Assembly (NCBI GenBank): GCA_963700145.1
Contig: OY969474.1
Span: 4,128,001 to 4,192,000, forward strand
Direction: 5' to 3'
Origin: an uncultured Acidobacteriota bacterium
GTDB lineage: Bacteria > Acidobacteriota > Thermoanaerobaculia > Multivoradales > UBA5704
DNA length: 64,000 bases
Shown: piece after piece, positions 1 through 64,000 of the stretch
Layout of the letters: each line of letters starts with the position of its first letter
How positions within the stretch are numbered: the stretch's first letter is position 1
Notes under the pieces: model-generated
What the model saw: only the letters and a program-made list of their open reading frames with translations
Told to the model about the DNA's origin: nothing
Databases searched by the model: none
Translations under genes and position numbers: made by a program

Positions 1-1077
1 GAGGCAGCCGGCGACGACTTCGTCGGCGGGGTCGATCTCCAGCTTCCCGTCGCGCAGGAGGAGTTGGAAGAGGGCCTGGACGTTGCGCGCGTAGAGCGTG
101 CTCGCGTGGTGCGGCACGGTGGCGGCGAGGTTCGATGGCGCCAGCACCAAGACGCCGCCGTGGACGACCTCGCGGTCGGCCTCCGACAGCTCGCAGTTGC
201 CGCCCTGCTCGATCGCCAGGTCGACGACCACCGACCCCGGCCGCATCGCCTCGACCATCGCGGCGGTGACCAGCCGCGGCGCCGGGCGCCCGGGCACCAG
301 GGCGGTGGTGACGACCGCGTCGGCGGCGGCCACCCGCTCGGCCACGATCTGCCGCTGCCGCGCCAGGAACTCCTCACCCATCTCGCGCGCGTAGCCGCCG
401 GCGCCTTCGCCGCTCTCGGCCTGCGGCAGCTCGATGAAGCGGCCGCCGAGCGACTCGACCTGCTCCTTGACCGCGGCACGCACGTCGGAGACCTCGACCA
501 CCGCGCCGAGCCGGCGCGCCGTGGCGATCGCCTGCAGGCCGGCCACCCCCGCCCCCATCACCACCACCCGCGCCGGCGGGATGGTGCCGGCGGCGGTCAT
601 CATCAGCGGGAAGTAGCGCGGCAGGCGGGCGGCGGCGAGGAGCGCCGCCTTGTAGCCGGCGATCGAGGCCTGGGAGGAGAGGGCGTCCATCGGCTGGGCG
701 CGGGTGATGCGGGGCACCAGCTCCATGGCGAGGGCGGTGACGCCGCCGGCGGCGAGGCGCTCGACCGTCTCGCGCTCGCGGTAGGGGGCGAGGAAGCCGA
801 CGACGACCGCCCCCGAGCGCAGCGCGGCGGCCTCCTCGGCGGTGAGCGGCGCGACCTTGAGGACCGCGTCGGCGCTCCGCCAGGCGCCGGCGGCGTCGCG
901 CTCGAGGCGCGCGCCCGCCGCCTCGTAGGCCGCGTCGGCGAAGTACGCAGCCTCGCCGGCCCCGGCCTCCACCGCGACCTCCAGGCCGGCCGCCGTCAGG
1001 CGCTTCACGGTCTCGGGAGTGGCGGCGACCCGCTTCTCCCCCGGCCGGCTCTCCTTCGGCACGAAGACCTTGGCCAT
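1..1077 (-). CDS. pntA: NAD(P) transhydrogenase subunit alpha (runs off left edge)
   Basis: ATG at 1077 reads MAKVFVPKESRPGEKRVAATPETVKR; contains RAQPMDALSSQASIAGY and GAGVAGLQAIATARRLGA motifs. Confidence 0.93.
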   Translation of the reverse strand, partial: MAKVFVPKESRPGEKRVAATPETVKRLTAAGLEVAVEAGAGEAAYFADAAYEAAGARLERDAAGAWRSADAVLKVAPLTAEEAAALRSGAVVVGFLAPYRERETVERLAAGGVTALAMELVPRITRAQPMDALSSQASIAGYKAALLAAARLPRYFPLMMTAAGTIPPARVVVMGAGVAGLQAIATARRLGAVVEVSDVRAAVKEQVESLGGRFIELPQAESGEGAGGYAREMGEEFLARQRQIVAERVAAADAVVTTALVPGRPAPRLVTAAMVEAMRPGSVVVDLAIEQGGNCELSEADREVVHGGVLVLAPSNLAATVPHHASTLYARNVQALFQLLLRDGKLEIDPADEVVAGCL

Positions 1078-1089
1078 CTCCCCTCCCGC

Positions 1090-2139
1090 TCAGCGGCGCG
1101 CCGCCGTCTCCTCTTCCTTCTTTTCCTTCTTTTCCTTCGCCTTCTCCTCGCGCAGCATGTGCGCCGCCTCGGAGTGCTCGAAGTCGCCCACCGTCTGCTC
1201 GGTCGGGTCGGGGATCGACTCGGGCGGCGCCGGCCGGGCGAGCGAGACGAGGACCGAGACCAGCAGGATCCCCAGCACCACGCCGAGCGACAGCAGGTTC
1301 GGGATCTCGAGCCAGTCGTGGATCACCATCTTGACGCCGATGAACATCAGCACCAGTCCGAGGCCGTAGGAGAGGTAGCGGAACTTGTGCATCAGCCCGG
1401 CGAGCAGGAAGTAGAGGGCGCGCAGGCCGAGGATGGCGAAGATGTTCGAGGTGAAGACGATGAAGGGGTCGCGGGTGACGCCGAAGACGGCGGGGATCGA
1501 GTCGACGGCGAAGACCACGTCGGTGGCCTCGACGACGATCAGCACCAGCATCAGCGGCGTGGCGAAGAGCTTCCCCCCCTCGCGCACGAAGAAGTCCTTG
1601 CCGGAGTAGTGCGAGGTCAGCGGCACGAAGCGCTGGAAGAGCTTGACCGCGGGGTTCTTCTCCGGGTGGACCTCGGTCTCGTGCCCGCGCAGCACCTTCC
1701 AGCCCGTCCAGACGAGGAAGACGCCGAAGACCAGGATGATCCACTCGAAGCGCTCGAGGAGAGCGACGCCCAAGGCGATGAAGATGCCGCGGGAGATGAG
1801 CGCCCCGAGGATGCCCCAGAAGAGGACGCGGTGCTGGAACTCCGCCGGCACCGCGAAGTAGTTGAAGATGACGATGAAGACGAAGATGTTGTCGAAGGAG
1901 AGCGAGCGCTCGATGACGTAGCCGAGCAGGAACTCGAGCCCCGGCGTGCCGCCGTACTCGAAGTAGATCCAGCCGTTGAAGACGAAGGCGAGGAGGGTCC
2001 AGACGATGCTCCAGAAGACCGCCTCGCGCAAGCCGATGCGGTGGCTCTTGCGGTGGAAGACGCCCAGGTCGAGCGCCAGCATGACGAAGACGAACCCCAG
2101 GAAGAGGAACCACTGCAGAGGGGAGCCGAGGTCGCGCAT
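1090..2139 (-). CDS. TerC/Alx family membrane protein
   Basis: ERSLSFDNIFVF, QHRVLFWGILGA, DVVFAVDSIPA, FTSNIFAILGLRALYF motifs. Confidence 0.93.
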   Translation of the reverse strand: MRDLGSPLQWFLFLGFVFVMLALDLGVFHRKSHRIGLREAVFWSIVWTLLAFVFNGWIYFEYGGTPGLEFLLGYVIERSLSFDNIFVFIVIFNYFAVPAEFQHRVLFWGILGALISRGIFIALGVALLERFEWIILVFGVFLVWTGWKVLRGHETEVHPEKNPAVKLFQRFVPLTSHYSGKDFFVREGGKLFATPLMLVLIVVEATDVVFAVDSIPAVFGVTRDPFIVFTSNIFAILGLRALYFLLAGLMHKFRYLSYGLGLVLMFIGVKMVIHDWLEIPNLLSLGVVLGILLVSVLVSLARPAPPESIPDPTEQTVGDFEHSEAAHMLREEKAKEKKEKKEEETAARR

Positions 2140-2222
2140 GGAGGAAGGAAGACGGTCCGCGCCGGCCGCCGCCGGCGGCGCGGCGCGGAGTCTAGCAGGG
2201 GGTCTGTTGCTCTACGGCTGGA

Positions 2223-2501
2223 TCAGCTCTGCTTCAGGTGGTTGTTCACCAGGCGGGTCATCTCGAACATGCTGACCGTGTCCTTGCCGCCGAAGATGGG
2301 ACGCAGCTTGTCGTCGGCGCGGATCATCTGCTTGTTCGCCGGGTCCTGGAGGTTGTTCTTCTTGATGTAGTCCCAGATCTTCTTGGTCACCTCGGTGCGC
2401 GGCAGCGGCTCGCTGCCCACCACGGCGGCGAGCGCGTCGTCCGGCTGCAGCGGCTTCATGAACTGCGGGTTGCTCCTCCCCTGCGGTTTCTTGTTCGCCA
2501 T
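2223..2501 (-). CDS. Stand-alone SWIB/MDM2 domain protein
   Basis: FMKPLQPDDALAAVVG..PRTEVTKKIWDYIKKNNLQDPANK..VSMFEMTRLV; ATG at 2501 preceded by GGAGGA. Confidence 0.9.
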   Translation of the reverse strand: MANKKPQGRSNPQFMKPLQPDDALAAVVGSEPLPRTEVTKKIWDYIKKNNLQDPANKQMIRADDKLRPIFGGKDTVSMFEMTRLVNNHLKQS

Positions 2502-2630
2502 GAGTCCTCCTGTCCTCCAAGGTAGCGGTCTGGCTGCGTTGGGGACGCGCGGTCCGCGCGCGCCATCCCGAGAAGATGCAATTTCCCGGCCCGTCCGGGA
2601 GCCGATGAGGCCAATGTTATCGTCTTCGCG

Positions 2631-3272
2631 ATGCCGCCGCTCTTCGTCACCTTCGAGGGCATCGACGGCAGCGGCAAATCGACCCACCTCAAGCGCGCCG
2701 CGGCGCGTCTGGAGTCCCTCGGGGTGCCCCTCCGCGTCACCCACGAGCCCGGCGGCACGCCGCTCGGCGACGCGGTGCGCCGCGTCTTCCTCGACCCGCG
2801 GCTCGGTACGGTCGACGGCCGGGTCGAGCTGCTGCTGGTCTTCGCCTGCCGCCGCCAGCACCTCGAGGAGGTGATCGAGCCGGCCCTCGCCGCCGGCCGC
2901 CACGTCCTCTGCGATCGTTTCACCGACTCGACGCGAGCCTACCAGGGCTACGGCCGCGGCGTGCCGCTGCCGCTGATCGACGAGGTGGACCGCCTGGCCA
3001 CCGGCGGCCGCGTCCCCGACCGCACCCTCCTCTTCGACCTCGACCCCGAGGCGGCGCAGGCGCGCGGCCAAGCGCCGGGACGGAGCGGCGGCGTCGATCG
3101 GCTCGACGGCGAGGCGCTCGATTTCTACCGCCGCGTACGGGAAGGGTATCGCGAAATCGCCGCCCGCGAGCCGGGGCGGTTCCGGGTCATCGACTCGGCG
3201 CGCGAAACGGCGGCGACGGCGGCCGCGGTGGACGCGGCGCTCGCCGAGCTGCTGGCGGGGAAGGGGACGTGA
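2631..3272 (+). CDS. tmk: Thymidylate kinase
   Basis: FVTFEGIDGSGKST P-loop, EPGGT, CDRFTDSTRAYQG. Confidence 0.95.
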   Translation: MPPLFVTFEGIDGSGKSTHLKRAAARLESLGVPLRVTHEPGGTPLGDAVRRVFLDPRLGTVDGRVELLLVFACRRQHLEEVIEPALAAGRHVLCDRFTDSTRAYQGYGRGVPLPLIDEVDRLATGGRVPDRTLLFDLDPEAAQARGQAPGRSGGVDRLDGEALDFYRRVREGYREIAAREPGRFRVIDSARETAATAAAVDAALAELLAGKGT

Positions 3273-4090
3273 TCCCGGCGCAGGTCCTCGAGTCGGCGCG
3301 CGCCGGCCGCCTCTACCCGGCGGTCATCCTGCACGGCGGCGAGGAGACGGCGCGCCGGGAGGCGGCGATCGAGCTGGCGCGCGCTCTCCTCTGCACGGCC
3401 GAGCCCGCGCTGCGCCCGTGCGGCGCCTGCCGCCACTGCCGGCGGATCGCCTGGCCCGGCGGCGCCGACGCCCCGTTCCATCCCGACGTGCAGGTGCTGG
3501 AGCGCGACCTCAAGACCGCGACCTCGGTCGACGCCACCAAGGAGCTGCTCCGGACCGCGCAGCTCTCGCCCTTCGAGGGGCGCGGCCAGGTCTTCGTCCT
3601 GGCGAGCGCCGAGAGCCTGACCGGCGAGGCCGCCAACGCCCTGCTCAAGATGCTCGAGGAGCCGCCGGCGAGCGCGCCGCGCCACTTCCTCCTCCTGGCG
3701 CCGTCGCGTCTCGACCTGCTGCCGACGTTGCGCAGCCGGTCGCTGTCGGTCTTCCTGGGCGGTGCCGAGGCGGCCGACGCGGCAGCGGTCGCCGGCGCGG
3801 CGCGCGCCTTCGCGGCGGCGGTCGCGGCATGGACCGCGAGCGGCGCGCCGGTCTACCTGCTGGCCGCGGCCGAGGCCCTCCTCGGCGACCCCAAGGCCTG
3901 GGAAGATCCGCGCGCCGGCCGCCCCTGGGCCAACGCCGCCGCCGCGGTCCTCGCCGCGGCCGAGGAGGCGGGGGAGCGCCGCCGGCTCCTGGCCCTCGCC
4001 GAGGCGCTCCTCGAAGCCGCCCCCTGGCGCCTCCGCGGCATCCCGCCGGAGCGCATTCTCGAGGGGCTCGTGGCGCGCCATCTGGGCTGA
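3269..4090 (+). CDS. holB: DNA polymerase III subunit delta' (short)
   Basis: PCGACRHC zinc motif, HPDV, AANALLKMLEEPP, LLPTLRSRS; follows tmk. Confidence 0.88.
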   Translation: MIPAQVLESARAGRLYPAVILHGGEETARREAAIELARALLCTAEPALRPCGACRHCRRIAWPGGADAPFHPDVQVLERDLKTATSVDATKELLRTAQLSPFEGRGQVFVLASAESLTGEAANALLKMLEEPPASAPRHFLLLAPSRLDLLPTLRSRSLSVFLGGAEAADAAAVAGAARAFAAAVAAWTASGAPVYLLAAAEALLGDPKAWEDPRAGRPWANAAAAVLAAAEEAGERRRLLALAEALLEAAPWRLRGIPPERILEGLVARHLG

Positions 4091-4186
4091 GCCCCGCCTC
4101 GCGGATGTGCTAAACTCCGCGTTCCGTTTTCGCCGCCCGCACGGGTGCCGCACCGATCCCACTGATAGGACGCAAGGAGTTCGACG

Positions 4187-5302
4187 ATGAGCGTATTCGA
4201 CCGTACCCCCCGCGCCGCGCGGCTGGCCGCCGCCCTGACGGCCCTGCTCGCGCTGGGCGCCTGGCTTCCCGCCTGCGCGGCGGCGGAGCCGCAGCAGGCT
4301 GCCGGCGCCGCCGAGGAGGCTAGCGACCCCAACCGGGTGCTCGCGACCATCGACGGCCAGCCGGTGACCGAGGCCCAGGTTCGCCAGGAGGCGGCCGACA
4401 ACTTCAAGATGCTGGAGAACCAGCTCGCGCAATGCCAGGCCCAGTACGAGAAGGGCAAGCACGAGGTCCTCGAGTCGAGCCTCGAGCAGGTCATCCAGAA
4501 CCGGATGATCGACGCGGCGGCCAAGGCCAAGGGGGTGTCCAAGGAGGACTACCTCAAGACCGAGGGGGCGGTGGTCGAGGTGACCGACGCCGACGCCGAC
4601 AAGTTCTACGAGGAGAACAAGGCCCGCATCCCCCGGCCGAAGGACGCGCAGCTCGTCGGGCAGATCAAGCAGTATCTGACCGCGCAGCGCCAGCAGGAGG
4701 CGCGCGAGAAGCTGCTCGCCCAGCTCGCCTCCCAGCACGAGGTCAGCTACAAGATCGAGCCGCGGCGCGTCGAGGTGACGGCGGTCGGTCCGGCCAAGGG
4801 GCCGGAGTCGGCGCCGGTGACGATCGTCGAGTTCTCCGATTTCGACTGCCCCTACTGCGCGCGCCTGGCGCCGACGCTCGACCAGGTGGTCGCCAAGTAC
4901 GGCGACAAGGTGCGCCTGGTGTTCCGCCAGTTCCCGCTCGACATGCACCCCAACGCCCGCAAGGCCGCCGAAGCGGCGCTCTGCGCCAACGACCAGGGCA
5001 AGTTCTGGCAGATGCACGACGCCATGTTCCAGAACACGGGGAAGAACGCGGTCGACACCCTCAAGGCCAAGGCCGCCGAGCTGGGGCTCAACGGCGAGAC
5101 GTTCAACGCCTGCCTCGACTCCGGCAAGCACGGCGAGCAGGTGACCACCGACCTGCAGGCCGGCTCGCAGGCCGGCGTCTCCGGCACCCCGGCTCTCTTC
5201 GTCAACGGTCGCTTCATCAACGGCGCGGTGCCGTTCGAGGAGATCGCCAAGGTCATCGACGACGAGCTCAAGCGCAAGGGCGTCAACACCGCCTCGAAGT
5301 AG
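4187..5302 (+). CDS. DsbA-family thioredoxin-fold protein with N-terminal SurA-like helical domain
   Basis: Signal peptide; EFSDFDCPYC active site; GVSGTPALFVNG. Confidence 0.9.
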   Translation: MSVFDRTPRAARLAAALTALLALGAWLPACAAAEPQQAAGAAEEASDPNRVLATIDGQPVTEAQVRQEAADNFKMLENQLAQCQAQYEKGKHEVLESSLEQVIQNRMIDAAAKAKGVSKEDYLKTEGAVVEVTDADADKFYEENKARIPRPKDAQLVGQIKQYLTAQRQQEAREKLLAQLASQHEVSYKIEPRRVEVTAVGPAKGPESAPVTIVEFSDFDCPYCARLAPTLDQVVAKYGDKVRLVFRQFPLDMHPNARKAAEAALCANDQGKFWQMHDAMFQNTGKNAVDTLKAKAAELGLNGETFNACLDSGKHGEQVTTDLQAGSQAGVSGTPALFVNGRFINGAVPFEEIAKVIDDELKRKGVNTASK

Positions 5303-5325
5303 CGCCCGGCCTACGTGCCGGGCGT
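5299..5325 (+). repeat. GTAG-type REP element (copy 1)
   Basis: GTAG + CGCCCGGC-ctacgt-GCCGGGCG hairpin; identical 27-mer at 54046-54072. Confidence 0.75.
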
Positions 5326-5385
5326 TTCCCCGGCTGCGAACCCAAGGGGGCCGCCCCGGCGGCCCCTGCTTCCCTCTTCCTCCCC

Positions 5386-6852
5386 TTGCCCGGCGACCTC
5401 CCTCCCGACCAGTTCCGTAGCGCGATGCACCGGGTGGCCGACCTGGCCGCCGACTACCTGCAGCGGGTGGAGGAGTACCCGGTGCTGCCGCGCCTCGAGC
5501 CCGGCGCGGTGGCGGCGGCGCTGCCGGAGTCGCCGCCCGCCGCGGCCGAGCCGCTCGAGCGCGTCCTCGACGACTATCGCCGTCTCATCGAGCCGGCGTG
5601 CACCCACTGGAACCACCCCGGCTTCCTCGCCTACTTCGCGATCACCGGCTCCGGCCCCGGCATCCTCGGCGAGACGCTGGCCGCGGCGCTCAACGTCAAC
5701 GCCATGCTCTGGAAGTCCGGGCCGGCGGCGACCGAGCTCGAGGAGCGGGTCTGCGACTGGTTGCGCCAGATGCTGGGGCTGCCGGCGGGGTTCCACGGCC
5801 ACATCAACGACACCGCCTCGACCAGCACGCTGGTGGCCCTCGCCGCGGCGCGCCACCGCGCGGCCGCCGCGACGGGCGAGCCGCTCGACGTCCGCGGCCG
5901 CGGGCTCGCCGGCCGGCCGGAGGTGCCGCCGCTCGCCGTCTACGCCAGCGACCAGGCGCACTCCTCGGTGGACAAGGCGGTGATCCTCCTCGGGCTCGGG
6001 CACGAGAACCTGCGCCGCGTGCCGGTGGACAACGCGTTCCGCATGGACCCGGCGGCGCTCGCCGCGATGGTGGCGCGCGACCGGGCCGCGGGGCGGCTGC
6101 CGATCGCGGTGGTGGCGACCGCCGGCACCACCTCCTCGACCAGCGTCGATCCGATCGCCGCGGTCGCCGCGGTCTGCCGGCGCGAGGGGCTCTGGCTGCA
6201 CGTCGACGCCGCCTACGCCGGCAGCGCCGCGGTCTGCCCCGAGCTGCGCCCCCTCTTCGCCGGCTGGGAGCGGGCGGACTCGATCGTCGTCAACCCCCAC
6301 AAGTGGCTGTTCACGCCAGTGGATTGCTCGGTGCTCCTGGTACGCGAGCCGGCGGCGCTCAAGGCCGCCTTCTCGCTGGTGCCGGAGTACCTGCGCACGG
6401 AGGAGAGCGGCGTCACCAACCTGATGGACCTCGGACCGCAGCTCGGCCGGCGCTTCCGCGCGCTCAAGCTGTGGATGGTGATCCGCGCCTTCGGGGTGGA
6501 GGGGCTGGCAGAGCGCATCCGCGCGCATTGCGAGCTGGCGCGCCGGTTGGCCGGCTGGATCGCGGCCGAGCCGGGGTGGGAGCTGTCGGCGCCGGTGCCC
6601 TTCTCGACCGTCTGCTTCCGCGCCCTGACCGGCGGCGCGCCGGCGGACGAGGACCGCTTCAACGAGCGGCTCCTCGCCCGCGTCAACGCCGCCGGGCCGG
6701 TCTTCCTCTCGCACACCGCGCTCGCCGGCCGCACCGTGCTGCGCGTCGCCATCGGCAACCTGCGCACCGAGGAGGAGCACGTCGCCACCGCCTGGCGGCT
6801 GCTGCGCGAGGGGGCGGTGGCGCTGCGCGACGAAGCCGGGCCCAGCGCGTGA
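5386..6852 (+). CDS. PLP-dependent aromatic-L-amino-acid decarboxylase family protein (start uncertain: TTG 5386 or ATG 5425)
   Basis: THWNHPGFLAYF, AHSSVDKA, WLHVDAAYAG, NPHKWLF (PLP lysine), RRFRALKLW. Confidence 0.92.
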   Translation: MPGDLPPDQFRSAMHRVADLAADYLQRVEEYPVLPRLEPGAVAAALPESPPAAAEPLERVLDDYRRLIEPACTHWNHPGFLAYFAITGSGPGILGETLAAALNVNAMLWKSGPAATELEERVCDWLRQMLGLPAGFHGHINDTASTSTLVALAAARHRAAAATGEPLDVRGRGLAGRPEVPPLAVYASDQAHSSVDKAVILLGLGHENLRRVPVDNAFRMDPAALAAMVARDRAAGRLPIAVVATAGTTSSTSVDPIAAVAAVCRREGLWLHVDAAYAGSAAVCPELRPLFAGWERADSIVVNPHKWLFTPVDCSVLLVREPAALKAAFSLVPEYLRTEESGVTNLMDLGPQLGRRFRALKLWMVIRAFGVEGLAERIRAHCELARRLAGWIAAEPGWELSAPVPFSTVCFRALTGGAPADEDRFNERLLARVNAAGPVFLSHTALAGRTVLRVAIGNLRTEEEHVATAWRLLREGAVALRDEAGPSA

Positions 6853-6896
6853 GCGGCTGCGGCCGGCTGGTGTAGCAATCGTGCTACGCTCTCTTT

Positions 6897-7160
6897 GTGA
6901 AGACCATCGCTCAGCGCGAGCTGCGGAACCGCAGCGGCGAGGTGCTGCGGGAGGTGGAGCGGGGCGAGCAGTTCCTCGTGACCGTCGGCGGCCGACCGGT
7001 GGCGCAGCTCGGGCCCTATCAGCGGCGGCGGTGGGTGCCCAGAGCGGAGGTGGTGGCCCTGCTGCGCGCCGGCGCTCCGGATCCGACCTTCTTCCAGGAC
7101 ATCGCCGAGGTCGGGGGCACCGCGGACCAGCTCGTCGACCCCTGGGAACGGCGCCGGTGA
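6897..7160 (+). CDS. Phd/YefM-family antitoxin
   Basis: MKTIAQRELRNRSGEVLREVERGEQFLVTVGGRPVAQL. Confidence 0.88.
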   Translation: MKTIAQRELRNRSGEVLREVERGEQFLVTVGGRPVAQLGPYQRRRWVPRAEVVALLRAGAPDPTFFQDIAEVGGTADQLVDPWERRR

Positions 7161-7326
7161 GCCGAGGCCTGCTCGACACCTCCGTGCTCATCGACGCCAG
7201 CCCCGCGCACGAATCATGGACCTGTGGATCGCCGCGACCGCGCTCACCCACGGCCTGCCGCTCTACACCCGCAAGCTCGACGATTTCGCGGCGCTCAGCG
7301 AGCTCGTCGAGGTGCGCCCGGTCTGA
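7157..7326 (+). pseudogene. vapC: VapC/PIN toxin with internal deletion and frameshift
   Basis: GTGA overlap with antitoxin stop; N-terminal SRGLLDTSVLID joined out of frame to C-terminal MDLWIAATALTHGLPLYTRKLDDF; only 170 bp in total. Confidence 0.82.
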
Positions 7327-7402
7327 GCAGCCCGCCAGTCCGCGCCAAGTCGCTTCATAGCGAATCATCTATATTCGTTCACCTCTTTCATGGAGGTGCA
7401 CG

Positions 7403-10400
7403 ATGTCCAAGCCGTATGCCGTCACCGCGCTGGCCTTCGCGGCCATCGTCGTGGCAGGGACCGGAGCGGTCCGCGCGGACCGCCCGGCGCCGTACCAGAT
7501 CCGCCTCCTGGCGGGGAGCTTTACGCCCCCGGCAGGAACTTCCCAGCCGGAGCAGAAGAAGCTCGCCCGTGCCGCCGCGACCGCCGCGGCGCAGGGCCAG
7601 GAGCGCGTCCACGTGCTCCTCCAGCTGCACGCCATCCCGTCCGCCGCGGAGAAGCACGGCCTGCGGCGCGACGGCATCGACCTCGGCGCCTACGTCCCGG
7701 ACCGCGCCTGGATCGCCGCGGTGCCGCCGGGGCTCCTCAACGCCATTTCCCACCGCCCCGACGTCCGCTTCGTCACCGCCTGGGACCCCGCCCGCAAGCT
7801 CCATCCGCGGGTGGCCGCCGGCAGCTGGGCCCCCTGGACCCGCGACCCCGAGCGGCCGGGCCTGGTGATGGCCTTCGTCCTCCTCCACCACGACGTGCCG
7901 CTCGAGGCCGCCGAGGCGGTGGCGGCGGCGGCGGGCGGCGTGGCGATGCCGCCGGTCGCCGGCCTCCACGGCGCGACCGTCTGGCTCCCCGAGACGCGGG
8001 TGGCCGAGCTCGCCGCCCGCGAGGAAGTGCTGTGGATCGAGGAGGGGCCGCCGCCCCTGACCCCGACCAACGACGGCGTCCGCGCCACGATGCGCGTGGA
8101 CCAGGTCAACAACCCGCCCTATAGCCTCGACGGCACCGGCGTCCGCCTCTTCGTCTTCGACGGCGGCACGGCGCGCGCCACCCATGAGACCTTCAACCCC
8201 GGGACCGGCAGTCGGGTGACGCTCCTCGACGCCGAGCCGTCCGCCGACCACCCGACCCACGTCGCCGGCACCGCGGCCGGCGACGGCAGCGGCAGCTCCG
8301 GCGGGCGCGGCCGCGGCGTCGCCCCCGGCGTCTCGATCCTCTCGGCCGGCTACGAGCAGACCCTCGGCACGATGCTCTTCTGGGACAACGCCGGCGACAT
8401 CGAGGACGACTACGATCTCGCCCGCAACACCCACGACGCCGACCTCGGCACCAACTCGATCGGCAGCAACACGGCCTCCAACGGCTACCCCTGCGAGCGC
8501 GAAGGGGACTACGGCGTCTCCGCGGCCCTGCTCGACGGCATCGTGCGCGGCGACAACGCCGCCGTCGGCAGCGCGGTCACGATGACCTGGGCCAACGGCA
8601 ACGAGCGCACCGGCGGCACGCCGCGCGGCCGCTGCGGCTCGAACTTCCACACCACCGCCGAGCCCTCCTGCGCCAAGAACCCGATCCACATCGGCGCCCT
8701 CAACTCCGACGGCTCGTCGATGACCTCCTTCAGCTCCTGGGGGCCGTGCGACGATGGGCGCATGAAGCCGGTGGTCTCGGCCCCCGGCTGCGAGAGCGGA
8801 CGGGTGACCGGCGAGACCGCCGTCTACTCCTCGTTCAACACCTCCAACTCCGCCTACGGCCTGTTCTGCGGCACCTCGATGTCCACCCCCGCGGTCGCCG
8901 GCCTCGTCAGCCTGCTGACCGAGGACTGGCGGACGGAGGGGCACGGCGGGGCGAACGACCGGCCGTTGCCGGCCCTGGTCAAGGCCTGGCTGGTGCACAC
9001 CGCCAAGGAGCTCGGCCACGACGGGCCCGACTACGTCCACGGCTACGGCGGCGTCGACGCGCAGGCGGCGGTGGACCTCCTGCGCGCCGGCACCGGCGCC
9101 CTGGGCGGCGCCGGGCCCGTCGTCTGGGGCACCGACGCGGTCAACGACACCGACGTGGACACCTACTCCTTCGACGTCCCCGCCGGCACCGCCGTGCTCA
9201 AGGCCACTCTGGCCTGGGACGACTTCGCGGCCGCCGCCTTCGCCGCCGTCGCACCGGTCAACGACCTGACCCTCGAGCTGGTGGCCCCGGACTCGACCGT
9301 CCACGAGGCCTGGGTGCTCGACCCGGGCAACCCCGAGCTGCCGGCCACGACCGGCGCCAACGACCTCGACAACCAGGAGCAGGTGCTGGTCGAGAACCCG
9401 GCGGAGGGGACCTGGACGGTGCGGGTGACCGGCACCGCGGTGCCCGAGGACCCGCAGGCCTACGCCCTGGTCTACACGACCGCGGCGGCGGAGTACGACC
9501 CGATCAACTGCGGCACCACGAGCTGGGGCTTCGAGAGCGGCAACGACGGCTGGACCCTGACCGGCGGCGCGGCGCGGGTGGCCGCCCCGGCGGCCGGGCA
9601 CGGCAGCTTCTCGATCCGGCTCGGCAGCACGATCAACTCCACGCACGAGGCGACGCGCGACGTCGCCATCCCCTCCGACGCCAAGAAGGCCGAGCTGACG
9701 TACTTCTGGTACATGACGACCAACGAGGGCAGCTCCGGCTTCGGCTGGGACTCCTTCCGCACCGAGATCCGCACCACCGCCGGGGTCGTCCTCGCGGTCC
9801 TCGACAACCGCAACGACGGCTGGCTGGAGGCGCTCTGGCAGCAGGCCGAGAACCTCGACCTGACGCCGTGGGCGGGGCAGACGGTGCGCATCGCCTTCCG
9901 CGCCGTCAACGACGTCTCGCTCTCCACCAGCTTCTGGGTGGACGACGTCGCGCTCGAGACCTGCACCACCGGCGAGCCCCAGCCGGTGACCGAGACCTTC
10001 ACCTCGGTGAGCACCCACGACGGCTACGTCGTCGAGTCCGGCGAGAACACCAACGTCGGCGGCAGCGCCGACAGCAACGACACCAACGCCAACGCCATCC
10101 GCGTCGGCGACACCAACCAGGACCGGCAGCAGAAGGGGGTCGTCTCCTTCGACACCTCGTCGCTCCCCGACGGCGCGACGATCCAGTCGGCCACCGTGCG
10201 CCTGCGGCGCGGCAGCCTGACGGGCACCAACCCCTTCAGCACCCACGGCAGCTGCCTGGCCGACATCGTCACCGGCGCCTTCGGCGGCTCGACGACGCTC
10301 GCGGCGGGCGACTTCCAGGCCGCGGCCACCGCCACCGGGGTGGCCACGATGACCAATCCCACGGTCAACGGCGCGCTCTCGGAAGGCGCCTTGAACGCTG

Positions 10401-10561
10401 CCGGTCTGGCGGCGATCAACAAGACCGGCACCACCCAGTTCCGCGTCTACTTCACGCTCGACGACAACGACGACACGGGTAACGACTACCTGGGCTTCTA
10501 CTCGGGCGACAACGGCACCGCGAGCAACCGGCCGGTGCTGGAAGTGACGTACCTGCCGTAG
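7403..10561 (+). CDS. Secreted S8 (subtilase) serine peptidase with C-terminal beta-sandwich domains
   Basis: Signal peptide; catalytic FDGG / HPTHVAGT / GTSMSTP; FSSWGP. Confidence 0.92.
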   Translation: MSKPYAVTALAFAAIVVAGTGAVRADRPAPYQIRLLAGSFTPPAGTSQPEQKKLARAAATAAAQGQERVHVLLQLHAIPSAAEKHGLRRDGIDLGAYVPDRAWIAAVPPGLLNAISHRPDVRFVTAWDPARKLHPRVAAGSWAPWTRDPERPGLVMAFVLLHHDVPLEAAEAVAAAAGGVAMPPVAGLHGATVWLPETRVAELAAREEVLWIEEGPPPLTPTNDGVRATMRVDQVNNPPYSLDGTGVRLFVFDGGTARATHETFNPGTGSRVTLLDAEPSADHPTHVAGTAAGDGSGSSGGRGRGVAPGVSILSAGYEQTLGTMLFWDNAGDIEDDYDLARNTHDADLGTNSIGSNTASNGYPCEREGDYGVSAALLDGIVRGDNAAVGSAVTMTWANGNERTGGTPRGRCGSNFHTTAEPSCAKNPIHIGALNSDGSSMTSFSSWGPCDDGRMKPVVSAPGCESGRVTGETAVYSSFNTSNSAYGLFCGTSMSTPAVAGLVSLLTEDWRTEGHGGANDRPLPALVKAWLVHTAKELGHDGPDYVHGYGGVDAQAAVDLLRAGTGALGGAGPVVWGTDAVNDTDVDTYSFDVPAGTAVLKATLAWDDFAAAAFAAVAPVNDLTLELVAPDSTVHEAWVLDPGNPELPATTGANDLDNQEQVLVENPAEGTWTVRVTGTAVPEDPQAYALVYTTAAAEYDPINCGTTSWGFESGNDGWTLTGGAARVAAPAAGHGSFSIRLGSTINSTHEATRDVAIPSDAKKAELTYFWYMTTNEGSSGFGWDSFRTEIRTTAGVVLAVLDNRNDGWLEALWQQAENLDLTPWAGQTVRIAFRAVNDVSLSTSFWVDDVALETCTTGEPQPVTETFTSVSTHDGYVVESGENTNVGGSADSNDTNANAIRVGDTNQDRQQKGVVSFDTSSLPDGATIQSATVRLRRGSLTGTNPFSTHGSCLADIVTGAFGGSTTLAAGDFQAAATATGVATMTNPTVNGALSEGALNAAGLAAINKTGTTQFRVYFTLDDNDDTGNDYLGFYSGDNGTASNRPVLEVTYLP

Positions 10562-10569
10562 CTGGACCT

Positions 10570-10609
10570 CAGGGGCGCCGCTCTCTCGCGAGCGGCGCCC
10601 CTGCGTTTT
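10570..10609. terminator. Intrinsic terminator between convergent genes
   Basis: 14-bp stem CAGGGGCGCCGCTC/GAGCGGCGCCCCTG followed by a short T tract. Confidence 0.7.
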
Positions 10610-10617
10610 CCCGCTCC

Positions 10618-13323
10618 CTACTCGCCCAGCGACTCGATCCAGTCCTCCAGCGCGCCGGTCGAGCAGCCGTGCTTGCCGTGCCCCTTGCCGAGGCCCAGCG
10701 CGGCGATGATCTGCTCGCAGGAGCAGCCGGCGGTCTGCTGCAGGGTGAAGGGCGTCGGCGAGCCGCCCGGGGTGTCGAACGTGGTGTCGCCATCGAGCAG
10801 CACCCAGTGGTTCGGCTTGAGGCCGGCGGAGGGCGCCGTCTCGGGGATGGCCGTGCCCAGGCACGCGTCGTCGCAGGCGTCGGCCAGGCCGTCGCCGTCG
10901 GCGTCCGCCTGGTCGGGGTTGGGGGTCGTCGGGCAGTTGTCGCAGGCGTCGCCCACCCCGTCGCCGTCGGCGTCGGCCTGGTCCGGATTGGGCGTCGTCG
11001 GGCAGTTGTCGGCGTCGTCGGGGTCGCCGTCGGCGTCGAAGTCGCTCATCACGAAGAGCACGAGGCCGTCGTGGTCCGCCGAGCGCAGCGGCGTCGAGGC
11101 GTCGGAGTCGAAGGAGAAGGGCGCGTCGGCGTTGCCGCGCGAGTGCTCGGCGCCGCGCATGAAGTCGTCCAGCCCCTGCGAGGTGACGCCGTGGTCGAGC
11201 GCCTGGGCGCTGCCGTCGAAGACGAAGGAGTAGCGCTGGTCGGGCGTCTCGGAGAAGGTCTGGTTCGTCAGGTCGGGGTTGACCTCGTCGGTGGCGGGGA
11301 TCATCGCCCCGGCCGGGTCGGGGTTGCCGGTCACCTGCCCCATGACGTCCACGTAGCCGTCGGTGAACTCGAAGGCGTTGAAGTCGCCGATGGCGATCAG
11401 GCGCAGGCCCGGCGTGGCGGTCTGGAGGGTCTGGATGAACTGCGACAGGCGCAGCGCCTGCTGGTGTCGCTTCTCGCGCACCCGCGGGCCGTCCGCCGGG
11501 TCCTCGATGCCGCCGAGCGAGCGCTGATGGACGGCGATGACCGTCAGCGGGAACGCCGCGCCGTTGGCGGTGTAAGAGCCTTCCAGCACCAGCGGCGGCC
11601 GGTCGTTGAGGAGGAAGGTCTGGCTGTTGAAGACGAAGGTGTCGCCCTTGCCGAACTGCGTCACCGAGTCGACGTCCACCGTGTCGCGGACCAGGAAGCC
11701 GACGTCGATGCAGCCGACGTCGTCCCCCTCCTCGAGGTAGGCGGTGTAGTTGAGGCTCGGGTCGTCGGTGTTGAGCTTCGCCGCCAGCGTCTGGAGGGTG
11801 CCGAGGTTCTCGATCTCGGAGACCGCCAGGACATCCGGGGAGCCGAGCACGTCACGGATCTGGAGCGAGAACTTGTTCAGGCGGCTGGCGAACGCGGCCG
11901 GCGTGGGCGTGACGTCCGCGCAGCTCGGGTCCTCCGTGAGATCGAAGAGGCGGAAGAGGTTCTGGCTCCCCACCGTCAGCTCGCCCGCCTCCCGCGCCCG
12001 CACCGGGGCCGGCGTGATGGTGCCCACCACGCTCAGCTCCGTCGGCCAGATCTGGTAGTCGCTGAAGGAGAAGGCGAGCGGCCCCTCGGCCTCGACGACG
12101 ATCGCGCCGGCCGCCATCTGCAGGTCGCCGAAGAAGTCGGTGTCGATCTCGAAGATCTCGGGGTTGCCGTCCCAGACCGGCAGCAGCGGCTCGCCCGGGT
12201 AGAGGATGCCGGGCTCGCGGAAGGGGCGCGTCGCCGAGGCGACGACGGAGGCCTCGCCGAACTGGTTGGTCGGGCCGGAGACGGTGCCGTTCTCGACCCG
12301 CACCAGCATCCCTTCGAAGCGCTCCATCTCGGTCGCCGGCTGCGGCTGGCTGGGCGAGGGGACGGTGGGGCTGAAGAGGACCGGGGCGGGCAGCGGGTTG
12401 CCGTGCGAGAGCTCGGCGACCGTGACGGTGCCGTCCATCTCGGTCATGTTGAAGAACTCGGAGACCTTGGCCGTGACGTCCACCAGATCGCCGGTCTCGA
12501 CCGTCGGGGCCGAGCTGGTGAAGACGAAGATGCCGTTCGAGGTCTCGGGATCGGCGTCGGGGGTCGGGTCCTGGATGAAGAAGCCGTTGAAGACGACCGA
12601 GGTGACGACGTTGTTCTCGGTCAGGATCGTCTGCCCGACGTAGGGCGAGGCGAGGCCGTTGCCCTGGATCTCCCAGATCTCCTTCTCCGTCGGAGGGGGC
12701 ACGACGACGCAGGAGCCGACCGCGTCGCCCGGGTAGCAGCCGAGCCCGTCGAAGGTGTCGGTCGCAAAGCCGTTCCACTCGATGGACGGGTCGAAGACGT
12801 TGGTGCCGTTGGTGTCGCCGCCGGTGACCGTGGTCTTGCGCCGAAGGGTGTTGTCGGCGGTCGAGGTGACCCCCGTTCCCCACTCGGTCCCCGGGTCGAA
12901 GCCGATCTGGCCGATGACGTCGAGGATCGTCGTCCCCTTGCGCAGCACGACGGCGTCGTCCCCGTTGAACCAGCCGGAGCCCTGGGTCTGGTCGGCCACG
13001 GCGATGATCGCGGGCCCGGCCGCGGCCTGGGCGATGACGTAGACGTCGTCGTCGGCGAGGCTGGTGCCGGTGAGGTTGATCGTCAGGCCGGCGACGGCGC
13101 TGCCGTTGAAGAACATCTGGATGTTGTAGCCGCCGGCCGCGAGGTTCACCGTGGAGCCGGTGTCGTTGTAGATCTCGAGCGCCTTGTTGTTGGAGCTGCC
13201 CTCGATGTACTCGGTGAAGTAGAGGTCGGTCGCGGCGGCGGCGGGAAGCGCCGCCAGCAGGAGCAGGACGGCGGGCACAATCAGGCGCGCCAGGCGCACG
13301 AGTGGGGCGCTACGGTGGTGCAT
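10618..13323 (-). CDS. Extracellular ExeM/NucH-like nuclease (lamin-tail domain, OB fold, EEP domain, TSP3 repeats)
   Basis: FTEYIEGSSNNKALEIYN, GFFIQD..TSNGIFVF, ERFEGMLV, GDFNA, SADHDG, DNCPTTPNPDQADADGDG x2. Confidence 0.88.
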   Translation of the reverse strand: MHHRSAPLVRLARLIVPAVLLLLAALPAAAATDLYFTEYIEGSSNNKALEIYNDTGSTVNLAAGGYNIQMFFNGSAVAGLTINLTGTSLADDDVYVIAQAAAGPAIIAVADQTQGSGWFNGDDAVVLRKGTTILDVIGQIGFDPGTEWGTGVTSTADNTLRRKTTVTGGDTNGTNVFDPSIEWNGFATDTFDGLGCYPGDAVGSCVVVPPPTEKEIWEIQGNGLASPYVGQTILTENNVVTSVVFNGFFIQDPTPDADPETSNGIFVFTSSAPTVETGDLVDVTAKVSEFFNMTEMDGTVTVAELSHGNPLPAPVLFSPTVPSPSQPQPATEMERFEGMLVRVENGTVSGPTNQFGEASVVASATRPFREPGILYPGEPLLPVWDGNPEIFEIDTDFFGDLQMAAGAIVVEAEGPLAFSFSDYQIWPTELSVVGTITPAPVRAREAGELTVGSQNLFRLFDLTEDPSCADVTPTPAAFASRLNKFSLQIRDVLGSPDVLAVSEIENLGTLQTLAAKLNTDDPSLNYTAYLEEGDDVGCIDVGFLVRDTVDVDSVTQFGKGDTFVFNSQTFLLNDRPPLVLEGSYTANGAAFPLTVIAVHQRSLGGIEDPADGPRVREKRHQQALRLSQFIQTLQTATPGLRLIAIGDFNAFEFTDGYVDVMGQVTGNPDPAGAMIPATDEVNPDLTNQTFSETPDQRYSFVFDGSAQALDHGVTSQGLDDFMRGAEHSRGNADAPFSFDSDASTPLRSADHDGLVLFVMSDFDADGDPDDADNCPTTPNPDQADADGDGVGDACDNCPTTPNPDQADADGDGLADACDDACLGTAIPETAPSAGLKPNHWVLLDGDTTFDTPGGSPTPFTLQQTAGCSCEQIIAALGLGKGHGKHGCSTGALEDWIESLGE

Positions 13324-13490
13324 TCGGTCCTCCCGGGGAAGAGTCTGTGGAAATGGGGCGCAGGGATTGTACCCCGCCAGGCCGGGAGGAGGGAAGACCG
13401 GTAGGCGGAGGAGCGCTCCGCCCACCGGGATGTCACTGGGCCGTCACGGCCGGTCGCCGTTACACCCCTGTAGCTATACTCCGGCCCCGC

Positions 13491-14537
13491 ATGCGCGCGC
13501 TGATCCTGGCCGGCGGCAGCGGCACCCGCTTCTGGCCCCTGTCGCGGCGCGCCCGCCCCAAGCAGCTCCTGGCCCTCGACGGCGAGCGCTCGCTCCTCCA
13601 GGAGACGGCGGCGCGCCTGGCGCCGCTCGCCGCGCCGGCCGATCTCTGGGTCTGTACCACGCGCGAGCTGGGCGACGCGGTGCGGCGCCAGCTCCCTGAA
13701 GTTCCTCCCGAACAGGTGCTGGAGGAGCCGGTGGGCCGCAACACGGCGCCGGCCATCGCCTGGTCGGTGGCCTCGATGCCAGCCGAAGCGCGGCAGGGCG
13801 TCGTCGCCGTCCTTCCCTCCGATCATCGGATCGCCGACCCCGCCGCCTTCCGCGACGTCCTCGCCCGCGCGGCGGCGGTCGTCGAGCGCGACGACCGCGT
13901 CATGACGCTGGGCGTCAAGCCCTACCGCGTCGAGCCCGGCTTCGGCCACCTTGAGCTCGGCGAGCCGCTCACCGGCGACCCGGAGCTCCGCCGCGTCGTC
14001 CGCTTCGTCGAAAAGCCGCCGCCGGAGACCGCCGAGCAGTTCGTCCGCTCGGGCAACCATCTCTGGAACGCCGGCATGTTCGTCTTCCGCGGCGCCACGC
14101 TGCTCGAGCTGCTGGCGCGCCACCAGCCCGAGCTCGCCGCCGGCGTGGCCGAGATCGCCGCCGCCCCGGCGCGTGCCGCCGAGCTCTACCCGCGCCTGCC
14201 GGCGATCTCGATCGACTACGCGCTGATGGAGAAGCTCGACGACCTCGGCACCCTGCCGCTCGACTGCGGCTGGAGCGACCTCGGCTCCTGGGAGGCGCTC
14301 GCCGAGGTGCTGCCGCCGGACGCCGCCGGCAACGCCGCCCGCGGCGACGCCGTGGCGCTCGACGCCGCAGGCAACCTGCTGCTCGCCGACGCCGGGACGG
14401 TGGCGGTCCTCGGAGTGCGCGATCTCGTCGTGGTGCGCACCGCCGACGCAGTGCTGGTGCTGCCCAAGGAGCGCTCGCAGGAGGTGCGGCGGATCGTCGC
14501 CGAGCTGGCGGCGCGCGGCCGCGACGACCTCCTCTGA
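13491..14537 (+). CDS. manC: Mannose-1-phosphate guanylyltransferase
   Basis: LILAGGSGTRFWPLSR..PKQLL, EPVGRNTAPAI, FVEKP, WNAGMF, GWSDLGSW. Confidence 0.93.
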   Translation: MRALILAGGSGTRFWPLSRRARPKQLLALDGERSLLQETAARLAPLAAPADLWVCTTRELGDAVRRQLPEVPPEQVLEEPVGRNTAPAIAWSVASMPAEARQGVVAVLPSDHRIADPAAFRDVLARAAAVVERDDRVMTLGVKPYRVEPGFGHLELGEPLTGDPELRRVVRFVEKPPPETAEQFVRSGNHLWNAGMFVFRGATLLELLARHQPELAAGVAEIAAAPARAAELYPRLPAISIDYALMEKLDDLGTLPLDCGWSDLGSWEALAEVLPPDAAGNAARGDAVALDAAGNLLLADAGTVAVLGVRDLVVVRTADAVLVLPKERSQEVRRIVAELAARGRDDLL

Positions 14538-14556
14538 CGCGCGCCGCACGCCCGCC

Positions 14557-15210
14557 ATGGTCCCCGTCCACGTCGCGCTCCCCGCCGGGGACCGCCCCCT
14601 CGCCTCCCTCCCCGCTCCGCTGCCTCTCGACGCCCTCGTCCCCGGCGCCGGCCCCTGGGAGGTAGAGCTCGGCTTCGGCAAGGGCCGCTACCTCCTGCGC
14701 CGCGCGACCGAGGCGCCCGAGCGCCGCTTCCTCGGCGTCGAGGTGGCCGCCAAGTACCAGCAGCTCTTCGCGGCGCGCGCCCGCCGCCGCGGCCTCACCA
14801 ACTGGCTGGCGCTGCGCGGCGAGGCGCTCTACCTGCTGGCGGCGGTGCTGCCCGCCGGCTTTGCCGCCGCCGTCCACGTCTACTTCCCCGATCCCTGGCC
14901 CAAGGAGCGGCACCAGAAGCGCCGCCTCTTCGACCCGGCGACCGTCGACCTCGTGCTCGGGCTCCTCGCCTCCGGCGGCACCCTCGCCTTCGCCACCGAC
15001 TTCCTGGAGTACGGCGAGTGCGTCGCCGCGATCCTGGCCGGCGTGCCGGGCCTGACCGCGCGCCGCCTCGAGGCCTGGCCGGAGGGCCCGCGCACCAACT
15101 ACGAAGCGAAGTACGCCGCCGAGGGACGGCCGATCCTGCGGCTGGAAGCGACGCTCGCCGCGCCCGCGGCGCCCCTCCATCCGGAGGGCGCCGCGGCCGT
15201 CGTCGCCTGA
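14557..15210 (+). CDS. trmB: tRNA (guanine-N7)-methyltransferase
   Basis: VELGFGKGRY, YFPDPWPKERHQKRRL, ATD, TNYEAKY. Confidence 0.9.
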   Translation: MVPVHVALPAGDRPLASLPAPLPLDALVPGAGPWEVELGFGKGRYLLRRATEAPERRFLGVEVAAKYQQLFAARARRRGLTNWLALRGEALYLLAAVLPAGFAAAVHVYFPDPWPKERHQKRRLFDPATVDLVLGLLASGGTLAFATDFLEYGECVAAILAGVPGLTARRLEAWPEGPRTNYEAKYAAEGRPILRLEATLAAPAAPLHPEGAAAVVA

Positions 15211-15225
15211 TAACCTCACCACCCC

Positions 15226-16983
15226 GTGGACGCCCCGCTCTACCGGCGCCTCGCCTACCTCCTCCCGTTCTTCCGCCGCTACCGCCTGAAGCTCGCCGCC
15301 GGGCTCTGCGCCATCCTCTTCGCGGCGGCGCTCGGGCTGGTGACGCCGCTCCTCGTCGGTGGCGCGGTGGACACCCTGCGCGTCGAGGTCACGCGCCAGG
15401 CCCTCCTGCGCTACGCCGGCCTGCTGCTCCTCGTCTCGGCCCTCCAGGGGGTCTTCAGCTACGCGCAGCGGATGCTCCTGGTGACGATGAGCCGCGACGT
15501 CGAGTACGACCTCCGCAACCTCTATTTCACGAGCCTCGAGCGGCAGGCGCCGGCCTACTTCCAGGAGCACCCGACCGGCGACCTCATGGCGCGCGCCACC
15601 AACGACCTGCAGGCGGTGCGCATGCTCTGCGGCCCGGCGATCATGTACGCCGCCAACACGCTCTTCACCGCCACCGGCGCGCTCTTCTTCATGACCCGCA
15701 TCAACTGGCGGCTGACGCTGGTGGCGCTCCTCGCCATGCCGCTCCTCGCCGTCGTCACCAAGGTCTTCGGCGAGCGCATCCACTCGACGTTCGAGCAGGT
15801 GCAAGGGCGCTTCTCCGACCTCTCGGCGCGCGTGCAGGAGAGCCTGGCGGGCGTGCGCGTGGTGCGCGCCTATGCCCGCGAGCGGGCCGAGGAGGCCGAC
15901 TTCGCCCGCGCCAACGAGGAGTACGTCGAGCGCAACCGCCAGCTCATCGCCTGGTCGGCCGCCTTCCACCCGGCGATCCAGGGCCTGGTCGGCGTCGGCT
16001 TCGTGGCGGTGCTCTGGTACGGCGGAATACTGGTGACGCGCGGCGCGCTGACGCTGGGCGAGTACGTGACCTTCAACTTCTTCTTGGGCAAGCTGATCTG
16101 GCCGATGATCGCGATCGGCTGGGTGGCGAACCTGGCGCAGCGCGGCAGCGCCTCGCTGGGGCGCATCCGCGAGGTGCTGGAGGCCGAGCCGGCGATCAAG
16201 GACGAGGAGCCGCTGGTCGATCCCGGCGCCATCGACGGCGCCGTCCGCTTCCTCGACCTCCACTTCAGCTACGGCGAGGGCCTGCCGCCGGCTCTCGCGG
16301 GCATCGACCTGCGGGTGGCGCCGGGCGAGCGGGTGGCGCTCGTCGGCCGCACCGGCTCGGGCAAGAGCACGCTCCTGGCGCTCCTGCCGCGGCTCCTCGA
16401 CCCGCCGCCGGGGAGCCTCTTCATCGACGGCGCCGACATCCGCCGCCTGCCGCTGGCGCGCCTGCGCGGCGCCATCGGCATGGTGCCGCAGGAGACCTTC
16501 CTCTTCTCGGCCTCGGTGCGCGACAACATCGCCTTCGGGCGGCCTGAGGCGACGGCCGAGGAGGTGCTGGAGGCCGCCGAGCTGGCCGGCCTCGGCCCCG
16601 ACCTCGCCGACTTCCCGGCCGGCCTCGACACGCTGGTGGGGGAGCGCGGGCTGACGCTGTCGGGCGGCCAGAAGCAGCGCGTGGCGCTGGCGCGCGCGCT
16701 CCTCGTCCAGCCGCGCCTGCTGCTGCTCGACGACTGCCTCTCGGCGGTGGACACGCAGACCGAGGAGCGCATCCTGCGCAACCTGCGCCGCGTCTTCCAG
16801 GGGCGGACGGTCTTCCTCGTCTCGCACCGCATCTCGACGGTCAAGGACGCCGACCAGATCCTGGTCCTCGAGCGCGGGCGGATCGTCGAGCGCGGCAGCC
16901 ACCAGCAGCTGCTCGCTCAGGGCGGCCTCTACGCCGACCTCCACCAGCGGCAGCTGCTGGAAGAAGAGCTGGCGGCGGTCTAG
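15226..16983 (+). CDS. ABC exporter, fused permease/ATPase (MdlA-like)
   Basis: [39 protein letters not shown]. Confidence 0.93.
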
Positions 16984-16991
16984 GAGGCTCC

Positions 16992-17921
16992 ATGCGGATC
17001 ATCGTCACGGGCGGGACGGGGCTCATCGGCTCGGCGCTGGCGCGCGACCTCGCGGGCTCCGGGCACGAGGTCGTGGTGCTGACGCGCGATCCGGCCAAGG
17101 CCGGCGGCCTGCCACCCGGCGTCACCGCCGCCGGCTGGGACGGCCGCACCGCCGAAGGCTGGGCGCACCTGGCGAGCGGTGCCGGCGCGATCGTCCACCT
17201 GGCGGGCGAGAACATCGGCGCCGGCCGCTGGACGGCGGAGCGGAAGCGGCGCATCCGCGACAGCCGCGTGCGCTCGGGCGAGGCGGTCCTGGCGGCGATC
17301 CGCGCGGCCGAGCCGCGGCCGGCGGTCCTGGTGCAGGCCTCCGCGGTCGGCTACTACGGCCCGCGCGGCGACGAGCCGGTGGACGAGAGCGCGCCGGCCG
17401 GCGACGACTTCCTCGCCCGCGTCTGCGTCGACTGGGAGGCCGCGACCGCCGAAGCCGAGGCGCTCGGGGTGCGGCGGCCGGTCATCCGCAGCGGCGTCGT
17501 CCTGGCGCGCGGGGGCGGCGCGCTGCCCAAGATGCTCCTCCCCTTCAAGCTCTTCGCTGGCGGGCCGGTGGGGAGCGGACGCCAGCCGCTCTCCTGGATC
17601 CACCTCGCCGACGAGGTCGGGGCGATCCACCACCTGCTCGAGCGGGACGAGGCGCTCGGCCCCTTCAACCTGACGGCGCCCGAGCCGGTCAGCAACCGGG
17701 AGTTCGCGCGCGCCGCCGGGCGGGTGATGGGGCGGCCGAGCTTCCTGCCAGCGCCGGCGCCGGCGCTCCGGCTGGCGCTCGGCGAGATGGCGGACATGCT
17801 CCTTACCGGCCAGCGGGCGGTCTCCAAGCGCCTGCTCGAGCTCGGCTACGCGTTCCGCTTTCCGCGGATCGAGGCGGCGCTCGCGGACCTTTTCGGCAAG
17901 CGCCGCCCGCACGCCGCCTGA
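16992..17921 (+). CDS. TIGR01777-family NAD-dependent epimerase/oxidoreductase
   Basis: [34 protein letters not shown]. Confidence 0.9.
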
Positions 17922-17926
17922 GCCCG

Positions 17927-18310
17927 ATGGAGGCGATCCGCCAGGGGGACATCCCCGGCGTCCAGCTCCGCCGCCGGCAGCGCCTGCCTCTGCCCTGCGG
18001 CGAGGCGTGGGCATGGCTCGTCGAGCCCGAGCGCCTCGAGCGCTGGCTCCCTGCTGCGGCGGGCGAGAGCCGCCGCACCCTCGAGACCGCCCCGTCCGAT
18101 CGCGTCGTTCTCGCCTGGGAGGAGGCCGGCTGGCCGGCGCCGACGCGCGTCACGCTGCAGTTCCATCCCGCGGCCGGCGGCTGCGAGCTGGACGTCCTCC
18201 ATCAAGGCTTCGAGCGCCTGCCGCTCTCGGCCTGCCTGACCGTCTGGGAGGCCTACCGCCGCCGCTGGCGGGAAGCCCTCGAGCGGCTCGCCGCCGCCGT
18301 CGTCGCCTGA
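17927..18310 (+). CDS. SRPBCC/Aha1-like domain protein
   Basis: AWAWLVEPERLERWL ... TRVTLQF ... LDVLHQGF ... W pattern. Confidence 0.65.
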   Translation: MEAIRQGDIPGVQLRRRQRLPLPCGEAWAWLVEPERLERWLPAAAGESRRTLETAPSDRVVLAWEEAGWPAPTRVTLQFHPAAGGCELDVLHQGFERLPLSACLTVWEAYRRRWREALERLAAAVVA

Positions 18311-18342
18311 AAAACAAAGGCCCCGGTCTCGAGACCGGGGCC
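18310..18342 (-). terminator. Intrinsic terminator of the TonB receptor gene
   Basis: Perfect palindrome GGCCCCGGTCTCGAGACCGGGGCC followed on the minus strand by TTTGTTTTT. Confidence 0.8.
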
Positions 18343-18367
18343 CAGGTGGACGACGGCAGGCTGGAGT

Positions 18368-21300
18368 CTAGAAGCGGAACCCCACCGAGATGCGGTAGGT
18401 ACGGGGCACCTGCAGGTCGAGCTCGTTGGTGGACTTGCCGAAGTTCGCTCCCTTCCGCCAGTGCACGCCCTCGACGGGCTGCGTGGTGAAGGGGTTGAAC
18501 GCCGTCAGGCCGCTGCCGGCGTTGGCCGCGGTGAGCACCGTCTGGTTGACGATCTCCGAGCCGTCGTCGTCCAACACGTTGAGGACCTCGGGCTGCAGGA
18601 AGATCTCCACTTCCTTGCCGAAGGCCCCGAAGGTGAAGCCGTAGTTCAGCGACAGGTTCGTGCTGGTGATGTCGTCGGTGTGGAACTCGTCGCGGTCGGT
18701 GAAGAAGTAGGCCACCGTCGCCGGCGCGATGGCGTAGCCCGGGTTGGTGCGGAAGGTGGCCGGGATGTTCGCCGCAGCGCCGTAAGGCGAGCCGGAGCTG
18801 TAGGTCTGCAGCAGCCCGACGTTGAGCGAGTGGCGCTCGGTGCGGAAGACGTCGTAGGTGCCGAAGAGGCGCAGGCGGTGCCGCTGGTCGATCGACAGGT
18901 CGCCGTGCGGGATGTTCCAGCTGGCCTGCTTGTACTCGGGGAAGGCCAGCGCGTCGGAGCGGATCGGGCCGGAGGTGCCGATCTCCCCTTCCCAGTTCCC
19001 CTCGGCGTGCGACAGCGTATAGACGCCGCCGATGTTGAGCTTGTCGGTGAAGCGGTACTGGAACTGGGTGTGGAGGCCGTCGTACTTGCGCTCGAGGACG
19101 TCGTCATTGTTCTCGACGACCTCGAGGTTCGCCGGCCTGCCGGCCGGCGTGATGACTCTGCCGGTCTGCAGGTCGATGCGGCCGACGTAGAAGTCCTGCG
19201 CGTCGCGGTGGACGAGGTCGGCGCGGACGAGCCCCTTGCCGCCCAGCCGCTTGGTGGCGCCGACCGAGTACTCGATGGTGTGCGGCGAGTCGAGCGAGCC
19301 GCCGCCGATGATCGTGGTGCCGCCCGGGATGTCGACCGTGCGGATGACCAGCGGATCGGTCGTGTTGACGTTGCCGACCGAGTCGAACCAGTCCCACAGC
19401 ATCTGCAGCGCCGTGTCGGCCGGGATCAGCGGCTGGCCGCTTCCCGGCACGTTGATCGCCGGGCCGCGGTACCAGAAGGTGAACGCCGCCGGGTTGCCGC
19501 CGAGCGAGGTGGAGTCGCCCTGCGTGTTGGCGAGCGCCGCGACGTAGTGGCCGTAGCTGGCGTTGAACAGCCAGTCGCCGTCGCCCTTGGGGTCCCAGGT
19601 GAGGCCCAGGCGGGGGCTGACCTTGCTGTCGCTCGCCACTTCCTGCCCGGCGCCGTTGACGCCGTCGTTCTCGTCGAAGCGCACGCCGAGGTTGAAGCTC
19701 CAGCGGTCGTTGAGCCGCCAGCGGTCGTTGAGGAAGATCGAGTTGGTGGTGAAGTCGGTGCCCTGGCTGGAGACCAGGATCGGGTTGAACTGGATGATCG
19801 TGCCGCCGGCGGGCGCCGGGGGGTTCGGCCGCGGGACGAAGGTCGGGAAGAGCTGGCCGTTGGCGAGGATCGTGTTGGAGAGCAGGATGCGGAAGTCGCT
19901 CCCCGACTGATGGTTGTCGGCGGCGCGGATGTCGCTGAAGGTGTCGTAGCCGAGGACCAGGTCGTGCGAGCCGAGCGTCTCGGTGGTCAGGAAGTAGGAC
20001 GCCTTGGCCAGCAGGTTCTCGTTGTCCCGCTCCTCCGGCCGGCAGACGCCGCAGAAGGTCGGGCTGTGCCAGCGCGCCGCCGTGGGCACGTCGACGAACA
20101 GCGTCCCCAGGATCCGGTCGGTGAAGCGTGAGCCGGAGCCGATGAAGGTGAACTCGCGCTCCGAGTACTGCGCCTCGATGAAGAAGTTCTCGGTGATGAC
20201 GCCGTTGTAGTTGAGGGCGCGCAGCTCCTGCGGCGTCTCGCGGTTGTTCAGGCTCGCGAGGTCGAGGACGTTGGTGATGAAGCGGTTGCCGGCCTCGGAG
20301 TCCTCGATCTCGAGGTAGGAGGCGGTCAGCCGGTGGCCCTGGAAGGGCGAGAGCGTGAGCTTGCCTTCGTAGCGCCGCTGGTCGCGCCCCTCGGGGAAGG
20401 GGATGCCGGGGGTGGTGACCAGAGCGTTGGTCGGGCTGCGCACGTTGACCTGGCCGGTGGTCCGCGTCAGCACCCGCTCGAGGTCGCGGCCGGCGAGGAA
20501 GTACCAGGCCTTGTCGCGCCAGAGCCAGCCGCCGAGCGTGGCCTCGTAGGTCTTGTTGAGCTCGTCCGTGCGCTCCGGGTGGAGCGGGTTGCTGCTCGAA
20601 ACCCAGTCGTCGTTGGTCAGGTTGCTGCGGAACGAGCCGTGCAGCTCGTTGCCCCCCGACTTGGTGATCGTGTTGATCACGCCGCCGGCGAAGCGCCCGT
20701 ACTCGGCCGAGACCGACGAGGTCGAGGTGGTGGTCTCCTCGATCGAGTCCTCGATGAAGAGGTCGAAGGGCTGGCCGCGCAGGTTCTCGGTGACGACCAC
20801 GCCGTTGACCAGGAACAGGTTCTCGTGCGACTGGGCGCCCGAGACCGAGATGCCGCTGTCGCGCGAGGCGCCGGCGCGCGGGCCGGTGGACGACACGCCC
20901 GCGGTCAGCAGCACCGCGTCGCGGATGTCACGGTTGACCGGCAGCTTCTCGATCACCTCTTTGTAGTTGTAGGTGGTCGAGGCCTGGCCGCCGGCCGAGA
21001 TGGTCTCGTAGCTGCCGGTGACGACGATCTCCTCGGTCACCCCTTCGAGCACCATCTCCTGGTCGAGCGTCGTGGTCTGCGCCGCCGACAGCTTGACCGT
21101 CTTCTCGGCGTTGGCGAAGCCCTGCATCTCGAAGGTGATGCTGTAGTCCCCCGGCGGCAGCAGGGGGATGATGTACGAGCCGTTCTCCTCCGAGGTGGTC
21201 GAGCGAGTCCCCTGCAGCGAAGGCGACGAGACCGTCACCGTGGCGCCGGGGAGCGCCGCGTCCTCCGCGGTGGTGACCCGGCCGCGCAGCGTCGCCGTGG

Positions 21301-21376
21301 GGAGCCCCTGCCCGAAGGCAGGAAGCGCCGCCAGCAGCACGCCGGCCAGCACGAGGCAGGTTCTGGTCGGTTTCAT
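18368..21376 (-). CDS. TonB-dependent receptor with carboxypeptidase-regulatory-like N-domain (Oar-like)
   Basis: LPGATVT..LPPGDY, SAEYGRFAGGVINTITKSGGN, C-terminal aromatic F; ATG at 21376 after an AGGAG RBS. Confidence 0.9.
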   Translation of the reverse strand: MKPTRTCLVLAGVLLAALPAFGQGLPTATLRGRVTTAEDAALPGATVTVSSPSLQGTRSTTSEENGSYIIPLLPPGDYSITFEMQGFANAEKTVKLSAAQTTTLDQEMVLEGVTEEIVVTGSYETISAGGQASTTYNYKEVIEKLPVNRDIRDAVLLTAGVSSTGPRAGASRDSGISVSGAQSHENLFLVNGVVVTENLRGQPFDLFIEDSIEETTTSTSSVSAEYGRFAGGVINTITKSGGNELHGSFRSNLTNDDWVSSSNPLHPERTDELNKTYEATLGGWLWRDKAWYFLAGRDLERVLTRTTGQVNVRSPTNALVTTPGIPFPEGRDQRRYEGKLTLSPFQGHRLTASYLEIEDSEAGNRFITNVLDLASLNNRETPQELRALNYNGVITENFFIEAQYSEREFTFIGSGSRFTDRILGTLFVDVPTAARWHSPTFCGVCRPEERDNENLLAKASYFLTTETLGSHDLVLGYDTFSDIRAADNHQSGSDFRILLSNTILANGQLFPTFVPRPNPPAPAGGTIIQFNPILVSSQGTDFTTNSIFLNDRWRLNDRWSFNLGVRFDENDGVNGAGQEVASDSKVSPRLGLTWDPKGDGDWLFNASYGHYVAALANTQGDSTSLGGNPAAFTFWYRGPAINVPGSGQPLIPADTALQMLWDWFDSVGNVNTTDPLVIRTVDIPGGTTIIGGGSLDSPHTIEYSVGATKRLGGKGLVRADLVHRDAQDFYVGRIDLQTGRVITPAGRPANLEVVENNDDVLERKYDGLHTQFQYRFTDKLNIGGVYTLSHAEGNWEGEIGTSGPIRSDALAFPEYKQASWNIPHGDLSIDQRHRLRLFGTYDVFRTERHSLNVGLLQTYSSGSPYGAAANIPATFRTNPGYAIAPATVAYFFTDRDEFHTDDITSTNLSLNYGFTFGAFGKEVEIFLQPEVLNVLDDDGSEIVNQTVLTAANAGSGLTAFNPFTTQPVEGVHWRKGANFGKSTNELDLQVPRTYRISVGFRF

Positions 21377-21625
21377 TCGTGCTCCTTTCCGTATCCGTTC
21401 CTCTGAAGACATGGGGCCCTTCGACGGGGAAGGGCTTCAAAGACCGCTGGCCCGCCACGAGCGGGCGGGCTCGATTCAGCGGAAAGCACTGGCTCTCGGA
21501 GCGGCAATTCTCATGCCGCGGTGGGAGGTTGTCAACGACCCACTTAAAGATCTTGGAATCAGCGGTTTACAGGCACCGCTCGGCACCCTCGTTCAAGTCG
21601 CCGGATTCAGCAGCTTGGACGACCC

Positions 21626-22834
21626 TCAGCCGACCGCGGCCGGCCGCTCCCACAGCTCGCGCACCGCCTCGCGCACCCGGTGGCAGAGCGGCTGCGGCGT
21701 GTAGACGCGGTAGCGGTCGATGCGCGCCAGGTGGCGGATGAACTGCGAGGCCTCCTCCAGCGGCTCGAGCGCGCCGTCGAAGCGGCGCACCAGGACGCGG
21801 CTCTCGCCGAGCCGGTGGGAGTCCTTGGCGGAGTTCGAGACCAGCAGGTTGCCGGCGCCGAAGCGCTCGCGCAGCTCCGGCAGCAGCGCCTCGAAGCGGG
21901 CCTTCTCCTCCGGCGCCAGGTGCTCGCGGGTCTCGAAGGCGAGCGGGAAGGCGTCGCGCTCGACGACGGCGCGCGCGTGCACCGAGCCGGAGCGGCGCAT
22001 CCGCCAGAGCACCGCGACGTCGTCCTCGGCGAGGAAGCGCTCGGGGTCGGCCGGCCAGCGCACCCCCTCCTCGGCGAGCCAGGCGGTCAGGTGGAGCTCC
22101 AGCGCTTTGCCGGTCAGGTTGAAGTACACCTGCGTAAACATGTAGTAGCGCGCCATGACCAGCGCCTCGACCGCGTGGACGCCGCCCTCCTCGAGGCCGA
22201 TCCCCCACTCGCCGCTCGCCGGGTCCTCGACCGGGATCAGCGTGTCAAGCAGGCGCTCCAGGTCGTAGCTGCCGTAGCGGACGCCGCAGTAGAGGCTGTC
22301 GCGCAGCAGGTAATCCATCTTGTCGACGTCCATCTCGCCGGAGACGACCTGCGCGAGCAGGCGCTCGACCGGTCCCTCGCCGCCGGCGAGCAGGCGGGCG
22401 ACGTCGGCGGTCGCCAGGCCGCGGCCGTGCCGCGCGAAGATCTCCTCCATCTCGGGCAGCGCGAGGAGGCGCAGCGTCATCGCCTCGTGGTCGAGCCCGT
22501 GCTCGAAGAGCTCCTCGGCGGAGTGGCTGAACGGGGCGTGGCCGAGGTCGTGGAGGAGAGCGGCGGCGCGCACCAGGCGGCGCTCGCGCGCGTCGCGGGC
22601 GGCGGGCAGCAGTCCCTCCCCCTTGGCGGCGAGCGCGTCGTAGACCCGCCCGGCGAGATGCATGGCGCCGAGGACGTGGCTGAAGCGGCTGTGCTCGGCG
22701 CCGGGGAAGACGAGGAAGGTCAGGCCGAGCTGGTGGATCGAGCGCAGCCGCTGCACCGCGCGGCTCCCCACCAGCGCCGCCTCCAGCGGATCGGCGCGCA
22801 CGAAGCCGTGGACCGGATCGCGGAGGGAGAGCAC
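21626..22834 (-). CDS. HD-domain phosphohydrolase (SAMHD1/dNTP triphosphohydrolase-like)
   Basis: RDPVHG, QRLRSIHQLG, HSRFSHVLG, LLHDLGHAPFSH, DVDKMDYLLRD. Confidence 0.92.
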   Translation of the reverse strand: MLSLRDPVHGFVRADPLEAALVGSRAVQRLRSIHQLGLTFLVFPGAEHSRFSHVLGAMHLAGRVYDALAAKGEGLLPAARDARERRLVRAAALLHDLGHAPFSHSAEELFEHGLDHEAMTLRLLALPEMEEIFARHGRGLATADVARLLAGGEGPVERLLAQVVSGEMDVDKMDYLLRDSLYCGVRYGSYDLERLLDTLIPVEDPASGEWGIGLEEGGVHAVEALVMARYYMFTQVYFNLTGKALELHLTAWLAEEGVRWPADPERFLAEDDVAVLWRMRRSGSVHARAVVERDAFPLAFETREHLAPEEKARFEALLPELRERFGAGNLLVSNSAKDSHRLGESRVLVRRFDGALEPLEEASQFIRHLARIDRYRVYTPQPLCHRVREAVRELWERPAAVG

Positions 22835-22905
22835 GCGGGGAGTCTACCGGGGCGGCGGGCTGCCGCAGAGGCCGGTCGAGGGAGTGCCGGGAGCGCTTCC
22901 GCGGC

Positions 22906-23094
22906 CGCCGCGGCGAATCCCGCGGCGCCCGGCGGATTTCCCCCGCCCGCTGCAGCATGTCCCGCAACGCCCGCGGCATTATCCGCAAACGCCGTGGTGT
23001 GTACCGCCGCCGGAAAAATGTGTATCGCCGCCGCCGCGGCATTTCCCGGAACGCCCGCGGCATCTCCCCCGGCCGCCGCGGTATTTCCCCGAGG
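22906..23094. repeat. Degenerate 21-bp tandem array A (~9 units)
   Basis: Units such as gccgcggcatttcccggaacg / cccgcggcatctcccccggcc / gccgcggtatttccccgaggt in 21-bp phase. Confidence 0.75.
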
Positions 23095-23278
23095 TGCCCT
23101 AGGAAGCGACTTCTCGCCCCGCAAGTGCCTTAGATCATGAGACTTGCCTACACGCGCCGGGGATCCGGGTGACCGGTGTTGGGCAGAGGTGGCGCCGCAG
23201 TCCTTCGGCCTGATCGCCGTCCGGCTCAAAGTCGTCGCCGCTCATCGGGTACGTCGAGGCCGCCGTCCCACCAGTCCT

Positions 23279-23430
23279 GAGCGCTTGCACGCCTCGCCCC
23301 GGCCAAGTGCATGGCGCCGAGTTCATGGCGTGGTGGCTGCGCACGGCGGCGCGGACAAGGTAAGTCAGGCGAAGCTCGTGGATGGAGCGTAGCGGCTGCA
23401 CCGCCCGGCTGCCATCGACACCGCTCCACA
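23279..23430 (-). pseudogene. Decayed, diverged fragment of the 5' part of an HD-domain gene
   Basis: Aligns with 22631-22785 (46/56 identical in the core by manual count); translates VQPLRSIHELRLTYLV and, in another frame, HELGAMHLAG. Confidence 0.85.
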
Positions 23431-23441
23431 GGTGGCGCTGT

Positions 23442-23450
23442 TGTTACACT
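23442..23450 (+). promoter_or_regulatory. Putative extended -10 promoter for the RT
   Basis: TGtTACACT about 105 nt upstream of the RT ATG. Confidence 0.4.
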
Positions 23451-23556
23451 AGCCACTGCGGCCGAGGAACGGGACTTCGCTACTGGTCAAAGGCCGGAGA
23501 TACATGCCAACACGGATGGGTTCAGCCTATAGACAGCCACACGAGGCGGCACCTGC

Positions 23557-25128
23557 ATGCCAGTGACCGCTCGTACGATCCTCCGGAGACTGCTTACTAC
23601 TGGGTACTTCCCGCGAGAGCTTCCTCCTACCTTTTCCACGCGCCGCTACGGACTGATCGTGTCGCGCCTATGGAATTCCAGACCAGGTCCCTTTACTTCG
23701 ACTCGAACCACAGCGTCGCCCGCCAAGCACAGCCTGGTCCGCAGCGGACCGCTTCGCCGGCAACTGTCGATACCGAACCCAATCCTCTTCCCGCAGGCAT
23801 GCGATGAGGTCGCGAGTCATTGGGCGACCCTGGAGGCGGCGGCGATGGGGTCTCCATTTACCAGGAGCCGACCAGTCCTTCATAGTAAGGGCGCACGATG
23901 CTTTCTCCCGCTGGTTCCTCGCCAGGGTGATCTAGTTCCTTACAAGGCCGCCGCACGAGCCGGAGCGCGCGTATTAGTTTCCACCGATATCGCTAGATTC
24001 TATGCCTCCATCTATACTCATAGCGTGCCGTGGGCTTTGCACGGCAAGGCTCTTGCGAAGAAGAAGCAACGTGACTACTCGCTCCTAGGCAATCGATTGG
24101 ATAGAGCTCTTCGATTGATGTCGGCCGGCCAGACTATCGGCATTCCTATCGGCCCCGACATCTCCCTCGTAATCGCCGAGACCCTACTGGCGGATGTAGA
24201 CAGGCAGCTCTCGGCGCAGTTTCCTCATGTACAGTTTCTCCGCTACGTCGACGAGTATGAAATTGCCGCAAGGAACCACGAGGAAGCTCAGGCTGCCATT
24301 GCGCAACTCCAACAACTCTTAGCGGGCTTCGAGTTGGAGCTAAATGCGCTAAAGACCTCGCTTCAGACGCTCCCTTGCCGCATCGAACTCCCTTGGGTAT
24401 CTGATCTCCGCTCCCGAAGGATTCGAGCAGCAGTGCCGGCTCAAGCCACGGATCTTGTTGCACTGTTCGATGAGGCGTTCGCCTATGCGCAGAAGCAGCC
24501 AGAGGCACCGGTACTGCGCTACTTAATGGGCAGACTGAAGAATCAACGAGTCGAGCTGCAGAATTGGCGCCTCTACCAGAACCTTCTCCTGCAGTGCATG
24601 ACGGTTGAGCCTGCCACGATTCAGGGCGCGATGACGACTTTGCTTCCACATCTAGAGAACAACTTCGGACTTGAGCGGGGCGCTTTTCTGCGGACGCTGA
24701 ACGGCATCATTGAATACCATGGCCTGCTGGGCCATGGCAATGAGGTCTCTTGGGCTTTATGGAGTCTCATGACCTTGGACCTGAGGATATCGAGGTCGGC
24801 GGTTCGCGCGCTCGAAAAGATGACGGACCCTGCTGTTACCTTATTAGCACTGCATGCGGAGAGCTTAGGGTTGCTTGAGGACCCCCTCGATAAACAGAGT
24901 TGGGTTGCACTGGCAAAGAGAGAGTCTTTGTACGACGAGAACTGGTTGTTGGTGTACGAAGGCGTCAAGAAGGGTTGGTTGCCGACAAATTCGGCTTTCG
25001 TTGAAGCGGATCCTGGATTTGGCTTTCTTTGGCGCCAGGGCGTGGTCTTCTACGACACAGCCGCGATCTTACAACCGAAACCAACAGGAGTTCCGCCCAG
25101 CATCGGAATCGCTCCGAGTTTTTACTGA
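23557..25128 (+). CDS. Reverse transcriptase, UG/Abi (DRT-like) class, with C-terminal helical domain; catalytic motif YVDE
   Basis: GYFPRELPP, RRQLSIPNP, TDIARFYASIYTHSVPWALHGK, QTIGIPIGPDIS, RYVDEY, LELNALKT; visibly lower GC than its flanks. Confidence 0.92.
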   Translation: MPVTARTILRRLLTTGYFPRELPPTFSTRRYGLIVSRLWNSRPGPFTSTRTTASPAKHSLVRSGPLRRQLSIPNPILFPQACDEVASHWATLEAAAMGSPFTRSRPVLHSKGARCFLPLVPRQGDLVPYKAAARAGARVLVSTDIARFYASIYTHSVPWALHGKALAKKKQRDYSLLGNRLDRALRLMSAGQTIGIPIGPDISLVIAETLLADVDRQLSAQFPHVQFLRYVDEYEIAARNHEEAQAAIAQLQQLLAGFELELNALKTSLQTLPCRIELPWVSDLRSRRIRAAVPAQATDLVALFDEAFAYAQKQPEAPVLRYLMGRLKNQRVELQNWRLYQNLLLQCMTVEPATIQGAMTTLLPHLENNFGLERGAFLRTLNGIIEYHGLLGHGNEVSWALWSLMTLDLRISRSAVRALEKMTDPAVTLLALHAESLGLLEDPLDKQSWVALAKRESLYDENWLLVYEGVKKGWLPTNSAFVEADPGFGFLWRQGVVFYDTAAILQPKPTGVPPSIGIAPSFY

Positions 25129-25265
25129 CAGCTGAGTGGCACTGGCGACTCGGTAACGGCCTCCAAGGAATCCAGAAGCTCGTCCCGCCTGATGCCAGAG
25201 GTGCTCAGCAAAGAGATCCGTTCCATTAAGCGGATTGCGGTCGCCGACCGTTGACCGGCCGAGAA

Positions 25266-25961
25266 TCAGTTCTGGTCGGACTTGCCGGCCAGGTGCCGGT
25301 AGGGGCTGAGGAGGTCGACGACCTGGCGGCGGCCGCGGAGGATGGCGAGGAGTGTCAAGGCGCGCTCGGGGACGGCCTCGGTCAGCAGGTGGAGCTTGCG
25401 CAGCACCGGCAGGTCGAGCTCGACGGCGATGCGGTTGACCGTCTCCTCGAAGCCGCAGCGGCCGGCCATGTCTTCGAGCTCCTCGCCACTGAGCGGGAAG
25501 CTCTCGCCGAGGTCCTCGGCGAGGGAGTGGGCGAGCGAGAGGACGGCGCCGCGCACCACCTGAAGCCCGGCGTCCTCCTCGTTGAGCGGGGGATCGAAGA
25601 CCGGGCGCACCACGCCGTGCCGCACCGGCTCCCCTCCGGCCTCGGCGGTGACCTGGAAGCGGAACTCGCCGTAGAGCAGGACGTTGATGCGGCCGTTGGC
25701 GAGGAACTCGACGTCCTCGAGGCGCCCCGCGGTGCCGCCGGGGAAGATCTCCGGCGGGTCGCTCGCCACCCGGCCCTGCGGCGGCTTGAGCAGCACGATC
25801 CCGACGCGCCGCGACTCCTCGTCGCCGTCCACCAGCTCGCGCAGCAGGCGGCGGTAGCGCGGCTCCTCGATGTGCAGCCGCAGGTGCGTGCGCGGGAAGT
25901 GGACGACGTCGGGCAGCGGGAACAGCGGGAGGCGGGTGCCGGCGCTCGGGACCTCGCTCAT
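25266..25961 (-). CDS. LON peptidase substrate-binding domain protein
   Basis: LPLFPLPDVVHFPRTHLRLHIEEPRYRRL. Confidence 0.88.
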   Translation of the reverse strand: MSEVPSAGTRLPLFPLPDVVHFPRTHLRLHIEEPRYRRLLRELVDGDEESRRVGIVLLKPPQGRVASDPPEIFPGGTAGRLEDVEFLANGRINVLLYGEFRFQVTAEAGGEPVRHGVVRPVFDPPLNEEDAGLQVVRGAVLSLAHSLAEDLGESFPLSGEELEDMAGRCGFEETVNRIAVELDLPVLRKLHLLTEAVPERALTLLAILRGRRQVVDLLSPYRHLAGKSDQN

Positions 25962-25995
25962 GGACCTCCAACATAGCAGGCGACATGCCAGGAGC

Positions 25996-26880
25996 GTGAG
26001 ACAATCCGCGGCCGTGCGTCGCACCGCCGTAGCCGCCGCCCTGCTCCTCGCGATCGCCGCTCCGGCCGCCGCCGACGACTTCGACGCGGCGATGGCGAGC
26101 GGCGCGGCGGCGTGGACCCGCCGCGCCCAGGGGCACCGCGGCAGCCGCGCCCAGCCAGCGGCGATCGAGCAGGCCGTCGCCGCCTACGAGCGGGCGGTGG
26201 CGGCCCGTCCCGGCGACGTCGCCGCCCGCTCGCGCCTGCTCCAGGCCCTCCACTTTCGCGGCGAGCACGCCGCCCCCGACCGCGACGCCCGGCGCCGCGC
26301 CTTCGAGCGCGGCCGCGAGATCGCCGAGGCCGGGCTCGACCGCCTCGCCGTCCCGTCGGGAGGGCGTGCGCGCCTCGACAAGATGACGCCGGCCGCCGCG
26401 GCCCACGCGCTCGCCGGCACCGCCGGCGCCGCCGACCTCCATCTCTGGGCGGCGGTCCACTGGGGGCTCTGGGGGGACGCCTTCGGCCGCCTCGCCGCGG
26501 CGCGCCAGGGGGTGGGCGACAAGGTGCGCCGCTACGCGGAGATCGTCGTCGCGCTCGACGAGCGGCACGAGGCCGGCGGCGGCCACCGCGTTCTCGGCCG
26601 CCTCCACGCGCTGGCGCCGAAGGTGCCGCTGGTCACCGGCTGGGTGGACCGCGAGAAGGCGGTCGCGCACCTGCGGCGGGCGGTGGCGCTGGGCCCCGAG
26701 GAGCCGTACAACCAGCTCTTCCTCGCCGAGGCGCTGCTCGAGCACCAGCCGGCGAAGAAGGCCGAGGCCGTCGCCATCCTCCGCCGACTGGTCCAGGCGC
26801 CGCCGCCCGCCGACCGCGCCGTCGAGGTCGAAAAGGTGCGCGAGGACGCCCGCGCGCTGCTGCAGCAGCACGGAGGTTAG
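25996..26880 (+). CDS. Exported TPR-like helical protein (start uncertain)
   Basis: Signal peptide, helical repeats, GGGHRVLGRLHALAP. Confidence 0.7.
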   Translation: MRQSAAVRRTAVAAALLLAIAAPAAADDFDAAMASGAAAWTRRAQGHRGSRAQPAAIEQAVAAYERAVAARPGDVAARSRLLQALHFRGEHAAPDRDARRRAFERGREIAEAGLDRLAVPSGGRARLDKMTPAAAAHALAGTAGAADLHLWAAVHWGLWGDAFGRLAAARQGVGDKVRRYAEIVVALDERHEAGGGHRVLGRLHALAPKVPLVTGWVDREKAVAHLRRAVALGPEEPYNQLFLAEALLEHQPAKKAEAVAILRRLVQAPPPADRAVEVEKVREDARALLQQHGG

Positions 26881-26882
26881 GA

Positions 26883-27896
26883 ATGCTCGCCCTGCTCGTC
26901 CTCCTCATGGCCACGCCGCCGGAGGCGCCGACCGAGATCACGCTCACCCCTCCCGCCGCGGCGCCGGTCGAGGCGCCCACCGCGCCCGCGGCCTTGCCGG
27001 TCGAAGAGCTGCGCGCCCGCTTCGCCGCCCTGCTCAGCGCGGCCCGCGCCGCGACCGGGCTGGCGCCCCTGGCGCCCGATCCCGCCCTCGACCAGGTGGC
27101 CCAGCGCCACGCCGACGACATGGCCGCGCAGGGCTACTTCGGCTTCACCAGCCCAACCGGCGGCAACGTGGACCAGTGGGTGAACGAGGCCGGCTATCTC
27201 GCGGCGCTGGTCGGCGAGAAGCTGGCGCAGGCCCCGCTCGCCCGCACCGCCGAAGAGCTCGTCGCGGGCTGGGACGCGGAGCGGGAGAAGAACGCCGGGA
27301 GCCTCTTCCACCCCGAAGCGCGCCACCTCGGCGTCGGCATCGCCGCGCGCGGCGAGCAGGTCACCTACGCCCTGGTCCTGGGACGCGCGGCGGGCGAAGC
27401 GGCGGCCAGCGCGTTGGACGCCAGGCTCGCCGACCGCGCGCCGGCGCGGGCGGAGTACCTGGCGCGGGTCAACTCGATCCGGACCGAACTGGGCCTCCTG
27501 CCGCTGCAGCACGATCCGGCGCTCGACCGGCCGGCGCAGGAGCACGCCGACGCCCTGCTCGCCGCCCTGCGGCGCGGCGATGCGCCGGAGTCGATCGAGC
27601 GCCTCGCCGACCGCGTGCAGGCGGCGCAGGCGGGCATCGGCAGCTATCGCGGCGTCGAGCGCGACACGTACTGGGGCGTCGGCAAGGGGCGCATCGAGCC
27701 GAAGATGGCCTCGCTCGGCAGCAGCATCGTGCTCGACGCCGCCTCGGCGACCGACGCGGTCGCGGCCACCTTCGCCCTGGAGCCGACGCCCGACCTGCGC
27801 GAGGCGGGCTACCGCCGCCTCGGCCTCGGCGTCGCCCACGGCGAGGTGGCCGGCCGCCCGCGCACCGTCTGGGTGGCGGTCCTGCTGCGCCGCTAG
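26883..27896 (+). CDS. CAP/SCP domain protein (two CAP-like domains)
   Basis: LDQVAQRHADDMAAQGYFGF..HLGVGIA, and a second copy LDRPAQEHAD..RLGLGVA. Confidence 0.8.
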   Translation: MLALLVLLMATPPEAPTEITLTPPAAAPVEAPTAPAALPVEELRARFAALLSAARAATGLAPLAPDPALDQVAQRHADDMAAQGYFGFTSPTGGNVDQWVNEAGYLAALVGEKLAQAPLARTAEELVAGWDAEREKNAGSLFHPEARHLGVGIAARGEQVTYALVLGRAAGEAAASALDARLADRAPARAEYLARVNSIRTELGLLPLQHDPALDRPAQEHADALLAALRRGDAPESIERLADRVQAAQAGIGSYRGVERDTYWGVGKGRIEPKMASLGSSIVLDAASATDAVAATFALEPTPDLREAGYRRLGLGVAHGEVAGRPRTVWVAVLLRR

Positions 27897-27905
27897 GGCC
27901 GCGCC

Positions 27906-28667
27906 TCAGGGCACCGGCAGCGCCGGCAGCGGCGGCAGCGGCTGGGCGGAGACGGCCTGCGAGACCGCCATCGCCTGCGCCAGGACGACGGCGGCGAGGA
28001 GCGTCGCGCCGGCGAGCGCCGGGACGCGGAAGCGCCGCGGCAGGAACGGCGCGGCGGCGAAGAGCACCGCCGCCGCGGCCTGTGTGAAAACGCTCCCCGC
28101 CGCCCAGAGCGGACCGCTCACTTCAGGCGGCAGGAGCCAGGTGTAGAGCGCCACCGCCGCGCCGGCGGCGGGCGCGGCGAGCGGGCGGTGCGGCACCGCG
28201 ATCTCGCCGGCGCCGAGCGCGACGAGCAGGCGCGCGGCCGCGGCGAGCGCTACCGCGGCGACACCGCCGGCCGGCCCTTCTCCCACCCGCAGCAGCTCGC
28301 CGGTCCAGCAGGCGGCAGCGAGGAGCGCCGCGCCGAAGACGCCCTGGATGCGCCAGGCCGCCGGCGGCAGCCGCCGCCAGCCGAGGAGCGCGAGGAGATC
28401 CACCGCCAGGAGCGCCGGGAGGAGCACCGCGAGGGCCCGTCCGCCCCGCCCGGCGAGGAGCGGCAGGAGGCCGGCGGCGAGCGCGGCGTCGGGGTGGAGG
28501 CGGGCATGGAGGAGCGCGGCGAGCGCGCCGCCGAGAAGCAGCGGCAGCGCGACCAGACGCCAGCGCTCGCGCGCCGCCGGATCGCCGGCCGCGCTCCAGG
28601 GCGCCATGGCGTGCGCGCCGAGCGCCGCCAGGAGGAGGGCCAGGAGGAGCGGGTCGAGGACGCTCAC
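27906..28667 (-). CDS. Hypothetical membrane protein
   Basis: Multiple hydrophobic segments; GTGA overlap with the folK stop. Confidence 0.6.
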   Translation of the reverse strand: MSVLDPLLLALLLAALGAHAMAPWSAAGDPAARERWRLVALPLLLGGALAALLHARLHPDAALAAGLLPLLAGRGGRALAVLLPALLAVDLLALLGWRRLPPAAWRIQGVFGAALLAAACWTGELLRVGEGPAGGVAAVALAAAARLLVALGAGEIAVPHRPLAAPAAGAAVALYTWLLPPEVSGPLWAAGSVFTQAAAAVLFAAAPFLPRRFRVPALAGATLLAAVVLAQAMAVSQAVSAQPLPPLPALPVP

Positions 28668-29202
28668 TCCGGCCGCCAGCTTTCCCCCGTCCAGGTCCCC
28701 ACCCGCTCCACCCGCTCCCCGGGCGGCAGGCGTGCCAGCAGCTCGGCCACGCGCGCGCCGTCGGGCGGCACCGCCAGCTCCGGCGCGATCGCCGCCAGCG
28801 GCGCCAGCGCGAAGCGCCGCTCGCGCAGGCGCGGATGGGGGAGCACGAGCTCGGGAGAGGCGGAGAGCGCGGCGCCGCAGAGGAGGAGGTCGACGTCGAG
28901 CGGCCGCGCGGTGTGGCGCGGGCCGGCGCGCCGGCCCGCCGCGCGCTCGAGGGCCTTGGCGATCGCCAGGAGCGCGGCGGGCGGCAGCGCGGTGCGGGCG
29001 AGGACGGCGGTGTTGAGGAAGTCGGGTTGCGGCGCGCCGCCGGCGGGGACGACGGCGGCGGTGCGGTAGAGCGGGGCGACGGTCAGCGGCCCGAGCGTCG
29101 CGGCGAGGCGGGCGAGGGCGCGGCGGAGGGTGTCTTCGACCGGCCCCTCGTTGCCTCCCAGCCCGAAGGCGGCGAGGCCGGCGTCGCCCTCCGGCTCCTC
29201 AC
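28664..29202 (-). CDS. folK: 2-amino-4-hydroxy-6-hydroxymethyldihydropteridine diphosphokinase (no in-frame canonical start)
   Basis: [39 protein letters not shown] in one frame; nearest GTG (29202) is out of frame. Confidence 0.85.
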
Positions 29203-29510
29203 TCCTCGTCGTCGACCTCCTCCTCTTCCGCCTCTTCGACGACGGGCGTGCCGAGGTCGGCCCCTTCGAGCTCGGCCTCCAGGACCTCCATGGTCTCGGT
29301 GCTCTCCTCCTCCTCCTCGACCGGGACGCGCACCACCTCCACCTTTTTCTTCCGCCGCGCCGCCTGGGTGGCGGCCGCCGACTCCTGGTGCGCCGCGTCC
29401 TTCTGGTCGGCGCCGCACTTCGGGCAGAGGGCGCTCGACTTGCCCAAGTCGTAGAACTTGGTGCCGCAACGGAAGCACTCGAACTTGTTTCCCAGCTTCA
29501 GCTCAGCCAT
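29199..29510 (-). CDS. FYDLN acid domain-containing protein (TIGR02300-like)
   Basis: [24 protein letters not shown] followed by an acidic tail. Confidence 0.88.
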
Positions 29511-29632
29511 CGCCATCGCTGCCCTCCGGTTCCGCGAAAATCGGTCGGCGAAGGTAACACCCGCCCCCTGGGCTGTCAACGCGCGGCGCCCTGCGGTACG
29601 ATGCCCGTTCCGTCCGCAGGAGCCCCCACGCC

Positions 29633-30375
29633 ATGAGACGTCTCCACTCGCTGTCTTCCGCCCCCGCTCTGGCGCTGCTCGCGCTGCTCGCGATCCTGTC
29701 GCCCGCCGCGGCGCAGGGCGGGAAGACGATCCCCGATCCGCGCGCCCCCGGGCTCCCGGCCGACCAGCGCCTCAAGACGCTGATCGACCGCGTCAAGCTC
29801 GAGCAGAAGAAGCTGCGCACCCTCGAGGCGCGGTTCGTCCAGCGCCAGGAGAGCTCGATGCTCCTCCAGCCCGAGGAATCGCAGGGCACCTTCTCCTACG
29901 CCGCGCCCGACCGGGTGCGCTGGGAGTACACCTCGCCGAACCCGATCTCGATCGTCATCCAGGGCGACCAGATGACGACCTGGTACCGCGACCTCAACCG
30001 CGCCGACAAGCTGAAGGTCGGCCGCTACTCGAACCGGGTCTTCGAGTACCTCGGCGCCAAGGGCTCGATGGACCAGCTCAAGGAGTACTTCACCGTCTAC
30101 CTCACCACCCCGGGCAAGCGCGGCAACCCGTTCAAGCTCCGCCTCGACCCGCGCTTCGCGCGCATCAAGAAGCGCATCAAGCAGATGGAGATCTGGATCG
30201 ACGACTCCACCTACCTGCCGGTGCGGCTGCGCTACGTCGAGGCCGACGGCGACGTCACCGAGTACGAGTTCCGCGACGTCAAGATCAACGCCGAGATCCC
30301 GCCCGAGCGCTTCGTGCTCAAGCTGCCCAAGGGCGTGCAGGTGCGGACGATCGAGGTGGGGCGGGAGTCCAAGGG

Positions 30376-30379
<4 letters not shown>
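29633..30379 (+). CDS. lolA: LolA-like outer-membrane lipoprotein carrier
   Basis: Signal peptide; [22 protein letters not shown]; [10 protein letters not shown]. Confidence 0.8.
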
Positions 30380-31493
<1,114 letters not shown>

Positions 31494-31497
<4 letters not shown>

Positions 31498-31825
31498 ACG
31501 TATACGACCTTCTCGTCTCCCCCCTGGCCTTCCAGGGGTCGCCCCCGGCGCAGAGCCCCTGGCTGGGGCTGGTGCCGATGATCGCGATCTTCGCGATCTT
31601 CTACCTCCTGCTGGTGGCGCCGATGCGCAAGAAGCAGCGCGCGCTGCAGCAGACGGTCGAGGCGCTGAAGCGCGGTGACAAGGTCGTCACCAACGGCGGC
31701 ATCTACGGCGAGATCGCCGGCATCGAGGGCAACGTCATCCTGCTCAAGGTGGCCGACAACGTCCGCCTGCGGGTGGCCAAGTCGGCGATCGCCGGCCTCG
31801 AGGAGCGTAAGGAAGAGGTGAGCTC

Positions 31826-31829
<4 letters not shown>
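31494..31829 (+). CDS. yajC: Preprotein translocase subunit YajC
   Basis: IFYLLLVAPMRKKQ..LKRGDKVVTNGGIYG; tgt-yajC-secD synteny. Confidence 0.95.
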
Positions 31830-33397
<1,568 letters not shown>

Positions 33398-33406
33398 GAG
33401 CCGACG

Positions 33407-34600
33407 ATGGAGTTCCTTCGCGATACCAACTACGACTTCATGAAGTACCGGAAGTTCTGGGTGTGGGTCTCCCTGCTCCTGGTGGCGTTCGGCATCTTCT
33501 CGATCTTCGTCCACGGCCAGCTGAACATCGGCATCGACTTCGCCGGCGGCACCCAGATCACCCTGAAGTTCCGCCAGCGCCCCGACGTCGACCGCCTGCG
33601 CACGGTGCTGGCGACGACCGGCCTGGGCGAGGTGCAGGTCCAGAGCTTCGGCGAGGAGGCGGACAACACAGTCATCCTCAAGACCCCGATCCTCCAGGGG
33701 ACCGAGGAGGGGAGCCGCGAGCGAGTGGTGGCCGCCCTGACTCGCGAGTTCAGCCCGGACGCGGCGGGCAAGCCCGATCTCAACGCCATCGGCGTCGAGC
33801 GGCTCACCCAGCTCCTCGCCGCGCGCAACCCCGACGGCGTTCCGGCCGGGACGGCGCGGGCGCACTACGCGGGGGTGGCGCGGCAGATCATCGAGGCGCG
33901 CCGCGAGGGCGGCCTCTTCGCCTCCTGGGAGGAGGTGGCGCGCATCCCCGGCGTCTCGCCGCGCGCCGCCGCGGCGCTGCGCGAGGCCGCGGCGCTCGGC
34001 GACTTCGCGGTCCTGGGGGTCGAGAACGTCGGGCCGCAGATCGGCGAGGAGCTGCGCCAGAAGGGGTTCCTGGCGGTCGCCCTCTCGCTGCTCGGCATGC
34101 TGGTCTACATCTGGTTCCGCTTCGAGCTCCGCTTCGGGGTCGGGGCGATGATGGGCTGCATCCACGACGTGCTGGTGACCCTCGGCCTCTACGCCCTGGC
34201 CGGCTTCGAGTTCAACCTGACGACGATCGCCGCCTTCCTGACCCTCGTCGGCTACTCGGTCAACGACACGGTCGTCATCTTCGACCGCATCCGCGAGAAC
34301 ATGCGGAAGAACCGCCGCGAGCCGATGATCCAGACCATGAACCGGAGCATCAACGAGACCCTGTCGCGGACGATCCTGACCGGCGGCTCGACGCTGCTCG
34401 CCGTGGGCTCGCTGCTCATCTGGGGGGGCGACGTCATCCGCGGCTTCGCCTTCGTCATGTTCGTCGGCATCCTGGTCGGGACCTACTCCTCGATCTACGT
34501 CGCCAGCCCCTTCGCGCTGCTCTGGGACCAGCTCTTCGGCGGCGAGAAGCGCAACCGCCGCGCCTCGCAGCCGCCGCGCGACCGCCGCGCGGCCCTATAA
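33407..34600 (+). CDS. secF: Protein translocase subunit SecF (with HhH-like insert)
   Basis: GIDFAGG, VGPQIGEEL, GYSVNDTVVIFDRIRE, GTYSSIYVA. Confidence 0.95.
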   Translation: MEFLRDTNYDFMKYRKFWVWVSLLLVAFGIFSIFVHGQLNIGIDFAGGTQITLKFRQRPDVDRLRTVLATTGLGEVQVQSFGEEADNTVILKTPILQGTEEGSRERVVAALTREFSPDAAGKPDLNAIGVERLTQLLAARNPDGVPAGTARAHYAGVARQIIEARREGGLFASWEEVARIPGVSPRAAAALREAAALGDFAVLGVENVGPQIGEELRQKGFLAVALSLLGMLVYIWFRFELRFGVGAMMGCIHDVLVTLGLYALAGFEFNLTTIAAFLTLVGYSVNDTVVIFDRIRENMRKNRREPMIQTMNRSINETLSRTILTGGSTLLAVGSLLIWGGDVIRGFAFVMFVGILVGTYSSIYVASPFALLWDQLFGGEKRNRRASQPPRDRRAAL

Positions 34601-34642
34601 TCGGGCCTCCCCCGCCGAGGGCCTCCCGCCGGGGGGCCCGCC

Positions 34643-36898
34643 ATGGCCGCCGGCAAGAACCTCGCGACGAAGAGCGTCCCCCCGCCGGTGCAGCCGCGCC
34701 CGCGCGTCCGCTTCGAGGACGTGCTCACCCGGCTCGAGGCCAACGAGCGGCAGGTGGACATCCCCTTCCTGCGCGCCGTTCACGACTTCTCGGCGGAGAT
34801 GCACAAGGACCAGCTGCGGCAGTCCGGCGAGCCCTACCTGACCCACCCCCTGCAGGTCGCCTTCCTCCTCGCCGACCTCAAGTTCGACCAGATCTGCGTC
34901 GCCGTCGGGCTCCTCCACGACGTTCTGGAGGACACGCTCACCACCCGCGAGGTGCTGGAGTCCACCTTCGGGCCTGAGCTCACCGAGCTGGTCGACGGGG
35001 TGACCAAGATCGGCCGCCACGCCTACGTGCGGCACGACGAGGCGCAGGCCGAGACCTTCCGCAAGATGATCCTGGCCTCGGCCAAGGACATCCGGGTGAT
35101 CGTCGTCAAGCTCGCCGACCGCCTGCACAACATGCAGACGCTCCACCACCTCTCACCCGAGGCGCGGCGGCGGATCTCCCGCGAGACGCTCGAGATCTAC
35201 GCCCCCATCGCCCACCGCCTGGGGATGGCGCGGGTCAAGGGGGACCTCGAGGACCTCGCCTTCTACCACCTCTACCCGCACCAGTTCGCCGAGCTGCACA
35301 GCAAGATCGCCGAGAAGCTCAAGCTCGGCCAGCAGGCCACCCAGCGCATCCGCGACAAGCTGGCCGAGACCCTGGGCAAGAACGGCATCGAGGCCGAGAT
35401 CAGCTTCCGCGTCAAGCGCTACTACTCGATCTACGAGAAGCTGCGGCGGCAGGGCATCGACATCTCGCAGCTCTACGACTACCTCGCCTTCCGCATCGTC
35501 ACCCCGAGCCTCAAGGACACGTACGCGGCGCTCGGCATCGTGCACGGCGGCTGGCGCCCCATCCCCGGGCGCTTCAAGGACTACATCGCGATGCCCAAGC
35601 CGAACCTCTACCAGTCGCTGCACACGACGGTGGTGGACGAGCGCGGGCAGCCCTTCGAGGTGCAGATCCGCACCCTCGAGATGGACCTCTTCGCCGAGGA
35701 GGGGATCGCCGCCCACTGGCGCTACAAGGAGGGGAAGGTCGAGCCCGCCGAGAGCGACCCCAACATCCTCTGGCTGCGCCAGCTTCTGGAGTGGCAGAAG
35801 GAGGTGCAGGACCCGCGCACCTTCCTGGCGACTCTCAAGATCGACCTCTACCCCGACGAGGTCTACGCCTTCACCCCCAAGGGGGAGGTGCTCTCCTTCC
35901 CCCGCGGCGCCACCCCGCTCGACTTCGCCTACAAGGTGCACACCGAGCTCGGGCACCACTGCGCCGGGGCGCGGGTCAACGGGAAGCTGGTGCCGCTGCG
36001 CACCCCGCTGTCGAACGGCGACTTGGTGGAGATCATCACCAACCCCTCCCGCAATCCCTCCCGCGACTGGCTCAACTTCGTCGCCACCTCGCGCGCCAAG
36101 AGCAAGATCCGGCAGTGGCTCAACACCCAGCAGAAGGAGGGGGCGGTCGAGATCGGGCGGCGGGTCTTCGAGAAGGAGCTCAAGAAGTACGGCTTGAGCC
36201 CGCGCCGGGTGCTGGACACCCCGGAGATGACCAAGTACCTCAAAGACGAGGGCTTGAGCCGGCTGGACGACCTCTACGGGCGGCTCGGCTTCGGCAAGCT
36301 GGAGCCGCGGCAGGTGCTGGCGCGGGTGGTGGGGGAGGAGCGGCTGGGGGAGCCGTCCGAGGCGCCGAAGCCGGGGCTGCTGCGGCAGGCGGTGTCGCGC
36401 ATCCTCCCCTTCGGCGGCGACGGTCCGATCACGGTCAAGGGGCAGGGGGACATGCTGGCCTACCTCGCCAAGTGCTGCAACCCGCTGCCGGGCGAGGAGA
36501 TCGTCGGCTACGTCACCCGCGGCCGCGGCGTCTCGGTGCACTCGCTCGACTGCCGCAACGTCAAGAACCTGCTCTACAACCCGGAGCGCGAGATCGAGGT
36601 GCAGTGGGCGAAGCAGAAGGACGACGTCTACCAGATCGCCCTGACCATCGAGACCGCCGACCAGCCGGGGATGCTCGCCCGCCTCACCGAGGCCATCGCC
36701 AAGGCCGACAGCAACATCACCCAGATCGAAGCCGACACCCGCGAGACCGGCGGCCGCGGCCTGATCCAAGTCGTCGTCGAGCTGCGCAACCGCAAGCACC
36801 TCGACAAGCTCATCCGCGAGCTCCGCGCCGTCGCCGGCGTCCTCCGCGTCGACCGCCGAATGACCGGCGGCACGACGCGGGCGGAGGCGTTCAACTAG
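34643..36898 (+). CDS. rel: Bifunctional (p)ppGpp synthetase/hydrolase (RelA/SpoT family)
   Basis: SGEPYLTHP, LLHDVLED, KLADRLHNM, RFKDYIAMPKPNLYQSLHT, TGS, CCNPLPG, ACT. Confidence 0.96.
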   Translation: MAAGKNLATKSVPPPVQPRPRVRFEDVLTRLEANERQVDIPFLRAVHDFSAEMHKDQLRQSGEPYLTHPLQVAFLLADLKFDQICVAVGLLHDVLEDTLTTREVLESTFGPELTELVDGVTKIGRHAYVRHDEAQAETFRKMILASAKDIRVIVVKLADRLHNMQTLHHLSPEARRRISRETLEIYAPIAHRLGMARVKGDLEDLAFYHLYPHQFAELHSKIAEKLKLGQQATQRIRDKLAETLGKNGIEAEISFRVKRYYSIYEKLRRQGIDISQLYDYLAFRIVTPSLKDTYAALGIVHGGWRPIPGRFKDYIAMPKPNLYQSLHTTVVDERGQPFEVQIRTLEMDLFAEEGIAAHWRYKEGKVEPAESDPNILWLRQLLEWQKEVQDPRTFLATLKIDLYPDEVYAFTPKGEVLSFPRGATPLDFAYKVHTELGHHCAGARVNGKLVPLRTPLSNGDLVEIITNPSRNPSRDWLNFVATSRAKSKIRQWLNTQQKEGAVEIGRRVFEKELKKYGLSPRRVLDTPEMTKYLKDEGLSRLDDLYGRLGFGKLEPRQVLARVVGEERLGEPSEAPKPGLLRQAVSRILPFGGDGPITVKGQGDMLAYLAKCCNPLPGEEIVGYVTRGRGVSVHSLDCRNVKNLLYNPEREIEVQWAKQKDDVYQIALTIETADQPGMLARLTEAIAKADSNITQIEADTRETGGRGLIQVVVELRNRKHLDKLIRELRAVAGVLRVDRRMTGGTTRAEAFN

Positions 36899-36961
36899 GA
36901 GGGCCGCCTCCTTCCGACTAGTCAGTTCGTCCTTATCTGTTGGCACGCAAGGGGGGTAAGT

Positions 36962-37447
36962 GTGGCGATCCTTTTGACGGTTCTGATGGCTGTGGCGGCG
37001 CAAGCTCAGTCGGGTGTTCAGGTGGACAAGCCGCCGGCGGATGAGAGTCGCGTGGAGTCGCCGGCGCGCCTGACGACCCGCCTCGGCGATCTTTCCGGCC
37101 AAGGGGACTTTTGGCAGACGCGAGAGTTCGGCGCGATCTCGGTCGATGGCGTGCGCATGATGCCGATCCAGATTTGGGAGAAGTCGGACCGGAAGGGAGT
37201 TCGCCTGCGGCTCCGCGCCTACGCCACGCTCGATCCGGGCGAGGACAAGGACGTGCACCTACGGTGGGAGTTCATGGAGGATGAGGAGGTGGTGGTGGAC
37301 TTCCGTTCGCCGGAATACATCGGGGCTCCGCAAGGCGAAGTAGATTGGGAGGAGTATGAGCTGCGGATGACGCGTGAGCAGTTCGAGCGCGTCTTCGGCG
37401 GCAAGGGCAAGCTCCGGTTGACGGTCGACGTCAGGCCAGAGGCGTAA
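36962..37447 (+). CDS. Hypothetical exported protein
   Basis: 161-aa ORF with signal-like N-terminus and atypical codon usage. Confidence 0.55.
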   Translation: MAILLTVLMAVAAQAQSGVQVDKPPADESRVESPARLTTRLGDLSGQGDFWQTREFGAISVDGVRMMPIQIWEKSDRKGVRLRLRAYATLDPGEDKDVHLRWEFMEDEEVVVDFRSPEYIGAPQGEVDWEEYELRMTREQFERVFGGKGKLRLTVDVRPEA

Positions 37448-37476
37448 TCACTACCAGGCCGCGAGCTGGGCCTGCC

Positions 37477-37875
37477 TTACCCGTCCCTGGAGTTCCACTC
37501 CAAGCAGGACAGGCCCGCGACACGCCGGAACTCGCGGGCGTTCGCAGTGATCAAGGTCGCCCCCAGGCGGCGGGCGTGGGCGGCGATGAGGAGGTCGAGC
37601 GGACCGATGACGAGGCCCCTCTTCTCGAGATCGACGCGCAGCTCGCCGTAGTGGCCGGCGCTCTCGATATCCCAGGGGGCGACCTCGAAGAGCTCGGTGA
37701 AGGCGTCGACGGCCTTCCGCTGCACGGCGGGACGGGCGGAGCGCCGGATGCCGACCTCGAGCTCCGCCAAGGTGATCACGGAGAGCACGCAGTCCGAGGC
37801 TTCCGGCAGGGGAGTGCTCGGGCTGCGGCCGCGTAGCAGCTCCACGCAGACCGAAGTCTCCAGCATGAAGCGCAC
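37477..37875 (-). CDS. vapC: VapC/PIN toxin
   Basis: LETSVC, SVITLAELEVG, IGPLDLLIAAHA, LITANAREF. Confidence 0.9.
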   Translation of the reverse strand: MRFMLETSVCVELLRGRSPSTPLPEASDCVLSVITLAELEVGIRRSARPAVQRKAVDAFTELFEVAPWDIESAGHYGELRVDLEKRGLVIGPLDLLIAAHARRLGATLITANAREFRRVAGLSCLEWNSRDG

Positions 37876-37883
37876 GTCGGCCC

Positions 37884-38138
37884 TTAGTCGAGCTTCAGGT
37901 CCCGGACCTGCGGCTCGAGCGGCTGCTCGCGGTCGGGGAAGTCCGCCGCCTCGGGGAAGTTCTCGCGCATGAACCGGGCGACATCCGCGAGCGTCTTGAG
38001 CCGCGGCTTCGGCTTCGGCCGCAAGACCACCTCGCCGCCGCGCCGTTCGATTTCCACTTCCGAGCCCTCGAAGCGGAACTCCTTGGGCAGCCGCACCGCT
38101 TGGCTGCCGCCATGCTGAAAGAGCTTCGCCGTAGCCAT
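37884..38138 (-). CDS. vapB: VapB (AbrB/SpoVT-fold) antitoxin
   Basis: MATAKLFQHGGSQAVRLPKEFRFEGSEVEI. Confidence 0.92.
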   Translation of the reverse strand: MATAKLFQHGGSQAVRLPKEFRFEGSEVEIERRGGEVVLRPKPKPRLKTLADVARFMRENFPEAADFPDREQPLEPQVRDLKLD

Positions 38139-38173
38139 ATCTACAGTCTGTAGATACGGAACTCGACTGTCAA
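38138..38173 (-). promoter_or_regulatory. vapBC promoter and palindromic operator
   Basis: TTGACA-N17-CAGACT-N6-ATG on the minus strand; perfect palindrome TATCTACAG-T-CTGTAGATA at 38138-38156. Confidence 0.7.
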
Positions 38174-38360
38174 CCACCTCTTGAGAGGACACAGAGAGCG
38201 GGGCCTCATCCCTTCAGCGCGGGGCCGACAGTTCTTCAGGCGGTCGCCGGGCGGTTCGTTGGGCCGGCTGAGTCCTTCGTTGGGCCTTCCGGGCTTGGGC
38301 AGGAGTCCGGGACCCAGCGAATCCACCGCGGCTATGCGGGCGCGGAGCGCTGCTTGCCGC

Positions 38361-38392
38361 TGCGAGCCAGTATTTATGCGAGCCAGTATTTA
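38361..38392. repeat. Perfect 16-bp tandem duplication
   Basis: TGCGAGCCAGTATTTA x2. Confidence 0.9.
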
Positions 38393-38644
38393 GAGGACGG
38401 CGGTGGCGAAGCGGACCGAGAGCCTGCGTTGTGCCTTCGCCCAGGCCGAGGCCGCGTTGCGCGGTGCTCAGCGATCGCCTGCTCGCCGCCCTGCCGAATT
38501 GGCGCGTCAGCGGCGTCCAGATCGCCGCCGGCACCGTGACCCTCACCCTCACCCTCACCACCGCCAAGACCGCCCGCGCCCTGACTCCGGAGGAGCTGGA
38601 GCTCGCGGCGGAGCTGGAGAAGGTCGCGTAACGCCCGCCGGAAG

Positions 38645-38945
38645 CCCGGGAATGTCCCTGCGCGACCTTCAGACGCCCCGGTGGAGCCTCCCAATGTCCT
38701 CCCGGGACCTCGGAACCTCCTGCGCGCTCTCCGGAACCTCCTGCGCGGCGCCGGGAATCGATTGCGCGACGCCGGGAACTGGTTGCGCGCGCTGCGGAAC
38801 CTCCTCCGAGCCGCTCGGAAAGGATTCCCGGCGCTCCGCAACCTGTTCCCCGGCCCCCGCAACACATTCCCGGGCCCACGCAACCCATTCCCACGCTCCG
38901 GGAAAGGGTTCCGAAGCCGCCGGAGGACGTTCCACGCCTCCTGGA
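38645..38945. repeat. Degenerate 21-bp tandem array B (~11-14 units)
   Basis: cggaacctcctgcgcgctctc / cggaacctcctgcgcggcgcc / gggaatcgattgcgcgacgcc / cgcaacacattcccgggccca in phase. Confidence 0.8.
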
Positions 38946-39019
38946 GGCCATTGGGCGCCGCTCGGCGAGCGTCGCGGGTCATCCCGAGGCTCGCGGGCGT
39001 TATCCCCCCGGGAGTGCGG

Positions 39020-39051
39020 AAACAAAAACGCCCGGCGCGGAGGCCGGGCGT
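39020..39051 (-). terminator. rpmB terminator
   Basis: ACGCCCGGC/GCCGGGCGT stem followed by TTTTGTTT on the minus strand. Confidence 0.75.
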
Positions 39052-39075
39052 ACGGGTTTGCTCCTGTCGTCGAGG

Positions 39076-39306
39076 CTACGAGCCTGCCGCCCCCTCCTCG
39101 GGGGTCCAGCGGCGGACCGGGGCCTTCTGGACCTTGCCGCTGCGCAGGCACCGGGTGCAGACCCGCACCCGGCGGACGGTGCCGTCGATGATCGCGCGCA
39201 CCCGCTGGAGGTTGGGCTCCCAGGTGCGGGAGGTGACGTTGTGGGCGTGGCTGATGTTGCGGCCGGTAACCGTTCCCTTGCCGCAGATGTCGCACTGTTT
39301 GGCCAT
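39076..39306 (-). CDS. rpmB: 50S ribosomal protein L28
   Basis: MAKQCDICGKGTVTGRNISHAHNVTSRTWEPNLQ..VCTRCLRSGKV. Confidence 0.96.
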   Translation of the reverse strand: MAKQCDICGKGTVTGRNISHAHNVTSRTWEPNLQRVRAIIDGTVRRVRVCTRCLRSGKVQKAPVRRWTPEEGAAGS

Positions 39307-39492
39307 GACCTGACTCTCCTGAAGCGCCCGCGAGGGGACGCGGCAAGATAGCAGATCGGCCCCGCTCCCCGCAACCGCGGCGCGGCGCCGCCCGTCACTT
39401 CGCAAGGACTTGACGCCAAAAGCCTTTCTCGCCCCAGGAGCGTGAGGTAGAGTGCGCGCCAGCGAACAAATAGCCATAGATGCATTCGCGTC

Positions 39493-39521
39493 TTGACACC
39501 GGTAGGTGTTGCTGCTAGCTT
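39493..39521 (+). promoter_or_regulatory. Putative sigma70 promoter of the pil operon
   Basis: TTGACA-N17-TAGCTT with an extended TG. Confidence 0.6.
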
Positions 39522-39594
39522 CCAGCGAAGCTTTAAGCAGCCACACCTAAGTTACGTTGAACACTGGCCTTTCCGGGGGAGCCATCGAGGAATC

Positions 39595-40653
39595 GTGCTG
39601 TTCTCCAGGCCCAAGGGCGTTGTCGGACTGGACATCGGCAGCTCGGCCGTCAAGCTGGTCGAGCTGAAGGAGCGCCGGCCGAACGAGTTCCACCTCCAGC
39701 GCCTCGGGGTCGAGCCGCTCTCCCCGGAGGCCATCGTCGACGGCTCGATCATGGACTCCTCCCTGGTCGTCGACGCCATCCACAAGCTCAACGACCACAC
39801 CAAGGTCAAGGGGACGCAGTACGCCACCTCCCTCTCCGGCCACTCGGTCATCATCAAGAAGATCCAGCTCCCGGCCGTCACCCCCGAGGAGCTCGCCGAG
39901 TCGATCCAGTGGGAGGCCGAGCAGTACATCCCCTTCGACATCAACGACGTCCGCCTCGACTACGTGGTCCTCTCCGAGGGCGAGCCGGGGCGCGACACCA
40001 TGGAGGTCCTCCTCGTCGCGGTCAAGCGCGACAAGGTCAACGACTACGTCTCGGTGATCAGCCAGACCGGCAAGAGCCCGGCCCTCGTCGACGTCGACGC
40101 CTTCGCCGTCCAGAACGCCTACGAGGTCAACTACGACCTCGACCCGCGCAAGGTGGTGGCGCTGATCAACACCGGCGCCTCGGTCACCAACATCAACATC
40201 CTGGCCCGCGGCTCGACCGTCTTCTGGCGCGACATCTCCTTCGGCGGCAACCAGTTCACCGAGGCCCTGCAGCGCGAGTTCAACCTCTCTTTCGACCAGG
40301 CCGAGGCGCTCAAGCGCGGCCAGCAGGTGGACCGCTACGGCGCCGGCGAGGCGCGCCCGGTCCTCGACACGGTCTCGAGCGAGCTGGCGGGCGAGATCCG
40401 CAAGACCTTCGACTTCTTCTCCGCCACCTCGTCGGAGGGGCCGGTCGACGAGCTGGTGGTCTCCGGCGGCTGCGCCCTGACCCCGAACCTGCTGCAGGTG
40501 CTGCGCGAGCGCTTCGAGGTGCCGACCGAGGTGATGAACCCCCTCAAGCGGATCCACTTCCGCGACAGCGACTTCGACGGCCAGTGGCTGCAGTCGGTGG
40601 CGCCGATGATGGCGGTGGCGGTGGGGCTGGGCATCCGCAAGGTCGGCGACTAA
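39595..40653 (+). CDS. pilM: Type IV pilus assembly protein PilM
   Basis: VGLDIGSSAVKLVEL, WEAEQYIPFD, VSGGCA, AVGLG. Confidence 0.94.
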   Translation: MLFSRPKGVVGLDIGSSAVKLVELKERRPNEFHLQRLGVEPLSPEAIVDGSIMDSSLVVDAIHKLNDHTKVKGTQYATSLSGHSVIIKKIQLPAVTPEELAESIQWEAEQYIPFDINDVRLDYVVLSEGEPGRDTMEVLLVAVKRDKVNDYVSVISQTGKSPALVDVDAFAVQNAYEVNYDLDPRKVVALINTGASVTNINILARGSTVFWRDISFGGNQFTEALQREFNLSFDQAEALKRGQQVDRYGAGEARPVLDTVSSELAGEIRKTFDFFSATSSEGPVDELVVSGGCALTPNLLQVLRERFEVPTEVMNPLKRIHFRDSDFDGQWLQSVAPMMAVAVGLGIRKVGD

Positions 40654-41301
40654 GTGGTCAAGATCAACCTCCTCGCCGAGGGCAAGCGCGCCGCGGTCCG
40701 CAAGGCGCGCCCGACGGCCCTGCTCGAAGGGCGGGACGTCGGCACCTACATGCTGGTCGGCGGCCTGCTGGTCGGCCTGCTCGCGGCGCTCGTCTGGTGG
40801 TGGATGCTCGACAACCGGATCGAGACCCAGCAGGAGCAGATCGCGGCCGCCGAGGCCGAGTGGAAACGGCTGGAGTCGATCAGCAAGGAGGTCGAGGGGT
40901 ACAAGACGGACAAGGCCGAGCTGGAGCGCAAGATCGGCGTCATCAAGGACCTCAAGCTGGCGCAGCGCGGGCCGGTGCGGGTCCTCGACCACATCTCGCG
41001 CTCCCTGCCCGAGCTGCTCTGGCTCGACCGCATGCACATGACCCTCGACACGATCGAGCTCGAAGGGCGGGCGCTCAACACCAACGCCGTCGCCAACTTC
41101 ATCGAGAACCTCGACCGGGTGCCGGAGTTCGAGGAGCCGACGCTGCAGGAGGCCATCGAGCAGACCGGCGGCGTCTACAAGTTCAACCTCAACCTGCGCT
41201 ACTCCTTCACGCCGCCGCCGGCGCTCGCCGGCACGGCCGCCCCCGGGACCCCTCCCGCCGTCCCCGCCGGCGCGGCCGCCCCCGGCGCCGGGGCGAGCTA
41301 G
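40654..41301 (+). CDS. pilN: Type IV pilus assembly protein PilN
   Basis: KINLL motif, single TM, LPELLWL. Confidence 0.9.
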   Translation: MVKINLLAEGKRAAVRKARPTALLEGRDVGTYMLVGGLLVGLLAALVWWWMLDNRIETQQEQIAAAEAEWKRLESISKEVEGYKTDKAELERKIGVIKDLKLAQRGPVRVLDHISRSLPELLWLDRMHMTLDTIELEGRALNTNAVANFIENLDRVPEFEEPTLQEAIEQTGGVYKFNLNLRYSFTPPPALAGTAAPGTPPAVPAGAAAPGAGAS

Positions 41302-41313
41302 GAAGCCGGCGCG

Positions 41314-41973
41314 ATGGCTCTCAAGACCGGCCTCGAGGGGAAGCCCTGGTACTACGCCCTGGCCGTCGGGCTGATCACCGGCGGCCTGCTGCTCGGCGGC
41401 GTCTACTTCCTCAAGCTGAGCAAGATGAAGGACGAGATCGCGGCGCAGGAGGCGACGCTCACCGACCTGCAGAACCGCATCCAGGAGGCGCAGGCGGCCG
41501 AGCGCGACCTGCCCAAGTTCCGCGAGGAGGTGCGGCGGCTGCAGCTCGAGCTCGACAAGCTGCTGCGCATCCTGCCGACCCGGCGCAACACCCCCGACCT
41601 GCTGCGGAAGATCCGCTCGCTCACCGAGCAGGGCAACTTCACCCTCAAGCGCTTCACCCCGGCGCAGCTCAGCGACCGCGACTTCTACAGCGAGTGGCCG
41701 ATCCAGGTGGGAGTGGACGGCACCTACCACAACCTGGCGCTGTTCTTCGACAAGATCGGCCGCTTCTCGCGCATCATCAACATCGAGGACCTCAAGGTCG
41801 CCGCCCACCCCAGCCAGGCGCGCCTCTCCCAAGTCGAGGGGGGGCACACGATCACCGCCGAGTTCCAGGCCAAGACCTTCGTCTACAAAGAGCCCGCGCC
41901 GGTGACGGCGGAGGCGCCGGCGCCGGGCTCGCCGGCCGCCGCCGCTCTCGCCGCTCCGCCCGACGCCCAGTGA
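41314..41973 (+). CDS. pilO: Type IV pilus assembly protein PilO
   Basis: TM plus coiled coil, ILP, GTYHNLALFFDKIGRFSRIINI. Confidence 0.9.
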   Translation: MALKTGLEGKPWYYALAVGLITGGLLLGGVYFLKLSKMKDEIAAQEATLTDLQNRIQEAQAAERDLPKFREEVRRLQLELDKLLRILPTRRNTPDLLRKIRSLTEQGNFTLKRFTPAQLSDRDFYSEWPIQVGVDGTYHNLALFFDKIGRFSRIINIEDLKVAAHPSQARLSQVEGGHTITAEFQAKTFVYKEPAPVTAEAPAPGSPAAAALAAPPDAQ

Positions 41974-42533
41974 GGAAGACCGTGTCGATCGAGCGCCGTC
42001 CAGCCCACCTCGTCGCCGCCCTGCTCGCCGGGCTCGCCAGCCTCGCGCTCCTGGCCGCGCCGGGCGCCGCGCGGCAGGCGCCCGCGCCGCCGGGCGCCAC
42101 CCCGGCCGAGCGCGCGCGCGAGCAAACGCAGCCGACGCCGACCGAGGGCATCCAGCAGATCCTCGAAGAGGAGGAGGACGTGCTGTCGGGCGAGGGCTAC
42201 ACCTACGATCCCGGCAACCGCCGCGACCCCTTCAAGTCGCTGCTCGCCGGGCCGGAGCGCACCCAGTTCAAGGGCCCGCGGCCGGAGGGGATCCCCGGCC
42301 TGCTGATCGACGAGATCGACCTGACCGGCATCTTCCGCACCGGCCGCGGCTACGCGGCGCAGGTCAAGGCCGCCAACCAGGCCAAGAGCTACCTGATCAA
42401 GGAAGGGGACCGGCTCTACGACGGAGAGGTCCTCAGCATCAGCGGCGACGCAGTGGTCTTCAAGCAGACCGTCCAGGACCCCACTGCGCTCAAACCGTTC
42501 CGCGAGGTGACCAAGAAGCTGAACCCGGCGTAA
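41970..42533 (+). CDS. pilP: PilP-like protein
   Basis: YDPGNRRDPFKSL, LTGIF; position between pilO and pilQ. Confidence 0.75.
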   Translation: MRKTVSIERRPAHLVAALLAGLASLALLAAPGAARQAPAPPGATPAERAREQTQPTPTEGIQQILEEEEDVLSGEGYTYDPGNRRDPFKSLLAGPERTQFKGPRPEGIPGLLIDEIDLTGIFRTGRGYAAQVKAANQAKSYLIKEGDRLYDGEVLSISGDAVVFKQTVQDPTALKPFREVTKKLNPA

Positions 42534-42566
42534 CGGGAAGCGAGCCCCGAAAGGGAGGCGAGTGCC

Positions 42567-45173
42567 ATGGGGAATGTCGTCACACCCGAATGCGGCGCCG
42601 AGCGGCGGCGGCGGACCTGCGTCCTCTGGGGCGCCGGGCTGGCCATCGCGCTGGCCGTCGGCTGCGCCTCCGGCAAGCCGGTGCGGGTCGCCGAGGCGCC
42701 GGCCGCGGGCACGGCGGAAGCCGCGGCCGAGACCGGCGCGCCGCCGGCCGGCGGCGAGACCGCCCCGATCACCATCCGCTCGCTCGACCTCGCCGAGGGC
42801 GCGCCCGAGGCGTTCTTGAACCTGGAGGCCAGCGGGCCCGTGGTCTGGACCAGCTACCGCGACCCCGAGGGGCGCGTCGTGCTCGAGCTGCCCAACGCCG
42901 TCCCCGCCGCCGGCCTCGCCGACCTCTCGCCCGTGGAGGGGCTGGTCCAGGGCGTCGCGATCGAGCGCGGCCAGGAGGGGAACCGGCCGCTGACCCGGCT
43001 GGTCGTGGCCACCCGCCAGCAGGTCGAGCACGGCGTCACCGCCGACGGCCCGCGCCTGCAGCTGCGCCTGATGCCGGTCGAGGAGGAGACGGTCGCCGCG
43101 GTGCCGCCGCCGTCCGCCCCGCCGGTCGAGCCCGCCGCGCCGGTTATCACCTACGAGCCGGTAACGGAGGAGAGCGAGACCGCCGAGAGTACGGCCCCGG
43201 AGACCGCCGCCGCGCCGACCGCCGACGAGGTGGCTGCCGCGATGGCGGCCGAGCCCGGGCTCCCCGGCACGGCCGATTCCCCCACCGTCGCCCCCGAGCC
43301 GCGCGGCGCGGCGGCGACGCGCCTCGAGGCCATCGAGGCCCTGAGCGCCGGCGACGGCGACACCGTGGTGCGGCTCTCGGGGGACGGCGAGTTCCCCTAC
43401 TCGACCTTCCTGATCGACGAGCCGACCCGCTTCGTCATCGACCTTGCGGGCGTGATCAACCGCAGCTCCCGCAGCACTCTCCCGCTCTCCGGCGGGCCGG
43501 TCGAGCGCGTGCGCGTGGCGCAGTTCAAGCCCTTGCCGCGGCCGGTGTCGCGCGTGGTCTTCGACCTGGCGACCCGTTTGGTGCCGCGCATCGAGCGCAC
43601 CAGCGACGCGCTGCTCGTGCGCTTCGGCACGCCGGCCGCGATCCCGCTGGCGCGCCCCGCCATGCCGGCGCCGCCGCCGTCCGCCTTCCCGGCCGAGGCG
43701 CCGCCCGAGCGCCCGGCGCCCTTCCAGACCGCCGCGGCCCAGGCGCCGCAGGTCGAGATCGAGGAGGAGGACACCCCGCCCGAGACGATCCGTCCGACGG
43801 CGCCGCCGCCGCCGCGGGGCCCCTCCCAGGTCGAGGTCACCCGCCGCCCCGAGGCGATCGAGCCGCCGGTGGCGTCCGAGCCCGGCCTGGTCACCGCCCG
43901 CCCGCCGGCCGAGACCTTCTCAGCGCAGGCGGTGGGGGAGACCGAGCGGGTCTACTCCGGCGAGCCGATCGACCTCAAGGTGACCAACGCCGAGGTCAAT
44001 GACGTGCTGCGCACCTTCGCCCAGCTCTCGGGGCTCAACATCATCGTCCAGCCCGGGGTGGCCGGCACGGTCACCGCCGAGATGGAGAACGTCCCCTGGG
44101 ACCAGGCGCTGGAGCAGATCCTGCGCATCAACGGCCTGGGCTACGAGGTCGAGGGCAACGTCATGCGCATCGCACCGGTGGCGGTGCTGCGCCAGGAGGC
44201 GCGCGACCGCCAGGACCTGGCGCAGGCCCGCGCCCTGGCGATCCCGCTGCGCACGGTCATCAAGCGCCTCTCCTACGCCGACGCCCAGGCGGTCGCCGCC
44301 GTGCTGCGCTCCGGCGCCGCCGGCGGCCTGCTGTCGCAGCGCGGCAACGTCATCGTCGACCTGCGCACCAACACCCTGATCATCAAGGAGCTCCCCGCCT
44401 TTCTCGACACGGTGCTCAAGGTGATCGAGAACCTCGACATCCCCGAGCCGCAGGTGATGATCGAGGCGCGGATCGTCGAGACCACCAAGAGCTTCACCCG
44501 CTCGCTGGGGATCGACTGGGGCTTCGACGGCGTGGCCTCGGCCGCCACCGGCAACACCACCGGCCTGGTCTTCCCCAACAACGTCGCGGTCGGCGGCGAC
44601 GTCAACCTCGGCGCCGGCGGCTCCAGCGGTCTGCTCAACGTCCGGTTGGGGAACATCCTCAACACCTTCACCCTCGACGCGGTGCTCGACGCCGCCGAGA
44701 ACGAGGGGCTGATCAACATCCTCTCGGCACCCAAGGTGGCGACCCTCAACAACCAGGCGGCCTCGATCCAGAGCGGCCTGCAGATCCCCATCCAGACCAT
44801 CGCCAACAACACCGTCACCGTGCAGTTCGTCAACGCCACCCTGTCGCTGGACGTCACCCCGCACGTCACCGCCGAGGGGACGATCCTGATGGACATCGAC
44901 ATCCGCAAGCGCGAGCCGCAGCTCGGCCTGGTGGTGCCGGGGGCGACCAACGCCCCGATCTCCACCAAGGAAGCGAGCACCCGGGTCATCGTGCGCGACG
45001 GCGGCACGACGGTCATCGGCGGCATCTACAAGCTCACCTCCGACGAGGGGGAAGACCGCATCCCCGGCCTCGCCAACATCCCGATCCTGGGGTACCTCTT
45101 CCGCAACCGGACGCGGCGTGACGAGAACGAAGAGCTGCTCATCTTCATCACCCCGCGGGTGATGAAGCTCTAA
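42567..45173 (+). CDS. pilQ: Type IV pilus secretin with AMIN domains
   Basis: Lipobox, two AMIN-like domains, VPWDQAL, QVMIEARIVE, ELLIFITPR. Confidence 0.94.
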   Translation: MGNVVTPECGAERRRRTCVLWGAGLAIALAVGCASGKPVRVAEAPAAGTAEAAAETGAPPAGGETAPITIRSLDLAEGAPEAFLNLEASGPVVWTSYRDPEGRVVLELPNAVPAAGLADLSPVEGLVQGVAIERGQEGNRPLTRLVVATRQQVEHGVTADGPRLQLRLMPVEEETVAAVPPPSAPPVEPAAPVITYEPVTEESETAESTAPETAAAPTADEVAAAMAAEPGLPGTADSPTVAPEPRGAAATRLEAIEALSAGDGDTVVRLSGDGEFPYSTFLIDEPTRFVIDLAGVINRSSRSTLPLSGGPVERVRVAQFKPLPRPVSRVVFDLATRLVPRIERTSDALLVRFGTPAAIPLARPAMPAPPPSAFPAEAPPERPAPFQTAAAQAPQVEIEEEDTPPETIRPTAPPPPRGPSQVEVTRRPEAIEPPVASEPGLVTARPPAETFSAQAVGETERVYSGEPIDLKVTNAEVNDVLRTFAQLSGLNIIVQPGVAGTVTAEMENVPWDQALEQILRINGLGYEVEGNVMRIAPVAVLRQEARDRQDLAQARALAIPLRTVIKRLSYADAQAVAAVLRSGAAGGLLSQRGNVIVDLRTNTLIIKELPAFLDTVLKVIENLDIPEPQVMIEARIVETTKSFTRSLGIDWGFDGVASAATGNTTGLVFPNNVAVGGDVNLGAGGSSGLLNVRLGNILNTFTLDAVLDAAENEGLINILSAPKVATLNNQAASIQSGLQIPIQTIANNTVTVQFVNATLSLDVTPHVTAEGTILMDIDIRKREPQLGLVVPGATNAPISTKEASTRVIVRDGGTTVIGGIYKLTSDEGEDRIPGLANIPILGYLFRNRTRRDENEELLIFITPRVMKL

Positions 45174-45187
45174 CCTGGAGTACGCCG

Positions 45188-45727
45188 ATGAACTCGCGCC
45201 GGAACCTCACGCTCCTTCTGCTCCTGCCGCTGGCCATCCTCGCGGCCTGCCGGTCGCGGACCGACCGCAGCGAGGGGACCGTGCTCCTCTCGGTCTCGGA
45301 CTTCGACGGCCTGCCGGTCGTCGTCTCGGCCTCCGCCGGCCCCTTCTCGGTCGAAGAGATCGAGCTGCGCAACGTGGCCAAGGACCCGACGGGGGTCACC
45401 GGTGACCTGCAGGACATCGAGATCCGCTCCTACGAGGTCCGCTTCTCCCGCCTCGACACCGGCACGCGCGTGCCGCCGCCGCTGGTCGAGGCGGTCTTCG
45501 GGATCGTGCCGGTCAACGGCACCACGCTCTACGAGAACCTTCCTTTCCTGCGCGCCAACCAGCTCGCCAACCCGCCGCTGTCGGACCTCGCCGATTTCGG
45601 CCGCGACCGCGAGACCAACTCGACCGTCATCCCCTTGAACGTCACCATGCGCTTCTTCGGCCGCACCCTGTCGGGCGACGACATCGCCTCGGCGCCGGCG
45701 TCTTTCACGATCGAGGTCGTCCCCTGA
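45188..45727 (+). CDS. Hypothetical lipoprotein
   Basis: LAAC lipobox, beta-rich. Confidence 0.75.
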   Translation: MNSRRNLTLLLLLPLAILAACRSRTDRSEGTVLLSVSDFDGLPVVVSASAGPFSVEEIELRNVAKDPTGVTGDLQDIEIRSYEVRFSRLDTGTRVPPPLVEAVFGIVPVNGTTLYENLPFLRANQLANPPLSDLADFGRDRETNSTVIPLNVTMRFFGRTLSGDDIASAPASFTIEVVP

Positions 45728-45749
45728 GGGCGGCCCAGGAGTACCGAGC

Positions 45750-47579
45750 ATGAACCGCTCCCGCTTCGCACGCTCCCTGGCCCTGACCGCGGTCCTGCTG
45801 GCCGCCTGGGGCTGCACGTCGGACTCGCCGACGGAGCCGACGCAGCCGCCCACGAACCCGATCCCGCCGGCGCCGGTGACGCAGCTCAACGTCACCGTCA
45901 CCGCCAATCCGCCGCAGGTGACCGCCGGCGGCTCGGAGGGGAGCGCGGTGACCGTGCGGGTGGTGCGCAGCGACACCGGCCAGCCGCCGCCGGACCTCAC
46001 CGAGGTCGTCCTCACCACCACCCTGGGCAGCTTCAACAGCGTCGGCTCGGGCGTGCAGAGCGTCACCCTGCAGCTCATCGGCGGGCAGGCGCAGGCGTTC
46101 CTCTTCCCCGGCGCCGACGTCGGGACGGCGACCGTCCAGGCGCGGGTGGGGTCCAGCGTCGGGGCCACCAACGTGCGCATCGAGGGGGCGGCCACCTTCT
46201 TCGTCGCCAGCCTCAGCCCCGGGGTCGGGAACCCGGCCGGCGGCGAGGAAGTGATCATCCGCGGCGGCGGCTTCGACGGTCCGGTGCGGGTCACCTTCGG
46301 CGGCGCCACCGCCCAGGTGCTCTCGGTCTCGCCGACCCAGATCCGCGTCCGCACCCCCTCCGCCGCCGCCGCCGGGGTCAACCCCGGGGTCGGCGAGTCG
46401 GCGCAGGTGGACGTGGCGGTGACGATCAACCTCAACGAGGCCGGGCAGGCCACCGACACGCTCGCGCGCGGCTTCGCTTTCGCCCTCGGCGGCGGCCCGA
46501 TCCTGCAGCCGCAGGTCTTCTCCGCCAACCCCGCTTCCGGCACCAACGACGGCGGCACGCGGGTGACCCTGCTGGGGACCGGATTCCAGGCGCCGGTGCA
46601 GGTCTTCTTCGGCCAGGGCACCTCCGCCGACAGCTTCAGCGGCGTCGAGGCGACGGTCGAGTCGGTGACCCCGAGCCAGATCGTCGTCATCACGCCGCCG
46701 GCGCGCGGCTTCGGCCAGGACAACGTCAACCAGAACGTGGACATCCTGGTCAAGAACGTCCAGACCGGCTTCTCCACCATCCGCCCCGACGCCTTCCGCT
46801 ACGGCAGCCGGGTGCTGATCACCGCCATGGGCCCGGGCGTCGGCCCGGCCACCGGCGGCACCATCGTCACCATCTCCGGCCAGGGGTTCGACGAGCCGGT
46901 GGCGGTCTCGATCGGCGACATCGGCCAGCAGATCATCTCGGTGACCGGCACCGAGATCGTCCTCCGCACCGTCGGCGTCCTGGTCACCGAGTGCCCGGCC
47001 AGCGGCTTCATCGAGGCGCGCGGAGTGAGAGTCGTCAACATCGAGACCGGCGACTTCGACGACGAGGACGAGCTCGTCTTCCAGTACACCGTGCCGCGGC
47101 CGGTGATCTTCGGCATCAGCCCGATCTCCGGCACCGTCGGCACCCTCGCCACGATCACCGGCTCGGGCTTCGCCGCCAACGTGCAGGTCCTCTTCGGCGG
47201 CGCCAGCGGCAGCGCCGCCCAGATCCTCTCCAACTCGGCGACCTCGATCGGCATCCGGGTGCCGACGCCCCCGGCGGACTTCACCTTCGCCACCGAGCCG
47301 TGCGACGGCAACGGCGACGGCATCGCCGGCGGCACCCGCAACATCCCGACGCCGATCACCATCGTGGTGCGCAACCTCGACAACGCGCAGTGCATCGCGA
47401 CCCTGACCAACGGCTTCACCCTGACGCCGCAGAACACCACCTGCACCGGCGACACCTCGACGCCGCCGCCGCCGCCGGTGACGCAGTGCACGGATAACTT
47501 CGACAACGACGGCGACACCTTCGTCGACGAGCTCGACCCGCAGTGCAGCGGGCCCTCGGACAACAGCGAGTCGAGCTAG
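45750..47579 (+). CDS. IPT/TIG-repeat lipoprotein
   Basis: AWGC lipobox; four GGT(R/I)VT(L/I)xGxGF-type IPT repeats; C-terminal CTDNFDNDGD..DPQC Ca-binding motif. Confidence 0.85.
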   Translation: MNRSRFARSLALTAVLLAAWGCTSDSPTEPTQPPTNPIPPAPVTQLNVTVTANPPQVTAGGSEGSAVTVRVVRSDTGQPPPDLTEVVLTTTLGSFNSVGSGVQSVTLQLIGGQAQAFLFPGADVGTATVQARVGSSVGATNVRIEGAATFFVASLSPGVGNPAGGEEVIIRGGGFDGPVRVTFGGATAQVLSVSPTQIRVRTPSAAAAGVNPGVGESAQVDVAVTINLNEAGQATDTLARGFAFALGGGPILQPQVFSANPASGTNDGGTRVTLLGTGFQAPVQVFFGQGTSADSFSGVEATVESVTPSQIVVITPPARGFGQDNVNQNVDILVKNVQTGFSTIRPDAFRYGSRVLITAMGPGVGPATGGTIVTISGQGFDEPVAVSIGDIGQQIISVTGTEIVLRTVGVLVTECPASGFIEARGVRVVNIETGDFDDEDELVFQYTVPRPVIFGISPISGTVGTLATITGSGFAANVQVLFGGASGSAAQILSNSATSIGIRVPTPPADFTFATEPCDGNGDGIAGGTRNIPTPITIVVRNLDNAQCIATLTNGFTLTPQNTTCTGDTSTPPPPPVTQCTDNFDNDGDTFVDELDPQCSGPSDNSESS

Positions 47580-47716
47580 GAGACCGGCGCCGGAGAAAAC
47601 AGGCTCTCCGTGGCGTTCCTGTAGCTCATCCAGATCCCGGGGGCGGTGGCCGCGAGGCGCCGCCCCCAAGTTGTCCCTGGACGGCCCGGCGACCCGGTCC
47701 GTATACTCGCCAGACC

Positions 47717-48751
47717 ATGAAGTCCCTGAAGTTCCGCACCCCGCTCCTCGCCCTTTCGGCCCTCGTGCTGCTCGCCGCGGCGGGGTGCGACAAGGCCTCG
47801 CCGGTGGCCCCCCAGGGGTCCTTCCTGACGATCAGCGCCAGCCCGACCAAGGTCGGCTTGACCGGCGCCTCGACGATCACCGTCGAGGGGCGGAAGCCCA
47901 CCGGCGGGGCGCTCAACGACGGCACCGAGGTCCGCTTCGTCGCCGACAAGGGGACGGTGACCCCGGCGGTGGCGGAGTTCCGGGACGGCCGGGCCACCGC
48001 CACCTTCCGCGCCGACGGGCGCCCCGGGATCGCCAAGGTGAGCGCCATCACCGGCACCAGCGGCGGCGGGGGTACCGCCACGACCGCCGCCCCGTCCTCC
48101 GGCAGCACCAGCGTGACGATCGACATCCAGGTCGGGGAGACCCCGGAGACCAAGCCGACGGTTTTGGTGAGCGCGAACCCCAACACCATCACCACCGGCG
48201 CCACCTCCACGATCACGGTGATCGGCCGCAACGCCGACGGGTCGCCGGTGCCGGCCGGCCAGAAGGTGACTCTCACTACCACGCTGGGGACTCTGGACAA
48301 CCCCCAACCGTCTACGGACGACCAGGGTACCGCCCGAGCGGTGCTCACCGCCGGAACTCAGGCGGGAACGGCCACGGTCACGGCATTCATCGGGGCGAGC
48401 GACGCGAAGAGCACGGACGTGACGATTCGCGACGTCGCGGCGAGGGTGCTCCTCAGCGCGAACCCCACCTCGGTTTCCAAAAGCGCCGCGGAGTCCACGG
48501 TCACGATCACGGCCTTGGTGAGCAACGCCCAGGGCGAGGGAGTCCCAAACGTCGCGGTGACGTTCACTGCGGACACTGGCGAGTTCAGTCCCGGTTCCTT
48601 GAAGCTGACGAACACCTCGGGGATCGCGACCGTGGATTTGACGCTGACTCAGCAGAACGTGGAAGGGGAGGATTCCGTCAGGGTGACCGCCAGCGCTCCC
48701 GGAGCCGGCGGTGAGCCAGTCTCAGGGTCGGTCGTAATCGACGTGGAGTGA
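47717..48751 (+). CDS. Ig-like (Big_1/invasin-type) repeat lipoprotein
   Basis: AAGC lipobox; three (I/V)SA(S/N)PT..STITV..G.A Ig repeats. Confidence 0.82.
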   Translation: MKSLKFRTPLLALSALVLLAAAGCDKASPVAPQGSFLTISASPTKVGLTGASTITVEGRKPTGGALNDGTEVRFVADKGTVTPAVAEFRDGRATATFRADGRPGIAKVSAITGTSGGGGTATTAAPSSGSTSVTIDIQVGETPETKPTVLVSANPNTITTGATSTITVIGRNADGSPVPAGQKVTLTTTLGTLDNPQPSTDDQGTARAVLTAGTQAGTATVTAFIGASDAKSTDVTIRDVAARVLLSANPTSVSKSAAESTVTITALVSNAQGEGVPNVAVTFTADTGEFSPGSLKLTNTSGIATVDLTLTQQNVEGEDSVRVTASAPGAGGEPVSGSVVIDVE

Positions 48752-48862
48752 GCCCTGGCGCGGCGGCTGCCCCGGACCTCCCGCCACGTCTCCTTCTTCG
48801 CCGCAAACCTCGACGGCTGAGGCGCATACGGGCGCACTACCGCCTGCTATACTCGCCGCACT

Positions 48863-49870
48863 TTGCCGCCCAGCCCGCCTCCGGACCGCCTCGACCAGCT
48901 GCGCGACCGCTGGCGTGCCGAGCCCTCTTCGCGGGGCTTTCTGCAGATCGCCGAGGAGTACCGCCGGGACGGCCGCCTGGCCGACGCCCTGGGGCTCCTC
49001 GACGAGGGGCTGCGGCAGCAGCCCGGCTACCTGGCGGCCCTGGTCGCCAAGGGGCGCTGCCTCCTCGAGCTGGGGCAGCCGGCGGCGGCGCGCGAGGCGC
49101 TCGAGCGGGTGGTCGGCCAGGACCCCACGCAGGCGGTGGCCACCAAGCTCCTGGTGCGGGCCCACCTCGCCGCCGGCGAGGCGCGCCAGGCGCGTGAGCG
49201 GCTCGAGCGCTACGGCCTGCTGCACGGCGGCGATCCCGAGGCGCAGGAGCTGGAGGCGCGGATCGCGGCGCTCGAGCGGCCGGGCCCGGCGCCCGCGCCG
49301 CCGGCGACGCGGCGCGGCGGCGACGTCTTCGACCTCACGCCGCGGCCCCTACCGCCCCCGGAGCTGCTGTTTCCGGGTGAAGAGGGCGAAGAGAAGGCCG
49401 CGGAGGCTCCTCCTGTCCCCGAGCCGGCCGCCGCCGTGCAGGCGGCGGCCACCGCGGCCGAGCCGGAGGCCGAGCCAGAGGCGGAGCCGGAGCCGGTGGA
49501 GAGCCCGAACGGCGATCCCTTCCCCGGCCTCGACACGCCCGAGAGCCGCCGCCGCTATCTGGAGGCCCTGACCGCCGAAGGGATCTTCTTCCTCGACCTG
49601 CCCGCGGCGCCGCCCGTCGAGGCGCCGCCGGCCGTCGCGCCGGCCGCCACGGTCACCCTGGGCCAGCTCTACCTCGAGCAGGGGCACGCGGCCGAGGCGC
49701 AGGAGATCTTCACCGAGGTGCTCCGCCGCGAGCCGGACAACCGGGCCGCCCAGGAGGCCCTCGCGGGAGTGGAGAAAGGCGCCGGCGACACCCTCGCCGC
49801 GCGCCGGGCCTTCGCCCTGACCCGCTATCTCGAGCGCCTGCGGCGGGGGAGCGCGCGGCATGTTCCTTGA
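48863..49870 (+). CDS. Tetratricopeptide repeat protein
   Basis: FLQIAEEYRR..YLAALVAKGRC; C-terminal TVTLGQLYLEQGH. Confidence 0.8.
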   Translation: MPPSPPPDRLDQLRDRWRAEPSSRGFLQIAEEYRRDGRLADALGLLDEGLRQQPGYLAALVAKGRCLLELGQPAAAREALERVVGQDPTQAVATKLLVRAHLAAGEARQARERLERYGLLHGGDPEAQELEARIAALERPGPAPAPPATRRGGDVFDLTPRPLPPPELLFPGEEGEEKAAEAPPVPEPAAAVQAAATAAEPEAEPEAEPEPVESPNGDPFPGLDTPESRRRYLEALTAEGIFFLDLPAAPPVEAPPAVAPAATVTLGQLYLEQGHAAEAQEIFTEVLRREPDNRAAQEALAGVEKGAGDTLAARRAFALTRYLERLRRGSARHVP

Positions 49871-50216
49871 GCGCCTGTCGCGCATCGCCGACCGCATCGA
49901 AGGCACGCTGGCGCTCGGCCTGGTGGCGCGCGACGGCATCTCGATCGAGGCGGTCAACTACAGCGCCGACCTCGACCTCGACGTGCTCGCCGCCGAGATG
50001 GTGGCGCAGGTGCGCTCGATCGCCGACGACCACCGCGAGCTGGCGGTGGGGGAGCTGCAGCAGTTCGCCGTCACCACGGACCGGCTGACCCTGATGGTAA
50101 GCTCGCTCGCCGGCGGCTACTATCTGCTGCTGGTGCTCGGCCCCGAGGGGAACTACGGCCGGGCCCGCTTCGAGCTGCGGAGAGCGCGCCTGCTCCTCGA
50201 CGAAGACCTCGCCTAG
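49860..50216 (+). CDS. Roadblock/LC7 domain protein (MglC-like)
   Basis: [22 protein letters not shown]; between the pil cluster and accBC. Confidence 0.8.
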
Positions 50217-50256
50217 CCAGCCGTTTGCCGTTTGCCGCATCGACCGGGAGGGAGCG

Positions 50257-50754
<498 letters not shown>

Positions 50755-50769
50755 GAAGGGGGTTTTCCC

Positions 50770-52127
<1,358 letters not shown>

Positions 52128-52131
<4 letters not shown>

Positions 52132-52793
52132 CCCCTGGGGCCGGTTGGACACGGCGCGAAAGCTTTCGCGCCTTGGCCGGCCCGATCTACGCCATCGCCG
52201 ACGCCGAGGCCCTGGCCCCCACGCCGCCGCCCGAGGCGGTGCGGGCGATGGCCGAGGCCGGCGTGCGCTGGATCCAGCTCCGCGCCAAGCGGGCGAGCGG
52301 GGCGGAGCTCTACCGGCTGGCGGAGGAGTGCCTCGCCGCCCTGGAGGGCACCGGCGCGGCGCTCTGGATCGACGACCGGGCCGACCTCGCTGCCCTTTTC
52401 CCCTTCGCCGGCGTCCACCTCGGCCAGACCGACCTCCCCGCCGCCGCCGCCCGCAAGGTGGTGGGCGAGGGCCCCTGGATCGGCCTCTCGACGCACGACG
52501 GCGCGCAGCTCGCGGCCGCCGACGACGACGCTGCGATTGACGTGGTGGCGGTGGGGCCGGTCTTCCCGACCCGAGGCAAGGAGCGCCCCGACCCGGACGT
52601 CGGCCTCCCCTTCCTGGCCGCGGCGCGGGCACGCACGGCGAAGCCCCTGGTGGCGATCGGCGGCATCGACGCCGGTAACGTCGCGCGGGTCCTGGCCGCC
52701 GGAGTGGACACGGCGGCGGTCCTCTCCGCGGTCTGCCGCGGCGACGTGGCCGCCAACTGCCGGCGCCTGCTGGCCGCGGCCGCGGCCGGCTGA
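52128..52793 (+). CDS. thiE: Thiamine phosphate synthase
   Basis: [38 protein letters not shown]. Confidence 0.9.
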
Positions 52794-52802
52794 GGCGCCG
52801 CC

Positions 52803-53318
52803 GTGCGGCTCTTCCTCACCGGTTTCATGGGGGCCGGCAAGACGACGGTCGGCCGCCACCTGGCGGCGCGGCTGGGGCGGGAGTTCGTGGACCTCGACGA
52901 GGAGGTGGAGCGGCGGGCCGGGATGAGCGTGCGCCGGATCTTCGAGATGCTGGGCGAGCCGGAGTTCCGGCGCCTGGAGGCGGAGGAGCTGCAGCGGGCG
53001 GCGACGCGCGACGAGGTCGTCGTCGCCACCGGCGGCGGCACCGTCTGCTTCCCGGCCAACGCCCGCCTCCTCCGCGCCCGGGGGATCACCGTCTGGCTCA
53101 ACCCGAGCTTCGCCACCCTGGCCGCCCGCATCGGCGCCGGCAGCAAGGAGGACCGGCCGCTCTTCCGCGACGAGACCCAGGCGCTCGCCCTCTACCGCCA
53201 GCGCCTGCCGGCCTACCGCGCCGCCGCGGACCTGGAGGTCGAGGTGGGGCCGGCGGAAGCGGCCGAGGAGGTGGCGGCGCGGATCGTGCTGCGGCTCGGA
53301 GCCCGATGCGCTACCTGA
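52803..53318 (+). CDS. aroK: Shikimate kinase
   Basis: LTGFMGAGKTTVG, FRRLE, ATGGG, RPL. Confidence 0.94.
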   Translation: MRLFLTGFMGAGKTTVGRHLAARLGREFVDLDEEVERRAGMSVRRIFEMLGEPEFRRLEAEELQRAATRDEVVVATGGGTVCFPANARLLRARGITVWLNPSFATLAARIGAGSKEDRPLFRDETQALALYRQRLPAYRAAADLEVEVGPAEAAEEVAARIVLRLGARCAT

Positions 53319-54049
53319 TCCTCTCCGACATGCACGCCAACTGGGAGGCGTTCGAGGCCGTGCTCAACCGCGCGCGGCGGAAGCGCTTCGACGCCGTCCT
53401 GGCGCTCGGCGACCTGGTGGGCTACGGCGCCGCGCCCAACCAGGTGGTCGAGGGGGTGCGCGCGCTGCCCGGAAAGGTCTGGCTGGTGCGCGGCAACCAC
53501 GACAAGGTGGTGACCGGCATCGACACCGGCGGCGGCTTCAACCAGGCGGCGCTCGCCGCCGCGCAGTGGACCGCCGGCCGGCTGACGCGGCCCAACTTCC
53601 GCTTCGTCAAGGAGCTGCCGCTGGGGCCGGTCGAGGTGGCGCCGGGCCTGGTCATCTGCCACGGCTCGCCGCTCGACGAGGACGCCTACGTCTTCTCCGA
53701 CGTCGACGCCTACGAGATCTTCTCGGCGCACGCGGCGCCGGTCACCTTCTTCGGCCACACCCACATCCCCTCGCTCTTCACCCTCGAGCGGCGCGGCATC
53801 GGCGTGCGGGCGCTGCGCGGCGCGTCCGGGCGGATCGCCCTCGACCCGGCGCGCCGCTACCTCGTCAACCCCGGCTCGATCGGCCAGCCGCGCGACCGCG
53901 ACCCGCGCGCCGCCTTCATGACCTACGACAGCGACCGCGCCGTGGTGCGCTGGTACCGGGTGGCCTACCAAGTCCGTCGCGCCCAGGCCCGCATCCGCGC
54001 CGCCGGCCTGCCGGCGACCCTGGCCGACCGGCTGGCGGTAGGAGCGTAG
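53306..54049 (+). CDS. Metallophosphoesterase family protein
   Basis: SDMHAN, GDLVGYG, RGNHD, HGSP, GHTH, NPGSIGQPRD. Confidence 0.92.
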   Translation: MRYLILSDMHANWEAFEAVLNRARRKRFDAVLALGDLVGYGAAPNQVVEGVRALPGKVWLVRGNHDKVVTGIDTGGGFNQAALAAAQWTAGRLTRPNFRFVKELPLGPVEVAPGLVICHGSPLDEDAYVFSDVDAYEIFSAHAAPVTFFGHTHIPSLFTLERRGIGVRALRGASGRIALDPARRYLVNPGSIGQPRDRDPRAAFMTYDSDRAVVRWYRVAYQVRRAQARIRAAGLPATLADRLAVGA

Positions 54050-54072
54050 CGCCCGGCCTACGTGCCGGGCGT
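54046..54072 (+). repeat. GTAG-type REP element (copy 2)
   Basis: Identical to 5299-5325; contains the stop codons of both convergent genes. Confidence 0.75.
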
Positions 54073-56304
54073 GCTGGGCTGCGCCAGCCGCTCGCGGGCG
54101 AAGCTCTCGCGCAGGCGGTTGGCGGTGGCCAGGGCGCCGCCGGCGAGGACGACGTAGAGGCCGTACCAGACCAGCTTGATGAGGGGCTTGCGGGTGACGT
54201 CGACGGCGAGGTGCGCCGGGTTGGCCAGGCCGGCCACCTCGATCTGCACCTTGCGGGTCGAGGCGTTGATGCCGGCGAGGAAGAGCTGGCCGCCCCCGGG
54301 CAGCGCCGCCGGCGGGGTCTCCACCCGGCCGCTCTTGGGGTCCATCTTGTAGAGGGGGCGGACGCGCTCGGTCTTGCCGTCCCGCGTCACCTCGAGCACC
54401 GCTCCCACCGTCACCGGCTGCATGGCCTGCATCGCGGCCAGCGCATTGCCCTCGACGTTCAAGTCGAAGTCGACGAAGCGCACGCCGATGCCCGCCACCC
54501 GCCCGCTCGCGCCGCGCTCGAGCTCCAGCCGCGGCTGGCCGGGATCGAACTCGATCGGCGAGATGTAGAGGTCCTGGAGCGCCAGACTGCGGATGTGCGG
54601 GTTCGCCATGATCTGCTTGGTGCGGTCGTTCACGAAGAGCCGCGGGTAGGCGAGGTAGCTCGAGCCGTCCTCGCGCACGACGCGGATCTCCATCTTCTCC
54701 TTGGTGTCCTCGGGGCTGCGCGGCACGAAGCGCTGGAAGGTGAGGGTCATGCCGTCCACCTGCTTCGGCACCCCCTGCTCGAGCGTCACCTTGGTGCTCC
54801 GGTCGTAGGCCGAGGAGGCGAGGAAGCCGAGCAGCATGATGCCGACCCCGACGTGCGCCAGGTATCCGCCCGCCGCCCGCATGCCGCCGCTGCGCGCCTT
54901 CATCACCACCTTCTGGAGGTTGGTGGCGAGCGCCAGGGCGGCGAGGAAGATGAAGAGGAAGTGCATGACGTCGCGCACCCCGGCCGCCGCGGCGCCGGCG
55001 GTGACCACCAGGCTCACCACCGAGGCCGGCAGGAGCTTGACCAGGAGCTCGCGGCCGGTCGTGCCGCGCCAGGGCAGGAACGGCACCAGCGACACCAGGA
55101 GGCCGATGAGCAGCGCCACCGGCAGCAGCACCTGGTTGTAGAACGACGGCCCCACCTGCCCGGGGTTCTTCATCACGCGGGTCAGTAGCGGCGCCGAGGT
55201 GCCGAAGGTGATGACCGCCGCCGCCACCAGCAGGGTGGTCGTCGAGAGCACCAGGAAGGTACCGCGCGAAAGGCCCGGGTCCTCGTTCTTCTCGGTCGGC
55301 ACCTTCGGCAAGCGCGTCGCCAGGAGGTACAGCGAGAGCAGCGCGAAGCCGCCCATCAACGCCACCAGCCAGCCGGAGATGCCGAGGTCCACGAAGCTGT
55401 GGACCGAGAAGTCGGCGAGGACGCCCGAGCGGGTCAGGAAGGTGCCGTAGAGGACCGAGAGGTAGACCAGCGTCGCCAGCAGGTAGTTGGCGCGGCGGAA
55501 GCGCTTGCGCGTGCGTTCCATGTAGAGGCCGTGGATCAGGGCGGTGCCGAAGACCCAGGGGATGAGCGAGGCGTTCTCGACCGGGTCCCAGCCCCAGAAG
55601 CCGCCCCAGCCGAGGGTCTTGTAGGCCCAGTAGCCGCCCATCAGGATGGCGCAGCCCAAGACCAGGAAGCCGCCCAGCGCCCAGGGGAAGGCGCGCGCCG
55701 CCCAGCCGTCGTAGTCGCGCCGCCAGAGGGCGGCCATGGCGAAGGCGAAGGGGATGGCGGAGGCGGCGTAGCCGACGAACATGATCGGCGGGTGGATGAC
55801 CATCCAGTCGTCCTGGAGCAGCGGGTTGAGCCCCGCGCCGTCGAGGGGGCTGTCGCGCAGCATGACGAAGGGGTTCTCGCGCACCAGGATGAAGAGCAGG
55901 CCGAGCAGCGTCAGGACGTAGAGCCCCATGACGCTCGCCTCGGCGCGGCCGGCGGTGCGGCGGAGGAGGAGCCCCAGGAGCGTCCCCCAGAGCAGCCAGA
56001 TCAGGAAGCTCCCCTTCTGGCCCGCCCAGAAGGCGGCGAACTGGTAGTGGATCGGCAGCTCGAGCCCCGAGTACTGCTGCACGTACTCGATGCGGAAGTC
56101 GCGGACGATGAGGAGGAGAGCCAGGAGCAGCGACGCCGTGCCGATCGAGGCGGCGAAGAAGCCGTAGGCGCGGCGGGCGAAGGGGAGGGAGGCCGCGTCG
56201 CCGCGCAGCACCAGCGAGTACCCCCAGATCGACGCCAGCCCGAAGAGCAGGGCGCACCAGAGGGCGAGGGCGCCGGGGAGGTAGAGCTGCGACAGCGTGC
56301 TCAT
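54058..56304 (-). CDS. ccmF: Cytochrome c biogenesis heme lyase CcmF
   Basis: FWAGQKGSFL, GLNPLLQ..IHPP, WGGFWGWDPVENASLIPW, SVHSF. Confidence 0.93.
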   Translation of the reverse strand: MSTLSQLYLPGALALWCALLFGLASIWGYSLVLRGDAASLPFARRAYGFFAASIGTASLLLALLLIVRDFRIEYVQQYSGLELPIHYQFAAFWAGQKGSFLIWLLWGTLLGLLLRRTAGRAEASVMGLYVLTLLGLLFILVRENPFVMLRDSPLDGAGLNPLLQDDWMVIHPPIMFVGYAASAIPFAFAMAALWRRDYDGWAARAFPWALGGFLVLGCAILMGGYWAYKTLGWGGFWGWDPVENASLIPWVFGTALIHGLYMERTRKRFRRANYLLATLVYLSVLYGTFLTRSGVLADFSVHSFVDLGISGWLVALMGGFALLSLYLLATRLPKVPTEKNEDPGLSRGTFLVLSTTTLLVAAAVITFGTSAPLLTRVMKNPGQVGPSFYNQVLLPVALLIGLLVSLVPFLPWRGTTGRELLVKLLPASVVSLVVTAGAAAAGVRDVMHFLFIFLAALALATNLQKVVMKARSGGMRAAGGYLAHVGVGIMLLGFLASSAYDRSTKVTLEQGVPKQVDGMTLTFQRFVPRSPEDTKEKMEIRVVREDGSSYLAYPRLFVNDRTKQIMANPHIRSLALQDLYISPIEFDPGQPRLELERGASGRVAGIGVRFVDFDLNVEGNALAAMQAMQPVTVGAVLEVTRDGKTERVRPLYKMDPKSGRVETPPAALPGGGQLFLAGINASTRKVQIEVAGLANPAHLAVDVTRKPLIKLVWYGLYVVLAGGALATANRLRESFARERLAQPSTPGT

Positions 56305-56699
56305 CAGGAGTAGGTCTTGACCTCGGCCCCCTGGTACTTGCTCGGGCACTTGACCAGCAGCTGGTTGGCCGCGAACTCCGCGGTCGCCTTGTCGTAGTGC
56401 CCGATCGCCACGATCGAGATCGCGTCCTCGAAGTTGGCCGGCTTGAGCCCGTCGTAGCGCACCGGGATCGTCGCCTTGGTCTCCGGCTCGACGAGGGTGA
56501 AGTGGAGGGTGCCGGCCGCATCGTCGTAGCGGCTGCTCGCCTTCTCGAGGCCGCCGGCGACCTGCACCAGCCGGGTCGCCTCGCGCGCCTCGGCGAAGGG
56601 GACGTAGGGCGTGACGCTCTTGGTGAAGGAGGAGAGCGAGAAGGCGGCGAAGCCCAGGAGCAGCACGCCGCCCACCATGTAGAGGCCTTTGCGGTTCAT
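56304..56699 (-). CDS. ccmE: Heme chaperone CcmE (CxxxY type)
   Basis: N-terminal TM; KPANF; LLVKCPSKY. Confidence 0.9.
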   Translation of the reverse strand: MNRKGLYMVGGVLLLGFAAFSLSSFTKSVTPYVPFAEAREATRLVQVAGGLEKASSRYDDAAGTLHFTLVEPETKATIPVRYDGLKPANFEDAISIVAIGHYDKATAEFAANQLLVKCPSKYQGAEVKTYS

Positions 56700-56812
56700 C
56701 GGTTTTTCTCCAGCTCGCGCAGCTTGCGGTCCAGGCGGAGCACCACCAGGAAGAGGCCGGTCCAGATCACCAGGTTGACCGCCACCACCCAGCCGATGCC
56801 GCCGCTCGCCAT
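56696..56812 (-). CDS. ccmD: CcmD family protein (38 aa, absent from the ORF track)
   Basis: MASGGIGWVVAVNLVIWTGLFLVVLRLDRKLRELEKNR between ccmC and ccmE. Confidence 0.82.
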   Translation of the reverse strand: MASGGIGWVVAVNLVIWTGLFLVVLRLDRKLRELEKNR

Positions 56813-56822
56813 TCTCTCCCCT

Positions 56823-57488
56823 TCAGGCTTCCAGCCGCTTGTCGGCGAGCGCGCCGAGGCGGCAGCGCAGGCCGTGGAGCCAGAAGAAGAGGGCGTTGAA
56901 CCCCACCCAAGAGGCCAACAAGACCTGCAGCATGCGCGATTCCATGTCTATGGTGCCGCGGGTGTTGACGATCGAGTCGGGGTGGAGCGAGAAGGTGATG
57001 CGCGGCACCACCCAGAAGAAGAAGGGGGCGACGACCAGGCCGAGGAGGGCGTAGACGGCGCCCAGGCGCGCCCGCTTCTCCCGGTCCTCGACCGCCCCGC
57101 GCAGCGCCAGGTAGGCGCCGTAGAAGATCAGCACCAGGACGATCGAGACCTGCCGCGGGTCCCAGTTCCAGAAGGCCCCCCACATGGTGCGCGCCCACAT
57201 CGCCCCGGTGACCGTGGCGAGGACGCAGAAGACGAACCCCAGCTCCACGGCCGCCGCCGCCGCCCGGTCGTGCCGCGGCTCGCGGCGTGCCAGGTAGAGC
57301 CCGCTCCACACCGCCGCCGCCAGGAAGGCGACGAAGGCGGTCCAGGCCATCGGCACGTGGAAGAAGAGGATGCGGCTCGACTGGCCGAGGAAGCCCTCGG
57401 CGAGCGGCGCGTAGAAGAAGGCGCCGGCGAGCACCAGGCACATCCACGCCCAGAGCAGCAGCTTGAGGGCCGGGGCGAGGGATTTCAC
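56823..57488 (-). CDS. ccmC: Heme exporter CcmC
   Basis: FFHVPMAW, TGAMWARTMWGAFWNWDPR, LHP. Confidence 0.93.
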   Translation of the reverse strand: MKSLAPALKLLLWAWMCLVLAGAFFYAPLAEGFLGQSSRILFFHVPMAWTAFVAFLAAAVWSGLYLARREPRHDRAAAAAVELGFVFCVLATVTGAMWARTMWGAFWNWDPRQVSIVLVLIFYGAYLALRGAVEDREKRARLGAVYALLGLVVAPFFFWVVPRITFSLHPDSIVNTRGTIDMESRMLQVLLASWVGFNALFFWLHGLRCRLGALADKRLEA

Positions 57489-58180
57489 GGGTTCCAGACC
57501 ACGGGGAACAGCATCAGCGATGCCACGGTGACAGTCGCATCATACAGGAGCAGTTGGGTCAGCGCCCCGCCGGCGGGCTCGCCGGCGACCGCGTTGCGCG
57601 TCAGCTCGACGACCAGCAGCAGCAGCGGCAGGGTCACCGGGAAGGCGAGTACCGCGAAGAGGGCCGAGCGGCCGCGCGCCTGGGCGATCATCGCCGCGAT
57701 CAGCGTGCTGGCGGCGGCCAGGCCGTAGCCCCCGGCCAGGAGCGTCGCGGCGAAGAGCCCGGGAGCGGCCACCTCGAGCTGCACCATGGCGAGGAAGAGC
57801 GGCGCCACCAGCGCCTCCAGGGCCAGCATCAGGCTGGCGCCGTAGAGGAGCTTGCCGCAGAAGAGGGCCGAGGGGGTGGCGGCGAGGCGCAGGGCGGTCG
57901 CGGTGTGCGTCTCCTCCTCCTGGACGAAGCCGCGCGGCAGCCCGGCGGCGGCGGCGAAGAGGAGGATCAGCCAGAGCAGGACGGGAAGGACCGGCGTGCC
58001 CTCGGCCGCCGAGGTCCCCAGCGGCCCCAGGCCGGCGCTCACCACGACCAGCGTCGTGACCGCGAAGAGGGCGAGGGTGTTGAGGGCGTAGCGGGTGCGC
58101 AGCTCGCACCGCCACTCCTTGGCGAAGACCGCGGCCGCCTCGGCCAGCCAATCAGCCGAGCGCGAGGCTGGGGGCGGCAC
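57485..58180 (-). CDS. ccmB: Heme exporter CcmB
   Basis: VFAKEWRCELRTR, FVQEEE, LFCGKL, FPVTLPLL. Confidence 0.9.
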   Translation of the reverse strand: MPPPASRSADWLAEAAAVFAKEWRCELRTRYALNTLALFAVTTLVVVSAGLGPLGTSAAEGTPVLPVLLWLILLFAAAAGLPRGFVQEEETHTATALRLAATPSALFCGKLLYGASLMLALEALVAPLFLAMVQLEVAAPGLFAATLLAGGYGLAAASTLIAAMIAQARGRSALFAVLAFPVTLPLLLLVVELTRNAVAGEPAGGALTQLLLYDATVTVASLMLFPVVWNP

Positions 58181-58763
58181 GGCCGAGCTCCAGGAGGGAG
58201 GGGTTGGCGACCACCGCCAAGCCGCCGGCGGCCAGGTGCTCGGCGAGGAGGGCACGCGCCGCCGCCTCGCCGCCGGCGTCGAGGTTCTGGAACGGCTCGT
58301 CGAGGAGCAGCAGGCGCGGGCGGTGGAGGAGGGCCCAGACCCAGCGCAGCCGCTGGCGCATGCCCGAGGAGAGGGCGCCCGCCTGGCGCTCGGCCGGGAG
58401 GCCCAGGCGGTCGAGGAGGTCGTGCCCGCGCTCCGGCGGCGCGCCCCGGAGGCGGGAGAAGAAGGCCAGGTTCTCGCCCGCCGTCAGCTCCTCGTAGAAG
58501 GCGAGGTCCGGGGCGACGTACCCGACGCTCCGCCGCCGGCCGGCAGGGTCAAGGAGGCGGCCGTCCTCGGTCAGCTCCACCGTCCCGGCGTCCGGGGCGA
58601 GGAGGCCGGCGAGACAGCGCAGCAACGTGCTCTTTCCGGAGCCATTGGGGCCGGTGACAAGCAGCGCCTCCCCCTCCGCCACCGCCCCCGAAACCCCCTC
58701 CAGCACCGCCAGCCGCCCGAACCTCCGGCGGAGACCGGTGAAGCGGAGGGCCGTGGCGGGCAT
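58152..58763 (-). CDS. ccmA: Heme exporter ATP-binding protein CcmA
   Basis: GPNGSGKST, LSSGMRQR, LLLDEP; first gene of the ccm cluster. Confidence 0.88.
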   Translation of the reverse strand: MPATALRFTGLRRRFGRLAVLEGVSGAVAEGEALLVTGPNGSGKSTLLRCLAGLLAPDAGTVELTEDGRLLDPAGRRRSVGYVAPDLAFYEELTAGENLAFFSRLRGAPPERGHDLLDRLGLPAERQAGALSSGMRQRLRWVWALLHRPRLLLLDEPFQNLDAGGEAAARALLAEHLAAGGLAVVANPSLLELGRAAPSLALG

Positions 58764-58826
58764 GGGAGGAGTCTAGCGGAGGCCGCCGACCGGACGCGCC
58801 TGGCTGCCAGCCCCAAGCGCCCCAAC

Positions 58827-58854
58827 TGTCATCCCGAGCGCAGCCGAGGGATCT
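58827..58854 (+). repeat. GTCATCCCGAGCG..GGGATCT-type dispersed palindromic repeat
   Basis: TGTCATCCCGAGCGCAGCCGAGGGATCT resembles a widespread REP-like motif; single copy in this window. Confidence 0.5.
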
Positions 58855-58895
58855 GGGCGGGGGCGCCCGGGATCAGGGCAGACGCCGGGAGCGAG

Positions 58896-59614
58896 CCGCC
58901 GTCCGAAAATCTCCCACCGCCGTCCGAAAATGGACCGCCGCAGCGCCCGCGGTCGTCGCCGCCGGCCCCGCGGTGCCCGCCGCCGTCCGAAAGGTGCGCG
59001 CCGCGGTCCGAAAGGTAAGCGCCGCCGTCCGAAAGGAGTCGACCGCAGCGCCCGCGGTCATTTCCCTCGGCCTCGCGGCGCTCGCCGCCGTCCGAAAAGA
59101 ACGCACCGCGGTCCGAAAAGAATCCATCGCGGTCCGAAAGGAGACCACCGTGGTCCGAAAGTAGACCACCGCGGCGCCCGCGGTCGTCGCCGCCAGTCCT
59201 CCGGAGCTCACCGCCGTCCGAAAGGTTCGCGTCCACCGCAGCGCCTGCGGTCGCTTCCATCGGCCTCGCGGCACTCGCCGCCGTCCGAAAAGATCACGCC
59301 GCGGTCCGAAAAGCATCCACTGCGGTCCGAAAAGAGACCACCGCCGTCCGAAAATAGTCCACCGCAGCGCCTGCAGCGGTCACCGCCGGTCCTTCAGCGC
59401 TCGCCGCCGTCCGAAAAGCTCCCATTTCGGTCCGAAAAGCGGTCAAAACGGTCCGAAAGTGTGCCTCCGCGGCACCCGCGGCGGTCGCCGAGAAGCCCTC
59501 AGGCGCCCGCCGCCGTCCGAAGATCGCCCTTTTCCGTCCTAAAGTCGCACCCTTTCGTCCGAAAGTAGGCCACCGCCGCGCCCGCGGCGTCCACCGCCGC
59601 CGGCCGGAAGCTCA
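58896..59614. repeat. 21-bp tandem array C (~34 units) with GTCCGAAA core and higher-order structure
   Basis: 18 exact GTCCGAAA cores (plus 2 variants) in 21-bp phase; runs of core units separated by pairs of GC-rich non-core units. Confidence 0.92.
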
Positions 59615-59760
59615 GACCGCCCGGATCACCAGCCTCCCCGCCCGCACCTCCACCTCGTACGCCTGCCCGAGGCCAAAACCCCGCCGCCCCCCAGCCACTG
59701 CCGACAGCCGCAGGTCCGGCACCCGCTCGCTCCCGGTCCAGCGCCCGCAGACCGTCCCGA
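59612..59760 (-). pseudogene. symE: SymE-family type I toxin (compensating frameshifts; start unclear)
   Basis: RVPDLRLS..(QWL in the adjacent frame)..GFGLGQAYEVEVRAGRLVIRAV matches the SymE P.L.L.G.WL..AGF..G..V.V....L.I pattern. Confidence 0.7.
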
Positions 59761-60118
59761 CCGCCGCCCCGCCGCCCGCGCAGCCTCCCTGCGCTCGGGA
59801 GCCCCCCGCCCCGCCGCCTCGCATTCGCCCGTCCGCCCGCCGAGTATCGCTCGAACCGCCCGACGCATTGCCGACACACCCTCGCCGCGCTAAGCCCCCT
59901 TCCTGGTAAGCTGAGGTTAGCTGCTTAAGAGCAAGAAGTTGGGTCGCACCCGGCTGCGTTGCCGCCAAGGATAGGCGGCAGTCCGCTGCCGGCTATGCGG
60001 CGAAACTCGGACTTCGGCGAGTCGTCGAAGCAGAGGTTGGGCGCTGTCCAGTAGAGCACGAGACAGGTTGTCAGAACCACCAGTTCCAACGGCTGGAGGA
60101 TCGAAGGGAGGAGTTGTC

Positions 60119-60769
60119 ATGGGTTCAGGCTTGCCTTACTCATATCTTCACCTTCAATTGTTTCTCTCAGTGGTTGCGACGACTACCTTCTTCGCCATGT
60201 GGTGGGCTCATCGCCGTCGCGGGGAGGCAAGAATTCCCGGCCACGTCGGACCTTTCCACATCCTGGCGATCCTTGTCGTTTGGCTTTTCATGCATATCTA
60301 TGTAATTCTGATCTATCATATACCGGCACTCATACTATTGTACATACCGTGGGCCATTGCATCGGCGACACCATTGAAACCCGATGTCGCTCAATCGGAA
60401 GCGATTTCGGAAGTCGCGGCGCTGCTGTCGATTGGCGCGAATTTCGCGGACGTCGCAAGCACTTACAGTCATCGTGGGTTCTGGGGTCACATCGGCCAGT
60501 TCAGCCTAATCGTGGCCCCAATCTATTACGGCATGGTCGCAATCGTGTGGGGGCTGACTCGTCTCTTTGCCAAACTTGGTTGGAGCCCTGACTATCCTGC
60601 TGCCAGCGCTTTGAGGCTGTTGGTGCCAACCGTACGCGCATCGAACGCATGGCTCGACGCTCTTCTAATCGCCGTGCTTCTGTCGGCAATCGGAGCGGGA
60701 TCTTATGCGCTCCGAACTCGTCGTGAAAAACGAGGTGGCTTCCTCATGGATACAGAGGCTGGGTTATGA
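60119..60769 (+). CDS. Cassette 1: hypothetical multi-pass membrane protein
   Basis: GGAGGAG RBS before ATG 60119; about 5 hydrophobic segments. Confidence 0.7.
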   Translation: MGSGLPYSYLHLQLFLSVVATTTFFAMWWAHRRRGEARIPGHVGPFHILAILVVWLFMHIYVILIYHIPALILLYIPWAIASATPLKPDVAQSEAISEVAALLSIGANFADVASTYSHRGFWGHIGQFSLIVAPIYYGMVAIVWGLTRLFAKLGWSPDYPAASALRLLVPTVRASNAWLDALLIAVLLSAIGAGSYALRTRREKRGGFLMDTEAGL

Positions 60770-60839
60770 TATTAATTCAGTTGTGGGGGCGGAGTGGGTT
60801 CAGCCAAAGACGGAACCCAAAGTGACAAGGGCAGGCAGC

Positions 60840-60965
60840 GCCCAACCCTGTCGCTCCAGCGGACGCCTGACGCCGTTTTAGGCTAGAATGGTATGCGGCC
60901 GGTATCACTTCGAGAAACTTCGGGCGGCCTACCACCGGCGCACGCTGAGCTCCCAAACGTTGGGC
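60840..60965 (+). other. attC site 1
   Basis: R'' GCCCAAC, L'' CTCCAGC, L' GCTGAG (one extrahelical base), R' GTTGGGC. Confidence 0.9.
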
Positions 60966-60987
60966 GACCACTATAGGAGAGGTGACG

Positions 60988-61167
60988 ATGGCCCTTCAAA
61001 AACCAGGAGAGGACCCCCATAAGCCCGGAGAGTATAGGGAGGTGAGCCGTGAAGGCAGCAAGGTCCTGGGCGGACGGACAGTCACGATGGAGCGCGGCGA
61101 CAAACCCCTGCCGCCGACCCAGAAGAAGTACCGGAAGTGGAAGTGGGTTGGACCTCCGCGTGCTTGA
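60988..61167 (+). CDS. Cassette 2: YjzC-family small protein
   Basis: KPGE..KPGEYREV..G..V..RTVTMERGD..LPPTQ..KWK; AGGAGAGG RBS. Confidence 0.7.
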   Translation: MALQKPGEDPHKPGEYREVSREGSKVLGGRTVTMERGDKPLPPTQKKYRKWKWVGPPRA

Positions 61168-61198
61168 GGGCTTCGGCTACGGCTAAGGAGGAGGCTTA

Positions 61199-61361
61199 AT
61201 GGCAAAGGCTAAGCACAGGGCACCATCCGTGCTGGGCACCTACCGCATCGGTATTCTTTTCGGAATCGTCCTGGCGACAGGCCCTCGTGCTCGGCGAAGC
61301 TGGCTTGCTTCTTCTTGGACTCGCTGGCTCGATGGTTCTGATTAAGAGGCACTATCCGTGA
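61199..61361 (+). pseudogene. Cassette 2: small membrane protein split by a frameshift
   Basis: TAAGGAGGAGG RBS; hydrophobic IGILFGIVLA continues in another frame as ALVLGEAGLLLLGLAGSMVLIKRHYP*. Confidence 0.45.
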
Positions 61362-61379
61362 GCAGAGTTAGGTTGGAAC

Positions 61380-61440
61380 GCTCAACCCTGCGGCTGCACC
61401 GGACGGCTGGCGCCGCCGGTGAACCTCAGGAGCGCTGGCC
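61380..61440 (+). other. attC site 2 (R' mutated to GCTGGCC)
   Basis: R'' GCTCAAC; stem CACCGGACGGC/GCCGCCGGTG; R' GCTGGCC. Confidence 0.75.
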
Positions 61441-61456
61441 GACAAGTAGCGATGCG

Positions 61457-62092
61457 ATGACCGTTGATCTGAACCGGCCTCCCATAACCAGGAAGTCTGG
61501 CCGTGAACGCTTCAGGGCTGGGGCACGAGAACTGGACTTCGACCTGCTGAGCTTCTGGCGGTGGAGCGCTTCCGATCTCCTGAGCAACGCGACACGGGGA
61601 ATCGTGGCCGAATACCTCGTAGCCCGTGCTCTCGATGCAGACCCTGAAGGCGTTCGGGAGGGATGGGCAGCATACGACCTCAGGACAAAGGATGGCGTGA
61701 AAGTCGAGGTCAAGTCCGCTGCCTACCTCCAGAGTTGGCATCAAGAGAACTTTTCCCGGATTTCCTTCGTCGTGCCGAAGACAAGGGTATGGGATCCCTT
61801 GACAAATCGTTTGGAAGAGCGCCCGGCACGGCAAGCAGATGTCTACGTGTTTGCACTGTTGGCTCACCAAGACAAAAAAACTGTCCAGCCCTTAGACGTC
61901 AGTCAGTGGATTTTCTACGTCCTTCCAACCTCGATGCTAGACGGGAGGACACGAAGCCAACACTCGATCACTTTGCCAACGCTCTGCAAGATTTGTGAAC
62001 ATCCCATTGGTTACCAGGACCTAAGGGCAGCGGTGGCAGAAGTAGCGAAGCGCAAGGCAGAGTCGGCCAACCTCGCCGCTCAGCGGCAATAA
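61457..62092 (+). CDS. Cassette 3: putative PD-(D/E)XK restriction-endonuclease-fold protein
   Basis: RGIVAEYLV ... YDL ... VEVKS ... ADVYVFAL; ATG 61457 just after the attC. Confidence 0.65.
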   Translation: MTVDLNRPPITRKSGRERFRAGARELDFDLLSFWRWSASDLLSNATRGIVAEYLVARALDADPEGVREGWAAYDLRTKDGVKVEVKSAAYLQSWHQENFSRISFVVPKTRVWDPLTNRLEERPARQADVYVFALLAHQDKKTVQPLDVSQWIFYVLPTSMLDGRTRSQHSITLPTLCKICEHPIGYQDLRAAVAEVAKRKAESANLAAQRQ

Positions 62093-62100
62093 CGTTCGGC
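62065..62100 (+). other. attC site 3 (internally deleted)
   Basis: R'' GGCCAAC only 22 nt from R' GTTCGGC. Confidence 0.6.
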
Positions 62101-62113
62101 GTCGAGGAAACGG

Positions 62114-62761
62114 GTGACATCCGAGGTGGGACCGTTGTCCGATCAACGAGTGGCCTTTGACTTCTCCCTCCTCCCGGCAATGAAATCGGTAGGCATCCTC
62201 TCGAGGCTTGATCCAGAAATCGAGGCCCGGTTCGATGAGATCCGTGTACTCAGCGAGACTCGGAACAGGGCTCGGGGTGCGCTAATGCTGTTCTGCGACG
62301 CTCACGGACGCGAGGATGCATGGAGAGACGAAGCGTATATAAGAGGGGGTCTTAACGAGTTCTACTCGATAGGTGATGCTGTAGCGCGCGAGCACAGGAC
62401 TGCACGCTTTGCGGGCAGGGCGAGGAAACCCAAGGATTCAAGAAATCCTCTGATTCATCTCATGTTACTCCTGCGGCACGTGAATGTTCACACGCAGACG
62501 TGCTCGGTAGCTCGTCACCAAACGACTGTCATGTCCCATCTTGGCGAGCCGCACGAGTACACCTACACCGCAGCGGTCATCAGTAATCTGAGCGTCGATC
62601 AACTGCTAGGACGACGAAGAGAGGCGGCGCGGAGCTATGAGAGGGCCGACCTCGAACGTGTTGTGGCGTGGTTTGTAGAGAAACAGAAGGTGTTCGGAGT
62701 TCACGAGGTATTTATAGAAGGTACCGAGTTGTACTGTCACGAGTTGTTGAGGAACTATTAG
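62114..62761 (+). CDS. Cassette 4: helical hypothetical protein with Rx4H (HEPN-like) motif
   Basis: LLLRHVNVH; start uncertain (GTG 62114 or ATG 62180). Confidence 0.55.
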   Translation: MTSEVGPLSDQRVAFDFSLLPAMKSVGILSRLDPEIEARFDEIRVLSETRNRARGALMLFCDAHGREDAWRDEAYIRGGLNEFYSIGDAVAREHRTARFAGRARKPKDSRNPLIHLMLLLRHVNVHTQTCSVARHQTTVMSHLGEPHEYTYTAAVISNLSVDQLLGRRREAARSYERADLERVVAWFVEKQKVFGVHEVFIEGTELYCHELLRNY

Positions 62762-62797
62762 GGACCACGAGCGGTGCCGCATATGCGCTGTAATGCC

Positions 62798-62858
62798 GCC
62801 GAACCCCGGCCTCTGCGCGGATGCCTGACTGCGCCGCTGAGGGGCAAACAAGTGTGCG
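62798..62858 (+). other. attC site 4 (degenerate R')
   Basis: R'' GCCGAAC, CTCTGCGCGG..CCGCTGAG, R' decayed. Confidence 0.55.
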
Positions 62859-62891
62859 CGAGTACTATGGCTTCAGTGAGGAGGGCAGGGC

Positions 62892-63172
62892 ATGGAGATC
62901 GTTATAGCCGTTATCGGAGGCCTTATTCTCTTCGCCGTAATTTCTGCCCTCGTCAGGGCACCGGGGAATCTCCTCCAGCGAAAATTTGGCAGTCTCGGTC
63001 AGCTCCCTGGCAAACCAAAGAAGAGATCATCGCTGTAGTTGGGCCTCCGAACAGCGTATCGGCAGCGGAGGACGGTAAAACCCTACTTCAGTGGATGGCC
63101 CCAGGTTATCATGTTGCTCTCCTATTTGAGGGGGAAGCCTGCCTGGGAATCACTCACGAGTTTAGCGGGTAG
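62892..63172 (+). pseudogene. Cassette 5: small membrane-anchored protein with a 1-nt frameshift
   Basis: MEIVIAVIGGLILFAVISALVRAPGNLLQRKFGSLGQLPGK joins TKEEIIAVVGPPNSVS if one A is added at 63012-63014. Confidence 0.65.
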
Positions 63173-63297
63173 TGCTTAACCGAGCTACAGGCATGTGGTG
63201 GAACGTCGCGGATTGGCGCACGCAGCCCGCCCGCAATGGGCTTCGCCCGTTGCTCGCTGGAACTTTGCAGCTGGGGGCCTCCCCTCGGTTACGGCAC
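63172..63297 (+). other. attC-like site 5
   Basis: GTGCTTAACCGAG ... CTCGGTTACGGCAC inverted ends; central GCAATGGGC-TTC-GCCCGTTGC hairpin. Confidence 0.55.
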
Positions 63298-63360
63298 CAA
63301 ACTGTCCCATGCCCCACCCGGGGCGGGGCGGTGGTAAACTCTCTCCGGAGGTTCTGAAGA

Positions 63361-63645
63361 GTGCACGAGGCGGTTGAAGTCAAGGCTTTGTCGGACTATA
63401 GAATCTGGGTCCGCTTCGCTGACGGTGTTGCGGGGGAGGTGGACTTGTCCCACCTTGCAGGCCGCGGTGTGTTCTCGCTGTGGCACGACTACACAGCCTT
63501 TCAAGGGGTGCATGTCGGGCGAAGCGGGGAGATCGCATGGAATGACGAGGTTGAGCTCTGTCCAGATAGTCTTTATCTGACACTTACGGGGAAGACCCCG
63601 GAAGAGGTCTTCCCGAGCTTGGCTCGCGCGGAAGTCGGTGCCTGA
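63361..63645 (+). CDS. DUF2442 domain protein (putative antitoxin)
   Basis: VKALSDYRIWVRFADG..GEVDL..GVF..IAWNDEVELCPDSLY. Confidence 0.85.
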   Translation: MHEAVEVKALSDYRIWVRFADGVAGEVDLSHLAGRGVFSLWHDYTAFQGVHVGRSGEIAWNDEVELCPDSLYLTLTGKTPEEVFPSLARAEVGA

Positions 63646-63898
63646 GATCTGCCGGTTCTACGGGATCATCATCAAGATGTATTTTGATGATCATAATCCG
63701 CCCCACTTTCATGCCGAGTATGGCTCAGATGGCGCGATCGTTGACATCAATAACCTCGCCATCATAGCCGGTCATCTTCCTCCGCGCGCTCTCGGTCTCG
63801 TTGCCGAGTGGGCATCCTTGCACCAAGAGGAACTGAGAGCGTACTGGCAGCGGGCAAGAAGTCTCGAGCCACTCGGGAAAATCGAGCCGCTGCGTTAG
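63638..63898 (+). CDS. DUF4160 domain protein (putative toxin)
   Basis: MPEICRFYGIIIKMYFDDHNPPHFHAEY..EWASLHQEEL..IEPL. Confidence 0.9.
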   Translation: MPEICRFYGIIIKMYFDDHNPPHFHAEYGSDGAIVDINNLAIIAGHLPPRALGLVAEWASLHQEELRAYWQRARSLEPLGKIEPLR

Positions 63899-63930
63899 AG
63901 GTGGCTATGAGAGGAGTCGGAGACGCCCGC

Positions 63931-64000
63931 ATGAGTGAGGAGGCCGAGAAGCTTCCTCCTGTCCATCCCGGCGAGATTCTCCAAGAGGAGTTCTTGGGTC
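63931..64000 (+). CDS. higA: HigA-family antitoxin (runs off right edge)
   Basis: MSEEAEKLPPVHPGEILQEEFL. Confidence 0.8.
   Translation, partial: MSEEAEKLPPVHPGEILQEEFLG

Follow-up and report, generated by a model that had tools for sequence, protein, structure and literature searches.

A DRT6 (UG12) family reverse transcriptase with a YVDE catalytic motif in a low-GC insertion of an Acidobacteriota genome

The described systems closest to the locus reported here are DRT6 (UG12) and DRT4 (UG15). UG12 protects against T5 and ZL-19, and protection is lost in a reverse transcriptase catalytic mutant (PMC9226505). The DRT6 protein has been characterised as an oligomer that produces template-independent, protein-linked DNA and is toxic together with T5 ORF55 (PMC12783706), and its defence has been described as abortive infection activated by this phage SSB-like protein (PMC12783706, PMC9226505). 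For DRT4, a mechanism has been reported in which a hexamer performs protein-primed, untemplated synthesis of ssDNA, with phage SSB as the trigger and RNase activity as the output (PMC12783706; preprints 10.64898/2026.10.21.760695 and 10.64898/2026.10.27.754916), activation of the RNase depending on dGTP binding in addition to the DNA product (both preprints). H160 and D192 have been assigned as the RNase catalytic residues, a flexible C-terminal region has been found to bind phage SSB and metal density is missing at the D240/D241 site in the pre-catalytic state (preprint 10.64898/2026.10.21.760695). Furthermore, the priming residue Tyr125 is absolutely conserved in 174 DRT4 systems, and D240A/D241A is the dead mutant that was tested (PMC12783706).

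The window, that is the whole stretch of 64,000 nucleotides analysed here, derives from an uncultured Acidobacteriota bacterium and harbours at 23557..25128 on the plus strand an intact gene for a reverse transcriptase of the DRT6 (UG12) family. An earlier note, made from the letters alone, had described an intact open reading frame of lower GC content with three reverse transcriptase motifs and a long helical C-terminus, and all of this is borne out. Translation from an ATG start gives 523 aa without internal stops, the GC content is 0.565 (GC3 0.618) versus 0.709 in the window outside the island, GC3 reaches 0.86-0.99 in host-like ORFs as picked by a composition filter, and the quoted motifs are found at aa 67-75 (RRQLSIPNP), aa 144-160 (DIARFYASIYTHSVPWA) and aa 195-201 (GIPIGPD). 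Pfam RVT_1 matches aa 131-270 with 38.3 bits (cut-off 29.6), while the PADLOC profile PDLC03748 Drt6 (UG12) covers aa 8-505 with 497.3 bits (E 1.4e-149, profile positions 3-483 of 511), ahead of PDLC03752 Drt4 (UG15) with 251, RT_UG30 with 195 and RT_UG14 with 155 bits. The query also obtains 485 and 468 bits with PDLC02177 and PDLC02179, older PADLOC models that bear the name Drt4; as in each of the 12 family members scanned they either trail the Drt6 model by no more than about 10-45 bits or exceed it, the model name 'Drt4' does not separate DRT4 from DRT6. Equally, the PDB chain 9wy8_A ('hexameric DRT6') is matched by sequence at aa 9-503 (E 2e-73) and is the top PDB fold match of the AlphaFold2 model (mean pLDDT 96.0, pTM 0.94), with E 8.6e-35, TM 0.89/0.94, an rmsd of 2.1 A and 30% identity over 500 columns. 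The protein is thus a member of the characterised DRT6/UG12 family of class 1 UG/Abi reverse transcriptases. The class 1 assignment with helical repeats and kinship to DRT4, AbiK and Abi-P2, proposed from sequence, agrees with the PADLOC, PDB and fold matches, and the proposed single-gene defence candidate finds its place within a validated single-gene anti-phage family. The idea of an undescribed system or an uncharacterised subgroup, on the other hand, finds no support in view of the full-length Drt6 profile match and the sequence and fold matches to 9wy8_A, with phenotype, biochemistry and a structure on record for the family.

Three parts can be assigned to the protein, with the domain layout following the DRT4 description (PMC12783706, section 7). 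The fingers and palm part (about aa 1-278; 23557..24390, plus strand) is delimited by the RVT_1 match, by a mix of strands and helices in the model up to aa 271 and by the HMMER alignment with DRT4 at aa 10-285. In place of a thumb, an alpha-helical repeat (alphaRep) domain follows (about aa 279-507; 24391..25077, plus strand), for which the model shows almost nothing but helix at aa 279-504 with pLDDT of at least 90. The last 16 residues, aa 508-523 (PTGVPPSIGIAPSFY; 25078..25125, plus strand), form a flexible tail of lower model confidence (pLDDT 63-71), which is conserved in the family alignment A1 with the consensus PTGVPPSxGxAPxFY and may by analogy correspond to the SSB-binding C-terminal region of DRT4. 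Of 89 columns with a conservation of 85% or more, the query departs from the conserved residue in 5, the family median being 4 (interquartile range 3-7), and 48% of 242 family rows deviate at as many conserved columns or more; the query is thus no more divergent than is typical at the family median and gives no sign of decay. Around the gene, four weak terminator-like hairpins were found, mostly within the ORF, a search for sigma-70-like promoters upstream of it returned 0 sites, and there were 0 Rfam matches in 22700-25400.

Compared with genomes of the same genus, the gene lies within an insertion of 2.4 kb at 22848..25264, delimited by flanks that nearly abut in relatives and by a contig that diverges from the window. 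In the three same-genus genomes G004, G001 and G003, which are without the insertion, the two flanks are only 72, 30 and 16 bp apart, and a contig of run X2 departs from the window upstream of 25264. The low-GC foreign core spans about 23411-25263 (GC 0.572), preceded by a GC-rich part at 22848-23410 (GC 0.71). This part contains at 22900..23089 an intergenic repeat with a 42-nt period (repeat family D1), which recurs at three other places of the own genome at 74-81% identity and has more matches in same-genus genomes. Equally, at 23298..23413 on the plus strand, blastn, the repeat families D3 and D5 and a search of the own genome reveal a decayed duplicate, in direct orientation and about 79% identical, of a stretch (22649-22768) from the 5' part of the adjacent HD-domain gene. 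That gene, a host HD plus HD_assoc_2 (dGTPase-like) gene by Pfam, forms the left flank at 21626..22834 on the minus strand and lies next to the right-flank gene in relatives without the reverse transcriptase. The right flank at 25266..26024, also on the minus strand, is a host gene with a LON substrate-binding domain (Pfam; 83-96% identity in same-genus genomes); both flanking genes are outside the system. The reverse transcriptase protein was not found in any of the four same-genus genomes searched, and no match above 37% identity was obtained in 40 relatives. No other gene with a family match resides inside the 2.4-kb insertion, in agreement with the stand-alone gene seen before, and the largest neighbour family common to family loci occurs in 8 of 74 loci, so that there is no conserved partner gene. 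As for signatures of mobile elements, there are no tRNAs in the window and no integrase or transposase ORF in the island, and flanking repeats are weak or short; with respect to a defence island, 0 of the 30 window ORFs have a substantive PADLOC match and three have partial matches only. Composition and comparison with relatives indicate that the gene is a horizontally acquired single-gene cassette from a donor of lower GC content.

The feature that had drawn attention to this protein is motif C, which reads YVDE (Y230, V231, D232, E233) and is encoded, as reported before, by TAC GTC GAC GAG at 24244..24255 on the plus strand, a Glu (GAG) taking the position of the second catalytic Asp. The motif aligns with Y238-I-D240-D241 of DRT4, and its counterpart in 9wy8 is YVDD. 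The first acidic residue, D232, is present as in 251 of 251 family rows; the strict YxDD is absent, with a carboxylate retained via E233. The motif A Asp, D144 (23986..23988, plus strand), is D in all 250 filled rows and aligns with the DRT4 metal ligand D149. Furthermore, all query residues aligned with D149, D240, R75, N271 and K274 of DRT4, which serve in catalysis or dNTP binding, are kept, and the catalytic sites other than the second Asp are kept in every family row aligned there, the fragments P0010 and P0230 being unaligned at some of them. A second putative active site is predicted from sequence alignment alone. H155 (24019..24021, plus strand; IYTHSVPWA / IYSHSIPWA in the HMMER alignment) aligns with H160 of the DRT4 RNase site and is H in 250 of 250 rows, and D182 (24100..24102, plus strand; NRLD / DKLD) aligns with D192 and is D in 250 of 251 rows.

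The extent of variation at the second Asp was assessed in a sample of 251 proteins of a family with about 1000 or more hits (1016 counted) at E below 1e-30. Of these proteins, 238 have D at position 233, 7 have E and 6 have N, so that with 13 of 251 members without D the strict motif does not delimit the evolutionary family. In a FastTree of 249 rows calculated without the motif column 233, the 12 rows with a residue other than D require at least 11 changes. Equally, 160 family loci, a set that overlaps the protein set, encode DD in 154, DE in 4 and DN in 2 cases; the six loci other than DD have open frames of 503-783 aa and the four D-E loci carry a GAA codon. A tree of 37 rows places the query within a clade of six rows (SH-aLRT 100), in which motif C reads YVDE in P0001 and P0002, HMDE in P0005 and P0006 and YVDD in P0003 and P0004. 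P0002 and P0003 are 87% identical and differ between E and D at the second catalytic position. The expectation that YxDE might be conserved in a clade is therefore not supported, the state flipping between close sisters and appearing sporadically across the family. The earlier note had set against its own proposal two findings, membership in a characterised DRT family and YVDD in all close homologs; the former is what was found, the latter was not, as D-E is found in four of the six sequences of the nearest clade. Its alternative suggestion of a recently crippled copy has become unlikely, since D-E occurs in relatives 54-66% identical to the query that are intact and keep every other catalytic residue, and since the query deviates in conserved columns to about the same extent as the family median. 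YVDE is a recurrent and apparently tolerated natural variant of the DRT6 family and not the mark of a new system.

Additional positions were inspected for variation. When a residue was required in at least 5 of the 7 E rows and in below 15% of the D rows, position 511 (G in 5 of 7 E rows) was the only one besides 233 to co-vary with E233, so that there is no convincing compensatory site. The Q189-D190 pair, otherwise conserved in the family, is S-A in the query and lost in the whole six-member clade; this loss marks the clade as a whole, the two DD members included, and is not general to the rows with E or N. The position of the pair adjoins residues aligned with the inter-trimer interface of DRT4.

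The reading considered most probable is that of a functional, horizontally acquired member of DRT6 (UG12) with a conservative active-site variant, which most likely works like DRT6 and DRT4. By analogy with these systems, each protomer of a presumed oligomer would carry out untemplated ssDNA synthesis primed by a hydroxyl side chain of its own. Across the 251 family proteins no Tyr is conserved within aa 100-141; in this segment hydroxyl residues are conserved at position 102 (S in 215 rows, the query having T) and at position 104 (S or T in 243 of 251), which makes T102 and S104 the candidates for priming. The polymerase site would consist of D144, D232 and E233, and the incoming dNTP would be held by R68, N263 and K266. 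In the uninfected cell the DNA product would be kept short, until binding of a phage SSB-like protein to the product, and possibly also to the conserved C-terminal tail, creates a toxic state upon which the infection is aborted. The toxic output in DRT4 is RNA cleavage at the His/Asp site, and as the aligned H155 and D182 are conserved in the family the same output is plausible for the query. E233, which keeps the carboxylate, would be tolerated, perhaps with a changed metal preference or rate but with synthesis not abolished. Certain observations stand against this preferred reading. The gene is compositionally foreign, lacks a sigma-70-like site upstream and belongs to a clade that has lost Q189-D190. 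Equally, the retention of D at site 233 by 238 of 251 family members (95%) indicates that selection usually favours D, and the dead DRT4 double mutant together with the loss of DRT6 defence upon disruption of the catalytic domain demonstrates that the site matters. Replacement of the second Asp strongly impairs HIV-1 reverse transcriptase. The literature search found no assay of an enzyme with D-E at the second catalytic Asp and no kinetics of D185/D186-type or YMDD mutants, and no YxDE-type motif in reverse transcriptases was reported among the literature matches listed. UG12 alignments that document such variation may exist in the supplements of PMC9226505 and PMC12783706.

An alternative that appears unlikely, although it merits serious attention, is a DRT6 with attenuated polymerase activity, in which E233 would strongly lower or change synthesis (Mn2+-dependent synthesis, short products or dNTP binding without extension) while defence would be maintained via the intact His/Asp RNase site and the sensing parts, D-E and D-N variants then representing natural alleles re-tuned to another threshold of activation. 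Within the catalytic set only the second Asp varies (13 of 251 versus 0 of 250-251 for D144, D232, K266 and H155), and that both E and the uncharged N are found suggests that an exact carboxylate geometry is dispensable. The near-invariance of H155 and D182, the role of dGTP binding besides the DNA product in the activation of the DRT4 RNase and the absence of metal density at its D240/D241 site in the pre-catalytic state can be read in the same direction, as can the poliovirus polymerase, in which changes at the second Asp of the GDD motif alter the metal requirement. On the other hand, DNA polymerization reportedly activates RNA cleavage in DRT4, going by the title of the work by Rong et al. 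in Science 2026, and a non-polymerising enzyme should then not fire. Furthermore, no report of an RNase activity of DRT6 was found in the literature searched, which comprised neither Wang et al. (BBRC 791:152955) nor Rong et al., and the D/E flip between the 87%-identical sisters resembles a near-neutral exchange more than a change of mode. A broader proposition, speculative and in our estimation rather unlikely, is that D-to-E and D-to-N constitute a recurrent natural allelic series, which might re-tune metal dependence, rate or product length and composition and thereby re-set the threshold of the phage-triggered toxic output; in that case the clade without Q189-D190 would represent a functional subtype of its own within DRT6.

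Improbable is a non-functional passenger, a copy without activity in this host, disabled by D233E or else unexpressed, in which further damage has not yet accrued. The foreign composition without amelioration suggests a recent arrival, a promoter-like site was not detected upstream, the absence of the gene from same-genus genomes marks it as dispensable, and the decayed fragment of the neighbouring gene in the insertion testifies to a rearranged region. Against this speak the intact frame of 523 codons and the unexceptional number of deviating conserved columns; D-E is also shared by five further full-length proteins (P0002, P0005, P0006, P0139 and P0160) and by four loci whose open frames reach 519 aa or more. 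These are 37-66% identical to the query, and the state cannot have arisen as a new lesion every time. That the true codon is GAC or GAT (Asp) and the Glu an error of sequencing or assembly is very improbable, for although a single base makes the difference and the only near-identical public contigs (run X1, 0 differences to the window) leave 24232-24486 uncovered, the independent assemblies of P0002, P0005 and P0006 and the four GAA loci carry E at the site, and a contig of run X3, from another study, runs across the GAG codon at about 97% identity, none of its listed differences falling there (two of its four differences located, at 24275 and 24285).

Consideration of the locus as a functional DRT6 member with a variant active site has several consequences. 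Mainly, it is a correction, as the strongest candidate of the window for an undescribed system is a member of a known defence family. The second Asp of motif C emerges as the single permissive position of the DRT6 active site, with E or N in 5% of the sampled members, and these natural variants are material for asking about the role of this residue in protein-primed, untemplated synthesis. Equally, the conservation of the DRT4-type His/Asp pair across the DRT6 sample makes a shared RNase output directly testable. Furthermore, the locus is a clear-cut case of one defence gene set between two housekeeping genes in a high-GC genome.

In comparison with known systems, the query is closest to DRT6, for which the tested homolog originates from Sphingopyxis sp. 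and the cryo-EM structure 9wy8 is hexameric; although only 30% identical, the query shares with it the fingers, palm and alphaRep arrangement without a thumb and the single-gene organisation without a conserved partner, and has kept all invariant family residues. It differs by YVDE where 9wy8 has YVDD and, together with its clade, by S-A in place of Q189-D190. DRT4 (UG15) from E. coli (9vdo, 9vdv, 9l9s, 21ou) is a sister family and shares the fold of the query model (TM about 0.80), and judged by alignment its catalytic and dNTP-binding residues and its RNase His/Asp pair appear conserved in the query. However, the NCBIfam Drt4 equivalog NF041749 gives 238.5 bits on the query, below the cut-off of 450, the solved DRT4 chains match by sequence only at aa 10-285 (E 1.5e-21), and the priming Tyr125 aligns with L119, family column 120 being variable, without a conserved counterpart. 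More distant are AbiK of Lactococcus and Abi-P2 of P2-like prophages, class 1 Abi polymerases with protein-primed untemplated synthesis, which resemble the query in the combination of a reverse transcriptase with helical repeats and in fold (TM 0.62-0.68). Their PDB sequence alignments are, however, restricted to the palm (aa 135-273, E 1e-11 to 1e-15), and the PADLOC AbiK and AbiP2 profiles reach 116-120 bits at aa 132-274 only, compared with 497 bits for Drt6.

The reverse transcriptase (RT) gene at 23557-25128 on the plus strand (P0001) starts with ATG and runs over 523 codons with no internal stops, encoding the motifs RRQLSIPNP (aa 67-75), DIARFYASIYTHSVPWA (aa 144-160) and GIPIGPD (aa 195-201) and, by the codons TAC GTC GAC GAG at 24244-24255, the catalytic motif C Y230 V231 D232 E233 (YVDE). 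The Pfam RVT_1 score of the protein lies above the cut-off (38.3 vs 29.6 bits), and the composition of the ORF is foreign, with a GC of 0.565 and a GC3 of 0.618 set beside a GC of 0.709 for the window minus the island that carries the gene and a GC3 of 0.86-0.99 in host-like window ORFs, themselves chosen by GC3. The ORF, motifs, YVDE codons and lower GC described in the earlier note are thus borne out in all particulars, and its structural and family intuition of a UG/Abi-type RT was right.

The PADLOC Drt6 profile (PDLC03748) matches the protein end to end (aa 8-505; 497.3 bits, E 1.4e-149), with lower scores for the UG15-derived Drt4 profile PDLC03752 (251 bits), UG30 (195 bits) and UG14 (155 bits), and with matches of about 116-120 bits confined to the palm for AbiK and AbiP2. 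The best solved structure by sequence is 9wy8_A (E 2e-73, aa 9-503), and matches to solved DRT4/UG15 chains are limited to aa 10-285 (E 1.5e-21). When an AlphaFold2 model built from 140 family sequences (mean pLDDT 96.0, pTM 0.94) was compared with the PDB by Foldseek, 9wy8_A, 'Cryo-EM structure of the hexameric DRT6', again came first (TM 0.89/0.94, rmsd 2.1 A, 500 columns, 30% identity), followed by DRT4 (TM approximately 0.80) and AbiK (approximately 0.68). Profile, sequence and fold thus agree in assigning the protein to DRT6 (UG12), a family of class 1 UG/Abi RTs. The NCBIfam Drt4 equivalog, which separates DRT4 from DRT6, stays below its cut-off (238.5 vs 450 bits). Two older PADLOC models named Drt4, PDLC02177 (485 bits) and PDLC02179 (468 bits), score near or above the Drt6 model on this protein and on 12 further family members, that is on all UG12-type proteins scanned, and their name can therefore not tell DRT4 from DRT6. 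With such high scores on UG12-type proteins, DRT6 genes may be mislabelled as DRT4 by automatic annotation.

The gene is located between a TonB-dependent receptor gene (18368-21412, minus strand) and a dGTPase-like gene with HD and HD_assoc_2 domains (21626-22834, minus strand) on the left and a gene with a LON substrate-binding domain (25266-26024, minus strand) on the right, which is followed by LolA, YajC and SecD homologs, as assigned by Pfam. In three genomes of the same genus, the flanking genes are adjacent, with 72 bp between them in G004 (94-96% identity), 30 bp in G001 (91-93%) and 16 bp in G003 (83-84%), and a contig of sequencing run X2 departs from the window sequence upstream of 25264, which together delimit an insertion at approximately 22848-25264. 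The left 560 bp of the insertion are host-like (GC 0.71) and precede a foreign core at approximately 23411-25263 (GC 0.572). Within this left part, 22900-23089 is an intergenic, GC-rich repeat of 42-nt period, which has copies of 74-81% identity at three other places in the same genome and occurs at several places in genomes of the genus. Just upstream of the RT core, 116 nt at 23298-23413 are a degenerate direct copy of the 5' portion of the HD gene (22649-22768; approximately 79% identity); as HD-gene orthologs within the genus are 84-95% identical, this fragment may have been carried in with the cassette from a more remote donor sharing the neighbour or may represent an old, decayed duplication. 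The window has no tRNA, neither an integrase nor convincing terminal repeats were found for the insertion, 22700-25400 gave no Rfam match, and there was no substantive PADLOC match among 30 window ORFs. The position of a dGTPase-like HD gene beside a dNTP-using defence RT is a coincidence, since the HD gene adjoins the LON-domain gene also in relatives without the RT.

The protein was not found in any of the four same-genus genomes searched, and 40 relatives gave no match of more than 37% identity; DRT6 family members are spread over very diverse phyla. In a set of 74 loci, each with 2.5 kb or more of sequence to either side, the largest neighbour gene family is common to only eight. A lone gene with no common neighbour family fits a single-gene system. 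The same genome possesses two further RT genes outside the window, one of 552 aa (L009:1285-2943) with a full-length match to the retron-type RT-Protease_XI models of PADLOC (554 bits) and one of 541 aa (L010:1303-2928) with an equally full-length match to PADLOC RT_UG22 (375 bits), UG22 being listed by Mestre et al. (PMC9226505) among the UG groups with inconclusive defence prediction.

In DRT4, two metal ions are held by D149, D240 and D241 and the dNTP by R75, N271 and K274 (Wang et al. 2025, PMC12783706), and RNA cleavage by the activated enzyme has been ascribed in 2026 preprints to an active site at the interface between the trimers that consists of H160 and D192 (10.64898/2026.10.21.760695, 10.64898/2026.10.27.754916). 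By sequence alignment, D149 and D240 correspond to D144 and D232, R75, N271 and K274 to R68, N263 and K266, and the RNase pair to H155 (24019-24021) and D182 (24100-24102). In the alignment of 251 collected family proteins, drawn from overlapping sets of 120 and 150, D144, D232, H155, D182, R68 and K266 are kept in 244-251 of 244-251 filled rows (H155 in 250/250, D182 in 250/251) and N263 in 239/251. No conserved residue of the family corresponds to the priming Tyr125 of DRT4, and the hydroxyl residues conserved in its vicinity are S102, which is T in the query, and S/T104.

Position 233, on the other hand, varies: D occurs in 238, E in seven and N in six of the 251 proteins (DD 113, DE 4 and DN 3 among the first 120), and the other catalytic sites are intact in every non-D row aligned there, two fragments, P0010 (306 aa) and P0230 (425 aa), being unaligned at some of them. 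A quick IQ-TREE on the 37 nearest full-length rows places the query in a six-member clade (SH-aLRT 100) in which P0001 and P0002 carry YVDE, P0003 and P0004 YVDD, and P0005 and P0006 HMDE, with DD in all rows outside it. The earlier note had asked whether YxDE is clade-conserved, which it is not: D-E is enriched in the clade (four of six), and P0002 and P0003 are 87% identical, yet differ at this residue, while elsewhere D-E and D-N occur sporadically in intact genes. The 12 non-D rows require at least 11 state changes on a FastTree of 249 rows calculated with the position-233 column left out, a value that, given the approximate FastTree topology, indicates many changes but no precise count. 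Among 160 loci of the family in genomes and metagenomes, a set overlapping the proteins and hence not an independent count, 154 have DD, four DE and two DN, the six non-DD loci with open frames of 503-783 aa. Clade tree and counts argue that position 233 is an active-site soft spot, neither the signature of a separate subgroup nor a lesion private to this copy. At positions 189-190 (24121-24126), where the family has a conserved pair, Q and D are found in 219 and 207 of the 238 D-state rows, and all six clade members, both DD members included, have S/T-A/G. In the HMMER alignment they correspond to DRT4 K199-R200, two residues ahead of E202/H204, which are assigned to the inter-trimer interface by Wang et al. 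(PMC12783706). As the other E and N lineages retain Q-D, loss of Q189-D190 does not serve in general to compensate for the lost Asp.

E233 is probably a tolerated replacement, possibly one that shifts rate or metal preference. A strongly attenuated, still functional enzyme is distinctly less probable. That the gene is a non-functional passenger, with no sigma-70-like promoter found upstream of it, is unlikely: at 89 columns at least 85% conserved, counted over the 242 rows with a length of 480 aa or more, its real departures are five (T102 for S, S189 for Q, E233 for D, Q245 for E, G469 for A), set against a family median of four (interquartile range 3-7) and at least five in 48% of rows, and nothing here suggests decay. 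A base-call error is very improbable, the same YVDE being read in P0002.

With E233 taken as a tolerated replacement, the features established here, namely family membership, fold, conserved residues complete except E233, a solitary insertion and recurring E/N variants, can be combined with the DRT6 and DRT4 work into a proposed mechanism. The protein would assemble as a hexamer and constitutively perform protein-primed, untemplated ssDNA synthesis at D144/D232/E233, the product of which would be trimmed in healthy cells. A phage SSB-like protein might then bind the product and possibly also the tail at aa 508-523, leading to activation and, as outcome, abortive infection. This C-terminal peptide (25078-25125) follows the last helix (pLDDT 63-71), has the family-wide consensus PTGVPPSxGxAPxFY and may be the counterpart of the flexible C-terminal part by which DRT4 binds the triggering phage SSB according to the same 2026 preprints (10.64898/2026.10.21.760695, 10.64898/2026.10.27.754916). 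An RNase output also of DRT6 is likely, given that H155/D182, invariant in this family, are the residues aligned to the DRT4 RNase pair.

The earlier note had regarded the gene as the best candidate for an undescribed system, which does not hold, as DRT6 phenotype, chemistry and structure are already published. [quoted passage not shown] 2022, PMC9226505). DRT4 forms a hexamer organised as a dimer of trimers and synthesizes random ssDNA with no template, primed by Tyr125 (PMC12783706); the discussion of the same work describes a Sphingopyxis DRT6, 23% identical to DRT4, as oligomeric, producing template-independent DNA covalently bound to protein, and acting by abortive infection with toxicity together with T5 ORF55. 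No natural D-E or D-N motif C variants of UG/Abi RTs were found in the article texts searched. The gene is a further member of a known family, of which the naturally occurring alleles differing at the second catalytic Asp and the invariant His/Asp pair stay of note, both directly testable by standard phage-defence and polymerase assays.
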